64,000 bases of DNA, taken from Candidatus Yonathbacteria bacterium. Its GTDB lineage: Bacteria; Patescibacteriota; Minisyncoccia; Phycocordibacterales; UBA1550. Under the pieces are notes generated by a model. It had not been told where the DNA came from. It ran no database searches and saw only the letters and a program-made list of their open reading frames with translations. Positions 1 to 64,000 of the stretch are shown in pieces (position 1 is the stretch's first letter; each line of letters begins with the position of its first letter). The stretch covers positions 29,016-93,015 of the forward strand of contig JACRKU010000013.1 of assembly GCA_016215205.1 (NCBI GenBank), read 5' to 3'. Made by a program: the position numbers and the translations under genes.

Positions 1-103
1 AAAACGGCATCACGAAACATCATCGCAAGAGTTTCCTAAAAAATGTTATGAGCTGATCGCAACACTTGATTTTTTGCGGCTCTTTTGTTATACTACCGGA
101 ACT

Positions 104-331
104 ATGGTAATACGAATGAGACACACCCGCGCGCATACGGCAAACCGCCGTTCGCATCACGCGCTCAAAGGCGCGCGCCTTTCAAAGTGCGTAAAGTGCG
201 AGGCGCTTCACCTTCGCCATCAGGTTTGCACCGCTTGCGGGACATACCGCGGAAAACCAGTCCTCAAATTGGTAAAGACAATGGCGAAGACCGAGAAGCG
301 CGTCGGAGCAAAGAGTAAGGCGGTAAAATAA
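104..331 (+). CDS. rpmF: 50S ribosomal protein L32 (bL32)
   Basis: RRSHHAL...CVKCEALHLRHQVCTACGTYRGK matches the L32 zinc-ribbon pattern; start chosen at ATG 104 to match typical L32 length; TATACT -10-like box just upstream. Confidence 0.8.
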   Translation: MVIRMRHTRAHTANRRSHHALKGARLSKCVKCEALHLRHQVCTACGTYRGKPVLKLVKTMAKTEKRVGAKSKAVK

Positions 332-406
332 GCCCCTCCTTCCGTTAATTTTTTTTGCTTTTATGCTTTTACTCGCGTACAATATGAGTATAAGTACTTT
401 TTAAAT

Positions 407-1324
407 ATGGCAAACAGGCACCTTTCACGAAGTATCGTAATGCAGGTTCTCTACGAATGGGATTTTCGCGGAGGTGCTCTTACCGACCTCGAGATAGAGC
501 AGGCTATCGCGCGAAATGCCGAAGAGTTTGCTCCCGGGGTTGGCGACATTTCGTTTATGAGGAAGCTCCTCTTGGGTATACTGGGCAAACGCGCCAAACT
601 CGACGATATTATTGAAAAAGCGGCGCCGGATTGGCCAATTGATAAAATTGCGCTCATCGACCGAAATATTCTTCGCATCGGACTTTACGAACTTCTTTTT
701 GAAGATCGCGCGCAAGTACCCGCAAAGGTTGCTATTAACGAAGCAATCGAACTTGCGAAAACATACGGCGGCGAGACAAGCGGTAAATTTATAAACGGCG
801 TGCTCGGCGCTGTGTACAAAGAGCTCGGCGAGCCGGGAAAAGACGAAACAAGCAAGAAGAAAAATTTGCAAAAAATTTCGCGTGTGCCGGTTGACCCCAA
901 AACCCTTCCGCTCGACAAGCTCGGCGGCGCGGTGGTGTACGCGCGTGACGGCGCGGATGTATATCTCGGTCTCGTGCATGATATTTTTGGGCACTGGACG
1001 CTCTCAAAGGGTCATTATAAAGACGGAGAGGACGATAAAACCGCGATTACGCGCATTGTGATGGAGGAGATTGGTCTTCCCATAACACTCGGAGAAGTCC
1101 TTGGCGAAAATGAATATGTGGCGTCACACCCAGAGAAAGGAAAGATGCGAAAACATGTGAGCTACTTTCTAGCAGAGGCGCCGTATCAAGAGATTAAGCT
1201 TATGAAAAAAGGCGGTCTTGATGATGCGCAGTGGTTCAAGCTCGCAGATATCATCGACCTTAATATGTATGACGATATGCTTCCGGTGATTACGAAGGCG
1301 GTGAATATATTACTCAAGAAATAA
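407..1324 (+). CDS. nusB: NusB antitermination factor fused to a C-terminal NUDIX hydrolase domain
   Basis: N-terminal ~140 aa NusB-like (SIVMQVLYEWDF..., ALIDRNILRIGLYELLF); C-terminal ~150 aa carries a Nudix box GHWTLSKGHYKDGEDDKTAITRIVMEEIGL (GX5EX7REUXEEXGU); single continuous ORF. Confidence 0.75.
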   Translation: MANRHLSRSIVMQVLYEWDFRGGALTDLEIEQAIARNAEEFAPGVGDISFMRKLLLGILGKRAKLDDIIEKAAPDWPIDKIALIDRNILRIGLYELLFEDRAQVPAKVAINEAIELAKTYGGETSGKFINGVLGAVYKELGEPGKDETSKKKNLQKISRVPVDPKTLPLDKLGGAVVYARDGADVYLGLVHDIFGHWTLSKGHYKDGEDDKTAITRIVMEEIGLPITLGEVLGENEYVASHPEKGKMRKHVSYFLAEAPYQEIKLMKKGGLDDAQWFKLADIIDLNMYDDMLPVITKAVNILLKK

Positions 1325-1334
1325 GAACAGTTTT

Positions 1335-2033
1335 ATGGAAAAGTTTAGAGCATTTGAAGAAAAGATTGGCGTGCATTTTAAAGACCGCGCGGTTCTCCGT
1401 GAGGCTTTTACGCATCGCTCATACATAAACGAAACACGCGAGCGCGGGCTTGACCACAACGAGCGTTTGGAGTTTCTGGGCGACGCGGTGGTGGAGCTTG
1501 TCGTAACAAATTTTCTATACAAAAAATATCCTCAAGCAAATGAAGGCGACCTCACAAGCTACCGCGCGGCGCTCGTAAATGCGGTGACGCTCGGCAATCT
1601 TGCTATTGATATGGGGATGGAGGAATATCTGCTCCTTTCAAAGGGCGAAGCGAAGGACAAGGGAACGAAAGCAAGGCAGATTATTCTTGCTAATGCATTT
1701 GAGGCGCTCGTCGGTGCTATTTATCTTGACCTCGGCTACGAAGCAGCGGATAAATTTCTGAAAGACTATCTCCTTGGAAAAACAGAAGAAATCGTGAAGA
1801 AGGAACTCTGGCGCGACGCAAAAAGCTTTTTTCAAGAAGAAGCGCAGGAGCATGTTGGAATCACTCCATCGTACCGCGTTATTAGTGAAGTTGGTCCCGA
1901 CCACGATAAGGATTTCAATGTGGGAGTGTATCTCAATGATGAACTCATTGGTATCGGAACAGGTAAGTCAAAGCAAGACGCCGAACAAGGCGCCGCCGCG
2001 GATGGGTTGAAAAAGAAAGGGTGGAATAAATAA
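1335..2033 (+). CDS. rnc: Ribonuclease III
   Basis: FTHRSYINE...ERLEFLGDAVVELVVTNFLY RNase III signature plus C-terminal dsRBD-like region. Confidence 0.9.
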   Translation: MEKFRAFEEKIGVHFKDRAVLREAFTHRSYINETRERGLDHNERLEFLGDAVVELVVTNFLYKKYPQANEGDLTSYRAALVNAVTLGNLAIDMGMEEYLLLSKGEAKDKGTKARQIILANAFEALVGAIYLDLGYEAADKFLKDYLLGKTEEIVKKELWRDAKSFFQEEAQEHVGITPSYRVISEVGPDHDKDFNVGVYLNDELIGIGTGKSKQDAEQGAAADGLKKKGWNK

Positions 2034-2070
2034 TTTGAAGGTCTATAAAGTCGCAAAGTCGAGAGGTACT

Positions 2071-2106
2071 TGACACATAATATATTATTTGATACGGTTT
2101 ATTTTA
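2071..2106 (+). promoter_or_regulatory. Putative sigma70-like promoter for the small ORF at 2147
   Basis: TTGACA followed ~17 nt later by a TA-rich -10-like hexamer; AGGAGG RBS 8 nt upstream of ATG 2147. Confidence 0.3.
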
Positions 2107-2146
2107 GAGAATTTGTTGTTTAACGTTACAGATAGGAGGTGCTTGT

Positions 2147-2425
2147 ATGTACATGGATTTGGGTACAAGGACTATTCTGGTTTCTAATGTATGCATGATT
2201 CTGCAGATCCAGGGGCTCGCCCTCCTTCTTTTAATGACGCTATTGATACCCATCGCCGTTTGCGCCAGTTTTGTGGGCTTGGATTGCAATTTCTGGGTTT
2301 GCGGCGGTAATAACCGCACTCCTGTGGCCACAGATTCGTATGTCTATGTCGACAGTTCTTTCAGGGTTGTCTGGGGTCGGTATAATGATTTTCTCACTCA
2401 TCAAACTTGTTCCATAGAGCGGTAA
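2147..2425 (+). CDS. Small hypothetical protein (92 aa) with central hydrophobic helix and Cys-rich C-terminal half
   Basis: Strong AGGAGG RBS, own putative promoter, intrinsic terminator immediately downstream; hydrophobic stretch LALLLLMTLLIPIAVCASFVG then C47, C52 and further Cys in the C-terminal half. Confidence 0.4.
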   Translation: MYMDLGTRTILVSNVCMILQIQGLALLLLMTLLIPIAVCASFVGLDCNFWVCGGNNRTPVATDSYVYVDSSFRVVWGRYNDFLTHQTCSIER

Positions 2426-2430
2426 GCCAA

Positions 2431-2470
2431 AAGCTTGAAACCCACAGAGGTTTCAGGCTTTTTCTTTTTG
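2431..2470 (+). terminator. Rho-independent terminator
   Basis: aagcttgaaacc/ggtttcaggctt 12-bp stem (one G.U) followed by TTTTCTTTTT. Confidence 0.7.
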
Positions 2471-2508
2471 TCGCATCGGTAAAGCCATTATGGTAAACTA
2501 TTCCCACA

Positions 2509-4758
2509 ATGCGCGTAAAAAGTTTGGAAATTTCTGGGTTTAAGTCCTTTGCAAAGAAGAGTGTTTTTGAGTTTGGGGCATCGATTTCGGCTATTGTGGG
2601 ACCGAATGGCTCTGGAAAGTCCAACGTCGCTGAAGCGCTTCGTTTCGTGCTCGGCGAGCAGTCGCTCAAGAGTATGCGTGGCAAGCGCACAGAAGACCTC
2701 ATCTTTAACGGCTCGAAAAGCGCCGAACGGCAAAATCGCGCGAAGGTGACGATTACCTTCGACAACAAAGACCGCACATTTCCCGTGGACTTTGACGAGG
2801 TTTCCATTGCGCGCGAAATCCACCGCGACGCCTCCAGTGAATATTTTTTGAATGGGTCTTCGGTACGCTTGAAAGATATTATTGAACTCCTTGCTTCGGT
2901 GCACATCGGCGCATCGGGACACCACATCATTTCGCAGGGCGAAGCGGATAGAATTTTGAATTCGTCGCCAAAGGACCGCCGCGCGATGATAGAAGACGCC
3001 CTCGGACTCAAGATTTACCACTGGAAAATAAACGAGAGTGAAAAGAAACTTTTGAAGACTGAGGAAAATATGCGTCAGTCGGAGTCTCTCCGCCGCGAGA
3101 TTGCGCCGCATATTAAATTTTTGAAAAAGCAGGTGGAGAAAGTCGAGCAGGCTAGAACATTGCGTGATGAACTCGCGCTTCTCTATGGCGATTATTTAAT
3201 TCGTGAGGAAACATACATCAAACACGCTCGTGAGAAGCTTCATGGAGAAAAAGGAAATCTTGAACGCGAACTTCATGAGGCAAATGAGGCGCTTCTCCGC
3301 GCGGATAGTTTGCGCGGCGTGCAGACGAAAGAAAGCGCCGAGGTTTCGGAGCTTGTGCGCGTGCGCTCGGAAATGGGCGCGGTGCGCCGCGAGCGAGATG
3401 ACCTTGGGAGGAAAATCGGTCGTCTCGAGGGAATGATAGAGTATGAAGAGCGCCGTTTGAATGCGCCGGAAGTTGCGCACGAGAAAACCGTTTCTGCAGA
3501 AGAGGCGGAAAATCTCGCGCAAAATCTGTATGACGAGCTCGGTCATGCAGAGGGAAGCGAGGACTATTTGTATATTAAAGGCGTAGTGAGCGCAACGCGT
3601 AACAAGCTCGGTAAATTCCTCGAACACATCAGGGGAAGTGGTGTCCAAAGAGGTCCCCGCGAGGCGGCAATAAAAGTGCTTGAGGATTTGCGCATTGAAC
3701 ATAAAAACCTTTTGGGCGCACAAGAGAACCTTGAGGATTTGATTTCAGGCTTTGAAGAAAAAATGCGCGAGCTTGAAGCAATACTTGAGACAAAGCGCAG
3801 AGATACCACCGATGCAGAACGCGCATCTTTTGAGTTTCGCGCAAAAAAACAAGAACTTACACTACGCATTGGCATAGTACGCGAACACATTGAAAATTTC
3901 ATGCGCGACGAAGTTGCATTTCGTGAAGAACTCCGCGAGGGGGGAATCCTCGTTGGTCGTTCCATTCTCGATTATGTGAATAATCATATTGATATCGAAC
4001 AAGCCCTTTCAGAGTCACGCGCCGAGCAAGAGAGTCGTCGCAAAAAAATTGAGCGCACTAAAATTCGTTTGGAGGATATTATGGGCGGAGGGTCAGGGGA
4101 GGATATTATGCGCGAGTATGAAGAAGCGGTGGAGCGTGATGTGTTTCTCTCGAAAGAACTCGAGGATTTGAAAACAAGCGCGGAGTCTCTCCGTGAATTG
4201 ATGCGCGGACTCGACGAGGAGCTTGGCGCGCAGTTCAAGGACGGTATTAAGAAAATCAATAAGCAGTTTGGAGAATTTTTTGCATTGATGTTTGGCGGTG
4301 GTACTGCATCGCTTGAAGTTGCGTTAGATAAAAAGAGGAAGCGTGGCGATACAGATATCGAAGGACTATTCGAAGGAGAGCCTGACGACGAAGAAGAAAC
4401 AGAAGAGGGAATTGATGTTGCGATTTCTTTGCCGCACAAAAAAATCCGCGGACTGCAAATGCTTTCTGGTGGCGAGCGCGCGCTCACATCTATCGCACTC
4501 ATCTTTGCGGTTTCGCAGGTGAATCCGCCGCCATTTCTTGTACTCGATGAAACTGATGCGGCTCTCGATGAAGCAAACTCTAAAAAGTATGGCGACATGG
4601 TCGCAACGCTCGCAAAATATTCCCAGCTCATCGTCATAACGCACAACCGCGAAACAATGTCCCGAGCAGGAATTATTTACGGCGTGACGATGGGCTCTGA
4701 CGCTATCTCAAAACTCCTCTCTATTAAGTTTGAGGAAGCGGAGCAGTTGGCGAAGTGA
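2509..4758 (+). CDS. smc: SMC-family chromosome condensation ATPase, short hinge-less form (749 aa)
   Basis: N-terminal head with FKSF, Walker A GPNGSGKSN, Q-loop region; long coiled-coil middle; C-terminal head with signature LSGGERALTSIALIFAV, Walker B FLVLDETDAALD, D-loop; no recognisable hinge (no G-rich hinge motif), length ~430 aa shorter than canonical SMC. Confidence 0.8.
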   Translation: MRVKSLEISGFKSFAKKSVFEFGASISAIVGPNGSGKSNVAEALRFVLGEQSLKSMRGKRTEDLIFNGSKSAERQNRAKVTITFDNKDRTFPVDFDEVSIAREIHRDASSEYFLNGSSVRLKDIIELLASVHIGASGHHIISQGEADRILNSSPKDRRAMIEDALGLKIYHWKINESEKKLLKTEENMRQSESLRREIAPHIKFLKKQVEKVEQARTLRDELALLYGDYLIREETYIKHAREKLHGEKGNLERELHEANEALLRADSLRGVQTKESAEVSELVRVRSEMGAVRRERDDLGRKIGRLEGMIEYEERRLNAPEVAHEKTVSAEEAENLAQNLYDELGHAEGSEDYLYIKGVVSATRNKLGKFLEHIRGSGVQRGPREAAIKVLEDLRIEHKNLLGAQENLEDLISGFEEKMRELEAILETKRRDTTDAERASFEFRAKKQELTLRIGIVREHIENFMRDEVAFREELREGGILVGRSILDYVNNHIDIEQALSESRAEQESRRKKIERTKIRLEDIMGGGSGEDIMREYEEAVERDVFLSKELEDLKTSAESLRELMRGLDEELGAQFKDGIKKINKQFGEFFALMFGGGTASLEVALDKKRKRGDTDIEGLFEGEPDDEEETEEGIDVAISLPHKKIRGLQMLSGGERALTSIALIFAVSQVNPPPFLVLDETDAALDEANSKKYGDMVATLAKYSQLIVITHNRETMSRAGIIYGVTMGSDAISKLLSIKFEEAEQLAK

Positions 4759-4831
4759 TTGACTAAGTTTCCATTTATGGTTTACTGTTTACTGGGTTGT
4801 ATCATTGATTAAACATCATAAGGAGCGCGTT

Positions 4832-5137
4832 ATGGCGAAAAAGCTTACTCTTGGAATTGTTTCTGCGAATGGTGAAATTGTACTGAAAGTAGAGAAGATG
4901 GAAGAGAAAGTTCGCCCTTGGCGAAGGATACCTATTCTTCAGGTGTTGCGAGTGCTTATTGGCACTATGACAGCCCTCTCTTTTGGTTCGAGGGTAATTC
5001 TTACGGACGCAAAAATTTGGTCTTCCGCTACGACCATGTGGATGCTCGCGTTCTCCTTTATGTTTTTGTTTTGGCTGGTTGAGTATATTATGCACAATTT
5101 ATTGCGCATAAAATTTGATTTGTATAAAACCGAGTGA
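4832..5137 (+). CDS. Small hypothetical membrane protein (101 aa)
   Basis: AAGGAG RBS before ATG 4832; hydrophobic segments (LIGTMTALSFG, WMLAFSFMFLFWLV); followed by terminator. Confidence 0.45.
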   Translation: MAKKLTLGIVSANGEIVLKVEKMEEKVRPWRRIPILQVLRVLIGTMTALSFGSRVILTDAKIWSSATTMWMLAFSFMFLFWLVEYIMHNLLRIKFDLYKTE

Positions 5138-5142
5138 TTAAA

Positions 5143-5181
5143 ATACCCAGCCTTTCTGGAAAGGCTGGGTATTATCTTTTT
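5143..5181. terminator. Bidirectional rho-independent terminator
   Basis: Perfect 13-bp stem atacccagccttt/aaaggctgggtat with 4-nt loop and T-run; sits between convergent genes (small ORF + and rnr -). Confidence 0.75.
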
Positions 5182-7210
5182 ACTTCACGAGTTCGTAGTC
5201 GATTGATTTGCGTTCTAGATCAACCGCTTTGACGCGGATTTTTAATTTATCTCCAAGAGTAAAACGCTCCCTAGTTTGTTTGCCGACGATGCGGTAATTC
5301 TCTTTTTCAAAAATATAGTAGTCATTGCCGAGGTCGCTGATGCGGATGAGACCTTCGCACTTTGTTTCATCTTCTTCCACAAAGACGCCCCATTCAGCAA
5401 CGCCGGAGATTGTGCCATTGAATTCTTTGCCTACTCGTTCGCTCATATATTCTGCTTGTTTGAATTTTATAGACGCGCGCTCGGCATCGGCGGCGAGTTT
5501 TTCCATTTCGGATGAATGCGCCGCAAGTGAGCGGTACTCGCTCATTTCTTCTTTTGTTACCTTCTCGTCCGCAAGGAAGTGCGCGAGAATGCGGTGCACC
5601 ATTACATCGGGGTAGCGGCGAATCGGCGAAGTAAAATGCGCGTAGTGCTCGTAAGCAAGGCCATAGTGCCCGATGTTTCGCGTCGAGTAGATTGCTTTTG
5701 CCATCGTGCGGATGGTCGCGGTGTTAAGCATTGTTTCTTCGGGCTTACCTTTTATTTGTTCAAGGAACTTATTTATGTCCGCGGACGAAACACGGCCTTC
5801 TTTAAGCGGGAGCTTGTATCCGAGCCCAGTGGCAAATTTTGCGAGTTCCGCGAGGCGCTCTGGTTTTGGTTCATCGTGCACGCGATACACAAAGAGGTCG
5901 CCCTCGTGCTCACCTTTGTTGCCCGTCTTCTCAAGTTTTTCTGAGACATATTCCGCAACTTTTTTATTTGCGAGAAGCATAAACATTTCCACGAGTTTGT
6001 TTGTATCCTGAAACTTTTTCGTGTACACGCGAATTGGCTTTTTGTTTGCATCGAGCTCAAAGCGCACCTCTTCGTGTTCAAATGATATAGCGCCTCCGGC
6101 TTTGTCTTGCACTACTAGTTTTTTTGCGATGATATTGAGGGTGTTGAGTTCGTCATAAAAAAGACCCGATCCGCTGTCTATTACTTCTTGCGCATTTTCA
6201 TATGTAAAACGTTTTGCCGAGTTGATGATTGCGCGCCCGAACCATGCGTTTCTCATCGTCACTTTTGAAGTTGGATTAGTTGCGGTGTCTGGCGCAAAAG
6301 TGAATACTGCCGAGAAAACAAGTTTGTCTTCTTTTTCGTTCAGACTGCAAAGGTCGTTAGAGAGGACCTCTGGGAACATTGGGATAACGCGGTCAACGAG
6401 GTAAATAGATGTCGCACGCTTGCGCGCCTCTTCGTCTATCAGAGCGTGCGGTTTTACATACGCCGATACATCCGCAATATGCACACCGATTTCAATGTCG
6501 CCATTTGGTAGTGTTTGAATAGAAATAGCGTCGTCAAAATCTTTTGCATCTGCGGGGTCGATGGTGAAAGTCGTTACCTTGCGGAAATCCCGACGCTTCT
6601 TTGCTTCTTCGGCAATGAATGCAGGCGCGGTTTTTTTGAGCGTGTCTGCTTCGCGGTGGATTTTCTCCGGGAGCTCCATTTGGAGACCTTTGTCGAGCAC
6701 AATCGCGCGGATTTCTGTTTCGTTGTCGCCGGCATCGCCAAGGACTTCGATAATTTCTGCAGTAGGGTTTTTCTTTGGGTCGGTCCAGTCTGAAAGACGA
6801 ACAAGGGCCTTCTTTCCGCGTAGTTTTTCACCATGTGGTGGGTTGGAGATGAGGAAATCCACATAGATGCGCGTATCTTGAGGAATGAGAAATGTTGCGC
6901 CGTTCTCTTCGTCAATTGTGCCAACAAAATTTACTTTAGCGCGCGCGAGAACCTCCACCACTTCGCCGGTTTGCTGTATGTCACCGATTTTGGCATTAAG
7001 CCTTACCTTTACCCTGTCGCGGGGAAGGGCGGTATTGAGAAAACCCGCCTCAATGCGAATGTCGTTTTCACGCGGACTGTCTTCGCCCACCGAAACAAAA
7101 CCAAAGCCCTTTGCAGTCGTCGTAATGACGCCCTCAACGAAGCTTCTGGTGAGAGTTTTTTCTTTGATCATATTGTTCCCAAGATAGCATAAAACTAACC
7201 CCTTGACCAT
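5180..7210 (-). CDS. rnr: Ribonuclease R / exoribonuclease II family (RNB domain, C-terminal S1)
   Basis: Cold-shock/OB N-terminus, central RNB catalytic region (…HIADVSAYV…, …GAISFE…), C-terminal S1-like (GTISGVAEWGVFVE); alternative start at 7171 (MIKEKTL). Confidence 0.85.
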   Translation of the reverse strand: MVKGLVLCYLGNNMIKEKTLTRSFVEGVITTTAKGFGFVSVGEDSPRENDIRIEAGFLNTALPRDRVKVRLNAKIGDIQQTGEVVEVLARAKVNFVGTIDEENGATFLIPQDTRIYVDFLISNPPHGEKLRGKKALVRLSDWTDPKKNPTAEIIEVLGDAGDNETEIRAIVLDKGLQMELPEKIHREADTLKKTAPAFIAEEAKKRRDFRKVTTFTIDPADAKDFDDAISIQTLPNGDIEIGVHIADVSAYVKPHALIDEEARKRATSIYLVDRVIPMFPEVLSNDLCSLNEKEDKLVFSAVFTFAPDTATNPTSKVTMRNAWFGRAIINSAKRFTYENAQEVIDSGSGLFYDELNTLNIIAKKLVVQDKAGGAISFEHEEVRFELDANKKPIRVYTKKFQDTNKLVEMFMLLANKKVAEYVSEKLEKTGNKGEHEGDLFVYRVHDEPKPERLAELAKFATGLGYKLPLKEGRVSSADINKFLEQIKGKPEETMLNTATIRTMAKAIYSTRNIGHYGLAYEHYAHFTSPIRRYPDVMVHRILAHFLADEKVTKEEMSEYRSLAAHSSEMEKLAADAERASIKFKQAEYMSERVGKEFNGTISGVAEWGVFVEEDETKCEGLIRISDLGNDYYIFEKENYRIVGKQTRERFTLGDKLKIRVKAVDLERKSIDYELVK

Positions 7211-7238
7211 TTAACCCAATTTTGTTAGGATGCTTTTC

Positions 7239-7607
7239 ATGTTAGCAATTCGACTACAGCGCGTTGGCCGCAAAAATGATCCGTCATTTCGCGTCATCGT
7301 GACAGATTCAAAGATGAAAACCAAGACTGGAAACTTCCTTGAAGTTCTCGGTTCGTACAATGCGCGCATGGGCAAGCCGGTTATTAATACCGAGCGCGCA
7401 AAATACTGGATATCTGTAGGCGCAAAAGCGTCCGGTACCGTGCACAACCTCCTTGTAGACTTCAAGGCGGTTTCGGGAAAGAAAATCAATGTTTTGGGTA
7501 AAAAAACTCCCATCGTAAAAGAGGTTCCCGCCGCAGTCGAGATTGCTTCCGGCAAGCCCGCAGAAGAAGTAGTGGAAGCAACGCCAGAAGTTAAACCAGC
7601 TCAGTAA
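7239..7607 (+). CDS. rpsP: 30S ribosomal protein S16 with C-terminal extension
   Basis: MLAIRLQRVGRKNDPSFRVIVTDS...GNFLEVLGSYNA...ERAKYWISVGAKASGTV matches bS16; ~40-aa low-complexity tail. Confidence 0.85.
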   Translation: MLAIRLQRVGRKNDPSFRVIVTDSKMKTKTGNFLEVLGSYNARMGKPVINTERAKYWISVGAKASGTVHNLLVDFKAVSGKKINVLGKKTPIVKEVPAAVEIASGKPAEEVVEATPEVKPAQ

Positions 7608-7617
7608 GTTCAATTAC

Positions 7618-7652
7618 AAAAGCCCCGCCCTTTTCAAAAGGGCGGGGCTTTT
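7618..7652. terminator. Rho-independent terminator (symmetric, bidirectional)
   Basis: aaaagccccgccctttt / aaagggcggggctttt perfect stem with T-runs on both sides. Confidence 0.8.
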
Positions 7653-7656
7653 GTAA

Positions 7657-7686
7657 TTGAAAATTTGTACCACTGCATGGTACAAT
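7657..7686 (+). promoter_or_regulatory. Putative promoter (-35 TTGAAA, -10 TACAAT)
   Basis: TTGAAA at 7657-7662, 18-nt spacer, TACAAT at 7681-7686, ATG at 7696. Confidence 0.35.
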
Positions 7687-7695
7687 ATAAACACG

Positions 7696-8892
7696 ATGGC
7701 ATTTTCTTTTTTTACTAATCGCGGAAATGATGAAACGCTGATCCTCCTTGTTGATATCGGGTCAGCGAGCGTGGGCGGCGCTCTTGTAAAGATTGAAAAA
7801 GGTCGCGCGCCGAATGTTCTTGCAACAGTTCGCAAAGACATCTCATTCCAAGAAGCGCTTTCTTCCGCTCGTTTCTTATCTGCAATGAATCACGCGCTCG
7901 ACCAAGTTTTAAAAACTATCCACCCAAAAACTACCGTCTTAGGTTCTCCCGCGCATATTTTTTGCACGCTTTCGTCCCCTTGGTTTATTTTAAAGACTCG
8001 CCGTTTATTGATTTCACGTCAAGAAGAATTTGAAGTAACCGAACGAGCTCTTGATGAATTTATAAGTGAAGACATCGCGCGTCTGAAAGAAGAACTCAAA
8101 GAAACGCTTCCGCCGAAGGATGTGAAAATCATCGAAAAGAAAATCATTCAGATGAAATTGAATGGATATGAGATCAAAAATCCATACGGCCAAAAAACGT
8201 CACAAATGGAGATTTTGATGACCATCGGGGTTTCGTCCGAAAAGGTTATTGAAAGCATCGAGCGTAAGCTCGGCAATGTTTTTCACGCAAAATCAGTCCA
8301 CTTCGGCGCATTTCCCATTGCCGCATTTAGCGCAGTAAGGGATATTTCCCCAACCGAAAAGAATTTCCTTTTTCTCGACATCACTGGCGAGGCGACCGAT
8401 GTATCACTGGTAAACAATGATCTTTTAATGGGGACGGTGACATTCCCCCATGGAAAAAATTTTTTTATTCGCGAAATTTCTGCGGAGATGCGCACTGTCC
8501 ACTTTGAGGCGGCAACGCTCTTTGCAATGTTTCTCCGTGATGAGTTGGATGACACAAAACGCGCCAGGATTGCGGCTATTATTGCGCGCGCTGAAGACGA
8601 ATGGCTTGCGCGCCTCGAAAAGTCGCTTGGTGCCCTTGCGAAGAACGGTGTATTGCCTCAGAAGGTATTTTTTACAACAGATGCTTTTATCGCTCCACTG
8701 TTTTCTTTGCTCCTCTCTCGCCGAGACCATATCGCAAAGATGGAGCACGGAACGAACGCATCGTTTGAGGCTCAGTATCTCGACCAGCTTATTGTTGAAA
8801 AGTTTGTTTCGTTCAATACGGGAGTTATTAGGGATCCGTTTATGGTCATTGAAGCGCTCCTAGCTTTCAAAATAGTCACGCAACACAAATAA
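7696..8892 (+). CDS. Actin-fold ATPase-like protein (FtsA/PilM/Ppx-GppA superfamily), hypothetical
   Basis: Two phosphate-binding-like motifs LLVDIGSASVGGALV and FLFLDITGEATDVSLV typical of ASKHA/actin-like ATPases; no family-specific motif recognised. Confidence 0.5.
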   Translation: MAFSFFTNRGNDETLILLVDIGSASVGGALVKIEKGRAPNVLATVRKDISFQEALSSARFLSAMNHALDQVLKTIHPKTTVLGSPAHIFCTLSSPWFILKTRRLLISRQEEFEVTERALDEFISEDIARLKEELKETLPPKDVKIIEKKIIQMKLNGYEIKNPYGQKTSQMEILMTIGVSSEKVIESIERKLGNVFHAKSVHFGAFPIAAFSAVRDISPTEKNFLFLDITGEATDVSLVNNDLLMGTVTFPHGKNFFIREISAEMRTVHFEAATLFAMFLRDELDDTKRARIAAIIARAEDEWLARLEKSLGALAKNGVLPQKVFFTTDAFIAPLFSLLLSRRDHIAKMEHGTNASFEAQYLDQLIVEKFVSFNTGVIRDPFMVIEALLAFKIVTQHK

Positions 8893-8893
8893 T

Positions 8894-10240
8894 ATGAATG
8901 ACATTATCCGAAAACAAATGAAAGATGTGATTGTTCCTCATAACGAGGTTATTCGTCGAGTGCCAACCGTACCCGAACCGTACGCCGCGCCAAAGCCTTC
9001 AGAAGAAATGGGGCGCATCGAAAAAAATCCATTTTTCAAAAAGGAGAGAAAAAAAGATGACGAACCACCAAAAGGCAAAAGCGCGCGTTCCCACGCGCTT
9101 ACTTGGGCGTTTCTGGCAGTCGCACTTTTGGTCGCAGTTTTTGTTGTCGCAAACTATTTTTCATCGGCGACGGTAGAAATCACGCCTATCACGCGAAGTA
9201 TAAATCTAGACCGTGATTTTACAGCGGTTTCGTCCGACAAAGCGGTGGAAGGCGATCTCATTTTTCATTTTGTTGCAACTTCCACGGAAAAAATAAAAGA
9301 GGTCCCCGCAACGGTCGAAAAGAAGATTCAAAAAAAAGCGTCAGGGAAAGTAACAATTTTCAACTCCTATAATGGAGAAAGTCAGCGTCTCATCAAAAAC
9401 ACGCGCCTCGAGTCTCCCGGTCGCAAAACATATCGCATCGACCAGTCGGTGATTGTGCCAGGGATGAAGGTCGTCAATGGCAAAAATATGCCCGGCTCTG
9501 TTGAGGCGGTCGTCTATGCCGATGCTCCCGGTCCGGATTATAATATTGATAAACCTGCCGATTTTACAATCCCCGGGTTTAATGGTGACCCCCGATATAC
9601 GAAGTTTTACGCACGCTCAAAACCGGATTCTCCTATCACGGGCGGTTTTTCCGGAACCGTGAATATTCCCTCGGACGAAGCAATCCTACTTGCGCAAGAA
9701 GAATTGAAGCAAGAGCTCCCTAAAATCGCGATTGAAAAAGCGCGCGCGCAGATTCCCGACGGAATGTCGTTGTTTCCCGGAGGTGTGATAATAAAATTTG
9801 AAGATGTGCCGCAGGACATAACCTTAGGCACGCTGTCAAAGGTTGTCGTGCGCGCCACGGCATCGGTATTTTTCTTTGATACGACTGTTCTCACAGAGAA
9901 ACTTGCAGCCGCATTATTGTCCGAAGACAAAGGAAAAACATTCGTAGTCTCTAATATGTCCGCTCTCGCATTCTCATTCGTTGACCCCGTGAACAACGTA
10001 GTTCTCTCTGACCTCTCAAAGATAAGTTTTCATATCAAGGGGGACTTGGTGTTTGTGGGGCAGATTGATGCCACAAAAATCCGCGCGGAACTCGCGGGCA
10101 AAGAAAAAAAAGATTTTGGCAAACTTATCGTCGGAGAGAATAGTATCGGCAAGGCGGATGTTGTTATTCGTCCAATGTGGAAAACTGCCTTTCCTAAAGA
10201 CCCCACAAAGATTACAATAAAAATTGTTAGCGGGGAATAG
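8894..10240 (+). CDS. Bitopic membrane protein with ~360-aa extracytoplasmic domain, hypothetical
   Basis: Translationally coupled to upstream gene (TAA-T-ATG); charged N-terminus, single TM (LTWAFLAVALLVAVFVVANYF), large C-terminal domain without recognised motifs. Confidence 0.5.
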   Translation: MNDIIRKQMKDVIVPHNEVIRRVPTVPEPYAAPKPSEEMGRIEKNPFFKKERKKDDEPPKGKSARSHALTWAFLAVALLVAVFVVANYFSSATVEITPITRSINLDRDFTAVSSDKAVEGDLIFHFVATSTEKIKEVPATVEKKIQKKASGKVTIFNSYNGESQRLIKNTRLESPGRKTYRIDQSVIVPGMKVVNGKNMPGSVEAVVYADAPGPDYNIDKPADFTIPGFNGDPRYTKFYARSKPDSPITGGFSGTVNIPSDEAILLAQEELKQELPKIAIEKARAQIPDGMSLFPGGVIIKFEDVPQDITLGTLSKVVVRATASVFFFDTTVLTEKLAAALLSEDKGKTFVVSNMSALAFSFVDPVNNVVLSDLSKISFHIKGDLVFVGQIDATKIRAELAGKEKKDFGKLIVGENSIGKADVVIRPMWKTAFPKDPTKITIKIVSGE

Positions 10241-10246
10241 TTGTAA

Positions 10247-10275
10247 TTGACGCCACACTAAACTTTTGGTATCAT
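10247..10275 (+). promoter_or_regulatory. Putative sigma70 promoter upstream of infA
   Basis: TTGACG -35, 17-nt spacer, TATCAT -10, 12 nt before ATG 10288. Confidence 0.5.
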
Positions 10276-10287
10276 GAAGATTCACAA

Positions 10288-10503
10288 ATGGCAGAAATAG
10301 AAAAAGAGGAGCTAACACAAGGGGAGGTTACCGAAGCGCTTCCGGGCGCAATGTTTCGCGTAGAGTTTCCGGACGGGCAAGTTGTCATATCCTATCTCGC
10401 GGGCAAGATGCGTCTGCACCGCATCAAGGTCCTCATCGGGGATAAGGTTATGGTAAAGCTTGATCCGTATGGCGGAAAAGGCCGTATTATCAAGCGACTA
10501 TAG
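10288..10503 (+). CDS. infA: Translation initiation factor IF-1
   Basis: GEVTEALPGAMFRVEFPDGQVVISYLAGKMRLHRIKVLIGDKVMVKLDPYGGKGRIIKR matches IF-1 S1-like fold. Confidence 0.9.
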   Translation: MAEIEKEELTQGEVTEALPGAMFRVEFPDGQVVISYLAGKMRLHRIKVLIGDKVMVKLDPYGGKGRIIKRL

Positions 10504-10596
10504 AGGGCTTGCATTTAATTCCAAAATACGATATAGTACCCTCACTGTTTTGTTTTTGTGGTTTTGTTTGTGTTTTCGTAGGTTTGCGCGAAATTT

Positions 10597-10655
10597 ACTC
10601 TATTGCCGCCTACTTAAAAAGGTAGGTATCAATAGAGAGTTTTTGTTCAATTTTT
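10597..10655 (+). terminator. Putative terminator / structured element between infA and rpmJ
   Basis: Imperfect long hairpin ctctattgccgcctactt...aggtaggtatcaatagagag followed by TTTTTGTTCAATTTTTGTTT. Confidence 0.4.
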
Positions 10656-10688
10656 GTTTAAATAGTAGTGGATACCAATATCTTTAGT

Positions 10689-10802
10689 ATGAAAGTACGA
10701 GCATCAGTAAAAAAAATTTGCGTAAAATGCAAGACGGTCAAGCGCGGCGACCGTATTCGCGTTATCTGCACAAACCCGCGTCATAAACAGCGTCAGGGAT
10801 AA
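10689..10802 (+). CDS. rpmJ: 50S ribosomal protein L36 (bL36)
   Basis: Translates to [37 protein letters not shown] (37 aa), canonical L36; below ORF-track size cutoff. Confidence 0.85.
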
Positions 10803-10839
10803 CTATAGAGTAATCATTTAAGTATAAGACATTATATAT

Positions 10840-11220
10840 ATGCGAATCCTAGGAGTAACAATACCGGATGAAAAAAGATTGGAGATAAGTTTGACCGCAG
10901 TGTACGGCATCGGCCGTCCGCGCGCAAAAGAGCTTCTTGATTCCGCAAAAATCGACCATGGCAAGCGCGCCAAAGATTTGACTCCGGGGGACGAGGCGAA
11001 GATTCGTAAAATTATTGAAGAGCTCACTCTTGAAGGAGACCTCAAACGCGAAATTTCGACAAACATAAAGCGTTTGAAAGAAATCAAAGCGTACCGAGGA
11101 TTACGTCACGCAAAAAAGCTTCCCGTTCGCGGACAACGCACAAAGACAAACTCTCGCACCGTGCGCGGGAACAAGCGCACAACGATGGGTTCAGGACGTC
11201 GCAAGGCTGACAAGAAATAA
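10840..11220 (+). CDS. rpsM: 30S ribosomal protein S13
   Basis: MRILGVTIPDEKRLEISLTAVYGIGRPRAKELL... and basic C-terminal tail. Confidence 0.9.
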   Translation: MRILGVTIPDEKRLEISLTAVYGIGRPRAKELLDSAKIDHGKRAKDLTPGDEAKIRKIIEELTLEGDLKREISTNIKRLKEIKAYRGLRHAKKLPVRGQRTKTNSRTVRGNKRTTMGSGRRKADKK

Positions 11221-11242
11221 TAGACTTCAAGCAAAGACCATT

Positions 11243-11677
11243 ATGGGTAAAAAACGAATTATTAAAAAAGAAGGACAGAGCGTTGATCAGGGATTGGTAT
11301 CTCGCGCCCTTTCTCGTACCGCAAAAAAGAAGCATGTTGAAGGGGTACTCTATGTGCAGTCAACATACAATAATACAAAAGTGCTCCTCGCGGACAAGGC
11401 GGGCAACGCGCTCATCTGGTCTTCGTGCGGCTCTCTCGGTTTCAAGGGGGCAAAGAAGGGGACGCCGTTTGCCGCCGCAAAAGTTGGAGAGCTTGTTGGT
11501 GAAAAGGCCGCAATGATCGGAATGAAGGCGGTTGACGTAGTGGTAAAGGGTGTAGGCGCCGGGCGCGAGAGCTCGATTCGCGCGTTCAACTCAAAAGGCA
11601 TCGATATTGCGCTTATTCGCGATGTAACGCCGGTTCCGCACAATGGTCCGAAGCCAAAGAAACCGCGAAGAATTTAA
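11243..11677 (+). CDS. rpsK: 30S ribosomal protein S11
   Basis: VLYVQSTYNNTKVLLADKAGNALIWSSCGSLGFKGAKKGTPFAAAKV...VKGVGAGRESSIRA...VTPVPHNGPKPKKPRR. Confidence 0.9.
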   Translation: MGKKRIIKKEGQSVDQGLVSRALSRTAKKKHVEGVLYVQSTYNNTKVLLADKAGNALIWSSCGSLGFKGAKKGTPFAAAKVGELVGEKAAMIGMKAVDVVVKGVGAGRESSIRAFNSKGIDIALIRDVTPVPHNGPKPKKPRRI

Positions 11678-11693
11678 ACCATCAATATAATAT

Positions 11694-12305
11694 ATGAGCA
11701 GAGTTACATGTAAAATTTGTCGTCGTCTCGGGGAGACCGTTTGCGGACGCGAGAAGTGCGCGTTTAAAAAGCGTCCGTACCCGCCGGGAAAGTTGCTTTC
11801 TGAAAAAAAGCATCGCGCAACATTGACCGACTTCGGACTCCAGCTTCGTGAGAAGCAAAAAGTTCGCCACACATACGGTGTGAGCGAAAAGCAATTTTCG
11901 AATTATGTTAAAGAGGCATCGGGCAAGCGCGGTACGAACCCTGCTGAATACCTTTTTGAAGCTCTTGAGTCTCGTTTGGACAGTGCCGTGTATCGTTCGG
12001 GTTTTGTGGCATCTCGTTCTCTTGCGCGCCAGATAGTATCACACGGACACATTATGGTAAATGGTCGCCGCGCAAACATCGCGTCACGACGAATGAAAGT
12101 TGGCGACACGATATCAATCCGTCCCGGAAGTATGAGTTCGAAACTCTTTGAAGGGCTCGCGGAACGTTTGAAGGCCGCGACAGTGCCAACTTGGTTCAAG
12201 CTTGATACAGATAAGCTCGAAGCAACGTTTCAAGGAAAGCCAAAAGTGGGGCAGGCAGAAATGTCTTTCAATCTCACTTCTGTCATTGAATTTTACAGCC
12301 GTTAA
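11694..12305 (+). CDS. rpsD: 30S ribosomal protein S4 (zinc-finger form)
   Basis: N-terminal CKICRRLGETVCGREKC zinc ribbon, S4 domain (LESRLDSAVYRSGFVASRSLARQIVSHGHIMVNGRRANIAS). Confidence 0.9.
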   Translation: MSRVTCKICRRLGETVCGREKCAFKKRPYPPGKLLSEKKHRATLTDFGLQLREKQKVRHTYGVSEKQFSNYVKEASGKRGTNPAEYLFEALESRLDSAVYRSGFVASRSLARQIVSHGHIMVNGRRANIASRRMKVGDTISIRPGSMSSKLFEGLAERLKAATVPTWFKLDTDKLEATFQGKPKVGQAEMSFNLTSVIEFYSR

Positions 12306-12371
12306 TTCCTGTGCCCTGTTTGCATTTATCAAAAATTTAAGGTATAGTTTCAACTTCTAATTTACACCACA

Positions 12372-13337
12372 ATGCTCGACTACAACATCACATTGCCATC
12401 GAAACCAAAAGTTCTCTCCGAGGACGGTTTTAAGGGAAGCTACGAAATCGAAAGTCTTTATCCGGGATATGGGCATACGCTCGGAAATTCACTTCGCCGC
12501 ATTATTCTCTCATCGCTTTTGGGTGCCGCAATCACAACGGTAAAGATTGAAGGCGCTTCGCATGAGTTTTCTACTGTAGAAGGAGTCAAAGAGGATGTTA
12601 TTACGATACTTCTCAATTTGAAAAAGGTGCGCTTCAAACTTTCCACAATGGAGCCGCAGGTTGTTACGCTTTCCGTGAAAGGCGCGAAAGATGTTACCGC
12701 AGGCGATATCAAAGTTTCCGGTCAGGTGGAAGTTTTGAATCCGGAACAGCATATTGCGACACTGACCGACAAAAACGCAACACTCAATATCGAGATTGTT
12801 GTTGTAAAAGGTTTCGGCTATGTTTCAAAAGAAATCCACCAGAAAGAAAAGATGGAAATCGGTACCATCGCCGTTGATGCAATCTTTACACCGATTCGTC
12901 GTGTAAATTACGAGGTAGACAACATGCGCGTGGGAAATCGCACCGACTACAACCGTTTGCGCATTTCTATAGAGACTGACGGCACCATTTCTCCTCGCCG
13001 CGCCCTTGAAGCATCGATTGAGATTATGGTAAACCAGCTCAAGTCAGTTATTGGTTTTGTCGAGAAAGTTGAAGTTGAGGCAAAAGAGACTCCGGAGATA
13101 AAGGAGGTTTCTCCAAAGAAAGACGCTGCGGACAATGACTTCTTGAAGACTCGCGTAGAAAATCTCGACCTTTCGACTCGCACGAATAATGCGCTTTCAA
13201 ACGCAAATATTCGCACCATCGGCGGCTTGGCAAGGAAGACCGAAGAGGATCTGCTTGAGATTGATGGTTTGGGAGACAAAGGAATTCAAGAAATAAAGCG
13301 CGCCCTTGGAGCACACAACATCACTCTCAAAAGCTAA
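12372..13337 (+). CDS. rpoA: DNA-directed RNA polymerase alpha subunit
   Basis: GYGHTLGNSLRRIILSSLLGAAIT..., alpha-CTD (RTNNALSNANIRTIGGL). Confidence 0.9.
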   Translation: MLDYNITLPSKPKVLSEDGFKGSYEIESLYPGYGHTLGNSLRRIILSSLLGAAITTVKIEGASHEFSTVEGVKEDVITILLNLKKVRFKLSTMEPQVVTLSVKGAKDVTAGDIKVSGQVEVLNPEQHIATLTDKNATLNIEIVVVKGFGYVSKEIHQKEKMEIGTIAVDAIFTPIRRVNYEVDNMRVGNRTDYNRLRISIETDGTISPRRALEASIEIMVNQLKSVIGFVEKVEVEAKETPEIKEVSPKKDAADNDFLKTRVENLDLSTRTNNALSNANIRTIGGLARKTEEDLLEIDGLGDKGIQEIKRALGAHNITLKS

Positions 13338-13359
13338 CTATTAACTATTTACTAATACC

Positions 13360-13719
13360 ATGAAACACCACAAGTCGATGAGAAAATTTGGACGAGACCA
13401 CGCGGGGCGTATTGCGCTTCTTCGCTCGCTCGCTCTCGCGCTCATAAAGACCGAGCACATAGAGACCACCGAGGCGCGCGCCAAGGAGCTTCGTCCATTC
13501 GTCGAGAAGCTGGTGACTCGAGGCGGAAAGGCAGATTTGACGTCACGCCGTCTTATTATTTCTCGCCTGGGCGGCGTGTCTGGAGAGGAGGGCGCAAAAA
13601 AGCTCATTGATGAGATTGCGCCTCGCTACAAGGAGCGCGCCGGCGGATACACGCGTATTTTGAAACTCCCGCGCCGCCATGGGGACGCATCGAAAATGGC
13701 TGTTATTGAATTTGTTTAG
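13360..13719 (+). CDS. rplQ: 50S ribosomal protein L17
   Basis: MKHHKSMRKFGRDHAGRIALLRSLALALIKTEHIETTEARAKELRPFVEKLVT. Confidence 0.9.
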   Translation: MKHHKSMRKFGRDHAGRIALLRSLALALIKTEHIETTEARAKELRPFVEKLVTRGGKADLTSRRLIISRLGGVSGEEGAKKLIDEIAPRYKERAGGYTRILKLPRRHGDASKMAVIEFV

Positions 13720-13742
13720 TACACCCATTAAAATTAATCACC

Positions 13743-14087
13743 ATGACATACAAAATTGACGCAAAAGGAAAATCCGTAGGGCGCGTTGCCACCGAGGCGG
13801 CGAGTGTTCTTATGGGCAAAACTTCACCCGCATTTCAGAAGCACATCCCTGCAGATGTTCTTGTAATAATCGAGAATGCATCAAAGGCATCAATTACTCC
13901 ATCAAAGATGGGGCAAGTGCATTCAAAGACTTATTCCGGTTATCCTGGCGGACTTCGTGAACGCACGGTCGCATACACAATCGAGAAAAAGGGTCACACT
14001 GAAGTTTTCCTTCGCGCAATTTCACGCATGATTCCGCGCAATCGTTTGCACAAGATTCGCATGAAGAATTTAAAAATTACCGAATAA
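13743..14087 (+). CDS. rplM: 50S ribosomal protein L13 (short form)
   Basis: Position in rpoA-rplQ-rplM-rpsI block; ...KTYSGYPGGLRERT...RAISRMIPRNRL... Confidence 0.85.
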   Translation: MTYKIDAKGKSVGRVATEAASVLMGKTSPAFQKHIPADVLVIIENASKASITPSKMGQVHSKTYSGYPGGLRERTVAYTIEKKGHTEVFLRAISRMIPRNRLHKIRMKNLKITE

Positions 14088-14088
14088 T

Positions 14089-14544
14089 ATGACGACCAAA
14101 GATACTACAAAAAAAGAATCAGTTTCAAGAATACATGCGGTAAAGAAAGCGCATGCTCGCTATGTCGAAGCTGTTGGTCGTCGCAAGACTTCAACCGCCC
14201 GCGTTCGCATCGCCGAGTCTTCAAAAGAATCAGCCACAATAAACGACAAGGATGTTCCGGTGTATTTCCCGACAGCAGAGCTTCAGTCTATTGTTGCCAA
14301 GGCAATCGAGAAATCAAAAGTTGTCGGAAAGTTTGCCGTTTCAGCGCGAGTAACGGGTGGTGGAATTCACTCGCAAGCAGAAGCGGTTCGCCACGGACTC
14401 TCTCGCGCCATCGTTAAATTTGATGAAGAAACAAGGAAGCGTTTGAAGAAACTCGGTTTCCTAAAGCGTGATCCACGCATGAAAGAGCGCCGCAAGTTCG
14501 GCCTTAAGAAAGCGCGCAAGGCGCCACAATGGTCTAAGCGCTAA
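14089..14544 (+). CDS. rpsI: 30S ribosomal protein S9
   Basis: C-terminal ...GFLKRDPRMKERRKFGLKKARKAPQWSKR canonical S9 tail. Confidence 0.9.
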   Translation: MTTKDTTKKESVSRIHAVKKAHARYVEAVGRRKTSTARVRIAESSKESATINDKDVPVYFPTAELQSIVAKAIEKSKVVGKFAVSARVTGGGIHSQAEAVRHGLSRAIVKFDEETRKRLKKLGFLKRDPRMKERRKFGLKKARKAPQWSKR

Positions 14545-14567
14545 TATTGCATAAAGAGTTTTTATAA

Positions 14568-14609
14568 AAGAAAGAGAGAAATTATCAGTCGATAATTTCT
14601 CTCTTTCTT
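14568..14609. terminator. Perfect 17-bp hairpin after rpsI (terminator-like)
   Basis: aagaaagagagaaatta / taatttctctctttctt with 8-nt loop; U-rich 3' arm but no separate T-tract on + strand. Confidence 0.5.
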
Positions 14610-14648
14610 AAATTGTGGGCAATATGATAAGATGAGGTTTCAATAACT

Positions 14649-15278
14649 ATGACAGACACAGAAAACGCGGAAAAAGATGATAAAATAGTGGGTACAGAGG
14701 CTCAAAACGAGTCGCTTGACACAAAAGAAGACCCCATGTATAGTGGTGACCTCCAATACGAGGATGAGGAGGATTTGGAAAGTCCGGCGCTTGCGACGAA
14801 GAAACTTCGCGATAAACTTAAAGCCTGTGAGAAGGAAAAGAAAGAGTATCTTGATGGTTGGCAGAGAATGCGCGCGGATTTTGCAAATGTGAAAAAAGAA
14901 GAGGAAACCCGCCGCGGAGAAATGATAAAATTTGCCTCCGAGGGGCTCGTCGATGACCTGCTTCCAGTTTTAGACAGTTTTTCGATGGCATTTGGAAATC
15001 GTGAAGTGTGGGAAAAGGTGGACGAGAACTGGCGCAAGGGGGTTGAATATATTTACGCGCAAATGTATTCTGTCCTTGAGTCGCGAGGCTTGAGCGAGAT
15101 AGGAAAAGTAGGCGAGAAAGTAGACCCGAGGACCCATGTTGCGATAGAGGAAATCCCTTTGCCTTCCGAAAAAGAAGCAGACACGGTAGCCGAGGTGGTG
15201 CAAAAGGGATACCGTCTGCATAGTAAAGTTATACGCCCCGCAAAAGTAAAAGCATTTGGGCATAAAGTCGAAATTTAA
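14649..15278 (+). CDS. grpE: Nucleotide exchange factor GrpE
   Basis: ...WQRMRADFANVKKEEETRRGEMIKFASEGLVDDLLPVLDSF... GrpE pattern; precedes dnaK. Confidence 0.85.
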   Translation: MTDTENAEKDDKIVGTEAQNESLDTKEDPMYSGDLQYEDEEDLESPALATKKLRDKLKACEKEKKEYLDGWQRMRADFANVKKEEETRRGEMIKFASEGLVDDLLPVLDSFSMAFGNREVWEKVDENWRKGVEYIYAQMYSVLESRGLSEIGKVGEKVDPRTHVAIEEIPLPSEKEADTVAEVVQKGYRLHSKVIRPAKVKAFGHKVEI

Positions 15279-15311
15279 CAGTCTCATTAATCGTAATCAC
15301 ACAAAAATATC

Positions 15312-17210
15312 ATGGCAAAAATTTTAGGCATTGACTTGGGTACAACAAACAGCGCGGTCGCTATCATTGAAGGCGGCGAACCGCGCATCGTAGAAAACAT
15401 CGAAGGCGCGCGCACGACGCCGTCTATTGTTGCCGTTTCAAAAAGTGGTGAACGCTTGGTGGGACTTCTCGCAAAGCGTCAAGCAGTGACGAATCCGAAA
15501 AACACGCTTTTTGGCATCAAGCGTATGATAGGTCACACATTTGAAGACGAGGGTGTTCAGCGTGACAAAAAAACAGCGCCGTTTGGCATTGAGAAATCTC
15601 CCACTGGTGGCGTGCAGGTGAAAATGGGGGATAAGCAGTATCGCCCCGAGGAAATTTCGGCGATGGTGCTCCAGAAACTCAAAGCGGACGCCGAAGCAAA
15701 ACTTGGTGAAAAAATTACCGAGGCGGTAATTACTGTGCCTGCGTACTTCAACGACTCACAGCGTCAGGCGACAAAGGACGCTGGGCAGATTGCGGGTTTT
15801 GATGTGAAGCGTATCATCAACGAGCCGACTGCGGCCGCTCTCGCGTACGGTTTTAATAAAAAGAAAGATGAGAAGATTGTCGTGTACGACTTTGGCGGTG
15901 GTACGTTTGACGTGTCGGTGCTCGAAGTGGGCGGGGATGTTATTGAAGTAAAGTCCACCGACGGCGATGTGCACATGGGTGGGGAAGACATTGACCAGAA
16001 AATTATTCGTCATATTGCGAGTGAGTTCAAAAAAGAATCGGGGATTGATGTTTCAACAGACGTGATGGCGCTCCAGCGTTTGAAAGAATCTGCAGAAAAA
16101 GCAAAGCACGAGCTTTCTACCACCATGGAGGCTGAGATTAACATTCCATTTATTACTTCAGGAGCGGACGGTCCAAAGCACCTTCTTTTGAAACTTTCGC
16201 GCGCGACGCTTGACGACCTCGCTCGCGAGTATATCGACAAGTCAATCGAGATTACCAAGCGCGCGCTCGCCGCTTCTCCGTTCAAAAAGGAAGACATCAA
16301 CGAAATCATTATGGTTGGCGGACAGACCCGCATGCCGGCTATTGTTAATGCAGTGAAGGAGCTTTTTGGTAAGGAGCCAAATCGTTCAATCAATCCGGAT
16401 GAAGTAGTTGCTATTGGTGCGGCCATTCAGGCGGGAATCCTTCAGGGTGATGTAAAAGACGTGCTTCTCCTTGATGTTATTCCTCTCTCGCTCGGTATCG
16501 AAACATTCGGCAATGTCGCGACAAAACTCATCGAAAAAAATACCACGATTCCGGCGTCACGCTCGCAGATTTTCTCGACCGCGGCAGACAACCAAACATC
16601 AGTGGAGATTCATGTGGTGCAAGGCGAACGCCCAATGGCGCCCGACAACAAGTCTCTCGGCCGATTTATTTTGGACGGTATTCCGCCAGCACATCGCGGT
16701 GTGCCACAGGTGGAAGTTTCTTTTGATGTGGACGCAAACGGCATTCTTCAGGTAAAGGCAAAAGAAAAGACTACCGGCAAAGAACAATCCATTCGCATTG
16801 AAGCAAGCTCCGGTCTTTCAAAAGACGACATTGCGCGCATGCAAAAAGAAGCGGAGATGAATGCAGAAGAAGATGCGAAAAAGCGCGACAGCGCCGAGAC
16901 AAAAAACATGCTTGAGCAACTCGTATACACAGCCGAGAAATCACTTCGCGATAACGGCGACAAAGTTTCCGCTGAAATGAAATCTGCCGTTGAGGAAAAG
17001 CTCGCTCTTGCAAAAACCGCAAGCGCGGGAACAGATATTGAAGCAATGAAGAAAGCATCTACAGAGCTTTCAGAGACACTTTCCAAAATCGGCGAAGAAA
17101 TGATGAAGAACGCAGATGCGGCGAAAGCAGAGGGTGGCGCAGGCGAAAAACCGGAAGGCGGCGAGGGTAATGTTCACGACGCAGAGTATAAGGAAGGGGA
17201 GAATAAGTAA
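15312..17210 (+). CDS. dnaK: Chaperone DnaK (Hsp70)
   Basis: [17 protein letters not shown]..., [13 protein letters not shown], full Hsp70 architecture. Confidence 0.95.
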
Positions 17211-17287
17211 AAAGTGACAAGTTAAAAGTAAAAAGTAGATGCATTTGTATCACTTTCAACTTTACACTTTTAACTTTCGACTTGCCT

Positions 17288-18337
17288 ATGGCAAAAGACT
17301 ACTACAAAACACTCGGTGTTGAAAAAAACGCCTCTCAAGACGAAATTAAAAAAGCGTTTCGTACTCTTGCGCACAAATATCATCCCGACAAGGGCGGTGA
17401 TGAGAAAAAGTTCAAAGAGGCAAGCGAAGCGTATCAAGTGCTTTCAGACGAAAAGAAACGCTCCGAATATGACACCTATGGTTCGGCGGGTCCGGGGCGA
17501 GGCAATGGCTTCGGGCAGGGCGGTTTTGACTCGTCTGGTTTCCAAGGGTTTGAAGGTGTGGACATAAACGACATCTTCGGAGATTTTTTTGGCGGTGGCC
17601 GCCGAGAACAGGTGCATCGCGGTCGCGACATTTCTGTTGACATTGAAATATCATTTTCGGAGGCTGTTTTTGGCGTGGAACACAAAGTTCGCATCACAAA
17701 AACCTCTTCTTGCGATACATGTCATGGCAGTGGCGCCAAACCGGGTACCAAAACAAAAGAGTGCGCAAAATGCAAGGGTAAGGGGCGCACACAGGAGTCC
17801 GTTAGGACAATTCTTGGTACATTTGCGCAAGAGCGCGAATGCAGTGCTTGTCACGGCTCCGGAAAAATTCCCGAAGAAAAATGCACCGCTTGCAAAGGCG
17901 CAGGTGTGGCGCGAAAAGAAGAGCAAATTACGATTCGCGTACCCGCAGGTATTCAAAATGGCGAGCAAGTGCGACTCACTGGCGCGGGTGAGGCAATACA
18001 GAACGGCAAGACAGGGGATTTGTATGTGCGTATTCATGTTGCTCCGCACAAAGTTTTCAGGCGCGAGGGTTACAACCTTGTGATGGCGCTCAGTGTGAAG
18101 CTCACCGACGCAATTCTCGGCGCCGAGTACCCCATACAGACTCTCGACGGAGAAATTAAATTAAAAATTCCGAGAGGTGTTTCGTCAGGCGAGGTTTTGC
18201 GCGTGCGCGAAAAAGGTGTACCCGTGGATAGCAAGCGCCGCGGCGATTTACTTATCAAGCTCGACATCAAAAATCCCGCAAAACTTTCCCGCACCGCCGA
18301 AAAACTCATCGAAGACCTTCGCAAAGAGGGGATTTAA
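17288..18337 (+). CDS. dnaJ: Chaperone DnaJ
   Basis: J-domain (DYYKTLGV...HPDK), G/F region, four CxxCxGxG zinc-finger repeats. Confidence 0.9.
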
Positions 18338-18536
18338 ATTTGCGAGATTATGTTTGCAAATTTCTTGAATACAATGCATAGTTTTTGCAGAGATGCTAAT
18401 GGCCAAATGCCGAGATTCCCTCGGCAACAAGAGCATCCTTTGTGAAGAGGAGTGCAAAATGAATATGTTTCTGCGCGTTGGCCCGGGTGATCCGGGCGAT
18501 CCGCCCTGCGACGGCGCTTAAACCACGCCCTCCATA

Positions 18537-18575
18537 ATCCCCCCGCTTCCTGTAAAGCGGGGGGATCTTTATGTT
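18537..18575 (+). terminator. Rho-independent terminator
   Basis: atccccccgctt / aagcggggggat 12-bp stem, loop cctgt, then CTTTATGTT. Confidence 0.6.
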
Positions 18576-18592
18576 AAGATGTCTAAGATTAC

Positions 18593-20035
18593 ATGAACTT
18601 TCTAAAAACAAAACGAGAAGAAACAAGAGAAGATATTTTTGGTATTAAAGTTGCAGACCCGTACCGCTGGCTTGAAGATGTAAAAAATCCAGAGGTTAAA
18701 GAGTGGATTGATGCACAAAATACTCACACCGATAATACTCTTCGAAATGAAACATTTGAGACTTTTTCTCGTGAGCTTGTGAAAAATTTTAAAGTCACTA
18801 CTTTTTCAAATCCTGTCCCAATTAAAGGGAGATACTTTTACTATGAGCGACAGCCAGATGAAGACCAAGATGCTTTTTATATGAAAATTGGTATAGACGG
18901 CGAACCCATAAAGCTTGTTGACCCGAACGGCATGAATTATGGTAATACAGTTTCTCTGGATTTTTGTTTTCCGTCTCGGACGGGAAAATATCTCGCATAC
19001 GGTCTTTCTCAAAGGGGGGGGGATGAAATGCCAACTATACATATTAAGGACACTGGCACAAACAAAGACCTTGGTTACAAAATCCCTCGTTGTAAAACTG
19101 CTAATGTAAGATGGCTCCCGGATGACTCAGGTTTTTTCTATAAACGAAACCACGCTGTTGGTGATGTTCCGCAAAACGAAGAGCATCTGCATACGAAAGT
19201 ATATTTTCATAAACTTGGCGATGATCCAATGCCGGATGACTATGCAGTCAAACAAGAATGGTATACATCAAAAGATAGCACACGCGTTCCAATGTTCATT
19301 TTTCATCGCAAGGATATCGCCCATGACGTGGCGCATCCTACCATTCTTTATGGGTATGGTGGTTTTGGAAGAGTTGAAAGCCCCAATTTTAAAAGAGGTT
19401 TTGTGCCATGGATAGAGCGTGGAGGTATTTTTGCAGTAGTGAATATCCGTGGTGGCGGTGAGTTTGGCGAGGTCTGGCACAATAGAGCTACTAAAGAAAA
19501 AAAGCAAAACAGTTTTGACGATTTTATTTCTGCAGGAGAATATTTAGTAGAACAAGGATATACTAGCGCGGAGCATCTAGGAATTTTTGGGGGAAGTAAT
19601 GGCGGACTCCTTGTGTCCGCAGTAGCAGTCCAAAGGCCAGATTTATTTAAGGCGGTGTGCTCCCGCGTACCACTCACTGATATGGCGCGTTTTCCGAAGT
19701 TCGGTATGGCTTTACGCTGGGTTCACGAATACGGTAATCCCGAAAATGAAGTGGATTTGAAAAATATATTAAAATGGAGTCCTTATCACAATGTAAAAGA
19801 GGGAACAGAATACCCAGCCTTTTTGTTTACCACTGCGGAGAAAGATGCGCGTGTCGACCCGCTTCATGCGCGCAAAATGGCCGCGATACTTCAGTCGGTG
19901 AACAAGAAAAACGAGATTTTTCTTTTTACGGAAAAAGAAGCGGGACATGGAAAAGGTAAACCTATTAAAAAAATTGTGGAAAGCCAAGCTCTAACGTTGG
20001 CATTCTTTGTTAAGAAATTAGGACTACGCATCTAG
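18593..20035 (+). CDS. S9-family serine peptidase (prolyl oligopeptidase-like) with strongly reduced beta-propeller
   Basis: N-terminal DPYRWLED POP hallmark; catalytic GGSNGGLL nucleophile elbow and downstream Asp/His region; only 480 aa vs ~700 typical, so propeller region ~130 aa; gene is AT-rich (~38-40% GC) relative to flanks. Confidence 0.75.
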   Translation: MNFLKTKREETREDIFGIKVADPYRWLEDVKNPEVKEWIDAQNTHTDNTLRNETFETFSRELVKNFKVTTFSNPVPIKGRYFYYERQPDEDQDAFYMKIGIDGEPIKLVDPNGMNYGNTVSLDFCFPSRTGKYLAYGLSQRGGDEMPTIHIKDTGTNKDLGYKIPRCKTANVRWLPDDSGFFYKRNHAVGDVPQNEEHLHTKVYFHKLGDDPMPDDYAVKQEWYTSKDSTRVPMFIFHRKDIAHDVAHPTILYGYGGFGRVESPNFKRGFVPWIERGGIFAVVNIRGGGEFGEVWHNRATKEKKQNSFDDFISAGEYLVEQGYTSAEHLGIFGGSNGGLLVSAVAVQRPDLFKAVCSRVPLTDMARFPKFGMALRWVHEYGNPENEVDLKNILKWSPYHNVKEGTEYPAFLFTTAEKDARVDPLHARKMAAILQSVNKKNEIFLFTEKEAGHGKGKPIKKIVESQALTLAFFVKKLGLRI

Positions 20036-20100
20036 ATATTCAAATGTCCTTGGCCTATTGGATTAGCAGGACAAGGGGTTTTTGAGTTATAATCATCTCA

Positions 20101-20625
20101 ATGAACCTTACGAATAACTATAAAGGCCACGCCGGTGTCGAGTATATTTTTGAATATTCTGATGCTGATTCTTTTGATGATTTGAATTTTAATAAGTGCA
20201 CTCAAGTATACGGAGTTTGTTTTTATGGCGATAAAATTGTAATAGGCTTTGGCGGCGCAAAGAAAAGCTGGGGACTAATCGGCGGGACAATTGAAAGAGG
20301 GGAAACGTTTGCGCAAACACTTGTGAGAGAAATACAGGAAGAATCAAATATGAAAGTGATGTCATTCTTGCCAATAGGATATCAGAAAGTTATAGATACA
20401 CGCGATGATAGTTTTTACTATCAGCTTCGCTATGTTTGCCTCGTACAACCCTACGGACCTTTTGTATCTGACCCAGCTCTCTCAGTAACAGAGATAAAAT
20501 TCATAGACCCCAAAGAATACAAGCAGTATTTTGACTGGGGGAGCATAGGTGACAGAATAATAGAAAGAGCATTAGAATTAAAGCATAAACTCAATTACGT
20601 GGGACTTGACAAAAAGCTGAAATAG
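20101..20625 (+). CDS. NUDIX hydrolase
   Basis: Nudix box GGTIERGETFAQTLVREIQEESN; AT-rich like the upstream peptidase gene. Confidence 0.75.
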   Translation: MNLTNNYKGHAGVEYIFEYSDADSFDDLNFNKCTQVYGVCFYGDKIVIGFGGAKKSWGLIGGTIERGETFAQTLVREIQEESNMKVMSFLPIGYQKVIDTRDDSFYYQLRYVCLVQPYGPFVSDPALSVTEIKFIDPKEYKQYFDWGSIGDRIIERALELKHKLNYVGLDKKLK

Positions 20626-20673
20626 TGTACACTTGATATAGTAATTTCACTCACCCAAAAGGAGCTCTTTGTT

Positions 20674-21087
20674 ATGAATATGGCGATTGTGAAGCAGTAT
20701 CTGAAGAATGCTTTTCGGGTTGTAGCCGTACTGACGATTGCCGCCCTCAGTATGATTATCGGCGACAAGTTTCAGCCGGTCACCTATTTAGGACTGACTG
20801 CGGATTATCTGCATCAGACGGAGGTGAAAAAGACGGTCGTTCACAAAACGTCGCCCGTAAAGGTTGCCGATAAGGTTACCAAAAAGGGAGAGACTCAGAC
20901 GTCGCAGAAAGACGTGCTCTGGGAACATGTCGGGAAGCTCAAGGGCGAATATGTGGTGAAAGACGGAGACACGCTGTGGAACATTGCGCGAAAGCACGAT
21001 GTTTCGCCGAAGAAACTCCTTCTCGCAAACAACATGACACGCGACACCAAATTGCGCCCCGGCCAGCTGATCACAATTCCAAACTGA
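20674..21087 (+). CDS. LysM domain membrane-anchored protein
   Basis: N-terminal TM (VVAVLTIAALSMIIG), C-terminal LysM (YVVKDGDTLWNIARKHDVSPKKLLLANNMTRDTKLRPGQLITIP). Confidence 0.7.
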   Translation: MNMAIVKQYLKNAFRVVAVLTIAALSMIIGDKFQPVTYLGLTADYLHQTEVKKTVVHKTSPVKVADKVTKKGETQTSQKDVLWEHVGKLKGEYVVKDGDTLWNIARKHDVSPKKLLLANNMTRDTKLRPGQLITIPN

Positions 21088-21107
21088 TACAAGCATATGT
21101 ATTTCTT

Positions 21108-21149
21108 ATACACGGAACCGTAAGTATGGTTCCGTGTATTTTCTTTTTG
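21108..21149 (+). terminator. Rho-independent terminator
   Basis: atacacggaacc / ggttccgtgtat perfect stem then TTTCTTTTTG. Confidence 0.8.
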
Positions 21150-21267
21150 TTAAACTCTGGCAATAGACGTTTGCGTTAATGTAGATTATATGTTACGATG
21201 CAGTCAGTTTTTAAGTGTTCTTTTCAATTGGCACATCGTGCCCGTAAACTAAGGGGAGAAAGCAGTA

Positions 21268-21432
21268 ATGAATGACAATATTGACAAACACATGGAAGTA
21301 GAGGTGGGAGCGTTTTGCCCCGTTGATTTTACTCCACTTATCGGAAAGCGAGACCACTGTGGGAAACCATGCACAAACATTGGTACCTCCTCCGACCAGG
21401 ACAAGAAAAATAAAGAAGACACAATAGATTAA
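21268..21432 (+). CDS. Small hypothetical protein (54 aa, 3 Cys), below ORF-track cutoff
   Basis: AAGGGGAG RBS 8 nt upstream of ATG; translates MNDNIDKHMEVEVGAFCPVDFTPLIGKRDHCGKPCTNIGTSSDQDKKNKEDTID; own terminator at 21458. Confidence 0.35.
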   Translation: MNDNIDKHMEVEVGAFCPVDFTPLIGKRDHCGKPCTNIGTSSDQDKKNKEDTID

Positions 21433-21457
21433 TATCCTGTGTTTTCATTCATTTCAG

Positions 21458-21492
21458 CCTCGCGCATTACGATGCGCGGGGTTTTTTTTCTT
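21458..21492 (+). terminator. Rho-independent terminator
   Basis: cctcgcgcat-tacg-atgcgcgggg hairpin followed by TTTTTTTTC. Confidence 0.7.
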
Positions 21493-21559
21493 TTCTCCTT
21501 ACTATGCGTGGCGCCCTTGCGCACTTTTACAATTTGTGGAAATAGATTAAAATAAGTTT

Positions 21560-21985
21560 ATGGTAGTCAATTTGATTTTTATATCGGCAATTTTATTTTT
21601 CAGCATCTTATTTGTTCTCGGTGTTCACAAAGACATCCGAGACCGCAAGCGAGTTGAGATGCTCATAAAGAATACGAAAGTGTCGAACGAGCGTTTGCGA
21701 ACAATGGAAGGACAGAAAATGGAGTTTGCATCTATTGCAGTGCATCAGTTACGCGCGCCACTCGCGGTTATAAAAGGGTATGCCTCAATGATTCTTGAGG
21801 GGACATTTGGCGCTATTTCCGACCCTGCGCGCGACGCGGTGGAGAAGCTTTATAAATCGAGCGAAAAAGTTGTTGCATCGGTCGAGGACCTGCTTGCTCT
21901 ATCGAGTAGCGATAGAGCGGACTTCGACCAAGGCGCGTGGATGACGGATGAGCCTCAGAATACAGCAAATCGCGAAGGTTCATAA
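21560..21985 (+). CDS. Membrane-anchored histidine-kinase DHp (HisKA) domain protein lacking a catalytic ATP-binding domain
   Basis: N-terminal TM; H-box AVHQLRAPLAVIKGY aligns to SHELRTPLtsIkGY with the phospho-acceptor His present; protein ends after second DHp helix (141 aa), no N/G1/G2 boxes. Confidence 0.65.
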   Translation: MVVNLIFISAILFFSILFVLGVHKDIRDRKRVEMLIKNTKVSNERLRTMEGQKMEFASIAVHQLRAPLAVIKGYASMILEGTFGAISDPARDAVEKLYKSSEKVVASVEDLLALSSSDRADFDQGAWMTDEPQNTANREGS

Positions 21986-22036
21986 GAAGAACCTATCTAA
22001 GTGAAATTTGAGCAAAAAGAATGATATACTTATTTC

Positions 22037-23272
22037 ATGATTGGCAGCATATTTGATATTATCAACAACATCTCGCTTGCAGGATTGGGGGTTGTAATAA
22101 GCAGTTTTTTTGCAGCTCTACTTTGTGGGGTTATTTTTTGGCAAGATGTAACAAAACAGAGGAGCTTGCTCCTCTTTCTTTTTGGAATCGTTAACGCCTT
22201 GGCGGCGCTTGCTTACGCATTTTTGGGAGATTCACTGGGCACTTCTGTCGCCTATGCGGGAATGATAATGCTCTATATCGCTTCTAGTGTTGCGCCGGTG
22301 TTTCTTTTTGTAAAATATAATTTGGGGGATATTAAAATCATAGCGATTGAATTATTTATTTCAATAACAGTGCTTGTGCTCGCCGTGGAACTTTTTTTTG
22401 CGGACTCGCTTCTTGATCTGTTTATCAAAACGGGGATTACGGTTCTTGTTGTTTTTGCAAGTTCATTTTTGGTGCGGAGTGTAAAGCGCGAGATACAGTC
22501 CCAAGATCAAATTGCGTGTTTCTCGCATAACCTAGACATTACGCGCGAGCGATTGCGAATTCTCGACAAGAAAAAATCAGAGTTTATTTCCATTGTAGCG
22601 CGTGATTTACTCGGACCACTGACCGCAATAAATGGCTACGCCTCCACGCTCGCAAGAGGGTCCTTTGGCGAGCTTTCAAGACCGATACAAGAGGCAGTTG
22701 AAAAAATCTTTATCTCAAGCGGACACCTTGTTGCCGTGGTTTCTGATTTTGTGGATATTTTACGCATTGAAAGTGGAGACATGAAATACAATTTTACCGA
22801 TGTAGATATGAAGAAACTCGTACTCAGTGTAGCAAACGAGACGAAGAGGGTTGCAGACAGCGCACATTTGACATTTAACACAACAATTGATGACAGCGCG
22901 CCTCTCAGACAATTTATAACAGTGGGCGATGAAAACAAATTGCGACAAGTTATTTTGAACCTTATTGATAATTCCATAAAATATACGCCTCACGGAGAAG
23001 TTTCACTGCTCCTCCGCGAAAGTCCCGATAAGAAAAAAATTCTTTTTAGTCTGTCGGACACGGGGATAGGGATGAGTCCGTCAACGCTCGGAAAAATCTT
23101 TAGAAAATTTAGCCGTGCCGAACAGGTAAACACGGTATATACTGAAAGTATCAGTCTAGGTCTCTACGTCGCAAAAGAGATCGTGGATAAGCACGCGGGC
23201 AGGATTTGGGCGGAATCAAAGGGGGAGGGAATGGGGTCAACGTTTTTTGTAGAGCTTGCGGCAAAGCCATAA
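22037..23272 (+). CDS. Polytopic sensor histidine kinase-like protein with His-to-Arg substitution at the phospho-acceptor position
   Basis: ~5 TM helices; DHp SIVARDLLGPLTAINGY aligns to canonical H-box with R in place of H; intact HATPase_c (N-box LIDNSIKYT, G1 SDTGIGM, G2 GLGLY); DHp helices paralogous to upstream 141-aa gene (GTFGAIS.P..DAVEKLY vs GSFGELSRPIQEAVEKIF). Confidence 0.75.
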   Translation: MIGSIFDIINNISLAGLGVVISSFFAALLCGVIFWQDVTKQRSLLLFLFGIVNALAALAYAFLGDSLGTSVAYAGMIMLYIASSVAPVFLFVKYNLGDIKIIAIELFISITVLVLAVELFFADSLLDLFIKTGITVLVVFASSFLVRSVKREIQSQDQIACFSHNLDITRERLRILDKKKSEFISIVARDLLGPLTAINGYASTLARGSFGELSRPIQEAVEKIFISSGHLVAVVSDFVDILRIESGDMKYNFTDVDMKKLVLSVANETKRVADSAHLTFNTTIDDSAPLRQFITVGDENKLRQVILNLIDNSIKYTPHGEVSLLLRESPDKKKILFSLSDTGIGMSPSTLGKIFRKFSRAEQVNTVYTESISLGLYVAKEIVDKHAGRIWAESKGEGMGSTFFVELAAKP

Positions 23273-23393
23273 AAACCTTGTCAAATGGTGCTTTTTGGTG
23301 TATTGTGCGTCAGTGCTATCGTATTTTGGGAGATCGTCGTATGGTGGGAATGAAAAATGAAGCAGTTCATTTTTCATCCGGTTTCGTGAGAAA

Positions 23394-23509
23394 ATTGCCG
23401 TTGTTTTTGTTTTAAGCTGGGAGATCGTCTAATGGTAGGACAGCGGCCTTTGAAGCCGTGAATCTAAGTTCGATTCTTAGTCTCCCAGCTTAAAACAAAA
23501 ACCGGCAAT
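23394..23509. repeat. ~28-30 bp inverted repeat flanking and overlapping the tRNA-Gln gene
   Basis: attgccgttgtttttgttttaagctgggag (upstream) vs reverse complement of ctcccagcttaaaacaaaaaccggcaat (downstream): near-perfect pairing extending the acceptor stem by >20 bp. Confidence 0.55.
23418..23488 (+). tRNA. tRNA-Gln (anticodon UUG)
   Basis: Manual fold: acceptor TGGGAGA/TCTCCCA, 3-bp D-stem (Gln-like), anticodon stem GCGGC/GCCGT loop CTTTGAA (U33, UUG, A37), T-arm CTAAG-TTCGATT-CTTAG, discriminator G; D-arm closely resembles E. coli tRNA-Gln. Confidence 0.8.
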
Positions 23510-23515
23510 AGGCGA

Positions 23516-23559
23516 GCCTTTGAAGCCGTCAATCTTGGTTCGATTCCAAGCCTCCCAGC
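23516..23559 (+). repeat. Degenerate direct repeat of the 3' half of tRNA-Gln (anticodon-loop to acceptor 3' end), no 5' half
   Basis: gcctttgaagccgtcaatcttggttcgattccaagcctcccagc vs tRNA ggcctttgaagccgtgaatctaagttcgattcttagtctcccagc; T-stem changes are compensatory (CTTGG/CCAAG) but no complementary 5' acceptor strand exists upstream. Confidence 0.5.
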
Positions 23560-23600
23560 AATGAATATAAACCACCGATAGAAAGTGATAGGATTCTTTT

Positions 23601-23906
23601 ATGAAGAAGAGTAATTACAGAGTTGGCGCCAAGGTGTGGATTTATCCGAGCGAAACTGCGCAGTGGCACTTTGTGAATGTTCCCAAAAAGGAATCAATAG
23701 AAATTACTAAGAATTTTGGTGGAGTTTTGCGCGGGTGGGGTTCGCTTCCCGTATCTGTAACAATTGGAAAGACAACATGGATTACATCAATTTTTTCGGA
23801 CAAAAGATCAGGTTGTTATCTTTTACCAATTAAGTCTAAGGTGAGGGAAAAAGAAGGAATTCTAGTAGACGACAATATTGTCTTTACTTTTAAAATTTTC
23901 CCATAA
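23601..23906 (+). CDS. DUF1905-like small protein (hypothetical)
   Basis: ...VWIYPSETAQWHFVNVPKK...GWGSLPVSVTIGKTTWITSIFSDKRSGCYLLPIKSKVREKEGI... resembles the DUF1905 pattern (KxxxYxxxGGWxFVxxP...VxVTIGKTTWxTSLFP...YLLPVKKxVR) as remembered, not searched. Confidence 0.5.
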   Translation: MKKSNYRVGAKVWIYPSETAQWHFVNVPKKESIEITKNFGGVLRGWGSLPVSVTIGKTTWITSIFSDKRSGCYLLPIKSKVREKEGILVDDNIVFTFKIFP

Positions 23907-24097
23907 AGATACACTGATATATAGCCCCAAAATGTTCCAATCCCCCCCCTTATACCCCCGCCAAGCTCAAAAGCTTGACATTAAAACCAAGGTAGTGTAG
24001 GATACCCCAATCGACCAATTCTCTGGTCGATTTCATTTTTTGCCATCTGGCAAGACAGTGAATGTTCTTTCAACTCAACTACACGGAGAATTACACG

Positions 24098-24391
24098 ATG
24101 AACAATCGCAAGACTGGTACGCAGAAGAAAGCCATGCTCCCCATCACGATCAACGGCTCCAAGGCCGCGATCGACGCCTCCACCATCCCTGCGAACAAGT
24201 GGTACCACTGCCACGGCCAGACCAAGGCCGGCGTCCAGGTGAACAGCCTGCAAGCCTCCTTCGTTGGTGATTCGGTCATCGTCAAGCGCCACGACGGCTT
24301 CGAAACTTCGTTCGATGCCAACGAGTTCGAGATCCTGGCGGCGAAGTACAACGAAGCCCGCGATGCGGCGAACAAGGCGCTGTTGGCCTAA
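24098..24391 (+). CDS. Hypothetical protein encoded by a compositionally foreign high-GC (~60%) gene
   Basis: GGAG RBS; GC3-rich codon usage (atc, acg, ggc, gcc, aag) unlike neighbours; upstream TTGACA promoter-like box and two palindromes (atcgaccaattctctggtcgat; ttgccatctggcaa); no recognised domain. Confidence 0.5.
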   Translation: MNNRKTGTQKKAMLPITINGSKAAIDASTIPANKWYHCHGQTKAGVQVNSLQASFVGDSVIVKRHDGFETSFDANEFEILAAKYNEARDAANKALLA

Positions 24392-24425
24392 GCCGGAAGC
24401 AGTCATCATTTTGTAGTAAGTAGCA

Positions 24426-24460
24426 AAGACGGTCCCGTAAAAAGGACCGTCTTTTTTCTG
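24426..24460 (+). terminator. Rho-independent terminator
   Basis: aagacggtcc / ggaccgtctt stem, loop cgtaaaaa, then TTTTTTCTG. Confidence 0.75.
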
Positions 24461-24508
24461 TCTTTTTTCTTGCAAAATTTTAGGTGGAATTGATATACTG
24501 GCATATAT

Positions 24509-24904
24509 ATGTCACACATCACAAATATACTCAAAGAGACTGTCGAGAATACCAATTTTAGAAAAGTGCTTTTCACCGGCGCACGAAGCCAACTTGTGGC
24601 GATGGATATTCCATCAGGCGGTGAAATAGGAGAGGAGATACATCATAACGTAGAACAAACTCTTTTTTTCTTGAGTGGCACAGGGAAAGCGATTCTCGAC
24701 GGGAAAGAAAGTTCAATCGGCGCCGGAGACGTCGTGGTTGTGACACCTGGCACGAAACATAATTTCAAAAATGACGGAATTGATTCGCTCAAAGTTTATA
24801 CCGTGTATGCACCTCCAAATCACATTGATGGACGGATTCACGCCACAAAAGCCGATGCAGACAAAGACGATGCCGACGAAGCGTACGGCGAGGCCGTAAA
24901 ATAG
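24509..24904 (+). CDS. Cupin-domain protein
   Basis: ...GGEIGEEIHHNVEQTLFFLSGTGKAILDGKESSIGAGDVVVVTPGTKHNFKNDG... cupin_2 two-motif pattern (G(X)5HXH...E / G(X)5PXG(X)2H). Confidence 0.7.
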   Translation: MSHITNILKETVENTNFRKVLFTGARSQLVAMDIPSGGEIGEEIHHNVEQTLFFLSGTGKAILDGKESSIGAGDVVVVTPGTKHNFKNDGIDSLKVYTVYAPPNHIDGRIHATKADADKDDADEAYGEAVK

Positions 24905-24962
24905 CGCCGCAAGTTCTTATTGAAGTTTGAGCGGAATCTTGATAAGATATTGTCCATATCAT

Positions 24963-25514
24963 ATGGTATACGATTTTTCAGGATTTAAGAAAAAAACAGG
25001 CTGGATTGCCGAACATTTGAGCAAAGAGCTTTCCGCTATTCACACAGGGCGCGCGTCCGCAGCGATACTTGACGGTATTTTTATCGAGTCGTACGGCGCC
25101 GCGCTCGCGGTTCAGCATGTGGCAACTATCGCAAGCGAAGATGCGCGTACGCTCCGTATCGTGCCGTGGGAAAAAGCGAACGGCAAAGAAATTGAAAAAG
25201 CAATCAACGCCGCAAACCTTGGCGTTTCCGTATCCACGGATGATGCCGGGCTCCGCGTCTTTTTCCCGCCGCTTACTACCGAGCGTCGAGTTTCTTTTAC
25301 AAAAATCGTGCGCGACAAAGTAGAATCCGCGCGCGTGACACTAAAGAGCGCGCGCGAGCAAACAAAGAATTCCATCATTGAGACGGAGAAGGGCGGCGAG
25401 ATGAGTGAAGATGAAAAAACTCGCGCGCTCGAAGATCTTCAAAAGTTTGTCGATGAGGCAAACAATAACCTCGAGTCTATCGGGGAGAAAAAAGAAAAAG
25501 AAATAATGGGCTAA
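24963..25514 (+). CDS. frr: Ribosome recycling factor
   Basis: ...AIHTGRASAAILDGIFIESYGAALAVQHVATIASEDARTLRIVPWEK...GLRVFFPPLTTERR... RRF pattern; start chosen at M13 of track ORF. Confidence 0.85.
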   Translation: MVYDFSGFKKKTGWIAEHLSKELSAIHTGRASAAILDGIFIESYGAALAVQHVATIASEDARTLRIVPWEKANGKEIEKAINAANLGVSVSTDDAGLRVFFPPLTTERRVSFTKIVRDKVESARVTLKSAREQTKNSIIETEKGGEMSEDEKTRALEDLQKFVDEANNNLESIGEKKEKEIMG

Positions 25515-25606
25515 AACATTCTGCGGAGCTCCGCAGAATGTTCGCCCGAACATTTGTAATCAAATGTTTTAGGGAGAGTAATTCGCTCTGTTTTAACACT
25601 ATCTAG

Positions 25607-26701
25607 ATGAGTATTATTTTATTTATAATTATCCTTGGCGCGCTTATTCTCGTGCACGAGCTGGGGCATTTTATTGCCGCAAAACGCGCGGGCGTGCGTG
25701 TCGATGAATTCGGCATTGGTTTCCCGCCTCGTCTCTGGAAGAAAAAAGTGGGTGAGACAGTGTACTCCATCAATGCGTTTCCTGTTGGCGGATTTGTGAA
25801 AATTTTCGGCGAGGACCCAAGCGAAGAATCTTTGAAAGGAAAGGATTCTTCGCGAAGTTTGACCCACAAAAAGCGCATTGTGCAGGCGTGGATTATTGCT
25901 GCCGGAGTTGTTTTTAATCTGCTTTTTGCGTGGTTGCTCGTTAGTTTTGGGTTTATGGTAGGGCTTCCATATTCGGCAGACGACTCCATAAACGGCGCGC
26001 GCGTGCAAAATCCAAGTCTTACCATTACGCAGGTCGTGCCTTTGTCGCCCGCGAAAATTGCGGGCCTAAAAGGCGGCGACATTATCATGCGCCTTTCTTC
26101 GGGCGCGGACAATCTTAGTAATCCAAAAGTAGAAACAACGCAAAAGTTCATCGCTTCGCATGAGGAAATCGAACTTGCCTTTATCCGCGGAGCCGAAGAA
26201 AAGACTGTTGTGATGCGCGGAATAGACGGGGCCATTGACGGCCGCCGCGCTATCGGCATCTCTATGGATATCGTTGGCACATTAAAGCTACCCATTCACG
26301 AAGCGCTGTATATGGGCATGAAAACAACCGCTTCCATCACCGCCGCGATGGCTGTGGGCATCTTGGAATTTTTTAAAAATATATTTATTGGACAAGCGGA
26401 CTTAAAAGATATTTCCGGTCCTGTGGGGATTGTTGGTATTGTTAGTGACGCGTCAACATTGGGTTTTATACATTTGCTCTCGCTCACCGCGATTATTTCG
26501 ATTAATCTCGTTATTATAAATTTACTGCCGTTTCCTGCGCTCGACGGCGGGCGGCTTTTGTTTTTGCTCATTGAGGCGATAAAACGTTCGCCCATAAAAC
26601 CCGCAGTCGCAAACGCCACCAACGGAATTGGTTTCCTCATCCTCATTGCGTTCATGGTGTTTATTACTTTTAATGATGTGATGAAGTTAATTCAATGGTA
26701 G
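25607..26701 (+). CDS. rseP: RIP metalloprotease RseP (site-2 protease, M50 family)
   Basis: HEXXH in TM1 (LVHELGHFIAAK), internal PDZ-like region, C-terminal LDGG motif (PFPALDGGRLLF). Confidence 0.85.
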   Translation: MSIILFIIILGALILVHELGHFIAAKRAGVRVDEFGIGFPPRLWKKKVGETVYSINAFPVGGFVKIFGEDPSEESLKGKDSSRSLTHKKRIVQAWIIAAGVVFNLLFAWLLVSFGFMVGLPYSADDSINGARVQNPSLTITQVVPLSPAKIAGLKGGDIIMRLSSGADNLSNPKVETTQKFIASHEEIELAFIRGAEEKTVVMRGIDGAIDGRRAIGISMDIVGTLKLPIHEALYMGMKTTASITAAMAVGILEFFKNIFIGQADLKDISGPVGIVGIVSDASTLGFIHLLSLTAIISINLVIINLLPFPALDGGRLLFLLIEAIKRSPIKPAVANATNGIGFLILIAFMVFITFNDVMKLIQW

Positions 26702-26794
26702 AGGGCGACTACTTTCGACATTTTAAGCGCAAACAGTCAACCTATTTGGTACTGTATGGTTTTTAAGGTAAGATACAGAGACTACAAGATACAT

Positions 26795-28060
26795 ATGCGA
26801 CAATCTCAATTATTCACAAAAACTCGGAAAGATGCGCCCGCAGACGAGGTGGCAAAAAACGCTAAGCTCCTCATCCGTGCGGGTTTTGTCGACAAGCTTC
26901 AAGCGGGTGTTTACACGTATCTTCCGCTCGGTCTTCGCGTTCTGAAAAAAATTGAAAACATTATTCGCGAGGAAATGAATAATGCGGGCGGACAAGAAAT
27001 TTTGATGCCGTCGCTTCAGCCAAAAGAAAACTGGCAGACCACGGGGCGATGGGACACGATGGATGACCTTTATAAAGTGAGCGACTCGTCTGGTCGCGAA
27101 AACGCGCTCGGTCCCACACACGAGGAGATCGTGGTGCCGCTTGTGAAGCAATTTGTTTCATCGTATCGCGACCTTCCTTTTTCCGCATATCAATTTCAAA
27201 ACAAGTTTCGTATGGAGCTTCGCGCAAAATCGGGCATTCTCCGCGGGCGCGAGTTTATGATGAAAGATATGTATTCCTTTCATCGCGATGAGGCTGATAT
27301 GGAAGTATTTTATGAAAAGATGAAAGGCGTGTATGCGAATGTATTTGAACGAATGGGAATTGGTGCAACAACATTTTTAACTTTTGCTTCAGGCGGAAGT
27401 TTTTCAAAATACTCGCACGAATTTCAGACCGTCACCCCTGCGGGAGAGGATACAATTTACATTTGTGATAAATGTCATATAGCGGTGAACAAGGAAATCA
27501 TCGAGGATCAGAATAACGCATGTCCAAAGTGTCATGGAAAGAATTTGCGCACGGAAACGTCCGTAGAGGTAGGGAATATTTTTGAGCTAAAGACAAAATA
27601 TTCAGCCCCATTCAACCTTTCGTATAAAGACGAAGAAGGGAAAGAGCAAACGGTCGTTATGGGGTGCTATGGTATCGGGCTTGGGCGCGTTTTGGGTACT
27701 GTCGTAGAGGTGCTTGGCGATGAAAAGGGGCTTGTTTGGCCAGCTAGTATTTCTCCGTTTAATGTACATTTAGTTGACCTAGCAAATACAATCGAAGCGC
27801 GGCAATTGTATGATGAACTTGTGGCGGCCGGAGTCGAGGTGCTCTGGGATGATCGCGACTTGCGAGCAGGGGAGAAGTTTGCGGAGAGCGACCTCATTGG
27901 AATCCCTATCCGCGTTGTGGTATCCGCAAAAACTATTGAATCCGGTAAGCTCGAAGTGAAGACGAGAGCAACTGGCGAGGTTTCCATGGTCGACCGCGCC
28001 GAGTTATTCAAAATTCTCGAATCAGCAGATTCGCGTCTTGGACGCTGTTCAAAATTCTAA
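26795..28060 (+). CDS. proS: Prolyl-tRNA synthetase, short form without editing insertion
   Basis: MRQSQLFTKTRKDAPADEVAKNAKLLIRAGFVDKLQAGVYTYLPLGLRVLKKIENIIREEMNNAGGQEILMP class II motif 1 region; ~420 aa; C-terminal anticodon-binding domain. Confidence 0.85.
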   Translation: MRQSQLFTKTRKDAPADEVAKNAKLLIRAGFVDKLQAGVYTYLPLGLRVLKKIENIIREEMNNAGGQEILMPSLQPKENWQTTGRWDTMDDLYKVSDSSGRENALGPTHEEIVVPLVKQFVSSYRDLPFSAYQFQNKFRMELRAKSGILRGREFMMKDMYSFHRDEADMEVFYEKMKGVYANVFERMGIGATTFLTFASGGSFSKYSHEFQTVTPAGEDTIYICDKCHIAVNKEIIEDQNNACPKCHGKNLRTETSVEVGNIFELKTKYSAPFNLSYKDEEGKEQTVVMGCYGIGLGRVLGTVVEVLGDEKGLVWPASISPFNVHLVDLANTIEARQLYDELVAAGVEVLWDDRDLRAGEKFAESDLIGIPIRVVVSAKTIESGKLEVKTRATGEVSMVDRAELFKILESADSRLGRCSKF

Positions 28061-28072
28061 ATTCTACCCTAT

Positions 28073-29122
28073 ATGTTCGACAAATTTTACCAACTTTTTT
28101 CCAATGACATCGGCATCGATCTCGGTACCGCGAATACTCTTGTGTATTTGCGCGATCACGGCATCGTTATCAACGAGCCGTCGGTTGTTGCGGTAAATCA
28201 GAAAACGGGGCAGGTTGTCGCGCTAGGGACGCAGGCAAAACAAATGCTCGGTCGCACGCCGGGGCACATTGTTGCGGTGCGTCCTCTTGTTGACGGTGTC
28301 ATTTCAAACTTTGAAGTTACTGAAGAAATGCTCTCATACCTTATCGGAAAGGCGAATAAGATAAGCAAAAAAACGGTGCGGCCGCGCGTGGTTATCGGCG
28401 TGCCTTCCGGTATTACGACCGTTGAAGTGCGTGCCGTTTACGATGCGGCAAAAAATGCTGGCGCGCGAGAAGTGCACATTGTTGAAGAGCCGATGTCCGC
28501 GGCTATCGGCATAAAACTCCCCGTGAAAGAGCCGATTGGCAATATGATTATAGATATCGGCGGCGGCACGACAGACATCGCAGTAATTTCGCTCGGCGGT
28601 ATTGTACGCTCGAAAAATCTGCACATTGCGGGAGACCGTTTAAACAATGACATTATTAATTATGTGCGTGATGAATTTCGCGTGCTTATCGGCGAGCGCA
28701 CCGCGGAAAGCGTGAAAATCGCGATTGGCTCGGCTAAAAAAGGCGCAAGCCCGATGGAAGCGGTCATTCGCGGGCGCGACCTTGTGACAGGGCTTCCTCG
28801 CGAGGTGGTGGTGACAGACACGGATATTCGGGAAGCAATGAGCGCTTCGATTGTGGGTCTTGTTGAGTCGGTAAAAGAAGTCATTGAAACCACGCCGCCT
28901 GAAGTTCTTTCTGATGTGATGAGTCGCGGAATTATTTTGGTCGGCGGCGGCGCGCTCCTTCGCGGACTTGACGAGCTTCTTTCTCAAACGCTTCATGTCC
29001 CTGTTTATGTGGCCAACGACCCATTGACCGCAGTCGCGCGCGGCGCGGGGGTCATCCTTGAAGATATGGAAGGATTCCGCGAAGTGCTTATCGAACACGA
29101 AAATGACACACCGCCGCGATAG
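28073..29122 (+). CDS. mreB: Rod shape-determining protein MreB
   Basis: IGIDLGTANTLVY..., DIGGGTTDIAVISLGG actin-like motifs, 349 aa. Confidence 0.9.
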   Translation: MFDKFYQLFSNDIGIDLGTANTLVYLRDHGIVINEPSVVAVNQKTGQVVALGTQAKQMLGRTPGHIVAVRPLVDGVISNFEVTEEMLSYLIGKANKISKKTVRPRVVIGVPSGITTVEVRAVYDAAKNAGAREVHIVEEPMSAAIGIKLPVKEPIGNMIIDIGGGTTDIAVISLGGIVRSKNLHIAGDRLNNDIINYVRDEFRVLIGERTAESVKIAIGSAKKGASPMEAVIRGRDLVTGLPREVVVTDTDIREAMSASIVGLVESVKEVIETTPPEVLSDVMSRGIILVGGGALLRGLDELLSQTLHVPVYVANDPLTAVARGAGVILEDMEGFREVLIEHENDTPPR

Positions 29123-29897
29123 TTTATTGTTTGCACGAAAACATCGTGCATTTGTTGTTCTCATTGTCGTAAGCGCCCTTGCTCTTTTTTACGCACCGGT
29201 TAGGAATGCGCTTACGCAGGCGGTGTATACGGTTGCGCCGGGCGTGTGGGGTATCGGCAAGGCATCTTCGAGCGCATGGAATTCTTTTATAACAAATTTT
29301 CTCGTAAAGGATGCTCTGGTTGCCGAAAATGATTTGCTCCGCTCGGATGTCAGCCGTATGCAGGCGCAGGTTCTCGACAGAAATCTCCTCGGTGAGAAAG
29401 TAAATAAACTCGAAGAGGCGCTTGGCCGCGCGCAGGAGGACAATCGCGTTGTTGCCTATGTGCTCGCGGGACCGGGCTTGTCGCCCTATGACACGCTTAT
29501 TGTTGATGCGGGCACCGACAATGGTGTTGCATTGGGTAATACGGTTGTATACGCCGGGTCGGGTGTCATTGGAGAGGTTGTCGAAGTTACTTTGGCTACT
29601 TCAAAAATAAAACTGTACTCGTCCCCGGGGGTTGAACATTTGGTGGGGATTGGCGGACAGTCTATTCCGTCGCGGGCGTTCGGGAAAGGTATGGGAAATT
29701 TTGAAGCAAAGGTGCCGGAGGGAAGCGCTGTGGCTCCAGGAGACGCCGTTGTTTCTTTAAAAAGCGGACTTTTGCTCGGCATCGTTTCTTCTATTGAAGG
29801 AGAATCATCCTTGCCGTTTGTGCGCATATTTTTTAGAGTCCCGTTCAACATTACCGAGATTCGTTCCGTGGAAATTGTTGTTGATAAGCGTTCTTAA
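29103..29897 (+). CDS. mreC: Rod shape-determining protein MreC
   Basis: Follows mreB; N-terminal TM, coiled-coil (NDLLRSDVSRMQAQVLD), beta-rich C-terminal domain; start at M16 of track ORF overlaps mreB stop. Confidence 0.7.
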   Translation: MTHRRDSLLFARKHRAFVVLIVVSALALFYAPVRNALTQAVYTVAPGVWGIGKASSSAWNSFITNFLVKDALVAENDLLRSDVSRMQAQVLDRNLLGEKVNKLEEALGRAQEDNRVVAYVLAGPGLSPYDTLIVDAGTDNGVALGNTVVYAGSGVIGEVVEVTLATSKIKLYSSPGVEHLVGIGGQSIPSRAFGKGMGNFEAKVPEGSAVAPGDAVVSLKSGLLLGIVSSIEGESSLPFVRIFFRVPFNITEIRSVEIVVDKRS

Positions 29898-29902
29898 ATA
29901 TA

Positions 29903-30151
29903 ATGAGAAATCGTATTATTTTTGATATTGTGCTATTTTGCGCGGTTTTTTTTACGCCGTGGTGGTTTGTAGCGGCACTTGCTTTTTTGGGTGCCTTTTT
30001 CTTTTCGTCGTTTTATGAAATTATAGCGTTCGGCGCGCTCGTTGATTTTTTATATGGCGCGCGCGCTTTGGCAGCTTCGGGAATGCTCGGTATTCTCGGA
30101 GCTGTCGTTATTTTTGTGCTGGCTACTTATATGAAGAAAATAGTGCGATAG
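29903..30151 (+). CDS. Small membrane protein, possible MreD
   Basis: 82 aa, 2-3 hydrophobic helices, positioned between mreC and PBP2 where mreD normally sits; shorter than typical MreD. Confidence 0.3.
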   Translation: MRNRIIFDIVLFCAVFFTPWWFVAALAFLGAFFFSSFYEIIAFGALVDFLYGARALAASGMLGILGAVVIFVLATYMKKIVR

Positions 30152-30169
30152 TAACCGTACAGCAATTTT

Positions 30170-31915
30170 ATGTCAAAGAAAATTTCCGCGCACCACTTAA
30201 GACAGCTTTCGCGAGACATCAATCCGGACGAGATTTTTCTTGATTCAAAAAACTTGCCCGGATTTGATAAAAATCAATTTGAGGGGCGCATAGAAAAATC
30301 TATAAGTCGGATGTCTATGTGGGGTATTTTTTTATTTTTTCTCTTGGTGGTTTTTGTTTTTCTTGCAAAAGTGACAAGTCTGCAAATTTTTCAGGGAACA
30401 GATTTTTTTAAAAAGAGCGAGAATAATCGCCTCGACCATACGCCCCTCTTTGCAATGCGCGGTGTTATTTACGATCGCAACAAAGTGCCGCTTGCGTGGA
30501 ATTCTTTTGATGACGAGGCGTCCAGAACAGCGCTCATCGTGTCTGATACAAGCTCGACAACCGAAAAAATGCCATTCCCGCATCGTTCTTATATCGCGGC
30601 ATCGGGGTTTGGTCACACGCTCGGCTATGTGAGCTATCCAAAGCGCGACAATCGCGGATATTATTTTCAAGAAAATTTTCTGGGCAAGGACGGCATCGAA
30701 GAATACTACAATGAAATTCTTTCCGGAAAAAATGGACTTCAGATTGTTGAGACAGATGCTCTTGGAAAAATAGAAGAGGGAAGCATTGTGGAGAATCCGC
30801 AAAATGGCACTGCGCTCATTTTGGGAATTGATGCGCGCGTACAAGAAAAACTGCATATCACGATTCGCGACACCACAAATGATTTTGGCTACATGGCGGG
30901 AGCGGGAGCTATTATGGATATTGAAACAGGCGAGCTTCTCGCGATGACGAGTTTTCCGGAATACGATAGCGCCACACTTTCCGAGGGAAAAAACAAAAAA
31001 CTTATTCAGAGCTACAATCTGGACAAACGTGCTGTGTTCCTCGACCGCGCGGTGTCGGGTGTGTACACACCCGGCTCTATTATAAAACCTTTTATGGCGA
31101 TTGCCGCGCTTGCTGAAGGTGTTGTCACTCCGGAAAAACAAATTTTGAGCACCGGGTCTATTTCCATTCAAAATCCATATTACCCGAATATAAAATCAGT
31201 GTTTAACGACTGGAAGGCGCACGGGTGGGTGGATATGCGCCGCGCTCTCGCAGTATCGTCGGACGTGTATTTTTATGAAATCGGCGGCGGCTTCGAAGGT
31301 CAAAAGGGCATCGGCATCGCGAACATTGAAAAATACGCGCGTATGTTCGGTTTTGGCGCGCCTACGGGTGTGGATATTACAGATGAAAAACTCGGCACGA
31401 TTCCGAACCCGGCGTGGAAAGAAAAAATGTTTGGAGGGGAAGCATGGCGCCTGGGAGACACATATCACACGGTCATCGGGCAGTATGGTTTTCAGGTTAC
31501 AATTCTGCAGGCGCTTCGCGGCGTCGCAAGTATCGCAAACGGCGGCACCCTTGTTACACCGCATTTTTTAAAAGACCCCGCGCAAGAATTTACATCATCA
31601 AAGATTTCAATTCCTTCGGAATATTTTCAAGTCGCGCGCGAGGGAATGCGCGCCGCGGTAATTGATGGCGGTACGGTGCGCGGACTTGATGTGCCGTATG
31701 TTGCTGTTGCCGGCAAGACCGGTACTGCCGAAATAGACGCAGGGAAAAAATATATCAACTCATGGGTTGTAGGTTTTTTCCCGTACGAAAAACCGCGTTA
31801 CGCGTTTACGGTCGTGATGGAGCGCGGTCCGCACGCAAACACTATCGGAGGCGTGTACATTATGCGCCAGATGTTTGACTGGATGAAGCAAAATACGCCG
31901 GAGTATCTAAATTAA
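30170..31915 (+). CDS. mrdA: Penicillin-binding protein 2 (elongasome transpeptidase)
   Basis: N-terminal TM, dimerisation domain, transpeptidase motifs SIIKPF (SXXK), SSD-like, KTGTAE. Confidence 0.8.
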   Translation: MSKKISAHHLRQLSRDINPDEIFLDSKNLPGFDKNQFEGRIEKSISRMSMWGIFLFFLLVVFVFLAKVTSLQIFQGTDFFKKSENNRLDHTPLFAMRGVIYDRNKVPLAWNSFDDEASRTALIVSDTSSTTEKMPFPHRSYIAASGFGHTLGYVSYPKRDNRGYYFQENFLGKDGIEEYYNEILSGKNGLQIVETDALGKIEEGSIVENPQNGTALILGIDARVQEKLHITIRDTTNDFGYMAGAGAIMDIETGELLAMTSFPEYDSATLSEGKNKKLIQSYNLDKRAVFLDRAVSGVYTPGSIIKPFMAIAALAEGVVTPEKQILSTGSISIQNPYYPNIKSVFNDWKAHGWVDMRRALAVSSDVYFYEIGGGFEGQKGIGIANIEKYARMFGFGAPTGVDITDEKLGTIPNPAWKEKMFGGEAWRLGDTYHTVIGQYGFQVTILQALRGVASIANGGTLVTPHFLKDPAQEFTSSKISIPSEYFQVAREGMRAAVIDGGTVRGLDVPYVAVAGKTGTAEIDAGKKYINSWVVGFFPYEKPRYAFTVVMERGPHANTIGGVYIMRQMFDWMKQNTPEYLN

Positions 31916-31958
31916 GCCTAAATTGACTTTTAGCCATTAAACCGATAGAATGGGGCAT

Positions 31959-32426
31959 ATGTCAGAAGAAAAAGAATATTTAAGCAAAGAGAAATTTGAG
32001 GAATTGACCAAGGAGTTGGATTACTTGAAAAGCGTGCGCCGCAAGGAAATTGCGGAACAGCTTGAGTTTGCAAAGGGTCTAGGGGACCTATCGGAAAACG
32101 CCGAGTACCACGAGGCGCGCCAAAACCAAGCAGAGACCGAAGAGCGTATCGCAAAGCTTGAGCAGATGATCAAGAATGTTGTCATTACCGAAAAACACAA
32201 GGGCGGTTCTGTGGGCATCGGTTCAACGGTAGTCATTGTAAAAGGCGGAGAGAAATCGGAGCGCCACTACCAGATTGTCGGCTCCGAAGAAACAAACACA
32301 AAAGAGAGCAAAATCTCAAACAAATCTCCGCTCGGAGAAGCTATTATGGGGAAGAAAAAAGGAGACAAAATCTCTTACGAAACACCAGCGGGTGCTGTTG
32401 AAGCAAAGATTGTTAATGTGGAGTAA
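31959..32426 (+). CDS. greA: Transcription elongation factor GreA
   Basis: YLSKEKFEELTKELDYLKSVRRKEIAEQLEFAKGLGDLSENAEYHEARQNQAETEERIAKLEQMI coiled-coil plus C-terminal FKBP-like domain. Confidence 0.85.
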   Translation: MSEEKEYLSKEKFEELTKELDYLKSVRRKEIAEQLEFAKGLGDLSENAEYHEARQNQAETEERIAKLEQMIKNVVITEKHKGGSVGIGSTVVIVKGGEKSERHYQIVGSEETNTKESKISNKSPLGEAIMGKKKGDKISYETPAGAVEAKIVNVE

Positions 32427-32484
32427 TTTTAAATTTGTATCTGGGCTACTAATCACTATTGGCTAAAAACTAATAACTACTTCA

Positions 32485-33957
32485 ATGGCTTCCATCCTAG
32501 AGATTCGCGCCGAACGAATAAAGAAACTTGAACTTCTCAAAGAGAATGGAATGAGCGCATATCCGATCGTAACAAAACGTTCACTTTCGGTAGCGCAAGC
32601 TCTGTCTTCGTTTGCAAAACTTTCTCGCGAAAATAAAAAAATGACGCTTGCCGGGCGAGTGATGGCTCTCCGCGGACAGGGCGCGCTTGTGTTCTTTAAT
32701 CTGCGCGATGGAGAAGCCCTGATTCAGGGTTTTCTCAAGCGCGATGAAATGGACGAAAAGATTTTTGCGCTTTTTCAGGATACTGTCGATGTGGGCGATT
32801 TTATCGAATGCACGGGGACGCTTTTTATGACAAAGCGCAAAGAGCGCACGATACTCGTGAAGGATTGGAAAATTCTCGCCAAAAGTTTGCGCTCGCTTCC
32901 GGATAAATGGCACGGCCTTCAGGATGTAGAGGAGCGTTTTCGCAAACGCTATTTGGATTTGCTTATGTCAGACGAAGTCCGCGCGCGTTTTGTAATGCGT
33001 TCAAAAATCATCACCGAGATTCGCAAGTTCTTGAACGAGGCGGATTATCTCGAAGTTGAAACACCGCTCCTTCAATCGCTTGCGGGAGGCGCTCTCGCGG
33101 AGCCTTTTAAAACGCATCACAATGCGCTCGATATCGACCTCAACCTCCGCATCGCGCCCGAGCTTTATTTGAAAAAACTTTTGGTCGGCGGGTTTCCGCG
33201 CGTGTATGAGATTGGCCGTAATTTTAGAAATGAAGGTATCGATATGACGCACAACCCGGAATTTACGATGCTTGAGTTTTATGCCGCATACGAAACCGCG
33301 GGGTCCCAGATGGCGTTTGTCGAGAAGCTCTTGAAGACTCTCGTAAAAACAATTCTCAAGGGGAACAAAATAAAAAACGGAGAGGATGTTATAGATGTTT
33401 CAAGAAAGTTTGCCGTTGTGCCGTTTTTTGACTTATTCAAGCGTTACGCATCTATCGAAAATCCCGAGACAATGTCTTTGGATGACTGGTGCTTGTCTTC
33501 AGAACGTTTTGGCGTGCGTGTAGAGCCATCGGACTCCATAGAAAAAATAATGGACAATGTTTACAAAAAAGCATGCCGCCCAAAAATAATTCAACCGACA
33601 TTTATCATTGACTTTCCTGTAGGATTTTCACCATTCGCAAAAAAACAGGAAAAAAATCCGAGTTTAATCGACCGTTTCCAACTCGTTGTCGCCGGCATTG
33701 AAATGGTGAATGCATTTTCAGAATTGAACGACCCGCTTGATCAGCGTGCGCGCTACGAAGAGCAGGACAAAAAGAAAAAAGGAGGAGAAGGGGATGTGTC
33801 GCCATCGGACACTGATTATCTCGAAGCCATCGAATACGGCCTTCCCCCAGCTGGCGGTGTCGGTATCGGCATAGACCGCGTGGTAATGATTCTTTCCAAT
33901 ATGCGGAATATTCGCGAAGTAGTGCTGTTTCCCACAATGCGGCCAGAGAGCGAGTAA
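32485..33957 (+). CDS. lysS: Lysyl-tRNA synthetase (class II)
   Basis: OB anticodon-binding N-domain; motif 2 region FRNEGIDMTHNPEFTMLEFY; motif 3 GGVGIGIDRVVMIL. Confidence 0.9.
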   Translation: MASILEIRAERIKKLELLKENGMSAYPIVTKRSLSVAQALSSFAKLSRENKKMTLAGRVMALRGQGALVFFNLRDGEALIQGFLKRDEMDEKIFALFQDTVDVGDFIECTGTLFMTKRKERTILVKDWKILAKSLRSLPDKWHGLQDVEERFRKRYLDLLMSDEVRARFVMRSKIITEIRKFLNEADYLEVETPLLQSLAGGALAEPFKTHHNALDIDLNLRIAPELYLKKLLVGGFPRVYEIGRNFRNEGIDMTHNPEFTMLEFYAAYETAGSQMAFVEKLLKTLVKTILKGNKIKNGEDVIDVSRKFAVVPFFDLFKRYASIENPETMSLDDWCLSSERFGVRVEPSDSIEKIMDNVYKKACRPKIIQPTFIIDFPVGFSPFAKKQEKNPSLIDRFQLVVAGIEMVNAFSELNDPLDQRARYEEQDKKKKGGEGDVSPSDTDYLEAIEYGLPPAGGVGIGIDRVVMILSNMRNIREVVLFPTMRPESE

Positions 33958-33971
33958 AAACCTACCTGAAA

Positions 33972-34008
33972 AGAGCCCGTTCGCGAAGCGAACGGGCTCT
34001 TTTTCTTT
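33972..34008 (+). terminator. Rho-independent terminator
   Basis: agagcccgttcgc-gaa-gcgaacgggctct then TTTTCTTTAT. Confidence 0.8.
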
Positions 34009-34011
34009 ATC

Positions 34012-34165
34012 GTCGCTTGTGGATATAACTGGGTACAATATCCACTTCGCTCGCTCGGGGCTAAAAAGGGTACTTTTTGACCCCTCACTCGCTTGTGGAT
34101 AACTATTGTTGTAGAGTGGGACAAAGTGTAATATAATGTAGCCAAGTGGGAAATTGTGGTAAATT
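34012..34165 (+). promoter_or_regulatory. mraZ promoter region with repeated GTGG(G/A) MraZ-box-like motifs
   Basis: TGTGGAT at 34018 and 34095, GTGGGA at 34116 and 34146 (30-nt spacing), TGTGG at 34155; -35 TTGTAG (34109), 17-nt spacer, -10 TATAAT (34132); palindrome gtggatat...atatccac at 34018-34047. Confidence 0.4.
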
Positions 34166-34198
34166 AGAAAAACCACAAAAACCCCACTAAGAATCTTT

Positions 34199-34633
34199 AT
34201 GTTAATCGGCGAATACATTCACACACTCGACCCAAAGAAGCGCCTCGCGCTGCCGGTGAAATTTCGCAAGGAGCTTGGCAAAAAGGTGGTCATCACGCAC
34301 GGTCTCGACAACTGTCTTTTCGTATATCCAATGAAGGAATGGGAAAAGGTTGCGGAGAAACTTGCGGGGCTTCCCATGGGGCAGGCAGACACGCGCGGAT
34401 TCGGACGCTTTATGCTCGCTGGCGCGGTAGAAACGGATGTGGACAGCATCGGCCGTATTCTCGTTCCGGATTTTTTAAAAGAGTTTGCGAATTTAAAAAT
34501 AGAAGTCGCTGTCGTGGGGGTGTCCACGCGCGTTGAACTCTGGAACGAAAAAGAGTGGCTTGGATACAAAGCACGGATTCAAAAAGGCGCAGATGCGCTT
34601 GCTGAAAAGCTTGGAGAGATTGGTGTCATATAA
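34199..34633 (+). CDS. mraZ: Transcriptional regulator MraZ
   Basis: Two MraZ repeats (LDPKKRLALPVKFRKEL and ...GRILVPDFLKEFANL), 144 aa. Confidence 0.9.
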   Translation: MLIGEYIHTLDPKKRLALPVKFRKELGKKVVITHGLDNCLFVYPMKEWEKVAEKLAGLPMGQADTRGFGRFMLAGAVETDVDSIGRILVPDFLKEFANLKIEVAVVGVSTRVELWNEKEWLGYKARIQKGADALAEKLGEIGVI

Positions 34634-34639
34634 GCGAGT

Positions 34640-35524
34640 ATGGATCGTCATATCCCAGTTCTTTTACAGGAATCCACAGAAGGGCTCGCGCTCAAAGAGG
34701 GTAGCGTGGTGTTTGAGGGTACTGTCGGGCTCGGCGGACACAGTCGCGTACTTTGCGAAAAGATAGGGAAGTCGGGTCTCTTTATCGGTACCGATGCCGA
34801 CCTAGAATCGCTCAAGATTGCAGAAGAGCGTTTGAAAGATTTGCCGTGTAAAAAACTCTTTATATGCGACAATTTTCGAAACATTGATGCGGTACTAAAA
34901 AACGCAGGCGCAGAAAAAGTTGATGCCATTTTACTCGACATCGGCCTCTCCAATCGGCAACTTGAAGTCGCGCCACGCGGATTCTCATTTATGCGCGACG
35001 AACCGCTCCTTATGACCTTTCGTTCAAGCGGAGACGGTCTCACTGCGCGCGAGATTGTAAACGAATGGGCGGAGGAAAGCATTGCGGACATTATTTACGG
35101 CTATGGCGAGGAACGCTATGCGCGTCGCATAGCGCGCGGAATCGTAGAAGCGAGAAATGAAAAGCCTATCGAAACATCGGGACAGCTTGCGGAAATCGTA
35201 AAGCAAAGCGTACCGAAGCGTTTTGGCAAGATAAATCCCGCCACAAAGACCTTTCAGGCGCTACGCATTGCGGTAAACGATGAACTCGGCGCGCTCCGCG
35301 AAGGCATTGCAAAGGGATTTGAACACCTCGCTCCGGGCGGCAGAATGGCGGTCATTTCATTCCACTCGCTTGAAGATCGCATCGTAAAAGAATTTTTTAG
35401 ACAAAAAAAAGAAGAAGGAATAGCAACACTTTTTGCAAAGAAGCCGATCGTCCCCGACAACGCTGAAATAAAAGAAAATCCAAAATCACGAAGCGCAAAA
35501 TTAAGAATCATCATAAAAAATTAG
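34640..35524 (+). CDS. rsmH: 16S rRNA (cytosine1402-N4)-methyltransferase RsmH (MraW)
   Basis: HIPVLLQESTEGLALKEGSVVFEGTVGLGGHS, ILLDIGLSNRQLE SAM-MTase motifs. Confidence 0.9.
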   Translation: MDRHIPVLLQESTEGLALKEGSVVFEGTVGLGGHSRVLCEKIGKSGLFIGTDADLESLKIAEERLKDLPCKKLFICDNFRNIDAVLKNAGAEKVDAILLDIGLSNRQLEVAPRGFSFMRDEPLLMTFRSSGDGLTAREIVNEWAEESIADIIYGYGEERYARRIARGIVEARNEKPIETSGQLAEIVKQSVPKRFGKINPATKTFQALRIAVNDELGALREGIAKGFEHLAPGGRMAVISFHSLEDRIVKEFFRQKKEEGIATLFAKKPIVPDNAEIKENPKSRSAKLRIIIKN

Positions 35525-35545
35525 CAACAAATTAATTTCAATACC

Positions 35546-35881
35546 ATGACCACAAAAACACTTGAACTGAATAATATTGAACAAAAGATTTTTTGGATAT
35601 TGGCGTCACTTATCGGCGTGGTGGTCGCTTTCTATTTGTACTCGGTTTTGTCTCTCACGCTTGCAGTCGTGGACCGCAATAGTATGAATGTCGCGGCGCG
35701 TTCCATCGCGAACAATGGCGCCATGCTTGAGGCTGAATATCTGTCGCAAACGAATTCAATCACACTTGCCTATGCGCAAAGACTCGGTTTTTCTGAGGTG
35801 AATGCGAAGTTTGCGGGTGAGCCGCTCGCCTCGGCGGCAACGGCAGTGATGTCTCCCGCAAAAATTTCAATGGCGCGTTAA
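35546..35881 (+). CDS. FtsL-like small bitopic membrane protein (dcw-cluster position)
   Basis: 111 aa, single TM (IFWILASLIGVVVAFYLYSVL), located between rsmH and ftsI as ftsL usually is. Confidence 0.4.
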   Translation: MTTKTLELNNIEQKIFWILASLIGVVVAFYLYSVLSLTLAVVDRNSMNVAARSIANNGAMLEAEYLSQTNSITLAYAQRLGFSEVNAKFAGEPLASAATAVMSPAKISMAR

Positions 35882-35887
35882 AACGGG

Positions 35888-37594
35888 ATGAAAGACCGTC
35901 GGCTTTACAATATATGGTTTTTAAACACAGGAGTGCTTTTGATAGCGCTCCTTTTAATTGCGAAGCTTGGATATATACAAATCGGCAAGGGGGAATTTTA
36001 TCGAAATCGCGCAGAGTCGCCCTATCTAGCCCTCCCTAACGGAACATTTGACAGAGGCACAATATTTTTTACAGAAAAAACAGGGCGAACTATTTCCGCC
36101 GCTACCGTAGTGCCCGACTACACGCTCGCCGTGGACCCTTCAAAGATTACAAATAAAGAAGCGCTCGCGGATAAATTGACGGCGCTCTTTTCTTTTGATC
36201 GGGCGGATTTGATTGCGCGAATGGGACGTGTGAACGACCAGTATGAAGAAGTCGCAAAGCATTTGTCCGAGAAAGAAATTGAAGGAATCAAATCACTCGC
36301 CGACAAAAGCACAATTTTACAAAAAGACAAAAAACGTTTTTATCCGGGGGGTCAGCTTGCGGCGCAAGTCCTCGGTTTCATCGGGTCAAACGGCTCTACA
36401 GTTACTGGCAGATACGGGCTTGAGCGATATTATAATGAGACATTGACTCGGTCCGGAAATAGCGAGTCATCTGGTTTCTTTGCCGATTTATTTTTGAAGC
36501 CCGGCGCGGCGATACTTTTTGACCGAGGACGCGAAGGGGATTTGGTGACGACCATTGAGCCGACCGTGCAGGGATTCCTCGAGCGAACTCTAGAGGATGA
36601 TATTCTAAAAAAATATAATGCCGCCGGCGCCGGCGGCATTATTATGAACCCAAAAACAGGCGAGATATTGGCAATGGCGACAGCGCCGGCATTCGACCCG
36701 AATAATTTTTCAAAAGAAAAAAACCAAAGTGTTTTCGCAAATTCGCTCGTGGACGGCGTATACGAAATGGGCTCCATTATAAAACCTCTCACGATAGCGG
36801 CAGGAATAGACGCGGGCGTAGTGACTGCAAACACAACTTATGATGACAAAGGATTTCGCACCATAAACACAAAGCGTATCGCGAATTACGATAGGAAAGC
36901 GCGCGGGGTAGTGCCCTTGCAGGAAGTTTTGAATCAGTCTCTCAACACCGGAACGATGTTTGTGGAAGACCGCCTCGGCAGAGATCGTTTCAGGGAATAT
37001 TTCAAAGCATACGGACTGGGAGAGGAGACGGGGATTGATTTGCCGAACGAAGGAGTTGGTAATTTGCGAAACCTTGAGAGTCCTCGCGATATTGAGTATG
37101 CAACCGCATCATTCGGGCAGGGTATTTCGATGACACCAATCGCGACCATTCGCGCGCTTGCGTCGCTTGCAAACGGCGGAGTTTTGGTAACTCCTCACGT
37201 GGTCAAGCGCACTGAATACGGTATCGGTCCTTCGCGTGATTTTGTGCCACCCTACGAACGCCGCGTTCTCAAAAAAGAAACATCGGAAGAAATTTCACGA
37301 ATGCTTACCGTGGTGGTCGACAAGGCGCTCATGGGCGGAATGCTCAAAATGGAACACTACAGTATTGCCGCAAAAACTGGTACCGCACAGCTCGTGGAAG
37401 ATGGCGCGTATTCAAAAACAGATTACCTTCACACGTTCTTCGGATACTTCCCTTCTCGTGATCCAAAATTTATTGTATTCATCGCGCTCAAAAATCCGCG
37501 CGGGGAAGCGTACGCATCACACACACTCTCCTCGCCGTTTATGCAAATCACGAAATTTTTGATAAACTACTATGAAATCCCGCCCGATCGTTAA
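35888..37594 (+). CDS. ftsI: Peptidoglycan D,D-transpeptidase FtsI-like (class B PBP)
   Basis: N-terminal TM, transpeptidase motifs SIIKPL (SXXK), SLN, KTGTAQ. Confidence 0.8.
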   Translation: MKDRRLYNIWFLNTGVLLIALLLIAKLGYIQIGKGEFYRNRAESPYLALPNGTFDRGTIFFTEKTGRTISAATVVPDYTLAVDPSKITNKEALADKLTALFSFDRADLIARMGRVNDQYEEVAKHLSEKEIEGIKSLADKSTILQKDKKRFYPGGQLAAQVLGFIGSNGSTVTGRYGLERYYNETLTRSGNSESSGFFADLFLKPGAAILFDRGREGDLVTTIEPTVQGFLERTLEDDILKKYNAAGAGGIIMNPKTGEILAMATAPAFDPNNFSKEKNQSVFANSLVDGVYEMGSIIKPLTIAAGIDAGVVTANTTYDDKGFRTINTKRIANYDRKARGVVPLQEVLNQSLNTGTMFVEDRLGRDRFREYFKAYGLGEETGIDLPNEGVGNLRNLESPRDIEYATASFGQGISMTPIATIRALASLANGGVLVTPHVVKRTEYGIGPSRDFVPPYERRVLKKETSEEISRMLTVVVDKALMGGMLKMEHYSIAAKTGTAQLVEDGAYSKTDYLHTFFGYFPSRDPKFIVFIALKNPRGEAYASHTLSSPFMQITKFLINYYEIPPDR

Positions 37595-38894
37595 TTTAAC
37601 CATGAAAGCACTTATACGGCATATTATTACGGTTATTCTTGAAGCAGAGGCGCGCCTCGTGCTTCGCAAGTATAGACCCAAAATTATCGCTGTGACGGGA
37701 AGCGTTGGAAAAACTTCAACAAAAGACGCGATTTTTGCGGTAGTGGGGGAGGCGTTGGTGGCGCGCAAAAGCATGAAGAGCTTTAACAGCGAGATTGGTC
37801 TCCCGCTTACTATTTTAGATTGCGAAAACGCGTGGTTGAATCCGCTCCTCTGGTTAAAAAATATTTTAAAAGGCCTCATGCTCATTGTTACGCGCGTTCA
37901 CTATCCGAAGTGGCTTGTGCTTGAAATCGGCGCGGGTAAACCGGATGATATCACGCGCGCAACGAAGCTCGCCGTGCCGGATATTGCCGTCATCACGCGT
38001 TTTGGCGATGTGCCGGTGCATGTGGAATTTTTCAAATCCCCCGCGGAACTTTTTGAAGAAAAAACGATATTGGTAAAGTCCCTCCGCCCCACAGGCGTCC
38101 TCATTGTGAATGCCGACGATGAGCGTGTGCTTGCACTTCGCGAAAAAACAAAAGCCAAGTCGATTACTTACGGATTGAATGCTGGCGCTATGTTTCGCGC
38201 ATCAAACATACAAACCGCTTACGAAGGAGACGCGCCAGTCGGCACGACATTCAAACTCGAATATGACGGTAATGTATTTCCAGTTGATATGCGCGGTGTT
38301 TTGGGTGTTCAGCCGGTGTACAGCGCGCTTGCCGCAATAGCGACCGGCGTATATTTGAAACTCAATGTGGTGGATATTATCGGGCGACTTTCTTCGTACA
38401 CGAGCCCGCCTGGGCGAATGAGAGTAACTCCCGGACTAAAAGGTTCAACAATTATCGATGACACCTATAATGCGTCTCCGGTAGCATCTGAAGCCGCGGT
38501 AGAGACACTTAAGAATATAAACACAAAAGGTAAACGCATTGCGGTACTCGGCGATATGCTTGAGCTCGGAAAGTTTACTGTCGAAGAACACAAAAAAATC
38601 GGCAAGCTTGTCGGAAATTTTGCGGATTTCTTGGTAGCTGTTGGACCGCGCGCAAAGTACATTGTGGATGGCGCGCTCGATTCCGATATGAGCGAAAAAA
38701 ATATCATTGAATTTGATGATTCGCGTTTGGCGGGAAAGTACCTCGAAAGTATCATCGGCGCCGGGGATGTCGTTCTCATAAAAGGTTCACAGGGCGTGCG
38801 TATGGAGCGCGCCGTAGAAGAAATAATGGCAGAGCCCGAACGCGCCGCAGAGCTACTTGTTCGACAGGAAGAAGAGTGGAAGGCAAAAATCTAG
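37572..38894 (+). CDS. murF: Mur ligase, MurF-like (UDP-MurNAc-tripeptide–D-Ala-D-Ala ligase) with short N-terminal domain
   Basis: P-loop IIAVTGSVGKTSTKD, NSEIGLPLTIL (MurF-like NNEIGVPLT), C-terminal Mur ligase domain; only ~45 aa before P-loop. Confidence 0.6.
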   Translation: MKSRPIVNLTMKALIRHIITVILEAEARLVLRKYRPKIIAVTGSVGKTSTKDAIFAVVGEALVARKSMKSFNSEIGLPLTILDCENAWLNPLLWLKNILKGLMLIVTRVHYPKWLVLEIGAGKPDDITRATKLAVPDIAVITRFGDVPVHVEFFKSPAELFEEKTILVKSLRPTGVLIVNADDERVLALREKTKAKSITYGLNAGAMFRASNIQTAYEGDAPVGTTFKLEYDGNVFPVDMRGVLGVQPVYSALAAIATGVYLKLNVVDIIGRLSSYTSPPGRMRVTPGLKGSTIIDDTYNASPVASEAAVETLKNINTKGKRIAVLGDMLELGKFTVEEHKKIGKLVGNFADFLVAVGPRAKYIVDGALDSDMSEKNIIEFDDSRLAGKYLESIIGAGDVVLIKGSQGVRMERAVEEIMAEPERAAELLVRQEEEWKAKI

Positions 38895-38947
38895 TGAGTC
38901 TAGATTTCTGTAGAAAATAGTGTTATAGTAATGGACGTTTGAAACGA

Positions 38948-39019
38948 GGCCCTATCGTCTATCGGTTAGGACATATCCTTCTCAAGGATAGAAGCGCGGT
39001 TCGATTCCGCGTAGGGTCA
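38948..39019 (+). tRNA. tRNA-Glu (anticodon CUC)
   Basis: Manual fold: acceptor GGCCCTA/TAGGGTC (one G.U), D-arm TCGTCTATCGGTTAGGACA (Glu-like), anticodon stem TATCC/GGATA loop TTCTCAA (U33, CUC, A37), T-arm CGCGG-TTCGATT-CCGCG, discriminator A. Confidence 0.85.
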
Positions 39020-39029
39020 CAAAGCGTTA

Positions 39030-39057
39030 AGAAAAAGTGAATTGCTTCACTTTTTTA
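39030..39057 (+). terminator. Terminator hairpin after tRNA-Glu
   Basis: aaaagtgaa-ttgc-ttcactttt followed by TTTAG. Confidence 0.5.
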
Positions 39058-39061
39058 GCTT

Positions 39062-39125
39062 TGTGAAGGCGCAGTGATGTTTTCTCTGCTCCCCGCAGAG
39101 AAAACCACGAGCCGGGGTCGCGAGC
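39062..39125 (+). repeat. Structured repeat element copy 1 (~64 nt)
   Basis: tgtgaaggcgcagtgatg + hairpin ttttctctgc-tcccc-gcagagaaaa + ccacgagccggggtcgcgagc; copy 2 at 39349 has same flanks with a different but self-complementary hairpin (compensatory). Confidence 0.5.
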
Positions 39126-39231
39126 ACTTAATAGATTGCGAGCAAAGCGAAGCAATATATTTAGTGACTTGTGACCACGCAGATTTTGCCGAACCTTGTT
39201 CGTCTGTAAAGTGTGGTAAAATACTTAGTAA

Positions 39232-39259
39232 CCCGTGAACGATTCCCCGTAGGGTCACA
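39232..39259 (+). repeat. Degenerate direct repeat of tRNA-Glu 3' end (T-loop to acceptor, att-like)
   Basis: cccgtgaacgattccccgtagggtcaca vs tRNA gcgcggttcgattccgcgtagggtcaca (22/28 identical), 240 bp downstream of the tRNA. Confidence 0.45.
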
Positions 39260-39348
39260 TTTAGAAACTTCAGCAGGTGTGAACGAAAAAATGACGCGCG
39301 CCGCAGGCGGAGCCCGATTTTGAGCTCACTTCCGACCAAGTTTCTGAA

Positions 39349-39413
39349 TGTGAAGGCGGAGCGATGTTTTTGTTTCCATCTGAAACAAAAACCGCGAACA
39401 GGATTGACCGAGC
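39349..39413 (+). repeat. Structured repeat element copy 2 (~65 nt)
   Basis: tgtgaaggcggagcgatg + hairpin tttttgtttc-catct-gaaacaaaaa + ccgcgaacaggattgaccgagc. Confidence 0.5.
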
Positions 39414-39529
39414 TTCGCTCGTCGATGTACCCAAAACGGCAATGGTAAAGCTCTGTAAAAACAAGTTTATTTGTGGTATGGTGGGAATTGGATAGTCATT
39501 TCAAATGTTTGTAAGGAAAGGAGGATAAT

Positions 39530-39895
39530 GTGAATTATGAAAAGTCGGAAAAAGTGACGAGGTGGTTCGTGGAGCCGCGTAATGCGGCTACCAATGAAAA
39601 TGCGATGATGGCTCTCGTAGGGTTGTGCAATGCGACCGAAGACAAGATTTATCGCGGTAAAGCGGACAACAAAGGTATGATGCATGATGTGGTAGAGGTT
39701 GATCGTCCTTTTGTCGCGCTCATGGAACGCAATATTGCAAACCATAAACATCTCTTTCGCGTGTTCACGCAGACAGAGGGCGAGAGCGCGATGAAACTGT
39801 GGCCTTTCAGCAACAGAAAGAAACTCCACCGCACGAAAGAAGTACGACGCGTCACGCAAGTTCTCGAAAGGCGTCCTACGCGTCCCAAAAAATGA
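39530..39895 (+). CDS. Hypothetical protein (121 aa), GTG start
   Basis: AGGAGG RBS 5 nt before GTG 39530; no recognised domain; basic C-terminal tail (RKKLHRTKEVRRVTQVLERRPTRPKK); terminator downstream. Confidence 0.5.
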   Translation: MNYEKSEKVTRWFVEPRNAATNENAMMALVGLCNATEDKIYRGKADNKGMMHDVVEVDRPFVALMERNIANHKHLFRVFTQTEGESAMKLWPFSNRKKLHRTKEVRRVTQVLERRPTRPKK

Positions 39896-39911
39896 AAACA
39901 CAAAAAACTCA

Positions 39912-39943
39912 AAACGCCCATGCTTCGCATTGGCGTTTTTTTT
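39912..39943 (+). terminator. Rho-independent terminator
   Basis: aaacgcc...ggcgttt stem with inner atgc-ttc-gcat, followed by TTTTTTTTG. Confidence 0.55.
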
Positions 39944-39973
39944 GCGCCCGTGCCTCAAGTGATGTAAAATGTA

Positions 39974-40686
39974 ATGAATATGACGATACTCAAAAAAGAT
40001 ACATTGCGCAAAGTGGCGATATTCGATATAGACGGCACTATTTTCCGTTCGAGTTTGCTTATTGAGCTTGTTGAGGTTTTGATTGAGCTTGGGCTTTTCC
40101 ACACCAAAGTGCGCGCAGAATACGAGCGTGAAAAAGTGCGATGGCTCGACCGCAAAGGTGACTACGAGGCATACATCATGGCGGTCGTCGGAGTTTTTTG
40201 AAAAATATAAAAGGAATGCCGTACAGTGAGTTTTTGCGCGCATCCGAGCTAGTGGTTGCGCGCTATCGTCATCGCACATACATATTCACAGAGGATCTCA
40301 TCAGGAACTTAAAAAAGGAGGGATATTTCCTTCTCGCCATTTCGCAGTCGCCAAAGGGAACCCTCGATTTGTTTTGCAAAGAAATCGGTTTTGATAAAAC
40401 ATACGGCCGGCTTTATGAGACCGGTCCGACAGAATGTTTTACGGGGAATATTATGGATGAGCATTTGATTGCGAACAAAGCGGCTATCGTGCGCCGAGCT
40501 ATTGAAAAAGATGGGCTCACTCTTGATGGTTCGGTTGGCGTGGGGGACACCGAGGGTGATATTTCATTTCTTGAACTTGTTGACCGGCCGATTTGTTTCA
40601 ATCCAAATTTGAAACTTTACCGCCATGCAAAGAGAATGAATTGGGAAACGGTGGTCGAGAGGAAGGACGTGATTTATGAACTGTAA
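39974..40686 (+). pseudogene. HAD-superfamily hydrolase (HAD-IB/PSPase-like) split by a frameshift at a T-homopolymer
   Basis: ORF 39974-40201 carries motif I (VAIFDIDGTIF); ORF 40198-40686 in another frame carries motif IV (GVGDTEGDISFL); junction at ggagttttttgaaaaa (T6/A5 run) - authentic frameshift or sequencing error. Confidence 0.6.
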
Positions 40687-40689
40687 AAA

Positions 40690-41604
40690 TTATTTCAATA
40701 GAGATGAAATAGGAACTTCAAGTGCGGCAAACGCCGAGTTTTTTGATACTCTGCCATCTTTGCGAATAAGGAAATAGGGGAGGCCGCGCTTTTCCAATCG
40801 CGCAATCGCTTCAGTTTCTGAAAGCAAAATTGCAAGAGAAGCCTCTGTGTCCGCTTCTTCGCATGTGTTTGCAATGACTGTCGCGCTCGCAAACCCCGTA
40901 GACGGTTTGCCTGTTCGCATATCAACGAGATGGTGCCACTCTCGACCCTTGTTTGCGCCTTTTGTTTGGTAAGTGCCTGATGTCGCCATCCCGCCGTTTT
41001 GGATTGTTACTGCCGCTACTATGGCGTCTGGATTACGCGGATCTTCTATTGCGATGTTCCACGGCGCGTCGTTTTCGTACATGCCACGGGTGATTATATC
41101 CCCTCCCGCATTTATCAAAAATCCGGGAACTTTGATGAGCGACTTCCCCGCCTCGTCTATTGCCATCCCTTTTACAATACTTGCTGGTTCAAGGACTTGC
41201 GCGGGAGCGAGGCGGACGGAAAGCTCGCGGTCGTTAAACTCAATGTTACGGTATGTTAGGGGAGGTGATGGCGGTGTAAAATTACTAGGAAGGCCGTAAT
41301 CATACGATGCGAGTACGCCGCCGACTGACGGGTCAAATGCGCCGCGGGTTTCTTCCGCGAGCGCGACACACTTTTTTAATACTTGAAACATAGGAAGGCT
41401 TGCCGTGAACCATTGACCGCCCGCAGTGTTTAATTTGTGAAGCTCGCTTGTTTCATTGAAACGACTGAAACGTTTATCATACTCATGAAAAATATTTTCC
41501 GCTTCGGAAACATATTTTCTTGCTTCTGATTTTTTTATTCCGACAAGCGTAATATGCACCGGAATACCCATTGAGTGAAATACATGATGAATTGTTTCAG
41601 TCAT
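40690..41604 (-). CDS. apbE: FAD:protein FMN transferase (ApbE family flavin transferase)
   Basis: ApbE motifs: GAFDPSVGG, IVKGMAIDEAG, LINAGGDI, GMATSGTYQT; start chosen at M33 (41604), 2 nt after upstream stop. Confidence 0.8.
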   Translation of the reverse strand: MTETIHHVFHSMGIPVHITLVGIKKSEARKYVSEAENIFHEYDKRFSRFNETSELHKLNTAGGQWFTASLPMFQVLKKCVALAEETRGAFDPSVGGVLASYDYGLPSNFTPPSPPLTYRNIEFNDRELSVRLAPAQVLEPASIVKGMAIDEAGKSLIKVPGFLINAGGDIITRGMYENDAPWNIAIEDPRNPDAIVAAVTIQNGGMATSGTYQTKGANKGREWHHLVDMRTGKPSTGFASATVIANTCEEADTEASLAILLSETEAIARLEKRGLPYFLIRKDGRVSKNSAFAALEVPISSLLK

Positions 41605-41605
41605 A

Positions 41606-42193
41606 CTAATCGTCCCATTCGTCGTCGTCACCACGATATTTGCGCGGCACAGAAGGTTTGCTTGCGGGGAATCTAGTCGCAGAAGAGTTTGTGACAGCAT
41701 CGGTAGAAGAAATAATACTTTGCCCCCTTGCGCTTGCCTTCACAATAGCGTCTTCAAGCGATGACTTGAACGCAATACTTGTGTATGTTGCTCCCGATAC
41801 GCCCTGAATGTTTGCCGAGCCATTTTTCAGCGCTTGTTGTACGAGGTACGGTTCTGCGTACTGCGAGGGAGGAGAGTTTGGAACCTGTGGCATCGTAACA
41901 TCCGTAATTTTGCCATTGATTACGCTGATTGACGCCACCACATTTCCCCACGGTGTTTGGTATGTTCTGCCGGTGAATGTGCTGGCGACCATCGTCCCCT
42001 GTGTGGTTGTCGGTGTGACGGAAATAATTGGCTTTTTTGCGGTTGTGGGTTCTTGCCCCGGAGCTGGAGTTACGGACAAAGTTTCGCTCTTTGATCGAGT
42101 TGCTCCGATGATAACGAGAACAACAGATGTCGCCGTGAAAGAAAAGACCAGAAATCTCTGTAAGTTTTTTTGGAATGGAGACATAATCATCAA
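41606..42193 (-). CDS. FMN-binding domain protein (flavinylation substrate), membrane-anchored, extracytoplasmic
   Basis: N-terminal TM/signal anchor, Thr/Pro-rich linker, FMN_bind motif GVSGATYTSIAF (S/TGAT flavinylation site as in NqrC/RnfG); acidic C-terminal tail. Confidence 0.7.
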   Translation of the reverse strand: MMIMSPFQKNLQRFLVFSFTATSVVLVIIGATRSKSETLSVTPAPGQEPTTAKKPIISVTPTTTQGTMVASTFTGRTYQTPWGNVVASISVINGKITDVTMPQVPNSPPSQYAEPYLVQQALKNGSANIQGVSGATYTSIAFKSSLEDAIVKASARGQSIISSTDAVTNSSATRFPASKPSVPRKYRGDDDEWDD

Positions 42194-42664
42194 TTATACA
42201 ACTTCAAAAAGCTCGCGCACTTTCGAGCGGACGAAAAACCACCATCCGAGCAGGAGCACCACTTCACCAACATAGAGCAGAAGAAGCGCAAGCGCAAAAT
42301 TTTGAACCTCGTGCTTTATCGACTCCTCTAATTTCACAAGAACGTAATTATTGCTTCCGTTTGCGTACGCGAGATACTTTTTTTCCGCAATTTTTGTCTC
42401 ATAAAAACCGACACGCTCCACTTTAGTCACATGAAAAGAAAGAATATCGTCAGGCAGAGCAATTGTTTGCTCTGTTTTGGGAGTTGTTTGCGCGGGTAAC
42501 TTTTCCGAAAGTGTCGCAAGCTCGTTTTTGAGCTCATTTGTTTCAAACCACTTGAGTGCGCCCAGAGTTATCGCATTTAAAGCGAAGAGAGCCACTAACA
42601 CCAAGATGCCGTAGTTTCGCACCGCCCCAAGTCCTCTATATAATGCTAATTCTGTTGATTCCAT
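42194..42664 (-). CDS. Hypothetical membrane protein (156 aa), translationally coupled to FMN-binding gene
   Basis: TM helices at both ends (ILVLVALFALNAITLGAL; FALALLLLYVGEVVLLLGWWFFV); stop abuts downstream start. Confidence 0.5.
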   Translation of the reverse strand: MESTELALYRGLGAVRNYGILVLVALFALNAITLGALKWFETNELKNELATLSEKLPAQTTPKTEQTIALPDDILSFHVTKVERVGFYETKIAEKKYLAYANGSNNYVLVKLEESIKHEVQNFALALLLLYVGEVVLLLGWWFFVRSKVRELFEVV

Positions 42665-42850
42665 ACTTTTTTATTATACCCCTGCATTTAAAGAAAACCA
42701 AGCTATTTTTTCTGCGCTCTTTGTCAGCGCACTCAACCTTAGAGCGAGCCGCTTCCTTTTTCAGTGCCTTGCGCAGCGCGGCGGCGCGAGCAGAGCAAAT
42801 TTTTAGCAAAAAATTATGCGTGCAATGAAAAAGTAAGCGGCGAGCGGCCT

Positions 42851-43639
42851 TTATCCGAATTTTTGCACGAATATCTGATTTTTTGGAACACCAATACCCT
42901 TGAGCGCGCCAAGGACGCCAAAGGTCATTGCTGGGATGCCGCAAATATACACATCGCTTTTACCTAAAAATTCTTCTTTGCCATTGACTTGGTCTGTCAC
43001 ATATCCTCGCGCGCCGCTCCACGATGCGTCAGCATCGGATACGCATGGTACAAAAGTGAAGCTTGGGTGCTTGCGGGAGAGTTCCTCAAACTCCTTCTTG
43101 AATGCGATATCCGACTCTTTTGGCGAGCCGAGAAGAAGAACAGAGTTTACATTTTCCTTGATTGCCTCCTCTATCATACGACGGAACGGCGCAACACCCG
43201 TGGATGTTGCAAAGAATACTTTTGCGCGGCCTGTGCCATAGTGATAAGGAAAATCATCAAATGGGCCATAGCAAGTGACCTTGTCGCCGACGACTGCGTC
43301 GCGGAAAAAACGCGCGCCTGCGCCGCCTCCAGAAAAACTCACAAGAATAGTGAATGTTCGCGTATCTGCGGTGGCAACTGAATATGCGCGGGGGATACAC
43401 CCCCATGCAATTGTTTGTATGTAGCAACCAATATGGAATGGTTCGGCGATTTGGGAGGGGAGCGCAATGGTGACTTTTTGAATGCGCGTGCCAATACGCT
43501 CGGATGCTACGATGGTCCCTTCAAAATGTGTGGCCTCCGTGAACCAGTATTTAATTATTTTAAAAAAAGACATAGAAAACAGAAGAAAACAGGGCGAGGA
43601 TGAAATGAATACCAAGAATCCCCAGACAGAGCCACCCAA
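42851..43639 (-). CDS. Membrane-anchored FNR-family FAD/NAD(P)H-binding oxidoreductase
   Basis: N-terminal TM; FAD-binding RAYSVAT (RxYS), GGGAGARFF; NAD(P)-binding ATSTGVAPF; C-terminal ...CGIPAMT... FNR-like; alternative start M22 at 43576. Confidence 0.7.
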   Translation of the reverse strand: MGGSVWGFLVFISSSPCFLLFSMSFFKIIKYWFTEATHFEGTIVASERIGTRIQKVTIALPSQIAEPFHIGCYIQTIAWGCIPRAYSVATADTRTFTILVSFSGGGAGARFFRDAVVGDKVTCYGPFDDFPYHYGTGRAKVFFATSTGVAPFRRMIEEAIKENVNSVLLLGSPKESDIAFKKEFEELSRKHPSFTFVPCVSDADASWSGARGYVTDQVNGKEEFLGKSDVYICGIPAMTFGVLGALKGIGVPKNQIFVQKFG

Positions 43640-43802
43640 ACCAATGATGGAGCGGGGTAAGCGGAATCTGAAGTTTCATGAAAATATTGTAATTGTATTG
43701 CTTCACGAGCGCGGAGATGATAAGGAGCAGAAAAAAGAACCCGCCAACCATTCCCGTCCACCACACAAGTCCATGCCCTGCAAAAATAGTCATTGATGTC
43801 AT
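43555..43802 (-). CDS. His-containing 2-3 TM membrane segment (80 aa), possibly the heme-binding ferric-reductase-like N-terminal part of the downstream oxidoreductase
   Basis: H53 and H67 spaced H-x13-H within one TM helix (LHHWFGWLCLGILGIHFIL), reminiscent of bis-heme FRD/NOX helices; overlaps the FNR-like ORF by 85 nt (22 nt with the alternative start M22) in another frame, with an A/T7 homopolymer in the overlap. Confidence 0.4.
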
Positions 43803-43907
43803 ATATTTTTCATTTTAGCATCTACTGACTTTGTATGGAATAGCCCTGTTGCTTTTTTCATGTAATTGTGGTACGGTAAAAATGGAAATCACATACGGAG
43901 GTACTCT

Positions 43908-44015
43908 ATGTTTAAGAAACTCTGGAAGACTCTTGTGGCGGTACTCCGAGCGATTGTGTCACCGGGGGAATTCCCGGAATTGATCGGACAAGACAAACAG
44001 GAACGTAAGCGCTAA
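43908..44015 (+). CDS. Small ORF (35 aa) with strong RBS and terminator
   Basis: GGAGG 8 nt upstream of ATG; MFKKLWKTLVAVLRAIVSPGEFPELIGQDKQERKR; terminator at 44027. Confidence 0.3.
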   Translation: MFKKLWKTLVAVLRAIVSPGEFPELIGQDKQERKR

Positions 44016-44026
44016 AAACAGTCTAA

Positions 44027-44066
44027 GCAAAAAGAAAAATGCCCAGCCACTCTAGAGTGGTTGGGC
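44027..44066. terminator. Bidirectional rho-independent terminator
   Basis: aatgcccagccactc-taga-gtggttgggcatt then TTGTTTT; between convergent small ORF (+) and 98-aa gene (-). Confidence 0.7.
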
Positions 44067-44086
44067 ATTTGTTTTGAGTGTGGCAA

Positions 44087-44383
44087 TCAACGGTCGTCTT
44101 CGGGAATCCCCACGACGAGAGATGCTTCGCTCTTTGCGGCGTCTTCTAGTACTTTGCCTCTCCGGTTTTTAGGGAATAAGTTCAATTGTTTCGCTGTACT
44201 ACTTTTCTTCCGCTCTCGCCGCTTCCTTTTGCCGAGAATGCTACCGACTTCGCGGCGAGTTGTCGCCCAGTCGAAATTTTTGTAGTTCTGCATTACTTTG
44301 GCGAATGCGGCATCGAATCCCATTTCTTGCTTTCGCATGACATACGAAACTTCATTTGCCACATCATCGTAGACTGAATCCAC
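44087..44383 (-). CDS. Hypothetical protein (98 aa), basic C-terminal half
   Basis: No recognised domain; KRKRRERKK basic stretch; divergent from parB. Confidence 0.45.
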   Translation of the reverse strand: MDSVYDDVANEVSYVMRKQEMGFDAAFAKVMQNYKNFDWATTRREVGSILGKRKRRERKKSSTAKQLNLFPKNRRGKVLEDAAKSEASLVVGIPEDDR

Positions 44384-44553
44384 AGGTCAACCTCCGTTTG
44401 TAAAGTTCAACTATGACAATTATACCATATTTACAATAAAGTGCAAGCTCCGAAGGTTTGCACAAAATATCCACAGAATTAAGCACTTTTTGGGAATTTT
44501 CAAGTTTGCGAAGACGCACATGTGTGATAAACTGAGAGGATAATTTCCCCATC

Positions 44554-45546
44554 ATGCCAATCGGAATGCCAAATCAAATGTATCAAAATTCAATCTTTTG
44601 GATTGAAATTGACAAGATTAAACCAAACCCTTTTCAACCGCGAAAGGAGTTTGACGAGCACAAGCTTCGCGACCTTGCGGATTCCATAAAACAGTACGGC
44701 ATTTTGCAGCCGCTTGTTGTTACGCGCCGCGAGATTGAAAAGTCCGATGGAGGTCTCGCTGTGGAGTATGAGCTTATCGCAGGAGAGCGCCGTTTACGCG
44801 CGGCGAAAATCGCCGGACTCTCGCAAGTTCCAGTACTTATTCGTATTGGAGAAGAGGGAAAAGAGGAAGAAGACAGGGTGAAGCTTGAGCTCGCCATCAT
44901 TGAAAACTTGCAACGCGAAGACCTAAACCCGGTGGACCGCGCAAAAGCATTTCAGCGTCTTGCCGATGATTTTGGTTTCAAGCATGTGCAAATCGCCGTA
45001 AAAGTAGGCAAGAGCCGCGAGTATGTTTCAAACACATTACGCTTGCTCGCGCTTCCGGAGGAAATGCAGACTGCGCTCGCGGAGCGCAAAATTACCGAGG
45101 GACACACGCGCCCGCTCCTTATGCTTTGCGACCGCAAAGAAGAACAGCTGACGCTCTACAAAGAAATAATTTTCAAAAAGTTGAATGTGCGCGAAGCGGA
45201 GCGTATCGCGCGCCGCATCGCGGTGGAAAAAGTTCGAAAGATAGGGTTAATTGATCCGGAAGTTGCAGAACTCGAACAGGAGCTCACGGAGCGGCTTGGC
45301 ACTCGGGTACAAATTGAAAAGCGAGAAACTGGCGGAAAAATTGTTATCGACTTTTTTTCAAACGATGATGTGCGCAACTTTTTGAAGCGGTTGCACGCGG
45401 AAATGCAGACGGCGCCGCCACTGGGCGAAACTGCCAAAGAAGCGTCAACACCCGCGGCAGCAGACGAGCTTGCAGAAGGCGGGGAAGATGTGATGGAAAA
45501 AGATCCGGACGAGGATATATACAACGTGAAAAATTTCTCGTTGTAA
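44554..45546 (+). CDS. parB: ParB/Spo0J-family partition protein (no adjacent parA)
   Basis: ParB N-domain GILQPLVV...YELIAGERRLRAAKIAGL, HTH, ...IIENLQREDLNPVDRAKAF...; long C-terminal extension. Confidence 0.85.
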   Translation: MPIGMPNQMYQNSIFWIEIDKIKPNPFQPRKEFDEHKLRDLADSIKQYGILQPLVVTRREIEKSDGGLAVEYELIAGERRLRAAKIAGLSQVPVLIRIGEEGKEEEDRVKLELAIIENLQREDLNPVDRAKAFQRLADDFGFKHVQIAVKVGKSREYVSNTLRLLALPEEMQTALAERKITEGHTRPLLMLCDRKEEQLTLYKEIIFKKLNVREAERIARRIAVEKVRKIGLIDPEVAELEQELTERLGTRVQIEKRETGGKIVIDFFSNDDVRNFLKRLHAEMQTAPPLGETAKEASTPAAADELAEGGEDVMEKDPDEDIYNVKNFSL

Positions 45547-45561
45547 GAACATGTTTAGAAG

Positions 45562-45610
45562 ATAGCGGGGTGTCGCGAAGCGACACCCCGCTATTTGTCA
45601 TTTCTTTTTG
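45562..45610. terminator. Bidirectional rho-independent terminator
   Basis: atagcggggtgtcgc-gaa-gcgacaccccgctat perfect 15-bp stem, T-tracts both sides; between convergent parB and relA. Confidence 0.8.
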
Positions 45611-47082
45611 AAAAATTTTTGGGCGATGGCGCCGATTGTGCTCGTCTTGTCAAGATAGATGCGAATGTGTCTCTTTGCCATTGTTGTTTTTGTATAGTCG
45701 AGCCATTTACGCTTTGGGGTCGCGTTTTCTTTTGTCTCAATTTCAACAATATCACCGCTTTTGAGTTTTGTTTCAATGGAGACGAGCTTGCCGTTTATTT
45801 TTGCTCCTGACAAATGGTTGCCTATGTTGGAGTGAATCGCGTAAGCAAAATCTACAGGGCTTGATTCTTCGGGAAGGTCAATGACATCGCCCTTTGGAGT
45901 GAATACGAAAACGCGGTTTTTGAAGAAGTCCATATGCAGATGTTCCATAAATTCATCAGAACCCGCAACTTCCTTTTGCCACTTGGCAAGCTCCTTTACC
46001 CACGCGAGATTTTTATCAATATCCTTGGCGGATTCCCCTTTTTCTTTGTACGCGAGGTGTGAAGCGATACCGAACTGCGCCTCATTGTGCATTTCTTCGG
46101 TACGAATTTGTATTTCAATAATGCCGCCGTCCCCGCGGAAAATAGTGGTGTGGAGCGAGCGGTAGCCGTTTGTTTTTGGTACAGCGATGTAGTCTTTGAT
46201 GCGGCCGGAAACCGGGCGCCAGTGCTTGTGAATGATGCCGAGTGCCCGATAGCAGTCTTCCATAGACTTCACAATTACCCGCACGGCGAGAATGTCGAAT
46301 ACTTTGTCCGGGTCCATATCTTTGCGCGCGAGTTTTTTCCACAAACTAAAAAGATTTTTTACGCGGTAGTCCACGCGTGCGGTTTTGAGACCGTTTGCGG
46401 CAAGTTCTTTTTGAATAGAGCGATGAATTTTTTCGGCATACTTTTCATCGGCAATCCGCTTATTCTTGATGATGGCGAGGACTTGCCCGTGTTCTTTTGG
46501 ATAAGCATAAGGGAAGGCCGCATCTTCAAAGATTGCTTTCCATTTTCCCATACCAAAACGGTCGGCGAGGCGCGCGTGAATTTCAAGTGTTTCAAGCGCT
46601 ATACGCGCTCGTTTTGCTTCGGGCACATGTTCAAGAGTTTGTATATTGTGCAGACGGTCGGCGAGTTTAATTAAAAGCACGCGAATGTCGTGAGACATTG
46701 CAATAAAAAATTTACGCAAACTTTCCACGTGACGCTCCACGCCGTGATACTTGAGTTTGCCGAGTTTGGTGACACCTTCAACAAGCGTAAGCACTTCTTT
46801 GCCAAACTCTTGCTCTATTATTTTTGGCGAAACATTCGCATCTTCTATTGTGTCATGAAGGAATCCTGCCGCGATTGTCGGTGCATCGACATGAATCTGC
46901 GCAAGGTTTACGCCTACATGGGCGACATGGTTGAAGTATGGTTCGCCAGAGTAACGTTTTTGTCCCGCGTGCGCTTTCTCTGCAAACGCGTATGCTTTTT
47001 CGATAAGCTCGCGATCGCTCTTGGTCGGCGACTTCATAAGAGCAATAATTTCATCGACTGAAGGATATGACGGATGAGACAT
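45598..47082 (-). CDS. relA: (p)ppGpp synthetase/hydrolase RelA/SpoT homolog, short form (HD + synthetase + TGS)
   Basis: HD domain (HDTIED), synthetase domain (…GYRSLHTTIF…), TGS (VFVFTPKGDVIDLPE); 494 aa, lacks C-terminal regulatory domains of long RSH. Confidence 0.85.
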   Translation of the reverse strand: MSHPSYPSVDEIIALMKSPTKSDRELIEKAYAFAEKAHAGQKRYSGEPYFNHVAHVGVNLAQIHVDAPTIAAGFLHDTIEDANVSPKIIEQEFGKEVLTLVEGVTKLGKLKYHGVERHVESLRKFFIAMSHDIRVLLIKLADRLHNIQTLEHVPEAKRARIALETLEIHARLADRFGMGKWKAIFEDAAFPYAYPKEHGQVLAIIKNKRIADEKYAEKIHRSIQKELAANGLKTARVDYRVKNLFSLWKKLARKDMDPDKVFDILAVRVIVKSMEDCYRALGIIHKHWRPVSGRIKDYIAVPKTNGYRSLHTTIFRGDGGIIEIQIRTEEMHNEAQFGIASHLAYKEKGESAKDIDKNLAWVKELAKWQKEVAGSDEFMEHLHMDFFKNRVFVFTPKGDVIDLPEESSPVDFAYAIHSNIGNHLSGAKINGKLVSIETKLKSGDIVEIETKENATPKRKWLDYTKTTMAKRHIRIYLDKTSTIGAIAQKFFKKK

Positions 47083-47108
47083 CTTTTTATCTTATGGGAA
47101 TGTGTAAG

Positions 47109-47157
47109 GAAAAGCAAACACCCAGCCTGTCATCTGACAGGCTGGGTGTTTGCTTTT
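47109..47157. terminator. Long perfect hairpin terminator (23-bp stem)
   Basis: aaaagcaaacacccagcctgtca-tc-tgacaggctgggtgtttgctttt; between topA 3' region and relA start. Confidence 0.75.
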
Positions 47158-47169
47158 CCTTACTTCGTT

Positions 47170-47236
47170 TTCTCCAATTTGTGGGGTTTATGATTTGGGC
47201 ACAATTTGTTTGAGCAGCGTTCCGGAATTGTCTTCG
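47170..47236. repeat. Direct repeat copy 1 (~67 nt) matching the 3' end of topA
   Basis: ttatgatttgggcacaatttgtttgagcagcgttccggaattgtcttcg (49-nt identical core) repeated at 47402-47450 inside the topA C-terminal codons. Confidence 0.7.
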
Positions 47237-47373
47237 GTCACGAGTTACTAAGTCTGCTTGAGTGATTACACTCTGCGCGGACTAAGTACTCTCGACCCCG
47301 GCTCGGCTCCCTCGCAAGAGCCTCGGGATGCCTCCGCCCCACGAAGACGATTTGCGCATGCGGTGCATGCTTC

Positions 47374-49560
47374 CTATTTAGACTTCTCCAGTTTATGCGG
47401 ATTATGATTTGGGCACAATTTGTTTGAGCAGCGTTCCGGAATTGTCTTCGTGCCGAGCATCATAAGCGACCCGCACAAGTCGCATACTTTCCCCGTTGGT
47501 TTTGCTTTGATGGCATACTTGCAGTCAGGGTAGTTTGTACAACTATAGAAAATTCCGAAGCGACCTTTGCGTTCGGTCATAAAACCTTTTTTACAAACAG
47601 GGCATGGAACGCCCGTGTGGTTTAGGAGTGCGGCCGTCTCGTCTTTTTTAATAAATTTGCATTTTGGGTAACTTCCGCAGGCAATGAATCTTCCAAAGCG
47701 GCCGTCGCGTTCGACGAGATTTACCTTTCCGCATTTTGGACAAAGCTCGCCCGTGTCGCGCGGGCCGGCGAGCTCGGTGCCGTCTATCATGCGCGCGCCA
47801 ACACACTCGGGATAATTTTTACACGAGAGAAATTTCCCCGTGCGCGCGAGCTTTATAATCATCGGACCGTTGCATTTTGGACACTTGTGTTTTGGGTCTG
47901 CGTCGCCGAGCGTGGTGAGTTTGTCAATCTTGTCTTTTGATTTCACTTCTTTCAAAAATGGTCCGTAAAATTCTTTGAGTACTTTCACATACTCGCGCTC
48001 GCCGTTCGCAATATCATCAAGCTTGTCTTCCATTTCGGCAGTGAACACGTCACTGATGTAGTTTGCAAAATGAGCCTCTAGGAACGAACTCACCACATCG
48101 CCAGTGTCGGTGGGCTTGAGAGCTTTGCTATCTTTAATGACATAGCCGCGGTCAATTATCGTCTTGATGATAGACGCGTATGTGGAAGGGCGGCCGATAT
48201 CGCGTTTTTCGAGCTCTTTCACAAGCCCCGCTTCGGAGTAGCGTGGAGGCGGCTCAGTGAACTTTGCTTCGTCATCCAGAGAAAGAAGGATGAGCGATTC
48301 ACCTGAGGTCAACTTTGGCAGCTCCACATCCTCACCGCGCGAGTCTGTGTCTGCGGCGAGCCAACCTGGCATAATGACGCGAGAACCGGTAACGGAAAAA
48401 TTGGGTATTGAAAAATCACGGACATTGGCGAGAATGGTTGTGCGGGCGAGTTTTGCGTCAATCATCTGCGATGCGATGGTACGCGCCCAGATGAGTCGAT
48501 AAAGTTTTTTCTCTTCAGGGTTGATACCGAGGTCGTCCTTGCTCATGTCGGTGGGGCGAATAGCTTCGTGCGCCTCTTGCGCATTTTTGCTTTTAGTTTT
48601 AAACACGCGTGCTTCCGCGGATTGCGCGCCGTATCTCTTTGTTACTTCAGCGATGACGGCTTTTTGCGCGTCTAAAGAGAGTGTTGTGCTATCGGTACGC
48701 ATATATGTTATGAAACCCCTTTCGTAAAGTTTTTGAGCGATACCCATCGTGCGTGACGGCGCAAAGCCAAAACGCGAAGAGCCTGCTTGTTGAAGTGTGG
48801 ATGTAATGAACGGCGCTTTTGGCGCACGACTGACTTCGCTTTCTTTTACTTCTCGCACAACCCACTGATTTGCGCGCCCGATTTTTAAAATATTTTTTAC
48901 GATTGACTCATCACGCGGCTCCTCCGTACACGAAAGTAGAAGCTCAACACCTTTTCCCGTCTTTACTTTTGCGCTGAGCGACCAGTACGCCTCGGGAATA
49001 AACGCGCGGATTTCACGCTCGCGCTCCATAATGATGCGGAGGGCGGGGGACTGCACTCGCCCAGCCGAAAGACCGTAGCGTACTTTTTTCCAGATGAGCC
49101 CCGAGAGGTCATAGCCCACGAGCCGGTCGAGCACACGACGCGCCTCCTGAGCAACGCGCAAGTTTTCATCAATTAAGCGCGGATGCTTGAGAGCCTCTTC
49201 AATCGCACTTTTTGTAATTTCGTGAAAAACAATTCGCTTTGGTTTTTTCAAACCGCACGCTTCTTTGATGTGCCATGCTATAGCCTCGCCTTCGCGGTCA
49301 GGGTCGGTCGCAAGAAGCACTTCGCTCGCTTTTTTTGCAAGCACATCAATCTCGTGTACCACCTCGGCTTTACCTTTTGAAATTTCATAATGCGGAATAA
49401 AGCCGCCGGGGATGTCGATAGCTTTCTTATTGCTCTTTGGAAGGTCGCGAATATGCCCCACGCTCGCTTTTACGACATATTCGTTGCCCAAATATTTTCC
49501 AATCGTCTTCGCTTTTGACGGCGACTCGACAATGAGAAGTTTGTATTGTTTAACGGTCAT
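47374..49560 (-). CDS. topA: DNA topoisomerase I
   Basis: TOPRIM N-terminus, catalytic Tyr region, multiple C-terminal zinc ribbons (CPKCNGPM, CPKCGKVNL, CPVCKKGFM, CDLCGSLM). Confidence 0.95.
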   Translation of the reverse strand: MTVKQYKLLIVESPSKAKTIGKYLGNEYVVKASVGHIRDLPKSNKKAIDIPGGFIPHYEISKGKAEVVHEIDVLAKKASEVLLATDPDREGEAIAWHIKEACGLKKPKRIVFHEITKSAIEEALKHPRLIDENLRVAQEARRVLDRLVGYDLSGLIWKKVRYGLSAGRVQSPALRIIMEREREIRAFIPEAYWSLSAKVKTGKGVELLLSCTEEPRDESIVKNILKIGRANQWVVREVKESEVSRAPKAPFITSTLQQAGSSRFGFAPSRTMGIAQKLYERGFITYMRTDSTTLSLDAQKAVIAEVTKRYGAQSAEARVFKTKSKNAQEAHEAIRPTDMSKDDLGINPEEKKLYRLIWARTIASQMIDAKLARTTILANVRDFSIPNFSVTGSRVIMPGWLAADTDSRGEDVELPKLTSGESLILLSLDDEAKFTEPPPRYSEAGLVKELEKRDIGRPSTYASIIKTIIDRGYVIKDSKALKPTDTGDVVSSFLEAHFANYISDVFTAEMEDKLDDIANGEREYVKVLKEFYGPFLKEVKSKDKIDKLTTLGDADPKHKCPKCNGPMIIKLARTGKFLSCKNYPECVGARMIDGTELAGPRDTGELCPKCGKVNLVERDGRFGRFIACGSYPKCKFIKKDETAALLNHTGVPCPVCKKGFMTERKGRFGIFYSCTNYPDCKYAIKAKPTGKVCDLCGSLMMLGTKTIPERCSNKLCPNHNPHKLEKSK
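47384..47450. repeat. Direct repeat copy 2 (inside topA 3' coding end)
   Basis: Identical 49-nt core plus similar flanks; encodes ...MLGTKTIPERCSNKLCPNHN on minus strand. Confidence 0.7.
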
Positions 49561-49599
49561 TGAGATACATTAGTACTATAGAGTGATTTATTTTGCAAA

Positions 49600-50487
49600 T
49601 TATTTAACTTTTTCTATTTTTCCCATTCGTTCTTGAATCACGCCTTTGATTTCTAAAACAGTAAGAATGGAAAGTGTTTGCGCGGGCGGAGTGTCGAGCG
49701 ATGCGAGAAGTTCCTCGCGCTCGCGGGGCTCATCTAATAGTATGAGCACCGCTTGTTCTTCGCGGGTAAAAAGCGTGAGGTCGAGGGTGCCGATAGCTTG
49801 TTCTATAAAACCAAGCTCCTCAAGTAAATTCTTTGCCGATGTGATAGGTGTCGCGCCTTGGCGCAATAAATTGTTTGTACCTTTTGATGTTGCTGAAAAA
49901 ATAGGTCCCGGAACCACAAATACATTTCTATTGTAGTCGAGTGCCATGCGTGCAGTGATAAGCGTTCCCGACTTTTCCTCAGCTTCTATGATAAGTACTC
50001 CTTGTGAGAGCCCAGCCATGATTCTGTTTCGCTGGGGGAAGCTCCACGGTGCTGCGCGGAAGTCTGGTTCGTATTCAGAAAGAAGCGCTCCGTCATTTTT
50101 GACAATCTCACGGGCGAGGTTTAAATGCGTACGCGGGTAAATAACTTTCGGATTAAGGCCTGAGCCGGGGATGGCGACCGTGCGAAGCCCTGCGTCTAGT
50201 GCGGCACGATGCGCAATGCCGTCGATCCCCATAGCAAGCCCCGACACGATACAAATAGGATACCCCGCAAGCCCCTTGATAATCCGCTCGCACGCCTCGC
50301 GCCCGTAGCTCGTGTATTTCCGTGAGCCCACGACCGACAAATAGTAGTAATCGGCAGGATCTGGAAGTTTCCCCGCGAGGAAGAGCTTTTCAGGAACTTG
50401 TGGAATTTCTAGCAGAGCAGGCGGGAATTCGTCCTGCGGAAGCGTACTTATCGCATACAAATGTGCATCGCTCATAATTTTACTCAT
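49600..50487 (-). CDS. dprA: DNA processing protein DprA (Smf)
   Basis: Rossmann-like DprA core: VVGSRKYTSYGREA, IVSGLAMGIDGIAHRAAL, TVAIPGSGL; start set at MSKIM (50487) to avoid overlap with serS. Confidence 0.85.
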   Translation of the reverse strand: MSKIMSDAHLYAISTLPQDEFPPALLEIPQVPEKLFLAGKLPDPADYYYLSVVGSRKYTSYGREACERIIKGLAGYPICIVSGLAMGIDGIAHRAALDAGLRTVAIPGSGLNPKVIYPRTHLNLAREIVKNDGALLSEYEPDFRAAPWSFPQRNRIMAGLSQGVLIIEAEEKSGTLITARMALDYNRNVFVVPGPIFSATSKGTNNLLRQGATPITSAKNLLEELGFIEQAIGTLDLTLFTREEQAVLILLDEPREREELLASLDTPPAQTLSILTVLEIKGVIQERMGKIEKVK

Positions 50488-50518
50488 TCTATCATGTTTG
50501 CTATACTCAGTCATACAT

Positions 50519-51784
50519 ATGTTGGACATCAAATTCATTCGTGAAAATGCAGACCTTGTGAAAGCGGCAGCGGTTAAAAAGAACATTGCCTTTGATGTGG
50601 CGGAGCTTTTGGCTGCGGATGATTCTCGCCGCACTCTTCTACTTGAAGTAGAAACAATGCGCAGTAAACAAAACGAAATTGCAAATGCCGTACCGCGCGC
50701 CACAGACACCAAAGAACGCGAACGCCTGATTTCTGAATCAAAATCAATGAAAGATGTCCTTCAAAAAAAAGAAGTCGAGCTTCAGGAAGTGATGAAAACA
50801 TGGCACGGGCTTATGGTGCAGGTGCCTAATATTCCCGATGTGTCGGTGCCGGAAGGCAAAGAAGATTCTGACAATGTGGAAGTGCGCACATGGGGCTCAA
50901 TTCCGAAATTTGATTTTACTCCCAAAGACCACATTGAACTTTTTGAAAAACACGGTATGGCGGACTTTGAGCGCGGCACAAAAGTTGCCGGTTTTCGCGG
51001 ATATGTTTTGAAGAGCGATGGCGCGCGGCTTGTTTTTGCTCTTTCGCAATTTGTACTCAACGAACTTTCAAAAGAAGGATTTGAGCCGATGATTGTGCCA
51101 TCACTCGTGCGTCGTGCGCCACTTATTGGTACCGGTTTTTTGCCGCAAGGAGAAGAAGATTTATATAAAACACAGGATGGCGACTTTCTTGCGGGCACTG
51201 CCGAGGTGGCAACGATGGGCTACCACATGGATGAAGTTTTGAACATCTCTGATTTTCCGAAAAAATATATTTCATTCTCGCCGAGTTTTAGGCGCGAAGC
51301 GGGAAGCCACAGCAAAGACACAAAAGGACTTATCCGTGTCCACGAGTTTTTCAAATGGGAGCAAGTCATTTTGTGCGAGGCAAGCCATGAGCAAAGCGTA
51401 AAATTCCACGAATACCTCACCGAAAACTCCGAAAAGCTGATGCAGAAACTCGGCATTCCGTATCACATAGTATTGAACTGCGGCGGCGACCTTGGTCTCG
51501 GTCAAGTAAAGAAATACGACATTGAAGCATGGGTTCCTTCGCAAAACACCTACCGCGAGACGCACTCCGCTTCATACTTTCATGATTTTCAAACACGCCG
51601 CCTGAACATTCGCTACAAGGATGCCAACGGCAAGCTTCGTTTTGCGCACTCGCTCAATAACACAGCCATTGCGATGCCGCGCATTCTTGTGCCGCTTGTT
51701 GAAAATTTCCAGCAGGCGGATGGTAGCATTACTATCCCCGAAGTTCTGCGTCCATATATGGGCGGGAAACATAAGATTGGGTAG
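50519..51784 (+). CDS. serS: Seryl-tRNA synthetase
   Basis: MLDIKFIRENADLV N-terminal coiled coil; class II motifs (FRREAGSHSKDTKGLIRVHEF, GYHMDEV...). Confidence 0.9.
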   Translation: MLDIKFIRENADLVKAAAVKKNIAFDVAELLAADDSRRTLLLEVETMRSKQNEIANAVPRATDTKERERLISESKSMKDVLQKKEVELQEVMKTWHGLMVQVPNIPDVSVPEGKEDSDNVEVRTWGSIPKFDFTPKDHIELFEKHGMADFERGTKVAGFRGYVLKSDGARLVFALSQFVLNELSKEGFEPMIVPSLVRRAPLIGTGFLPQGEEDLYKTQDGDFLAGTAEVATMGYHMDEVLNISDFPKKYISFSPSFRREAGSHSKDTKGLIRVHEFFKWEQVILCEASHEQSVKFHEYLTENSEKLMQKLGIPYHIVLNCGGDLGLGQVKKYDIEAWVPSQNTYRETHSASYFHDFQTRRLNIRYKDANGKLRFAHSLNNTAIAMPRILVPLVENFQQADGSITIPEVLRPYMGGKHKIG

Positions 51785-51786
51785 TA

Positions 51787-51840
51787 TACCATCCTCAAAA
51801 AATCTATGTACAGTTATTCAAAAATTTTTTGAGGATGGTA
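51787..51840 (+). terminator. Rho-independent terminator overlapping a TATAAT -10 box
   Basis: taccatcctcaaaaaat...attttttgaggatggta 17-bp stem; 3' arm runs into TATAAT (51839-51844) 7 nt before ATG 51851. Confidence 0.7.
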
Positions 51841-51850
51841 TAATTTAAAT

Positions 51851-52711
51851 ATGACACGCTTTGGCAATCTCTTTGCGCGCCTTCACGATCAATTTGGTGT
51901 ATGGTTTAGTCGAATGTTTATTATAGCCCTTCTTTCTTTTTTGTTTTTTGTCGCACTGGGCGGCGTATCACACAATAGTAAGTGGCAAATTTTCCAAATT
52001 AAGGTAACAGGGGCAACCACTATTTCTTCGGACACAGTACGCTCGCTCGCACTTGAAAAGATTCTTGGAAATTATTTTCTTGTGTATGCGCGGAATAACA
52101 GCTTTTTGTTTCCTATTGGAGAAATAGAACAATCGCTTCTTGATTTGTATCCACAGATTGCGAGTGTTTCAGTAAATCGCATTGATGATCATTCTATAGT
52201 AATAAATATTTCTGAACGCAAGCCGTACGCGCTATGGTGCGGGGAAGAATTTAGTTTGATACCGCGCGAACTTATTGATTGTTGGTTTATCGATAACAAT
52301 GGTTTTATATTTGACCAAGCGCCGGTGTTTTCTAGCGGGGTTTATCTTGAGGTATATTCCAAATTAATTGAAAAAAACGAGGGTGAGCCATTGCGCGCCG
52401 GAGTTCCTTATGAGCGATTTTATGCCGCGGATTCTTTTGTAAAACTTTTGCGCGAGGAAGTCGGCGAGCCGCTTCGCGTCAGTTTGAAACCCGAAGGAGA
52501 AGCCGAGGTTACTTTGCGCACGAGCGCGATATACCCGTTTCTTGCTGGAGTCATCGTACGATTCAAAGACGAAGAGATTCCGCAAACGCTCGTAAAAACT
52601 TTGCGCGCGGCAATTTCCAGAGAGTTTCCCGATAACACAGCGTTAAAAAAGAAGCTTCTTTACATTGATATGCGCTTTGGAAATAAAATTTTCTTTGGGT
52701 TTGAAAACTGA
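51851..52711 (+). CDS. ftsQ: Cell division protein FtsQ/DivIB-like (POTRA domain)
   Basis: Short cytoplasmic N-terminus, TM (MFIIALLSFLFFVALGG), POTRA-like segment (...SLLDLYPQIASVSVNRIDDHSIVINISERKPYALW). Confidence 0.6.
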   Translation: MTRFGNLFARLHDQFGVWFSRMFIIALLSFLFFVALGGVSHNSKWQIFQIKVTGATTISSDTVRSLALEKILGNYFLVYARNNSFLFPIGEIEQSLLDLYPQIASVSVNRIDDHSIVINISERKPYALWCGEEFSLIPRELIDCWFIDNNGFIFDQAPVFSSGVYLEVYSKLIEKNEGEPLRAGVPYERFYAADSFVKLLREEVGEPLRVSLKPEGEAEVTLRTSAIYPFLAGVIVRFKDEEIPQTLVKTLRAAISREFPDNTALKKKLLYIDMRFGNKIFFGFEN

Positions 52712-52734
52712 CAAACTGTGCTAGAGTATCCGCA

Positions 52735-53733
52735 ATGAATAATGACACCCAAAAACCAATTATGGGGTTCTGGGCAAACTTGCCAAAACCATTTTTTGTG
52801 TCTGCGCCAATGGCGGATGTAACAGATGCGGCGTTTCGTCAGATGATTGCAAAGTACAGCAGACACGGTGAGAAGGGCGGTGGGCCTGATGTATTTTGGA
52901 CGGAATTTGTTTCTGCAGATGGTCTCTGTAGCGCAGGGCGCGAAGCTTTGAAACGCGATCTCGCGTTTAGCGACCGCGAGCATCCAATCATTGCGCAGAT
53001 TTTTGGTTCTACGCCGGAGCACATGAAAAAGACCGCACAGCTCATCAAGGAACTTGGATTTGATGGCATTGATATCAATATGGGTTGCCCCGATAAAAGT
53101 ATCGAGAAGCAAGGAGCCGGTGCGGCGCATATAAAGAACCCGAAACTTGCGCAAGAAATTATTCGCGCGACAATAGAGGGCGCAGGAGGACTTCCCGTGT
53201 CGGTCAAAACTCGCATCGGGTACAACAAAGAAAATCTTGAAGAGTGGCTTGGCGCGATACTTGAAACAAAACCAGCGGCCATCACTGTGCATGCGCGTAC
53301 GCGCAAAGAGCTTTCGCTTGTGCCTGCGCGTTGGGAGGAAGTTCGGCGCGCCGTGAAGCTCGCCCGAGGCACAGGCACACTTATTATTGGCAATGGAGAT
53401 GTGAAGGACATTGACGATGCAAACGAGAAAGCGTTGACAACGGGCGCAGACGGCGTGATGCTTGGTCGCGCGATGTTTGGCACACCGTGGCTTTTTGACC
53501 GGCTCCGCAAATGGCCGCCGACTCTTGAAGAAAAATTTGAAATACTCATCGAACACACCCATCTTTTTGAAAAACTTTTGGGCGATATTAAAAACTTCGC
53601 GATTATGAAAAAGCATTACAAGGCGTATGTGAACGGTTTTGATGGCGCGAAAGAGCTTCGCGTGAGAATAATGGACGCGAAAAATGCCGACGAGGTAGAG
53701 CGCATTGTCCGCGATTTTCTCAAGTCACTTTAG
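52735..53733 (+). CDS. dus: tRNA-dihydrouridine synthase
   Basis: FVSAPMADVTDAAFR..., DINMGCP, TIM-barrel Dus pattern with C-terminal helical domain. Confidence 0.85.
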   Translation: MNNDTQKPIMGFWANLPKPFFVSAPMADVTDAAFRQMIAKYSRHGEKGGGPDVFWTEFVSADGLCSAGREALKRDLAFSDREHPIIAQIFGSTPEHMKKTAQLIKELGFDGIDINMGCPDKSIEKQGAGAAHIKNPKLAQEIIRATIEGAGGLPVSVKTRIGYNKENLEEWLGAILETKPAAITVHARTRKELSLVPARWEEVRRAVKLARGTGTLIIGNGDVKDIDDANEKALTTGADGVMLGRAMFGTPWLFDRLRKWPPTLEEKFEILIEHTHLFEKLLGDIKNFAIMKKHYKAYVNGFDGAKELRVRIMDAKNADEVERIVRDFLKSL

Positions 53734-53753
53734 TTTGTTATACTATTGTTACA

Positions 53754-54788
53754 ATGTCTTCGAGCCTCGCACTTTATACCAAATATCGCCCGAAAACCTT
53801 TGAGGAGGTCATCGGACAAGAGCAAACCATAAAAACGCTTTTAGGTGCTATAAAAGCCGGCTCTGTCGGGCATGCGTATCTTTTTTCTGGCTCTCGCGGT
53901 ACCGGCAAGACTTCCATCGCGCGTATTTTTGCGCGCGCAATCGGCGCGCACAATGACGACATTTACGAGATTGACGCGGCTTCAAATCGCGGCATTGATG
54001 ACATCCGCGCGCTTCGCGATGCCGTGCACACAGTGCCAATGCACTCGCCATATAAAGTATATATTATTGACGAAGCCCACATGCTTTCACATGATGCATT
54101 TCCGGCGCTCTTGAAAACCCTTGAGGAGCCGCCGCGGCATGTCGTGTTCATTCTCGCTACGACCAACGAGAGAAAAATTCCGGAAACAATCGTCTCGCGC
54201 TGTCAGAGTTTCCGTTTTGAGAAACCTTCACAGGCGACGCTCAAAGTGATGGTGGAGCGCGTGGTTAAACAAGAGGGTTACATACTTGAGCCGGCATCGG
54301 CAGACCTCATCGCGCTACTTGGCGACGGTTCATTTCGAGACACTTACGGCATTCTTCAAAAAGTCATAGCGGCATCTTCCGACAAAAAGATTTCTCAAGA
54401 AGAAGTGGAAGCGGCGACAGGCGCGCCAGATAGTCGCCTTGTGAATTCGTTTCTTCGTGCAGTGGTGGCGCGCGACGTAGAAGCTGGAGTTACTTCTCTC
54501 TTCGGCGCTGTGGAACACGGAGTGGAAGAAAAAGTTTTTCTTGATTTGCTCCTTCGAAAGATGCGCGCAGTGATGATGTTCCGTTTTGTGGCAGGGTCTG
54601 CAAAGCGTCTCGCCGAGGATTTCCCGACAGAAGATATGTCGCTCATTGAAGATCTTGCCAAGAACGCAACACATACTTTAACGTCCAAAGAGCTCGCCGA
54701 GTTCCTTCGTGCATATGAATCAGTGCGCGTGGCAGCCGTGCCCGGCCTCGCTCTCGAGCTGGCACTTCTCCGTATTTCAGGAAAGTAA
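53754..54788 (+). CDS. dnaX: DNA polymerase III gamma/tau-like clamp-loader ATPase, compact (344 aa)
   Basis: YRPKTFEEVIGQE, Walker A GSRGTGKTS, DEAHML, sensor TTNERKIPETIVSRCQSFRF; only the N-terminal AAA+ and lid domains. Confidence 0.75.
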   Translation: MSSSLALYTKYRPKTFEEVIGQEQTIKTLLGAIKAGSVGHAYLFSGSRGTGKTSIARIFARAIGAHNDDIYEIDAASNRGIDDIRALRDAVHTVPMHSPYKVYIIDEAHMLSHDAFPALLKTLEEPPRHVVFILATTNERKIPETIVSRCQSFRFEKPSQATLKVMVERVVKQEGYILEPASADLIALLGDGSFRDTYGILQKVIAASSDKKISQEEVEAATGAPDSRLVNSFLRAVVARDVEAGVTSLFGAVEHGVEEKVFLDLLLRKMRAVMMFRFVAGSAKRLAEDFPTEDMSLIEDLAKNATHTLTSKELAEFLRAYESVRVAAVPGLALELALLRISGK

Positions 54789-54825
54789 CCTTTTGAAAAG
54801 CGCATTTTTCTGATATGATAACGAA

Positions 54826-55794
54826 ATGCGGAAAACACTACTTTCAGGAGTACAGCCGTCGGGTACGGCACATATTGGCAACTATTTTGGCGCGATGCGC
54901 CAGTTTGTTGACCGCCAAGGCGATTATCGCCAATTTATTTTTATTGCGAATTATCATGCGCTCACGAGCGTGTCAGATGGTGCGCTTCTCCAGAAGCTTA
55001 CGCTTGAGCTCGCGATGGATTATCTCGCTATCGGCGTGGACCCTAAAAAGACAACAATTTTTCTTCAGTCCGATGTTCCTGAGGTGACAGAACTTGCGTG
55101 GATTTTTAACACGATTACGACGGTGCCATATCTTGCTCGCGCAACTTCATTTAAAGATGCCGAGGCAAAAAATAAAGAGGTGAATGTCGGACTTTTTGAT
55201 TATCCGATTTTAATGGCTGCTGATATTTTGATGTACAATGCTGATGTGGTGCCAGTGGGGCTTGACCAAAAACAGCATATTGAAATCGCAAGAGATACGG
55301 CGCAAAAGTTTAATCGCATTTTTGGCGAGACATTCAAAATTCCCGAACCGATGATTTTGGAGAAGGTGAAAACAGTCCCCGGTACTGATGGACGCAAGAT
55401 GAGCAAGAGTTACGGAAACGTAATTGGACTTTTTGCGAGCGACGAGGAAATCAAAAAAGCGGTGATGAGTATTCCCACAGACTCAAAGGTGGTTGAGGAG
55501 CCAAAAAATCCGAGCGAGTGCAAGGTGTTCGCGCTCCACGAGCTTTTTCCCGGTGCAGACCTTGAGGCTCTGCGCACGCGCTACCTCGCGGGTGGTGTCG
55601 GCTACAAGGAATCAAAAGATTTACTTGTAGAAAAAATCATTGCATTCGTATCACCAATGCGTGCACGTCGTGAGGAAATCGCGCGTAATCCTGATGCTGT
55701 TTTGAAAATCTTGCGCGATGGTGGGGAAGTGGCTCTAGCGCAGGCACAGAAGACAATGCAGGAGGTACGCAAGAAGGCGGGGTTAATTTTATAG
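54826..55794 (+). CDS. trpS: Tryptophanyl-tRNA synthetase
   Basis: LSGVQPSGTAHIGNYFGA (HIGH region), KMSKSYGN (KMSKS). Confidence 0.9.
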   Translation: MRKTLLSGVQPSGTAHIGNYFGAMRQFVDRQGDYRQFIFIANYHALTSVSDGALLQKLTLELAMDYLAIGVDPKKTTIFLQSDVPEVTELAWIFNTITTVPYLARATSFKDAEAKNKEVNVGLFDYPILMAADILMYNADVVPVGLDQKQHIEIARDTAQKFNRIFGETFKIPEPMILEKVKTVPGTDGRKMSKSYGNVIGLFASDEEIKKAVMSIPTDSKVVEEPKNPSECKVFALHELFPGADLEALRTRYLAGGVGYKESKDLLVEKIIAFVSPMRARREEIARNPDAVLKILRDGGEVALAQAQKTMQEVRKKAGLIL

Positions 55795-55803
55795 TGAACT
55801 ATT

Positions 55804-56067
55804 ATGGTAAATTTTGAAAATTTTTCCAACAAAACAGAGAGTAACATTGATTCTGATCAGGGTAAATTTGAAATTATGCAGAGCGCTCAAATTGACTTAA
55901 TAAACAGAGCTGGCGGAAACGATGTTACGATGGAATGGATTACTGCAAATAGCGCGCGGTTTCGAACGCTTGTAAATGACCCGCAAAATAATTTTATAGA
56001 AAGACTTGCAAACGAAAATACGCGCGAAGAAACGCTTGATGAAATACAGAAAAAACTTGCCAACTAA
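55804..56067 (+). CDS. Hypothetical small protein (87 aa)
   Basis: Fills the gap between trpS and aspS (stop TAA directly before aspS ATG); no recognised domain. Confidence 0.4.
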   Translation: MVNFENFSNKTESNIDSDQGKFEIMQSAQIDLINRAGGNDVTMEWITANSARFRTLVNDPQNNFIERLANENTREETLDEIQKKLAN

Positions 56068-56068
56068 T

Positions 56069-57397
56069 ATGACCAGAACATATATTAAAAACCTGAATGA
56101 ACATATCGGAAAGGAAGTCACCGTCGCAGGATGGGTAGATGTTCGCCGCGATCAAGGGAAAATGGTTTTTCTTGATTTGCGCGATATGAGCGGCAAAGTG
56201 CAGGCAGTCGTACTTCCTAATCACACTCTGGCACTTGACGTGGCACAGCGCCTACGCCCCGAGTGGGTAGTGAGCGTTTCTGCTCAAGTGAATAAACGTC
56301 CTGAGCGCAATGTTAAAGCAGATGTTTTGAACGGCGAGATTGAACTCGAGGTTTTGAATATTGAGGTTTTAAGTAAAGCAAAAGAGCTTCCTTTTGAACT
56401 TGGAGCAGAACTCAACCTTGATACATATCTGGACAACCTCCCGTTGACACTTCGCGAAGAAAAAGCGCGCGCAGTATTTAAGGTGCAGACGGTTATCGTT
56501 CATGCATTTCGCAATTTTCTCGTTGGGGAAGGTTTTACAGAGTTTCAAGCTCCAAAACTTATTGGAGAAGATGCCGAAGGTGGCGCGAACTCGTTTAATG
56601 TTGAGTATTTTGGTCATACCGCTCACCTCGCGCAGAGTCCGCAACTCTACAAACAAATCATGGTTGGGGTATTTGAGCGCGTATTTTCAACGGGGAATGT
56701 ATATCGCGCAGAAAAGCACAGCACCACGCGCCACTTGAACGAATATACGAGCCTTGACCTTGAGATGGGATTTATCAAGGACCATACTGACGTGATGAAT
56801 ATGGAGAATCGTGTTCTCGCGCATATTACGAAGGAGCTTAAGGAAAAATGTGCTACCGAATTTGCACTTTTTGGCGCGACGATTCCCGAGGTTCCTGCAA
56901 AAATTCCCGCGATGAAACTTCGTGAAGCGCAGGAGATTATCAAGAAAGAAACTGGGGAAGACTGCACAAAAGAACCTGACCTTGAACCAGCGCATGAACG
57001 CTTTTTGTGCGAATATGCTAAAAAGGAACTCAATTCTGATTTTATTTTTATCACTCATTTTCCTATTTCAAAGCGACCATTCTATACATACGAGGATGAA
57101 AATGACCCAGGGTATGCAAAAGGTGGCGACCTGCTTTTTCGCGGTATTGAAATCACGACGCTCGCACAGCGCATCCATGATTACGACACCCTCGTTCAAT
57201 CAATGAAAAACAAAGGCCTTGATCCTGAGAAGTTCCGCTTCTATTTGCAGGCTTTTAAGTATGGCATGCCACCGCACGGCGGACTTGGCCTAGGTCTTGA
57301 GCGCTTGACTGCAAAATTCTTGGGGCTAGAAAATGTAAAACGGGCGGCGCTTTTCCCTCGCGACTTGAATCGCATCGACAACTTGCTTTCGGAGTAA
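56069..57397 (+). CDS. aspS: Aspartyl-tRNA synthetase, compact archaeal/eukaryal-type (AsnRS not excluded)
   Basis: OB-fold N-domain (VTVAGWVDVRRDQGKMVFLDLRD), class II core (FRNFL..GFTEFQAPKL, QSPQLYKQ, GGDLLFRGIEI, GLGLGLERL); ~440 aa. Confidence 0.75.
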   Translation: MTRTYIKNLNEHIGKEVTVAGWVDVRRDQGKMVFLDLRDMSGKVQAVVLPNHTLALDVAQRLRPEWVVSVSAQVNKRPERNVKADVLNGEIELEVLNIEVLSKAKELPFELGAELNLDTYLDNLPLTLREEKARAVFKVQTVIVHAFRNFLVGEGFTEFQAPKLIGEDAEGGANSFNVEYFGHTAHLAQSPQLYKQIMVGVFERVFSTGNVYRAEKHSTTRHLNEYTSLDLEMGFIKDHTDVMNMENRVLAHITKELKEKCATEFALFGATIPEVPAKIPAMKLREAQEIIKKETGEDCTKEPDLEPAHERFLCEYAKKELNSDFIFITHFPISKRPFYTYEDENDPGYAKGGDLLFRGIEITTLAQRIHDYDTLVQSMKNKGLDPEKFRFYLQAFKYGMPPHGGLGLGLERLTAKFLGLENVKRAALFPRDLNRIDNLLSE

Positions 57398-57409
57398 GGT
57401 ACGATATCT

Positions 57410-58147
57410 ATGCAGTCAGACTACCAAACTAAAACGGATATTTTTGAGGGTCCACTGGAGCTCTTGCTTGACATGGTGGAAAAACGGAAACTTTTCATCA
57501 ACGAGATTTCGCTCGCGCAGGTGGCGGATGATTACATTGCGCACTTGAAACAGTTTGAAAAAATGCCAGTTGATTTTGTGTCCAACTTTCTTATCGTCGC
57601 GTCGACGCTTATTCTTATTAAATCAAAATCGCTTCTGCCGACACTCTCTCTTACGGAGGAAGAAACACAGGATATAGACGAGCTTGAACGACGCCTCAAA
57701 GAGTATCAAAAAATTCGCGAACTCTCTGTTCATGTGAAGCAAATGTTTGGTGCGCAAGTGTCATTTCCAAAAGGACAGTCGCGCGAGCGGGAGGCAGTGT
57801 TCATGCCGAGCGAGGAAATTACCGCACAAAGTATTTTTTCCGCGATACAGGATGTGATTTTACATTTTCCCAAAAAGATTACTTTGCCAAAAGTAGTGGT
57901 AAAAAAAGTTGTTTCGCTTGAGGAGATGATGGACAGGCTCACAAGGCGAATTACGGGTAGCTTAAAGATGAGTTTTCGTGATTTTGCCGGAGTAGGAAAG
58001 GAGGAGAAGGTAAACATCATTGTGAGCTTTCTCGCAATGCTTGAACTCGTGAAGCAGGGGATGATTGCAGTGACTCAAGGCGCGCACGGAGATGATATTG
58101 AAATTGAAACAAATACTCTTGAAACTCCAAATTACGGAGTAAAGTAG
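57410..58147 (+). CDS. scpA: Segregation and condensation protein A (kleisin)
   Basis: GPLELLLDMVEKRKLFINEISLAQVADDYIAHL ScpA N-terminal pattern. Confidence 0.85.
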   Translation: MQSDYQTKTDIFEGPLELLLDMVEKRKLFINEISLAQVADDYIAHLKQFEKMPVDFVSNFLIVASTLILIKSKSLLPTLSLTEEETQDIDELERRLKEYQKIRELSVHVKQMFGAQVSFPKGQSREREAVFMPSEEITAQSIFSAIQDVILHFPKKITLPKVVVKKVVSLEEMMDRLTRRITGSLKMSFRDFAGVGKEEKVNIIVSFLAMLELVKQGMIAVTQGAHGDDIEIETNTLETPNYGVK

Positions 58148-58169
58148 GGTGTGATATAATGGCAAATAT

Positions 58170-58721
58170 ATGGAACTTTCGCGACAAATCGAAGCACTGC
58201 TTTTCTTTAAAGGCGAACCTGTAACTGTGGGCTTTTTGGCAAAGACATTAAATATCTCGGAGGATGATGCGCGCGCCGGACTCGCAGAGCTAGAAAAGTC
58301 GCTCTCTGGTCACGGGATTATTTTGATGCAAAATGGTAACGAATACATGCTTGGCACCGTGCCGCAAATGGGCCCGACCATCGAAGCGCTTCTCAAAGAG
58401 GAGTTGGCTCGTGAGCTCGGCAAGGCAGGTCTCGAAACCCTTGCGATTGTGCTTTATCGCGGACCGATTTTACGAAGCGAGATCAACTACTTGCGTGGTG
58501 TAAACTCCAATTATATTTTGAGAAGCCTCCTTGTTCGCGGACTTATTGAAAAAGTTGACCAAGGCGGACGAAGCACAGTGTATCAGCCGACATTTGAACT
58601 CCTTTCTTATATGGGTGTGAGCAAAGTCGCGGATTTACCCGGATTTGATGAGACGCAAAAAGCGGTTGAAGAATTTAAACAAGAGTCGCAGAAAAACAAA
58701 AATGAACACGAAGAAGAATAG
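58170..58721 (+). CDS. scpB: Segregation and condensation protein B
   Basis: Tandem winged-helix ScpB pattern (IEALLFFKGEPVTVGFLAKTL...; LETLAIVLYRGPILRSEIN). Confidence 0.85.
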   Translation: MELSRQIEALLFFKGEPVTVGFLAKTLNISEDDARAGLAELEKSLSGHGIILMQNGNEYMLGTVPQMGPTIEALLKEELARELGKAGLETLAIVLYRGPILRSEINYLRGVNSNYILRSLLVRGLIEKVDQGGRSTVYQPTFELLSYMGVSKVADLPGFDETQKAVEEFKQESQKNKNEHEEE

Positions 58722-59676
58722 AGAACAACTTGTTACAAAAAGGGCTCACGCTCTTATTGTGGTGCTGGGCGGCGGAGCAGGTCTCGCAATTACATTGCAG
58801 GGGCTTCTTTCATTTGCGATACCGACGGAAGCGCAAACGAATGCGAATGTTTCCGCCCAAGAGGAAATTCGTTCCATGAAATCCGTAAATCCATTTGAGA
58901 ATGTTTCCCTTGAAGCCCGCGCGGTGTATGTGTTTAACTTAAAAACAAATGCCGTATTGTATGCCAAAAACGAAAACGAAAAACTTCCGCTCGCATCGAT
59001 TACAAAACTTATGACTGCGCTTGTTGCGCGCGAGTACATGCCTTTAGGCGCGGTTATCACTCTTACAAAAGACGACCTCGCTTCCGAAGGTGATTCCGGA
59101 TTTCGCCCGGGAGAACGGTGGCGACTCGGCGATATACTGAATGCAATGCTCCTCGTCTCTTCAAATGATGCGGCGCATGCCGTTTCAGAATTTGTGGGCG
59201 GGAGCGGGCGAATAGAAATTGATCCCGCGACCGCGCACAATAATTTTGTAAAAATGATGAACGAAAAAGCGAACGCGCTCAAGCTCGACCAAATGGAATT
59301 TTTTAATGAATCGGGGCTCGATATAAACGAAACACAAAACGGGGGATATGGTTCTGCGCGAAATGTTGCAACACTTTTTTCTGAATTGTGGAAAAGATAC
59401 CCGGAAAATGTTGAAATAACCGCGCGCAAATATGTGCACATTCTTTCTCAAGATGAGATTGATCATTTTCTTGCCAACACAAATGAAATAATAGGGCGTA
59501 TTCCGGGACTCATTGCTTCAAAGACCGGGTTCACCAACATTTCCGGTGGCAATTTGGCTGTTATTTTTGATAAAGGGCTAGGGGAACCCGTCGTTGCGGT
59601 GGTCTTGGGTTCAAGCTATAAGGAGCGTTTTGATGATATGCAGAAGCTTGTTGAGGCGTCACTAAAAGAGCAGTGA
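58702..59676 (+). CDS. D-alanyl-D-alanine carboxypeptidase (S11, PBP5/6-like)
   Basis: Signal anchor, SXXK (LASITKLMTA), SXN (SSNDAA), ...KTGFT (KTG) motifs. Confidence 0.75.
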   Translation: MNTKKNREQLVTKRAHALIVVLGGGAGLAITLQGLLSFAIPTEAQTNANVSAQEEIRSMKSVNPFENVSLEARAVYVFNLKTNAVLYAKNENEKLPLASITKLMTALVAREYMPLGAVITLTKDDLASEGDSGFRPGERWRLGDILNAMLLVSSNDAAHAVSEFVGGSGRIEIDPATAHNNFVKMMNEKANALKLDQMEFFNESGLDINETQNGGYGSARNVATLFSELWKRYPENVEITARKYVHILSQDEIDHFLANTNEIIGRIPGLIASKTGFTNISGGNLAVIFDKGLGEPVVAVVLGSSYKERFDDMQKLVEASLKEQ

Positions 59677-59742
59677 CTACTGAAATACAAAATCGGTAAA
59701 AGTTTGGTGTTTGCTGATATTTTTGTATAATATATACATATT

Positions 59743-60852
59743 ATGCCGATTGATGTCGTTAAAATCTTTCTCACTACCGCAACAGCCTTTTTTGTCGGCA
59801 TCGCCATAACCCCGTTTCTGACGGATTTTCTCTATCGTCACAAGATGTGGAAGAAGTCTAGTGTACGGCTCGCCATGGACGGCAGACAAGCCACTATCTC
59901 AAGCAAGCTCCACAATGACGAAGAGCGAAAGACTCCGCGTATGGGCGGAGTGGTGATTTGGGGGTCGGTTTTCATTACCGCTTTTTTGTTTTTTATTCTC
60001 GCCGCGATATTTCCGGAAAGTATTTTTGCAAAATTTTCGTTTCTTTCACGCGAGCAGACATGGCTTCCGCTTTTTACACTTATCGCCGGCGCGTCTTTTG
60101 GTCTCATTGATGATTATCTTGTTTGTCGCGATGCCGGCCTGCCCGCCACTGCCTATCGCTCGATAGAAGCAGCTGGGCGGTGGCAGGCGGGCACATACGC
60201 CGGAGGAGGGCTTTCTCTCCGCATAAGACTTGCATTTGTGTTTATTCTTGCGTCGGCAGGCGCGTGGTGGTTCTACGCAAAACTTGGCATGGATGTTGTG
60301 CATGTGCCGTTTGTGGGGGATGTATACTTAGGCTTATGGTTTATTCCGCTTTTTATTATTTTTATGGTTGGTATTTACTCCGGGGGAATTATTGACGGTA
60401 TAGATGGACTTTCGGGCGGGGTGTTCGCGGCGATTTTTTCAGCGTATGCCATCATCGCCTTTGCACAAGGACAAATCGATCTGGCGGCGTTTTCCAGCGT
60501 GGTTGTCGGCGGACTTCTTGCATTTCTTTGGTTCAATATTCCACCAGCCAGATTTTTTAATTCTGAAACAGGAACAATGGCTCTCACGACATCTCTCACG
60601 GTCGTCGCATTTTTAACAAAAGCCGTGCTTGTGCTTCCTGTCATCGCTCTCATTCTTGTAGTAACGAGCGCATCAAGTTTGATTCAGATTCTTTCAAAAA
60701 AATACCGCAACGGCAAGAAAGTATTTTTGGTGGCGCCGCTCCACAACCACTTTCAAGCGCTCGGCTGGCCGGCGTACAAAGTTACTATGCGATACTGGGT
60801 TATTGCAGTGGTACTTGCGCTTGTCGGCACCATAATTGCGCTTGTCGGTTAG
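59743..60852 (+). CDS. mraY: Phospho-N-acetylmuramoyl-pentapeptide transferase MraY
   Basis: Polytopic membrane protein; DDxxD-like LIDDYLVCRD; His-rich motif VAPLHNHFQALGWP (PxHHHxE-like). Confidence 0.85.
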   Translation: MPIDVVKIFLTTATAFFVGIAITPFLTDFLYRHKMWKKSSVRLAMDGRQATISSKLHNDEERKTPRMGGVVIWGSVFITAFLFFILAAIFPESIFAKFSFLSREQTWLPLFTLIAGASFGLIDDYLVCRDAGLPATAYRSIEAAGRWQAGTYAGGGLSLRIRLAFVFILASAGAWWFYAKLGMDVVHVPFVGDVYLGLWFIPLFIIFMVGIYSGGIIDGIDGLSGGVFAAIFSAYAIIAFAQGQIDLAAFSSVVVGGLLAFLWFNIPPARFFNSETGTMALTTSLTVVAFLTKAVLVLPVIALILVVTSASSLIQILSKKYRNGKKVFLVAPLHNHFQALGWPAYKVTMRYWVIAVVLALVGTIIALVG

Positions 60853-60864
60853 CTTGAATAAAAA

Positions 60865-61962
60865 ATGAAAAAAATTCATTCAGTCGATAAAATTTTCCTA
60901 AGCATTACCGCCCTCCTCACACTGGCAGGGCTTTTTGTTTTTACTTCGGCTTCATTCGGTCTTTTTGCACACAAAGGATTTTCGCTAAAAGATATGTTTT
61001 TTGATCAAGTCGTACTCGGCTTCTTTTTGGGAATTGTGATGCTTATTATAATGTTTAATATCCCGCTCAAGATATTTCGCACATATGCGCTCTCTATTTT
61101 TATCGGAGCGGCATTATTCACACTTCTTGTTTTTGTGCCGGGTATTGGCGCAGAACATGGCGGGGCAAAGCGCTGGTTATGGCTCGGGCCAACCTCATTT
61201 CAACCTTCCGAAATTCTTAAACTTGGTACGATTATTTATTTTGCCGCAATCCTCTCTCTCTTGAAGGACCGTCTACAAACCGCAAAATATGCGATTGGCG
61301 TGTTTTTTGCAGTTATTGCGGTGCCGGCTATTATTCTTCTTCTTGAGCCGGACAATGGTACGCTTGGTGTCCTCTTTGTCGCGATGTGCGCGATGCTTCT
61401 TGCAAGCGGAGCAAAAATTCGACATTTTTTTATTCTTGCCGCTATAGGCATCATCTCTGTGGGCGTGCTCGCTTTGGCAAGTCCTCATGTAAAAGCGCGC
61501 ATGCTTACTTTTTTTAATCAATCGCGTGATCCGCAAGGCGCGGGTTATCAAATACAAAAATCATTTCTCGCTATCGGGTCTGGCGGCATTACTGGACGCG
61601 GTTTTGGTCAAAGTATTCAAAAATTCGGGTCTCTTCCGGAACCGACAGGAGACTCTATTTTTGCGGTGGCGGCGGAGGAGTTTGGGTTTATTGGCGGAGC
61701 AATCCTCATCGTTCTTTTTCTTTTGTTTGGTGTCCGCGGGCTTCAAATAGCGTATCGCGCCCCTGATTTGTTCAGTGGACTCTTGGCCGTTGGAATTGTT
61801 ATACTTATAGTATCGCAGTCGTTTGTGAATATAGGAGCGATGCTCGGCGTTATTCCACTCAAGGGGATCCCTCTTATTTTTGTGAGCAAGGGCGGGTCGG
61901 CACTCATCTTTGCTTTTATTGAGATTGGCATACTCTTAAATATTTCGAAACTAAAAATATGA
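60865..61962 (+). CDS. ftsW: SEDS-family peptidoglycan glycosyltransferase FtsW/RodA
   Basis: 10-TM SEDS pattern, ...PDNGTLGV..., position between mraY and murG. Confidence 0.8.
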   Translation: MKKIHSVDKIFLSITALLTLAGLFVFTSASFGLFAHKGFSLKDMFFDQVVLGFFLGIVMLIIMFNIPLKIFRTYALSIFIGAALFTLLVFVPGIGAEHGGAKRWLWLGPTSFQPSEILKLGTIIYFAAILSLLKDRLQTAKYAIGVFFAVIAVPAIILLLEPDNGTLGVLFVAMCAMLLASGAKIRHFFILAAIGIISVGVLALASPHVKARMLTFFNQSRDPQGAGYQIQKSFLAIGSGGITGRGFGQSIQKFGSLPEPTGDSIFAVAAEEFGFIGGAILIVLFLLFGVRGLQIAYRAPDLFSGLLAVGIVILIVSQSFVNIGAMLGVIPLKGIPLIFVSKGGSALIFAFIEIGILLNISKLKI

Positions 61963-63095
61963 AAATTCTTTTTACCGGTGGCGGCAGTGGCGGACATTTT
62001 TATCCTATTCTCGCCGTTGCAGAAAAATTAAATAAAATGCTTGAGCGCGAAAATGTCGCGAACATAGAGTTTTTTTATATGTCGACCGAGCCCTACAACG
62101 AGCGTCTTTTATCTGATAATAAAATAACATTTAAGCGGGTGGTTGCCGGTAAAATTCGCGCATATTTTTCAATTCAAAACTTCTTTGATTTATTTAAGAC
62201 GGCGTGGGGAGTCTTTAAAGCATTTTTTCAGCTTTTTGCACTGTATCCCGATGTTATTTTTGCTAAAGGAGGATTCCCAAGTTTCCCCGTCCTTTTTGCC
62301 GCGCGATTTTTCCGCATTCCGGTTATTATTCACGAGTCGGACAGTGTTCCGGGGCGGGTGAACGCGTGGGCAGGGAAGTTTGCTCAAAAGATTGCGATTT
62401 CATACGCTGAAGCGGCGCAGTTTTTTCCCGCGGGTCGCACGGCTCTCACGGGAAATCCGATTCGCGAAGAACTCCTGCGTCCATCGGGAAAAGATGCATT
62501 CAAAGAACTCGGTCTTGACCCAAGTGTTCCGGTGATTTTGGTGCTCGGCGGCTCAAATGGCGCTCGCATTATCAACGGGCAAATGGAAACTCTTGCGCCG
62601 CGGCTTGTAGAAAAGTACCAGATTGTACATCAAACGGGCGAAGCGAATATGGCGGAAGTAAAAACTACAGTTAGCGGACTTTTAGGCGGTAATCCAAATG
62701 CGTCACGCTACCATATTTATGGATATCTTGATAATCAAACAATGAAACTTGCAGCGGAGGCGACGACTATTGTTGTGTCGCGCGCAGGGTCCGCGATTTT
62801 TGAAATTGCCGTTTGGGGTGTGCCAGCGATACTTATTCCAATCGCAAACCATGTTGGCGACCATCAGCGCAAGAATGCGTTTGCGTATGCGCGCGCGGGC
62901 GGCGCGGTAGTTATCGAAGAGGCAAATCTCGGACCGCATATTTTAATGTCAGAAATTGAGAATTTAATGCAAGACGGGAATAAACGCGCGGCAATGAAAG
63001 ATTCCGCAAAAGCGTTTGCGCGTACCGATGCCACGGAGCGGATTGCGGAACAGATTGTAGCGGTGCTTATGCGGCATCAAGAAGGCTTTAAATAA
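61959..63095 (+). CDS. murG: Lipid II synthase MurG (UDP-GlcNAc transferase)
   Basis: MKILFTGGGSGGHFYPILAV N-terminal G-rich loop; GT-B fold length. Confidence 0.9.
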   Translation: MKILFTGGGSGGHFYPILAVAEKLNKMLERENVANIEFFYMSTEPYNERLLSDNKITFKRVVAGKIRAYFSIQNFFDLFKTAWGVFKAFFQLFALYPDVIFAKGGFPSFPVLFAARFFRIPVIIHESDSVPGRVNAWAGKFAQKIAISYAEAAQFFPAGRTALTGNPIREELLRPSGKDAFKELGLDPSVPVILVLGGSNGARIINGQMETLAPRLVEKYQIVHQTGEANMAEVKTTVSGLLGGNPNASRYHIYGYLDNQTMKLAAEATTIVVSRAGSAIFEIAVWGVPAILIPIANHVGDHQRKNAFAYARAGGAVVIEEANLGPHILMSEIENLMQDGNKRAAMKDSAKAFARTDATERIAEQIVAVLMRHQEGFK

Positions 63096-63096
63096 A

Positions 63097-64000
63097 ATGA
63101 CAAAAGTAATTACGCGTTTCGCGCCATCTCCAACGGGGGTGCTCCATATCGGTTCTGTGCGCACCGCGCTCTATTCGTGGCTGTATGCAAGACAGAACAA
63201 CGGAAAGTTTATTCTTCGCATTGAGGATACCGACAAGGAGCGTTCAAAAAAAGAATTTGAAGACAACATCATTGATGGGCTTAATTGGCTCGGTCTCACT
63301 CATGATGAGTTTTTCCGACAGTCGGATCGCTCGGTTTTTTACAAAGAGAAAATTATTGAACTCATCGCAAAAGGCGCGGTGTATGTGTCAAAAGAAGAAC
63401 CAAAGGAACCCGGCGGTCGCGCAGAAGTGATTCGTTTCAAAAATCCAAATCGCGTGGTGACTTTTGAGGATGTTGTGCGCGGAGATATTTCTTTTGACAC
63501 CACAGAGCTCGGTGATTTTGTCATCGCAAAGGATTTTGACACACCGCTGTACCACTTTGCGGTGGTGGTGGATGATTTTGAGATGGGAGTCACGCATGTG
63601 ATTCGCGGTGATGACGCTATTTCGAATACACCGAGACAAATTCTCATTCAAGAAGCGCTTGGCGCGCCACGCCCTATTTACACGCATTTGCCAATGATTC
63701 TCGCGCCTGACAAATCAAAACTTTCCAAGCGTCATGGCGCTTTGGCAGTTACTGAATATCACGAGGAAGGATATTTGCCTGAAGCGATATTAAATTTTGT
63801 CGCGCTTATGGGGTGGAACCCGGGCAATGATCAAGAAATCATTTCTCTTGAAGAGATGGTAAAACTTTTCACACTTCCAAAAGTCCAAAAAAGCGCCGCC
63901 GTTTTTAATATCGACAAATTAAAATGGCTCAACAAACATTATATGAAACTTCTTTCTGCGGATAGAGCAGGGGAGGAGATTCTCACGCGGTTCCCTCCCA
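63097..64000 (+). CDS. gltX: Glutamyl-tRNA synthetase (5' partial, continues beyond window)
   Basis: TRFAPSPTGVLHIGSVRTALYSW (HIGH), ...RIEDTDKERS...; open to window end. Confidence 0.85.
   Translation, partial: MTKVITRFAPSPTGVLHIGSVRTALYSWLYARQNNGKFILRIEDTDKERSKKEFEDNIIDGLNWLGLTHDEFFRQSDRSVFYKEKIIELIAKGAVYVSKEEPKEPGGRAEVIRFKNPNRVVTFEDVVRGDISFDTTELGDFVIAKDFDTPLYHFAVVVDDFEMGVTHVIRGDDAISNTPRQILIQEALGAPRPIYTHLPMILAPDKSKLSKRHGALAVTEYHEEGYLPEAILNFVALMGWNPGNDQEIISLEEMVKLFTLPKVQKSAAVFNIDKLKWLNKHYMKLLSADRAGEEILTRFPP

Follow-up and report, generated by a model that had tools for sequence, protein, structure and literature searches.

A five-gene flavinylation-associated cluster in Candidatus Yonathbacteria and a possible minimal route for electrons to a surface flavoprotein

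Members of the CPR/Patescibacteria are regarded as fermenters that live without respiratory chains, and how they re-oxidise NADH and acquire iron is poorly understood. Could such cells nevertheless pass electrons from the cytoplasm to a flavoprotein outside the membrane? The question is raised by a locus in a 64,000-nt stretch from the genome of an ultra-small bacterium, Candidatus Yonathbacteria (JACRKU010000013.1; hereafter the window), in which an earlier note had proposed an operon for flavin-based electron transfer. CPR bacteria were reported as strikingly under-represented in a large survey of flavinylation, and a later study of CPR genomes from acid mine drainage found ApbE/FmnB in 54% but not its partners (PMC12153355).

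Gene limits and layout of the cluster

The locus had been described as five ORFs in the same direction on the minus strand, at 40690-43802, and reading of the sequence bore this out (g1 to g5; Table 1). Also as proposed, g3, g4 and g5 are translationally coupled, as judged from their start and stop positions: g4 starts (TTG/ATG) directly after the g3 stop, and the g5 ATG at 41604 lies 1 nt past the g4 TAG. The g2 start and the g1 stop overlap by 14 nt (43560-43573). The spacer between g2 and g3, in contrast, is 186 nt long; it has no Rfam match and its fold is not unusual, and it contains a promoter-like site that ends 8 nt before the g3 ATG. Because of this gap and the promoter-like site, the five genes may form two transcripts, split between g2 and g3. 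A clear terminator (44037-44070) closes the gene upstream of g1, and an extended -10-like element, TGCTAAAAT, located ~10 nt upstream of the g1 ATG, is a possible promoter with a very short leader. No acceptor-related gene was found linked to the cluster, the remainder of the window (~40 other ORFs examined) being housekeeping.

Table 1. Positions of genes and sequence elements of the cluster in the window
Feature	Position	Strand	Basis or remark
g1	43560-43802	minus	ORF, 80 aa
g1 His codon H52	43647-43649	minus	
g1 His codon H53	43644-43646	minus	
g1 His codon H66	43605-43607	minus	
g2	ORF 42851-43639; corrected 42851-43573	minus	240 aa; ortholog lengths
g3	42194-42664	minus	156 aa
g4	41606-42193; likely start ATG 42184	minus	192 aa from ATG 42184
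g5	ORF 40690-41700; corrected 40690-41604	minus	304 aa; ortholog starts
Promoter-like TTGGTT-17-TATAAT	42673-42701	minus	Inferred from sequence
Extended -10-like element TGCTAAAAT	43812-43820	minus	Inferred from sequence

Reductase, flavin transferase and flavoprotein

For g2, the assignment as an FNR-type FAD/NAD(P)H oxidoreductase was supported by NAD_binding_1 (72.1 bits, cut-off 22; E=7.5e-20) and by the presence of all four motifs, RAYS, GGGAGARFF, ATSTGVAPF and YICGIP, the last two corresponding to the GTGxAP-type and CG motifs of the family. FAD_binding_6 scored 14.6 bits against a cut-off of 21.1, with RAYS present, and the BenC alignment (residues 12-239) and the MmoC/BenC models span this region. 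Models of MmoC, BenC and NqrF matched at 1e-27 to 1e-16, and among PDB entries the FAD/NADH domain of NqrF was the best match (9e-16), with BenC at 1.5e-13. Judged from these profiles, g2 is an NqrF/BenC-like FNR-type reductase without the Fe-S domain, and its electron donor is most likely NADH. The N-terminal TM helix previously ascribed to the reductase was an artefact of an over-extended ORF that crosses g1: the orthologs (~95) are 238-243 aa long, matching a start at ATG 43573 (MSFFKIIKYW...), and the 22 surplus codons are the 3' end of g1 in another frame. No hydrophobic segment was found in g2, and by its sequence it is a soluble, stand-alone protein of 240 aa that is not membrane-anchored.

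The identity of g5 as an ApbE flavin transferase was secure (PF02424, 173.2 bits, cut-off 25.6, E=1e-50, profile positions 1-262 of 266), and ApbEs in the PDB matched at 1e-26 to 1e-12. The motifs WHHLVDMRTG at residue 223 and ADTEAS at residue 251 align with TM1553 and the Vibrio ApbE and fit the conserved active-site patterns HH-x-x-D-x-x-TG and A-D-x-x-[ST], which we take to be functional in ApbE. Its start was placed at 41604 (MTETIHHVFHSMGIP) and the start at 41700 was rejected. Residue 11 aligns to residue 21 of the signal-less 3PND construct, and all orthologs open right at the domain start, even in the very distant cluster L088. A signal peptide, lipobox, TM segment and N-terminal Cys are absent from g5 and from every ortholog; classical signal peptides occur in the same genome, for example in a D-Ala-D-Ala carboxypeptidase. 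The Cys content of g5 is on par with that of cytoplasmic g2 (1.2-1.4% in the two). The ApbE thus lacks the leader that the extracytoplasmic location proposed for it would require, and it looks cytoplasmic.

The FMN_bind domain of g4 was recovered with PF04205 (30.4 bits, cut-off 22), together with the reported SGATYTS motif at residues 130-136 (41777-41797). This motif is invariant across all g4 orthologs and repeats and predicts covalent FMN on Thr133. The closest solved relative is the covalent-FMN domain SaFMN3-D2 (PDB 8P2A, 3e-11). From its N-terminal anchor, g4 continues through a Pro/Thr-rich linker into the FMN_bind domain, which is followed by an acidic tail, RKYRGDDDEWDD; the acidic ...DDDEWDD tail occurs in the Yonathbacteria group only. 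Many relatives encode a second protein (g4') with 2-4 further FMN_bind domains, whereas g4 of the window is single-domain, and in locus L083 the Pro/Thr linkers reach ~120 residues. The orphan g3 has two TM helices around an ~85-aa loop with a four-stranded sheet.

On which side of the membrane is the flavin? The charge bias around the g4 anchor was ambiguous (n=30; net charge +2.1 on its N-terminal and +1.6 on its C-terminal flank), whereas Cys exclusion and the Pro/Thr linkers favour export: g4 and g4' contain ~1 Cys per 7000 residues, compared with 1.43% in cytoplasmic g2, and the Cys content of g3 is 0.08%. Because they are almost free of Cys and have Pro/Thr-rich linkers, the FMN_bind proteins, along with g3, look exported, and g3 is a probable extracytoplasmic accessory or scaffold subunit. 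By these signals, a cytoplasmic FMN_bind domain, which the earlier note had named as grounds for refutation, is neither established nor excluded. A cytoplasmic ApbE conflicts with an exported substrate, and the pair would need an extra, unprecedented step.

Alternatively, the flavoprotein could face the cytoplasm, with the g4 N-terminus out and the C-terminus in, and the leaderless ApbE would flavinylate it there. g4 would then relay electrons from g2 to g1, or join g2 as a membrane-bound cytoplasmic redox enzyme, and g1 alone would span the membrane as carrier, if anything does. This would agree with the leaderless state of ApbE in every ortholog and with the R-x-K-K sequence conserved just after the anchor, and a cytoplasmic ApbE with a cytoplasmic substrate is known from Klebsiella pneumoniae, whose enzyme is signal-less like g5 (PMC12052999). 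The Klebsiella substrate, however, is a soluble fumarate reductase, whereas the sole motif-bearing protein here is membrane-anchored and looks exported. We consider a cytoplasm-facing g4 unlikely, since it is hard to reconcile with the scarcity of Cys in g4 and g4' relative to g2 and g5, and since long Pro/Thr spacers and tandem FMN_bind domains are typical of surface proteins. Moreover, the g4 anchor, a basic N-region followed by a hydrophobic stretch, presumably resembles those of the NqrC/RnfG type, and a cytoplasmic relay would be redundant because an FNR is able to reduce a haem protein directly. The closest solved domain, in addition, comes from a membrane-anchored extracellular multi-FMN protein (PMC10339131).

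The membrane protein g1 and the conservation of gene order

g1 has two TM helices and by sequence is a member of a tiny orphan family, with just 6 cluster representatives among 1.84 billion proteins. Its 27 homologs are 77-85 aa long, none of them annotated, and the reading frame is kept in loci L001, L003 and L005. The H-x13-H pair noted previously within one helix withstood comparison: H52-x13-H66 in TM2 is invariant in 24 homologs, as is H53, and the pair is invariant in distant relatives even at 17-35% identity. Down to 17% identity, only the His pair plus Trp, Gly and Leu are kept. The positive charges of g1 are confined to the conserved loop KQYNYNIFMK, which would put H52 towards the cytoplasmic side and H66 towards the exterior.

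A ferric-reductase/NOX domain in g1 was not supported at Pfam's threshold. In a profile search, Ferric_reduct (PF01794) scored 15.8 bits, below its cut-off of 28, and matches from all 24 members were sub-threshold (best E=3.8e-4). DUF4405 (PF14358) reached 14.5 bits against a cut-off of 26.7, with a weak match in 6 of the 24 members, and some members gave a sub-threshold match to Ni_hydr_CYTB. No Pfam family was matched by g1 above threshold and no PDB sequence was matched at all, and a fold search with a tandem relative (P0196) returned generic helical matches only. g1 is also not a ferric-reductase chain with six helices and two His pairs, as each chain has two helices and one H-x13-H pair.

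The neighbourhoods of two distant g1 relatives bear on its role. P0196 is a tandem g1 duplication with four helices; both of its halves carry H-x13-H and a basic loop. The P0196 gene overlaps a 228-aa FNR gene by 8 nt, and no FMN_bind or ApbE gene was found nearby. P0197 lies directly behind FMN_bind and ApbE genes, with the FNR gene absent. g1 thus pairs independently with each end of the proposed chain, and these neighbourhoods make it the likely membrane link. It is probably a homodimer that binds two haems.

It could also be that g1 is not a cytochrome: its His residues would bind a metal (Fe or Cu) or relay protons or ions, g1 would be a small anchor or assembly subunit, and electrons would take a different way through the membrane or would not traverse it. 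The sub-threshold family matches, the absent PDB match and the uninformative fold search are in line with this, as is a doubtful haem supply, CPR bacteria being commonly regarded as unable to make haem. Haem proteins do exist in the group, as Cyt-b5 and Ferric_reduct proteins are encoded on a related CPR contig. We regard a non-cytochrome g1 as quite improbable, because bis-His haem sites in the ferric-reductase superfamily classically show this H-x13-H spacing within one helix and the His are among the few residues conserved in the most distant relatives. Furthermore, the weak profile matches (Ferric_reduct, Ni_hydr_CYTB and DUF4405) all lie in di-haem cytochrome b families, and the tandem 4-TM form coupled to an FNR alone mirrors NOX/FRE logic.

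The order g1-g2-g3-g4-g5 is repeated in ~20 species-level CPR genomes, with g2 identities of 47-74%, and was seen in metagenome contigs too; judged from gene order, this recurrence is more than chance. Variants were also found. L022 has a permuted order (g3-g4-g5, then g1-g2); in L005/L027 the same locus has lost g4 and g5 and retains a truncated g2, which suggests shared decay of both halves. g3 is missing in L024 and L083, g1-g2 occur without the other cluster genes in L085, and L088 has g4-g5-g1 and no g2. That the halves are mere neighbours, with g1 and g2 as one unit (e.g. a ferric or flavin reductase) and g3, g4 and g5 as an unrelated unit that matures flavoproteins and has a promoter to itself, would fit the g2-g3 spacer with its promoter-like site and the partial clusters L085 and L088, but is highly improbable, since the halves are adjacent and co-oriented in ~20 species despite differing flanking genes, remain contiguous when permuted, appear to decay together, and are each linked to g1 in distant relatives.

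Proposed electron path and its relation to known systems

An electron-transfer module aimed outward, as the earlier note had envisaged, is upheld by the protein families, the synteny and the distant g1 neighbourhoods; its anchored reductase, ferric-reductase assignment and extracytoplasmic ApbE are not. We favour, with a probability of roughly 0.55, a minimal one-way chain through which NADH electrons would traverse the membrane and reach a flavoprotein at the surface. The cluster is best read as a stripped-down variant of electron-transfer systems already known to be associated with flavinylation, the MsrQ-like and NQR/RNF-like ones.

The path below is a proposal, from haem binding, dimerisation and docking to its outward course, the final acceptor and its function in the cell. 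NAD(P)H, most likely NADH, would be oxidised on the FAD of cytoplasmic g2, which would dock at the positively charged cytoplasmic loop of g1. As a parallel homodimer, g1 would form a four-helix bundle in which the H52 pair would hold one haem b near the cytoplasmic face and the H66 pair a second haem near the outer face. The outer haem would reduce the FMN on Thr133 of g4, put in place by g5, with g4 membrane-anchored on its Pro/Thr-rich tether outside the cell and g3 serving as an auxiliary subunit in the membrane whose small domain lies outside. In relatives, g4' would extend the path outward. The flavin would pass electrons to an acceptor not encoded in the cluster, candidates being ferric iron, oxygen, quinone-like or humic compounds and a host surface. 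Physiologically, the chain may allow a fermentative organism to re-oxidise NADH, or it may reduce iron so that this can be taken up. A fuller version, which we hold to be doubtful, is that the two-helix, 80-aa g1 dimer around two haems would be the smallest known NOX-like wire, fed by a separate NqrF-like reductase, that the surface flavoprotein would be flavinylated by the leaderless cytoplasmic ApbE before Sec export, and that the whole would serve as an external electron sink.

In published MsrQ-like and NQR/RNF-like clusters, FMN_bind and apbE occur together with a membrane electron carrier and a PF00175 NAD-binding domain (PMC8238504). MsrQ-like systems (Meheust et al. 2021, eLife, PMC8238504) share the logic of a His-ligated carrier with PF00175, FMN_bind and apbE, and their proposed path, like that of the chain here, leads from NAD(P)H to a flavin outside the cytosol. 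In these systems, however, which are found for the most part in Actinobacteria, the carrier is a PF01794 protein with six helices and in most cases a fusion to the NAD-binding domain, whereas the carrier here has 80 aa and two helices, scores below the PF01794 cut-off and is encoded separately from the reductase; the cluster also adds the orphan g3, a leaderless ApbE and a CPR host. By the definition of that study (a PF01794 gene with apbE/FMN_bind), the cluster is not MsrQ-like, as g1 fails PF01794 although apbE, FMN_bind and PF00175 are present. The two-subunit NQR/RNF-like systems of Actinobacteria and CPR (PMC8238504; PMC11334425) share the NqrF-like FAD/NADH module and an anchored NqrC/RnfG-like FMN_bind protein; they too occur in CPR and are proposed to support one-way flow from NAD(P)H to the outside. 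In those systems the PF00175 reductase is fused to an NqrB/RnfD-like domain that forms the membrane part, in place of which the cluster has the g1 family: none of the five proteins matches NqrB/RnfD, and g2 stands alone.

With NOX/FRE, the proposed chain shares NAD(P)H, FAD, two stacked bis-His haems, an external acceptor and H-x13-H in one helix. NOX/FRE proteins are single chains of six helices, with His pairs on helices 3 and 5 and a FAD_binding_8/NAD_binding_6 reductase, whereas each two-helix chain here carries a single His pair and the reductase is a separate protein of the FAD_binding_6/NAD_binding_1 type. With one His pair per chain, a dimer would be required; the haem sites of FezC have been modelled as built by homodimerising (PMC11334425). 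Like DUF4405 proteins and FezC, whose haem binding was shown experimentally (PMC11334425), g1 would be a small flavinylation- or iron-associated haem b protein. A single DUF4405 chain, however, comprises six helices and four His, and no g1 member reaches its cut-off, which places g1 outside that family.

Listeria-type flavin-based EET (Ndh2, EetA/B, DmkA/B, PplA, FmnA/B) shares an ApbE-type transferase (FmnB) and, as proposed here, a surface FMN_bind protein (PplA-like) as terminal carrier in a cell without an outer membrane. Electrons enter through NDH-2 and demethylmenaquinone in Listeria and would enter through the FNR and g1 here, and FmnB is a lipoprotein whereas g5 is leaderless. Genes for Ndh2, EetA/EetB, FmnA, DmkA/B and quinone synthesis were absent among the cluster proteins and ~40 other ORFs of the window. 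The multi-flavinylated SaFMN3/CbFMN4 proteins (PMC10339131; PDB 8P2A) have the N-terminal anchor in common with g4, which has one domain in the window and counterparts of 2-4 domains in relatives.

Taken together, the cluster offers a concrete partner set for the ApbE/FmnB of CPR bacteria, defines the unannotated g1 family as a candidate for a minimal electron carrier through the membrane that can be put to the test, and raises the mechanistic puzzle of a cytoplasm-type ApbE serving an exported substrate. If the fuller version is true, flavinylation before Sec export would be a maturation route undescribed for any ApbE substrate, and the chain, with the 2-4-flavin 'wires' of relatives, would provide an external electron sink for respiration-less cells, possibly the host surface. 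If confirmed, it would be a simple three-protein system in which to study or engineer electron export.

Gene content and conservation of the cluster

The five co-oriented minus-strand genes proposed in an earlier note on this DNA are present as open reading frames (Table): g1, a two-helix protein; g2, an FNR-type reductase; g3, an orphan; g4, an FMN_bind protein; and g5, an ApbE flavin transferase. Tight coupling of g3, g4 and g5, also claimed there, was confirmed because the g4 start lies at most 9 nt from the g3 stop and g5 starts at 41604, 1 nt past the g4 stop. The g2-g3 gap measures 186 nt and holds a TTGGTT-17-TATAAT site immediately ahead of g3; no riboswitch or structured RNA was found in this spacer (0 Rfam matches; fold z-score of -0.42, not unusual). 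The true start of g2 is the ATG at 43573 (MSFFKIIKYW...), which gives a 14-nt overlap with the g1 stop. The N-terminal TM helix that had been ascribed to the reductase is the end of g1 in a different frame, and g2 homologs are nearly all 238-243 aa long (n ~95). A frameshifted g1-g2 fusion at the T7 run (43560-43573) was rejected, as the ~95 orthologs are 240 aa, the two genes do not overlap in the related locus L001, and no fused ortholog was found. The 297-aa homolog P0022, considered as such a fusion, is merely a g2 ORF over-extended through g1. Gene calls in public records cannot be trusted around g1; in L001 the caller took the wrong frame over it.

Pfam searches bore out the ApbE, FMN_bind and FNR-type assignments, with g5 matching ApbE (E=1e-50), g4 matching FMN_bind (30.4 bits against a cut-off of 22) and g2 matching NAD_binding_1 (7.5e-20). 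In NCBIfam, g2 falls among the MmoC, BenC and NqrF reductase modules; of solved structures, the FAD/NADH domain of NqrF (9e-16) and BenC are its best relatives, and all four FNR motifs were found. g5 aligns to solved ApbEs and carries both the WHH-x-x-D-x-x-TG and AD-x-x-S motifs. The closest match of the g4 domain is SaFMN3-D2 (PDB 8P2A, 3e-11), whose parent protein is membrane-anchored, with covalent FMN demonstrated (PMC10339131). The 65 homologs of g3 (~156 aa) belong to no Pfam family, and the AF2 model of g3 (pLDDT 76) predicts a four-stranded sheet between a long N-terminal helix and a C-terminal one.

Scanning of the g2 alignment against one genome per GTDB species identified 22 close loci, all in CPR (Yonath-, Nomura-, Uhr-, Magasanik- and Doudnabacteria, and Paceibacterota). 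Relatives of g1-g5 were contiguous and co-oriented in ~20 of these, and metagenome contigs had the same contiguous arrangement. Because the flanking genes vary among loci, the cluster itself is the conserved unit, and it is a real, conserved module. Within 5 kb of the distant FNR loci L028-L082 (20-33% identity), no relatives of g1, g3, g4 or g5 were found, HMM searches included. Two loci, L024 and L083, lack g3. The Doudnabacteria locus L005/L027 shares its synteny with L083 apart from the loss of g4 and g5 and a g2 cut to 187 aa; g1 is kept, and the pattern resembles decay of the entire system.

In many relatives a multi-domain paralog, g4', is inserted between g4 and apbE, with two to four FMN_bind repeats and an SGAT motif in each. 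It is built from an N-terminal anchor, Pro/Thr/Ala-rich linkers between domains and an acidic tail, contains zero cysteine, and occurs in L006, L008, L010, L013, L014, L015, L017, L018 and L020; the window has none. The acidic tail is conserved and ends both g4 and the multi-domain paralogs in the Yonathbacteria group (L001, L006-L020) and is absent in L022-L026, L083 and L084. A shared sorting signal was rejected, since no other window ORF has such a tail; metal binding and docking are possible roles.

The g2 protein is 100% identical to a hypothetical protein of a Candidatus Yonathbacteria MAG (HZB11), which places the window in a CPR/Patescibacteria genome. The ~40 other ORFs of the window are housekeeping genes (translation, chaperones, cell division, peptidoglycan synthesis), and no respiratory genes were found among them. 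L001 has one 236-aa HAD gene at the position of the split window gene, and the split is a frameshift, by gene decay or assembly error. On L084, a related CPR contig on which the five-gene cluster is also found, further genes code for a protein with a Cyt-b5 domain, a heliorhodopsin, a stand-alone Ferric_reduct (PF01794) protein of 288 aa and a DsbD_TM protein; haem and other envelope redox proteins therefore occur in this group.

Features of the window and of related loci, with coordinates on the respective contig
Locus	Position	Strand	Feature
Window	40690-43802	-	five-gene cluster g1-g5
Window	43560-43802	-	g1, 80 aa
Window	41606-41650	-	acidic C-terminal tail of g4: P-x-V-P-R-K-Y-R, then D/E run, then W-D-D
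Window	39974-40686	+	HAD-family hydrolase, convergent with cluster, downstream of apbE; split into 75 aa (39974-40201) and 162 aa (40198-40686)
Window	43866-44015	+	small ORF MFKKLWKTLVAVLRAIVSPGEFPELIGQDKQERKR, just upstream of g1; gene also called there in L001
Window	44037-44070		strong terminator, closes the 98-aa minus-strand gene
Window	44087-44383	-	98-aa gene without Pfam family, just upstream of g1; gene also called there in L001
Window	7657-8892, 8894-10240	+	pair of large neighbouring ORFs (411 and 448 aa) without Pfam match at E<=1e-4, amid housekeeping genes
L001	5725-5973		wrong-frame gene call over g1
L003	12701-12723 (contig edge)	opposite to cluster	second 240-aa PF00175 paralog, ~6 kb downstream of cluster, same genome
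L005/L027	5600-7300		reduced cluster
L006	6878-8701		g4'
L018	6793-8253		g4'
L019	6773-8983		FMN_bind-ApbE fusion rejected, ORF spans run of N
L084	623-991, 2810-3601, 14332-15198, 15747-16517		four further genes (see text)
L085 (also L086)	6001-7135		tandem g1 relative, 151 aa, four helices, translationally coupled to 228-aa FNR gene; low-GC (31%) contig
L088 (also L087)	439-3534		co-oriented response regulator, histidine kinase, FMN_bind, ApbE (244 aa) and g1 relative (85 aa); no FNR gene; 26% GC
L089	3-664		fragment of CDGSH-type iron-sulfur protein, 85-aa Cys-rich anchored protein, then P0200; short contig

The g1 family and its putative haem ligands

Pfam gave sub-threshold matches alone for g1 (Ferric_reduct at 0.015, DUF4405 at 0.053), and by the Pfam threshold g1 is not a Ferric_reduct protein. 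Its 27 close homologs are 77-85 aa long and none is annotated. A g1 profile recovered only six clusters among 1.84 billion representatives, so that g1 is a very small orphan family; against PDB sequences the profile had no match, even at E=10. The weak matches fell on Ferric_reduct (24/24 members), Ni_hydr_CYTB (7) and DUF4405 (6), all of them b-type membrane cytochrome families, with no curated cut-off reached. Invariant residues include W14, W15, K34, Q35, N37, H52, H53, W54, G56, W57 and H66, and among relatives at 17-35% identity only one Trp, one Gly, one Leu, H52 and H66 remain invariant. The H-x13-H pair of the second helix (H52, H66) is the core of the family. The only charges flanking the two helices are lysines, all in the connecting loop; this would put H52 and the loop at the cytoplasmic face and H66 nearer the exterior. 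As each chain has a single His pair, a bundle with two haems would need a dimer.

Distant relatives occur in other gene contexts. P0196 is a natural tandem duplication of g1. Each half has its own H-x13-H pair; the protein has four helices, both loops are basic and the linker is acidic, an architecture that matches a parallel g1 dimer. Its gene overlaps a 228-aa FNR gene by 8 nt, and FMN_bind and ApbE genes are absent nearby. P0197 lies directly downstream of genes for a TM-anchored FMN_bind protein and a leaderless ApbE, where an FNR gene is absent. From these two neighbourhoods, g1 associates separately with a reductase and with a flavoprotein/transferase pair, as expected for a membrane link between reductase and flavoprotein. 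The L085 pair is a split NOX-like module of two genes, without an FMN_bind or ApbE gene. In L088 the FMN_bind protein is TM-anchored and carries TGATSTS; its gene run points to a variant that is regulated and takes electrons from another donor. P0200 in L089 is the weakest g1 relative (E=8e-4).

Cellular location of g4 and ApbE

g5 and all its orthologs start with the ApbE domain itself and carry neither a signal peptide nor a lipobox nor any hydrophobic segment, and the ApbE of the very distant L088 cluster is likewise leaderless. Classical signal peptides are in use in the window genome, for example on a D-Ala-D-Ala carboxypeptidase. Cysteine makes up 1.17% of residues in ApbE, near the 1.43% of g2, and 0.08% in g3; g4 and g4' together contain about 1 Cys per 7000 residues. 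Bacteria that lack an oxidising periplasm are known to exclude cysteine from their exported proteins. The g4 proteins also have Pro/Thr-rich spacers, of ~120 residues in L083. Cysteine exclusion, spacers and the missing ApbE leader suggest that g4 is exported and that ApbE stays in the cytoplasm, contrary to the extracytoplasmic ApbE expected before. The charge bias of the g4 anchor, however, leaves its orientation ambiguous (net values of +2.1, N side, and +1.6, C side; n=30). The conflict between an exported substrate and a cytoplasmic ApbE has three possible resolutions. g4 may be flavinylated ahead of Sec export, and ApbE is known to accept tags of only seven residues (PMC12052999). Alternatively, ApbE may be exported by a non-classical route, or the FMN_bind domain may lie in the cytoplasm.

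A candidate electron path and its relation to known systems

Taking g4 as exported, we propose that NADH would give electrons to the FAD of g2, from which a g1 dimer would carry them through an inner haem (H52 pair) to an outer one (H66 pair), and on to the FMN bound covalently to g4, outside the cell, and then to a putative acceptor. ApbE would serve as maturase, and relatives would lengthen the path with more flavin domains. We hold this whole path, with the haem binding, dimerisation, docking, outward direction and physiology that it implies, to be slightly favoured (probability about 0.55).

Two known types of system are comparable. In MsrQ-like clusters, mainly of Actinobacteria, FMN_bind and apbE accompany a PF01794 protein with six helices, to which a PF00175 NAD-binding domain is often fused; in NQR/RNF-like clusters, some of them in CPR, FMN_bind accompanies a fusion of NqrB/RnfD-like and NqrF-like domains (Meheust et al., PMC8238504). 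In the text searched of the supplement to that study, Patescibacteria and Yonathbacteria were not found. DUF4405 and FezC are haem proteins, and the haem sites of FezC are modelled to arise by homodimerising (PMC11334425). Unlike MsrQ-like and DUF4405 proteins, g1 stays below the cut-offs of PF01794 and PF14358; unlike NQR/RNF-like systems, the cluster has no NqrB/RnfD domain and its reductase is a separate gene. As proposed, the cluster works like these MsrQ-like and NQR/RNF-like systems yet falls outside both by family membership, and the new subunit g3 and the leaderless ApbE are features of its own. FmnB was reported from 54% of the CPR MAGs of a 2025 study, in which PplA, EetA/B and FmnA were 'typically missing' (PMC12153355). 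Our literature search found no paper describing the g1-g5 cluster. The interest of the cluster lies in a minimal putative cytochrome, in what may be an electron sink for CPR cells that do not respire, and in an unexpectedly leaderless ApbE.

Follow-up and report, generated by a model that had tools for sequence, protein, structure and literature searches.

A guide-bearing RNA element without an open reading frame, probably inserted together with a replacement gene end, at topA of a Candidatus Yonathbacteria bacterium

Results

The 3′ end of topA is present twice

The window analysed here is a 64,000-nt stretch of contig JACRKU010000013.1 (assembly GCA_016215205.1) from a Candidatus Yonathbacteria bacterium. 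It carries topA on the minus strand (47374..49560; 728 aa), and a repeat search of the window finds the 3′ end of this gene within a 76-nt direct repeat (47161-47236 versus 47375-47450; 89% identity), whose 49-nt core is identical in both copies (47188-47236 = 47402-47450). The eight differences between the repeat copies include C/T, G/A, T/A and G/C changes, and identity drops abruptly from 100% to about 70%. In the direction of transcription, the upstream copy (copy A; 47374..47449, minus strand) is the true TopA C-terminus, consisting of 25 codons and a TAG (...KTIPERCSNKLCPNHNPHKLEKSK*). The downstream copy (copy B; 47160..47235, minus strand) begins 138 nt beyond the topA stop codon and can be read in frame as KTIPERCSNKLCPNHKPHKLEKTK* with its own TAA, which overlaps a downstream hairpin; it has a lysine in place of an asparagine that is conserved universally elsewhere. 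Between the two lies a 138-nt insert, and the segment separating the copies has a GC content of about 0.60, versus 0.42-0.50 in the flanks. An earlier, preliminary description of this DNA had reported the perfect core, the 138-nt distance from the stop codon and the GC-rich intervening segment; all three were reproduced, the core at its exact coordinates, while the in-frame reading and the TAA of the downstream copy had been missed. An exact look-up of the window's TopA returned no record, and ARAGORN predicted neither a tRNA nor a tmRNA within the insert.

Beyond copy B, a perfect palindrome with 29-nt arms (47104..47163), detected as an inverted repeat, separates the resident topA end from relA. 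The preliminary description had proposed comparing the topA 3′ region with that of relatives, and the segment proves to be absent from the closest relative found (L001), whose site is empty and lacks the 214 bases. In that genome, the topA stop codon overlaps the same outer hairpin arms and relA follows 85 bp further on. Because L001 lacks the 214 bases, the downstream copy is the resident gene end, and the palindrome is its ancestral, terminator-like context. The 214 bases at 47236-47449 have been inserted into topA; the junction follows the C of ...GGC AC|G AAG... (C47450, minus strand), and CAC at 47452-47450 lies upstream of it. Within the inserted block, a replacement gene end (76 nt up to the stop codon) is physically linked to a 138-nt non-coding element that follows it; the resident topA end was displaced downstream and is now a pseudo-end.

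Related genomes share the junction

About 20 of 80 related species-representative genomes carry one to three stacked copies at one identical topA nucleotide, and in many genomes the displaced gene ends have decayed. The distribution is patchy; among the closest GTDB genome loci (L003-L014), 5 of 12 have a copy at topA and 7 have none. Across these pairs of topA ends, differences fall mainly at third codon positions (60:49:186), and by codon 145 are synonymous versus 60 non-synonymous. Judged from the sequences, this pattern marks the gene ends as coming from two lineages; as the two ends differ mostly at synonymous sites, they are not a local duplication. The empty L001 site, the same junction in about 20 genomes and the third-position divergence together bear out the preliminary proposal of a site-specific insertion that rebuilt the topA end. 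Larger inserts at the topA site were considered as autonomous versions of the element and rejected; those in L002 (216 aa), L024 (339 aa) and L004 (98 aa) hold unrelated cargo and no mobility gene.

The insert encodes a conserved four-helix RNA

The topA-site inserts of about 20 genomes have a common four-helix structure with strong covariation. On the sense strand, the window's element folds into helices P1 to P4, which were recovered unaided both by RNAalifold from the alignment and by a minimum free energy (MFE) fold of the window sequence. P1 is a long-range helix in which a 9-13 nt guide pairs with the insertion site. Its 5′ strand is the insertion site within topA (sense CAC|GAAGACAATT; 47440..47452, minus strand), seen as an inverted repeat, by RNAalifold and in the single-sequence MFE fold, with covariation at the N, R and GGY positions of the site. 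The guide block (sense AAUCGUCUUCGUG; 47340..47352, minus strand), identified by inverted repeat, RNAalifold and covariation, is complementary to 3 nt upstream and at least 9 nt downstream of the junction. The P2 hairpin (47355..47371, minus strand) has a variable sequence and a covarying stem, found by RNAalifold, covariation and MFE folding, and is dispensable, being missing in L047. P3 (47300..47338, minus strand; RNAalifold and covariation) comprises a 3-bp outer helix, an invariant internal loop GGA/GA and a variable hairpin. A GG linker and P4 follow (47236..47299, minus strand; RNAalifold, covariation and MFE fold), and the element ends in ...GUGACC at 47236. At its conserved base, P4 has GGUCG/UGACC, including a G.U pair, and a bulged A; this base would pair with the 3′ end of the element itself, at positions that are invariant and hence give no covariation support. 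The stem of P4 is long in the window's lineage. The short actaagt repeats noticed earlier within the insert are present, and are the two arms of this stem.

Shuffling controls support the alignment-based structure. In alignment A1, 93.5% of cells are paired, versus 73% when shuffled and 36-48% when partners are slid; there are 206 double-change cells versus 58, and 0 of 500 shuffles reached the observed values. Alignment A3 consists of 68 distinct metagenome sequences outside model building, which were gathered by a pattern that fixes the core motifs, making their conservation partly a matter of construction, and which were aligned by fitting to the covariance model. In this alignment, 95.9% of cells are paired (64% shuffled, 34-46% with partners slid) and 728 are double-change cells versus 204, with 0 of 500 shuffles reaching the observed values (3 of 500 for further pair types). 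Moreover, G.U pairs occupy near-invariant positions in 65 of the 68 A3 sequences; the sense strand is the folded strand because those pairs would read A.C on the opposite strand.

The structure matches no Rfam family. At the gathering threshold, Rfam returned two tRNAs only for the whole window; at permissive E-values, the locus and 12 other loci gave only hairpin noise and neighbouring tRNAs, with no known ribozyme core in the element. The topA-site inserts as a group likewise had no Rfam match. Matches to mir-30 on the palindrome were dismissed as spurious hairpin matches.

A family of copies with individual guides

A covariance model built on this structure finds more than 150 further copies, most of which lie in T-loops (after C56) or at 3′ ends of tRNAs of about 20 specificities. 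The copies form one size class of about 100-150 nt with one conserved, covarying structure, always on the sense strand of the host gene, and each has its own matching guide, a GACC end and a displaced gene end after it. A C precedes the junction in 109 of 126 copies. Across the family, guide blocks of 9-16 nt are each complementary to the site where their element sits; in topA the guide covaries with synonymous changes at that site, and tRNA-type guides match their own tRNA's T-arm. The mean guide match is 10.5 of 14 positions at the element's own site, versus 8.6 at other elements' sites and 8.3 for shuffled guides. At many topA loci, copy A, the imported end, is a better fit to the guide than the resident copy B. 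Pairing between the guide and the recipient's target may thus not have been strict, or some elements may have spread via ordinary homologous recombination of the whole gene-end-plus-RNA block. The duplicated segment does not consistently run as far as the host terminator; of 50 examined, 19 extend into the trailer, 12 stop at the tRNA end and 19 are shorter, a mixed distribution that does not discriminate between models.

The backbones of topA-type and tRNA-type copies are 75-92% identical. Two copies within L034 are 92% identical and have unrelated guides; a single genome can thus hold one backbone with unrelated guides at genes that are themselves unrelated, which requires de novo insertion at new sites. 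Tandem and nested arrangements are common, with examples in L141, L110 and L033 as well as at the window's tRNA-Glu, and identical tandem units exist.

The window itself holds several generations of the family at one tRNA, where decayed and truncated copies are nested. A second intact member (39032..39177, plus strand; cmsearch 69.8 bits, E ~1e-12, a rough value, like the others from the shortened calibration) lies directly 3′ of tRNA-Glu(ctc) (38948-39020), and the stretch to which its guide (39057-39066) pairs, 39017-39025 (TCACAAAGC), is at the 3′ end of that tRNA. Further downstream is a remnant (39223..39259, plus strand): an older T-loop-type copy has left its 3′ end at 39223-39239 (ACTTAGTAACCCGTGAA), and this abuts a displaced copy of the last 20 nt of tRNA-Glu (39240-39259; 95% identical to 39002-39021). 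In a third, decayed copy (39336..39400, plus strand), no region but P3 retains a score, and 15 of 16 positions of the guide (reverse complement TCACATTCAGAAACTT) agree with the displaced tRNA end plus its trailer. Other copies of the insert, which the preliminary description had suggested seeking in the genome, are thus found by structure; by sequence there is none in the window, where a 61-nt insert probe was used (0 matches expected in shuffles, which excludes chance). The same description had called the element miniature or decayed: it is miniature, but an intact member of a large structured-RNA family rather than a decayed one.

The ORF-less family is present in Patescibacteria and probably also beyond, as L146 suggests; its architecture is seen again in over 100 contigs from metagenomes of different projects. 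None of the elements contains an ORF, and the site-to-core distance of 50-130 nt in about 85 copies leaves no room for one. No protein recurs beside the elements; ORF clusters around 120 metagenome copies are housekeeping families only, and the neighbours of the topA element in the window are also housekeeping genes. A blastn comparison of the insert with annotated phages and plasmids gave no match. Viral contigs scanned with the core pattern yielded four matches, none with E ≤ 0.001 in a covariance-model search; they are probably due to chance, and their guide-region sequences are unlike the family's targets. A literature search brought up no matching description of a mobile element or an RNA family.

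Discussion

Interpretation and proposed mechanism

The best explanation for the locus as a whole, to which we assign a probability of roughly three in four on the strength of the sequence comparisons, is that a guide-bearing, ORF-less RNA element inserted into topA together with a replacement gene end. The element would be co-transcribed with its host gene, its guide would determine the insertion site by base pairing and probably the RNA-processing site as well, and the mobile unit would comprise the gene end plus the RNA. Because the gene end would move together with the RNA, an essential gene would not be inactivated and splicing would not be needed; because each insertion would recreate the target, insertions can stack. 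We infer that insertion is RNA-guided, and it is possibly RNA-catalysed. One candidate catalyst is the RNA, which could act at the two C|N junctions by a transesterification akin to reverse splicing; alternatively, a host or trans-acting enzyme may take the RNA as its guide. A survey of 95 complete Patescibacteria genomes reported no group II introns (PMC13011429), which we take to weigh against a reverse-transcriptase route.

The most far-reaching version of the RNA-catalysed mechanism would make the family a self-mobile ribozyme of a new class. Its ORF-less RNA, about 100-150 nt long, would be transcribed as an extension at the 3′ end of the host gene; its programmable 9-16 nt guide would place the target C|N bond beside the RNA's own 3′-terminal ...GACC, and the RNA would catalyse its own excision and reverse-splicing-like insertion while carrying a copy of the gene end, which would spare essential genes. 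We regard this version as speculative and, on present comparisons, doubtful.

Alternative explanations

Several features could also be expected of a useful host RNA (for example a module for 3′-end processing, stabilisation or regulation of tRNA and topA transcripts) that is not self-mobile, spreads solely via natural transformation and homologous recombination, and in which P1 is merely structural. Element and host gene always share one orientation, with the element lying immediately 3′; P1 remains complementary to the in-gene copy; DprA and competence are characteristic of these bacteria; and identity tracts that begin at the junction fit recombination. Such a module is nonetheless unlikely, given the patchiness among close relatives (5 of 12 filled in L003-L014, L001 empty), the identical tandem units and the decayed, truncated and nested generations at a single tRNA. 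Moreover, homologous recombination cannot yield new sites, yet one backbone bears unrelated guides at unrelated genes in one genome, and base pairing to the T-arm would be in competition with the folding of the tRNA. Less probable still is that the repeats are attL/attR scars of a conventional integrase-driven element at topA and tRNA 3′ ends whose interior was nearly all deleted. Here too a direct repeat of the gene 3′ end borders foreign DNA and the gene end is rebuilt, and tRNA T-loops are classic integrase targets; but more than 150 copies of one size class with one covarying structure are unlike random deletion remnants, no integrase lies within or near the elements, perfect tandem units exist, and an integrase model does not predict a target-complementary guide.

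The preliminary description had also offered a local tandem duplication of the topA end, after which the copies would have had to diverge and a small, unrelated insertion to arise between them. Two head-to-tail 76-nt copies with a 49-nt identical core are what this account has in its favour. The insert, however, should then recur after the second copy, and is present once; the differences are concentrated at third positions and the reading frame of the displaced copy is preserved, identity falls abruptly from 100% to about 70%, and the same junction and RNA occur in many lineages and at tRNA genes, so that we reject this account. An assembly artefact that duplicated the gene end, suggested by nothing beyond the general risk in metagenome assembly, is excluded, since about 20 independently assembled genomes show this architecture with diverged copies; it also recurs in more than 100 metagenome contigs, and the two copies in the window are not identical.

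Significance

If confirmed, insertion by a guide-bearing RNA would represent an undescribed kind of mobile element, protein-free, in which a four-helix RNA is conserved and the guide, matched to the insertion site, can be retargeted. Because the element would bring a spare gene end, its entry into essential genes (tRNAs, topoisomerase I) would be harmless, which bears on how selfish DNA is tolerated and spreads in the ultra-small genomes of Patescibacteria and on the horizontal exchange of gene ends. It would also explain pseudo gene ends and odd tRNA trailers when Patescibacteria genomes are annotated. The family raises the question of whether site-specific insertion is directed by RNA alone or by RNA plus a host enzyme; the modular guide makes the mechanism directly testable and could serve as a programmable tool. 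A self-mobile ribozyme, if true, would be the smallest known autonomous guide-directed mobile element and a candidate minimal programmable RNA tool.

Comparison with known systems

Like introns of groups I and II, the element is a structured RNA in which an ORF is absent or optional, and its site is recognised by base pairing across the junction with a retargetable guide. Patescibacteria tRNA genes are known to be rich in group I introns (PMC13011429); the published account of such introns concerns position 35/36 in the anticodon loop. In contrast, the element is at most one quarter of their size and has no Rfam intron match, both its boundaries follow a C, with neither a U.G pair and terminal G nor GUGYG...AY, and it supplies a gene end instead of interrupting the gene; its downstream 'exon' decays, splicing being neither needed nor selected. 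In particular, a group I core (P3-P9; Rfam Intron_gpI) had no match at E ≤ 10 in 47000-47600 or at E ≤ 1 in 12 other loci, and topA is complete without splicing, lacking the U.G at a 5′ splice site, the terminal G and the interrupted gene of group I. Group II hallmarks (5′ GUGYG, domains V/VI, usually a reverse transcriptase ORF) were also absent from this ORF-less insert of about 140 nt, which had no Rfam match.

IS110/IS1111 elements encode a bridge RNA or seekRNA that specifies the target by base pairing (PMC11208160). There a non-coding RNA pairs with both the target and its own element end, as the RNA here is predicted to do (GGUC with GACC), and target and element end have a short nucleotide core in common. 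The present element differs in having no DEDD recombinase in cis or recurring nearby, in its single contiguous guide (P1) on one strand versus two loops with split guides, in being about 10 times smaller and in rebuilding the gene end. IS200/IS605 PATE or omega/reRNA readings were rejected, there being no TnpA/TnpB ORF in cis and no Rfam IS605-orfB or HEARO match, with a guide that is internal and antisense to the site. A MITE was likewise rejected; the element has no terminal inverted repeat, its ends are GAAGAC... or GAWTCC... (5′) and ...GTGACC (3′), and its repeat is 20-76 nt of gene end. The eight repeat differences are not adenine-specific and no reverse transcriptase is nearby, which does not fit a diversity-generating retroelement (TR/VR).

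Small self-cleaving ribozymes (hammerhead, HDV-like, twister, twister-sister, hatchet, pistol, hairpin) gave no covariance-model match. Readings as HDV-like, hammerhead or RNase P/EGS fail on helix order, paired -3..-1 nucleotides and missing core motifs; the hammerhead is loosely resembled in the three helices around a junction and a tandem G.A beside P3b, while CUGANGA and GAAA are absent.

R2 non-LTR retrotransposons have a 5′ HDV-like ribozyme and a conserved rRNA target, encode a reverse transcriptase and endonuclease, and inactivate the rDNA copy that they enter. The element resembles them in inserting at one conserved site of an essential gene, probably in being transcribed together with the host gene and in having its RNA processed at the 5′ junction, and in that host-derived sequence on the element RNA would aid 5′ joining, one junction being precise and the other resolved via homology; it differs in having no protein, a fold that is not HDV-like and an intact host gene. 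Fungal mitochondrial endonuclease ORFs insert at atp6/cox 3′ ends with a foreign C-terminal segment, for example in Allomyces atp6 (cf. PMC7315562). Their imported C-terminus is similarly fused in frame, with the resident C-terminus left as a downstream pseudo-end and with co-conversion tracts, but they are driven by a homing endonuclease protein, whereas the element here is ORF-less with a guide RNA.

Integrase-driven islands and prophages in the 3′ part (T-loop) of tRNA genes also target a T-loop or the 3′ end of a conserved gene; their incoming DNA, whose attP carries a replacement 3′ end, rebuilds the gene end, the displaced end is left as a direct repeat, and tandem stacking is possible. 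As with attL/attR, a direct repeat of the target 3′ end is present at both borders of the topA insertion. A tyrosine or serine recombinase is absent from the 138-nt insert and does not recur in 120 loci. The element differs further in its size of about 100-150 nt without an integrase or other ORF, in its covarying RNA with an internal target-complementary guide, and in also using a protein-coding gene, topA. The topA site nevertheless resembles a T-loop (GGCAC|GAAGAC versus GGTTC|GAATCC).

The rebuilt topA end and the resident end

The topA gene of the window (47374..49560, minus strand, 728 aa) has MraW, FtsI, Mur ligase, HAD hydrolase, ApbE, ParB, RelA/SpoT, DprA and SerRS as neighbours. Its 3′ end is part of a 76-nt direct repeat (47161-47236 and 47375-47450, 89% identity overall), and repeat analysis recovers exactly the 49-nt identical core of the preliminary description (47188-47236 = 47402-47450), all of whose features are present at the locus. 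The repeat copy upstream in gene orientation (copy A) encodes the true TopA C-terminus, ...KTIPERCSNKLCPNHNPHKLEKSK, and the downstream copy (copy B) encodes KTIPERCSNKLCPNHKPHKLEKTK in the same reading frame with its own TAA. A perfect palindrome (47104-47163; 29-nt arms, 2-nt loop) overlaps this TAA, which is the resident topA stop codon; beyond the palindrome lies the RelA/SpoT gene. The copies are separated by 138 nt that are rich in GC, as had been described (~0.60 versus 0.42-0.50 in the flanks), and no second sequence-level copy of this insert occurs within the window.

The source organism falls within the Patescibacteria (Paceibacteria, Yonathbacteria- or Nomurabacteria-like), and the best TopA relatives of the window protein are 85-91% identical. 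The closest relative (L001) has a topA stop codon that overlaps these same hairpin arms (TAAGGAAAAGCAAA...TTTGCTTTTCCTTACACATTCCCATAA), with relA 85 bp further on; alignment with the window shows that a 214-nt block, including the insert, is absent there. This makes copy B the resident end and, on this alignment, the inserted unit comprises the 138-nt insert together with copy A in the gene. The motif GTKTIPERCS.K.CPNHNPHKL is kept throughout the TopA family, and copy B carries an N>K change at an otherwise invariant Asn. Across 17 loci, differences between copies A and B fall at codon positions 1:2:3 as 60:49:186, with 145 differing codons synonymous and 60 not. Since these differences are mostly synonymous and in third positions, both copies evolved as working gene ends in separate lineages; by this measure they were functional ends of different lineages before juxtaposition, and the gene end travels horizontally together with the insert. 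The same pattern rules out an in-place duplication of the topA end, the alternative first offered, and the original main interpretation, a miniature site-specific insertion that rebuilt the gene end, is supported. Starting from the junction, copies share an exact identity tract of 31-76 nt before synonymous divergence sets in (the window, L009, L014 and L037, and also the stacked copies C of L034 and D of L017); any of three processes would account for such a tract: co-conversion, template switching, or unequal crossover among stacked insertions.

The palindrome in L001 (6206-6271) has 33-nt arms without a loop. Its outer arms are kept between genomes and its inner sequence differs, which is unusual for a simple terminator; the window palindrome (47104-47163) also produces spurious microRNA matches in Rfam.

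Recurrence at topA in relatives

Among 80 species-representative genomes with a related TopA, approximately 20 have 1-3 extra pseudo-ends downstream of topA, every one of which begins at one codon, K|TIPERC. The junction reads GGY AC|N AAR in the gene and ...TGTGACC|N AAR in the displaced copy, and copy-to-copy spacing is 176-220 nt. Among the closest relatives, the insert has a patchy distribution, and the displaced ends are frequently decayed (L012, L051, L076, L021 and L058).

Larger inserts at the site hold unrelated cargo, and the site may also gather other cargo. For example, L002 has a 216-aa ORF without a Pfam match between topA and relA (6205-7086), a 12-nt tandem duplication, GTAAAGGCATAG, at the topA stop, and, in the vicinity between serS and dprA, a gene for an IS200-type Y1 transposase. 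Unrelated ORFs of 339 and 98 aa lie between the topA end and displaced-end remnants in L024 (3324-4343) and L004 (4898-5194). A displaced end also accompanies the junction at L035 (4600-4752), which falls at the same codon; here, however, the insert is a long AT-rich hairpin of 145 nt and retains only the 'GTTTGCTGAGACGCGAAG' stretch of the family core.

A conserved RNA structure

Inserts across genomes consist of conserved blocks alternating with sequence-variable hairpins, and RNAalifold predicts four helices from 22 full units. P1 is a long-range helix between the insertion site, CAC NAA RAC, and a block, GUYUUNGUG, about 100 nt downstream (the guide); P2 is a hairpin of variable sequence; P3 contains the invariant internal loop GGA/GA; and P4 has a conserved base, GGUCG/UGACC, with the element ending in ...GUGACC. 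The minimum free energy fold of the window sequence alone has the same four helices (z = -3.25). In the alignment of the 22 topA-type units, standard pairs make up 93.5% of cells, compared to 73.3% after shuffling and 36-48% with partners slid by 1-3 columns; double-change cells number 206 versus 58.5, and the observed values were reached in 0/500 shuffles. In particular, P1 covaries at two synonymous topA positions, the N of ACN (AU 9, CG 5, GC 3) and the R of AAR (AU 13, GC 7), and a guide ending in GUA stands opposite a GGT Gly codon in L010 and L047. G.U pairs at near-invariant positions indicate that folding takes place on the topA sense strand. For 68 distinct metagenome sequences, which were not part of model building and whose alignment was fitted to the model with core motifs fixed by the scan pattern, 95.9% of cells are paired (shuffled 64.3%, partners slid 34-46%) and double-change cells number 728 versus 204. 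Overall, the covariation demonstrates a conserved predicted RNA fold on the host-gene sense strand; the element has no Rfam family match.

Family size, targets and guides

A covariance model built from the RNA part of the element finds 40 copies in the window and 82 loci (E-values, from a shortened calibration, are rough), many of them away from topA. Further, scanning metagenome contigs with a target-independent core pattern yielded at least 120 loci, a set ascertained by that pattern, and at least 142 copies among the metagenome loci listed are confirmed by the covariance model. Targets among the copies listed are tRNA genes of about 20 specificities, with insertion either in the T-loop after C56 (TTC|RAWYC...) or at the tRNA 3′ end (...C|ACA...), and the topA type is found in metagenomes too (L116). 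All copies examined lie on the host-gene sense strand and the element ends in GACC, next to which comes the displaced gene end. Among the matches listed, C precedes the junction in 109/126 copies; as judged from these comparisons, insertion is site-specific after C.

Reverse-complemented, the guide corresponds to the local site from 3 nt upstream to 9-13 nt downstream of the junction. Among the matches listed, a guide agrees on average at 10.5 of 14 positions with its own site, compared with 8.6 for the sites of other elements and 8.3 once guides are shuffled. In about 14 T-loop guides, a tandem G.A/A.G, regarded as typical of RNA helices, stands opposite +1 and +2. Moreover, topA-type backbones are 75-92% identical to tRNA-type backbones, and L034 has two copies that are 92% identical with unrelated guides. 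These comparative data show that the putative guide is complementary to the junction and retargetable, on a modular backbone. The topA site, GGCAC|GAAGAC, is similar to the T-loop, GGTTC|GAATCC, which suggests that topA was captured as an off-target site; guides at topA often fit the resident copy B less well than copy A.

The tRNA-Glu locus and stacked copies

A search for further copies in the window, fruitless by sequence, succeeds with the structure-based model: a second family copy lies directly after tRNA-Glu (39032-39177, plus strand, 69.8 bits). Its guide pairs with the tRNA-Glu end (TCACAAAGC), and the final 20 nt of the tRNA recur 238 nt downstream. The tRNA-Glu(ctc) locus (38948-39400) holds three insertion generations: this copy, which is intact; a 3′-terminal remnant of an older T-loop-type copy (39223-39239), abutting the displaced tRNA 3′ end (39240-39259); and a decayed third copy (~39336-39400), whose guide fits the displaced end plus trailer at 15/16 positions. 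Identical tandem units restore the target at every unit boundary (L141 and L110); for example, L141 (9573-9966, minus strand) has three identical 134-nt units and a truncated fourth after tRNA-Arg, with the target C|ATAAG recreated each time. On comparative evidence, gene end and RNA are physically linked, the resident end becomes displaced and decays, and insertions stack up.

Possible mechanism and comparison with known systems

No protein accompanies the element: the site-to-core distance is almost always 50-130 nt. ORFs of at least 120 aa around at least 120 metagenome loci cluster into housekeeping families only, each in at most 10 loci, and annotated phage and plasmid collections contain no similar element. 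Group II introns were not found in a published survey covering 95 complete Patescibacteria genomes (PMC13011429), a result taken here to weigh against a reverse-transcriptase route. The element has in common with tRNA-targeting integrative islands a rebuilt 3′ end and an att-like repeat, with group I and II introns a guide pairing across the junction, with IS110 bridge-RNA elements an RNA-specified target, with fungal mitochondrial endonuclease ORFs the import of a C-terminus, and with R2 conserved-site insertion with RNA processing, the latter presumed for the element. However, it is without a recombinase, endonuclease or reverse transcriptase, an intron core or intron boundary rules, and TIRs or adenine-specific mutagenesis; split guide loops are apparently lacking too, the guide being one contiguous block (P1), and, where testable, the element fails the defining features of each of these systems.

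All evidence on the element is comparative, and it leads us to place at about three in four the probability that this is a mobile RNA element directed by its guide and belonging to a new family. The host-gene transcript would run on at its 3′ end into the element, with the 5′ junction set by P1, 3 bp inside one helix end, and the 3′ junction set by P4 at another; both helix ends would meet at one three-way junction. Such an arrangement hints at an RNA-level reaction akin to reverse splicing, with cleavage and joining at two C|N bonds. Given such an element, self-catalysis is a rather doubtful route; an RNA-guided host or trans-acting enzyme is the other possibility. The moving unit would be the gene end plus the RNA, and essential genes would tolerate the element because this unit brings a gene end with it. 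Homologous recombination of whole blocks surely contributes to spread. The topA finding is one visible instance of a widespread family of small RNA elements with guides, which appears undescribed so far: no prior description was found in the literature searched, whose coverage is incomplete.

Variant copies

A recurrent guide variant has ...GGAYGAGAA in place of ...GGAYUCGAA, so that the tandem G.A/A.G falls right at the junction (L034 7845-7966, L092, L095, L122, L125, L126, L128, L142, L170, L179, L183, L187 and L202). In the 3′ flanks of another subfamily (L094, L097, L114, L123, L171 and L196), an extra 13-16 nt, in most of these loci a mini-hairpin of type AAAGCGTACTCGCGG, separates GACC-GA from the displaced tRNA end, which suggests that the junction has shifted or that a further 3′ module is present. 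Copies at class II tRNAs (Leu or Ser-like; L025 7775-7914, L037 8350-8463 and L154 3831-3970, the last two on the minus strand) have a geometry unlike other copies, with a tRNA truncated to its 5′ two-thirds on the upstream side and an entire tRNA downstream. The range of the family may reach outside Patescibacteria: a T-loop-type copy in L146 (10156-10278) adjoins a decayed tRNA with an encoded CCA, on a contig of 64% GC whose genes, among them those for a histidine kinase, a mechanosensitive channel and an HrpB-like helicase, do not look CPR-like.
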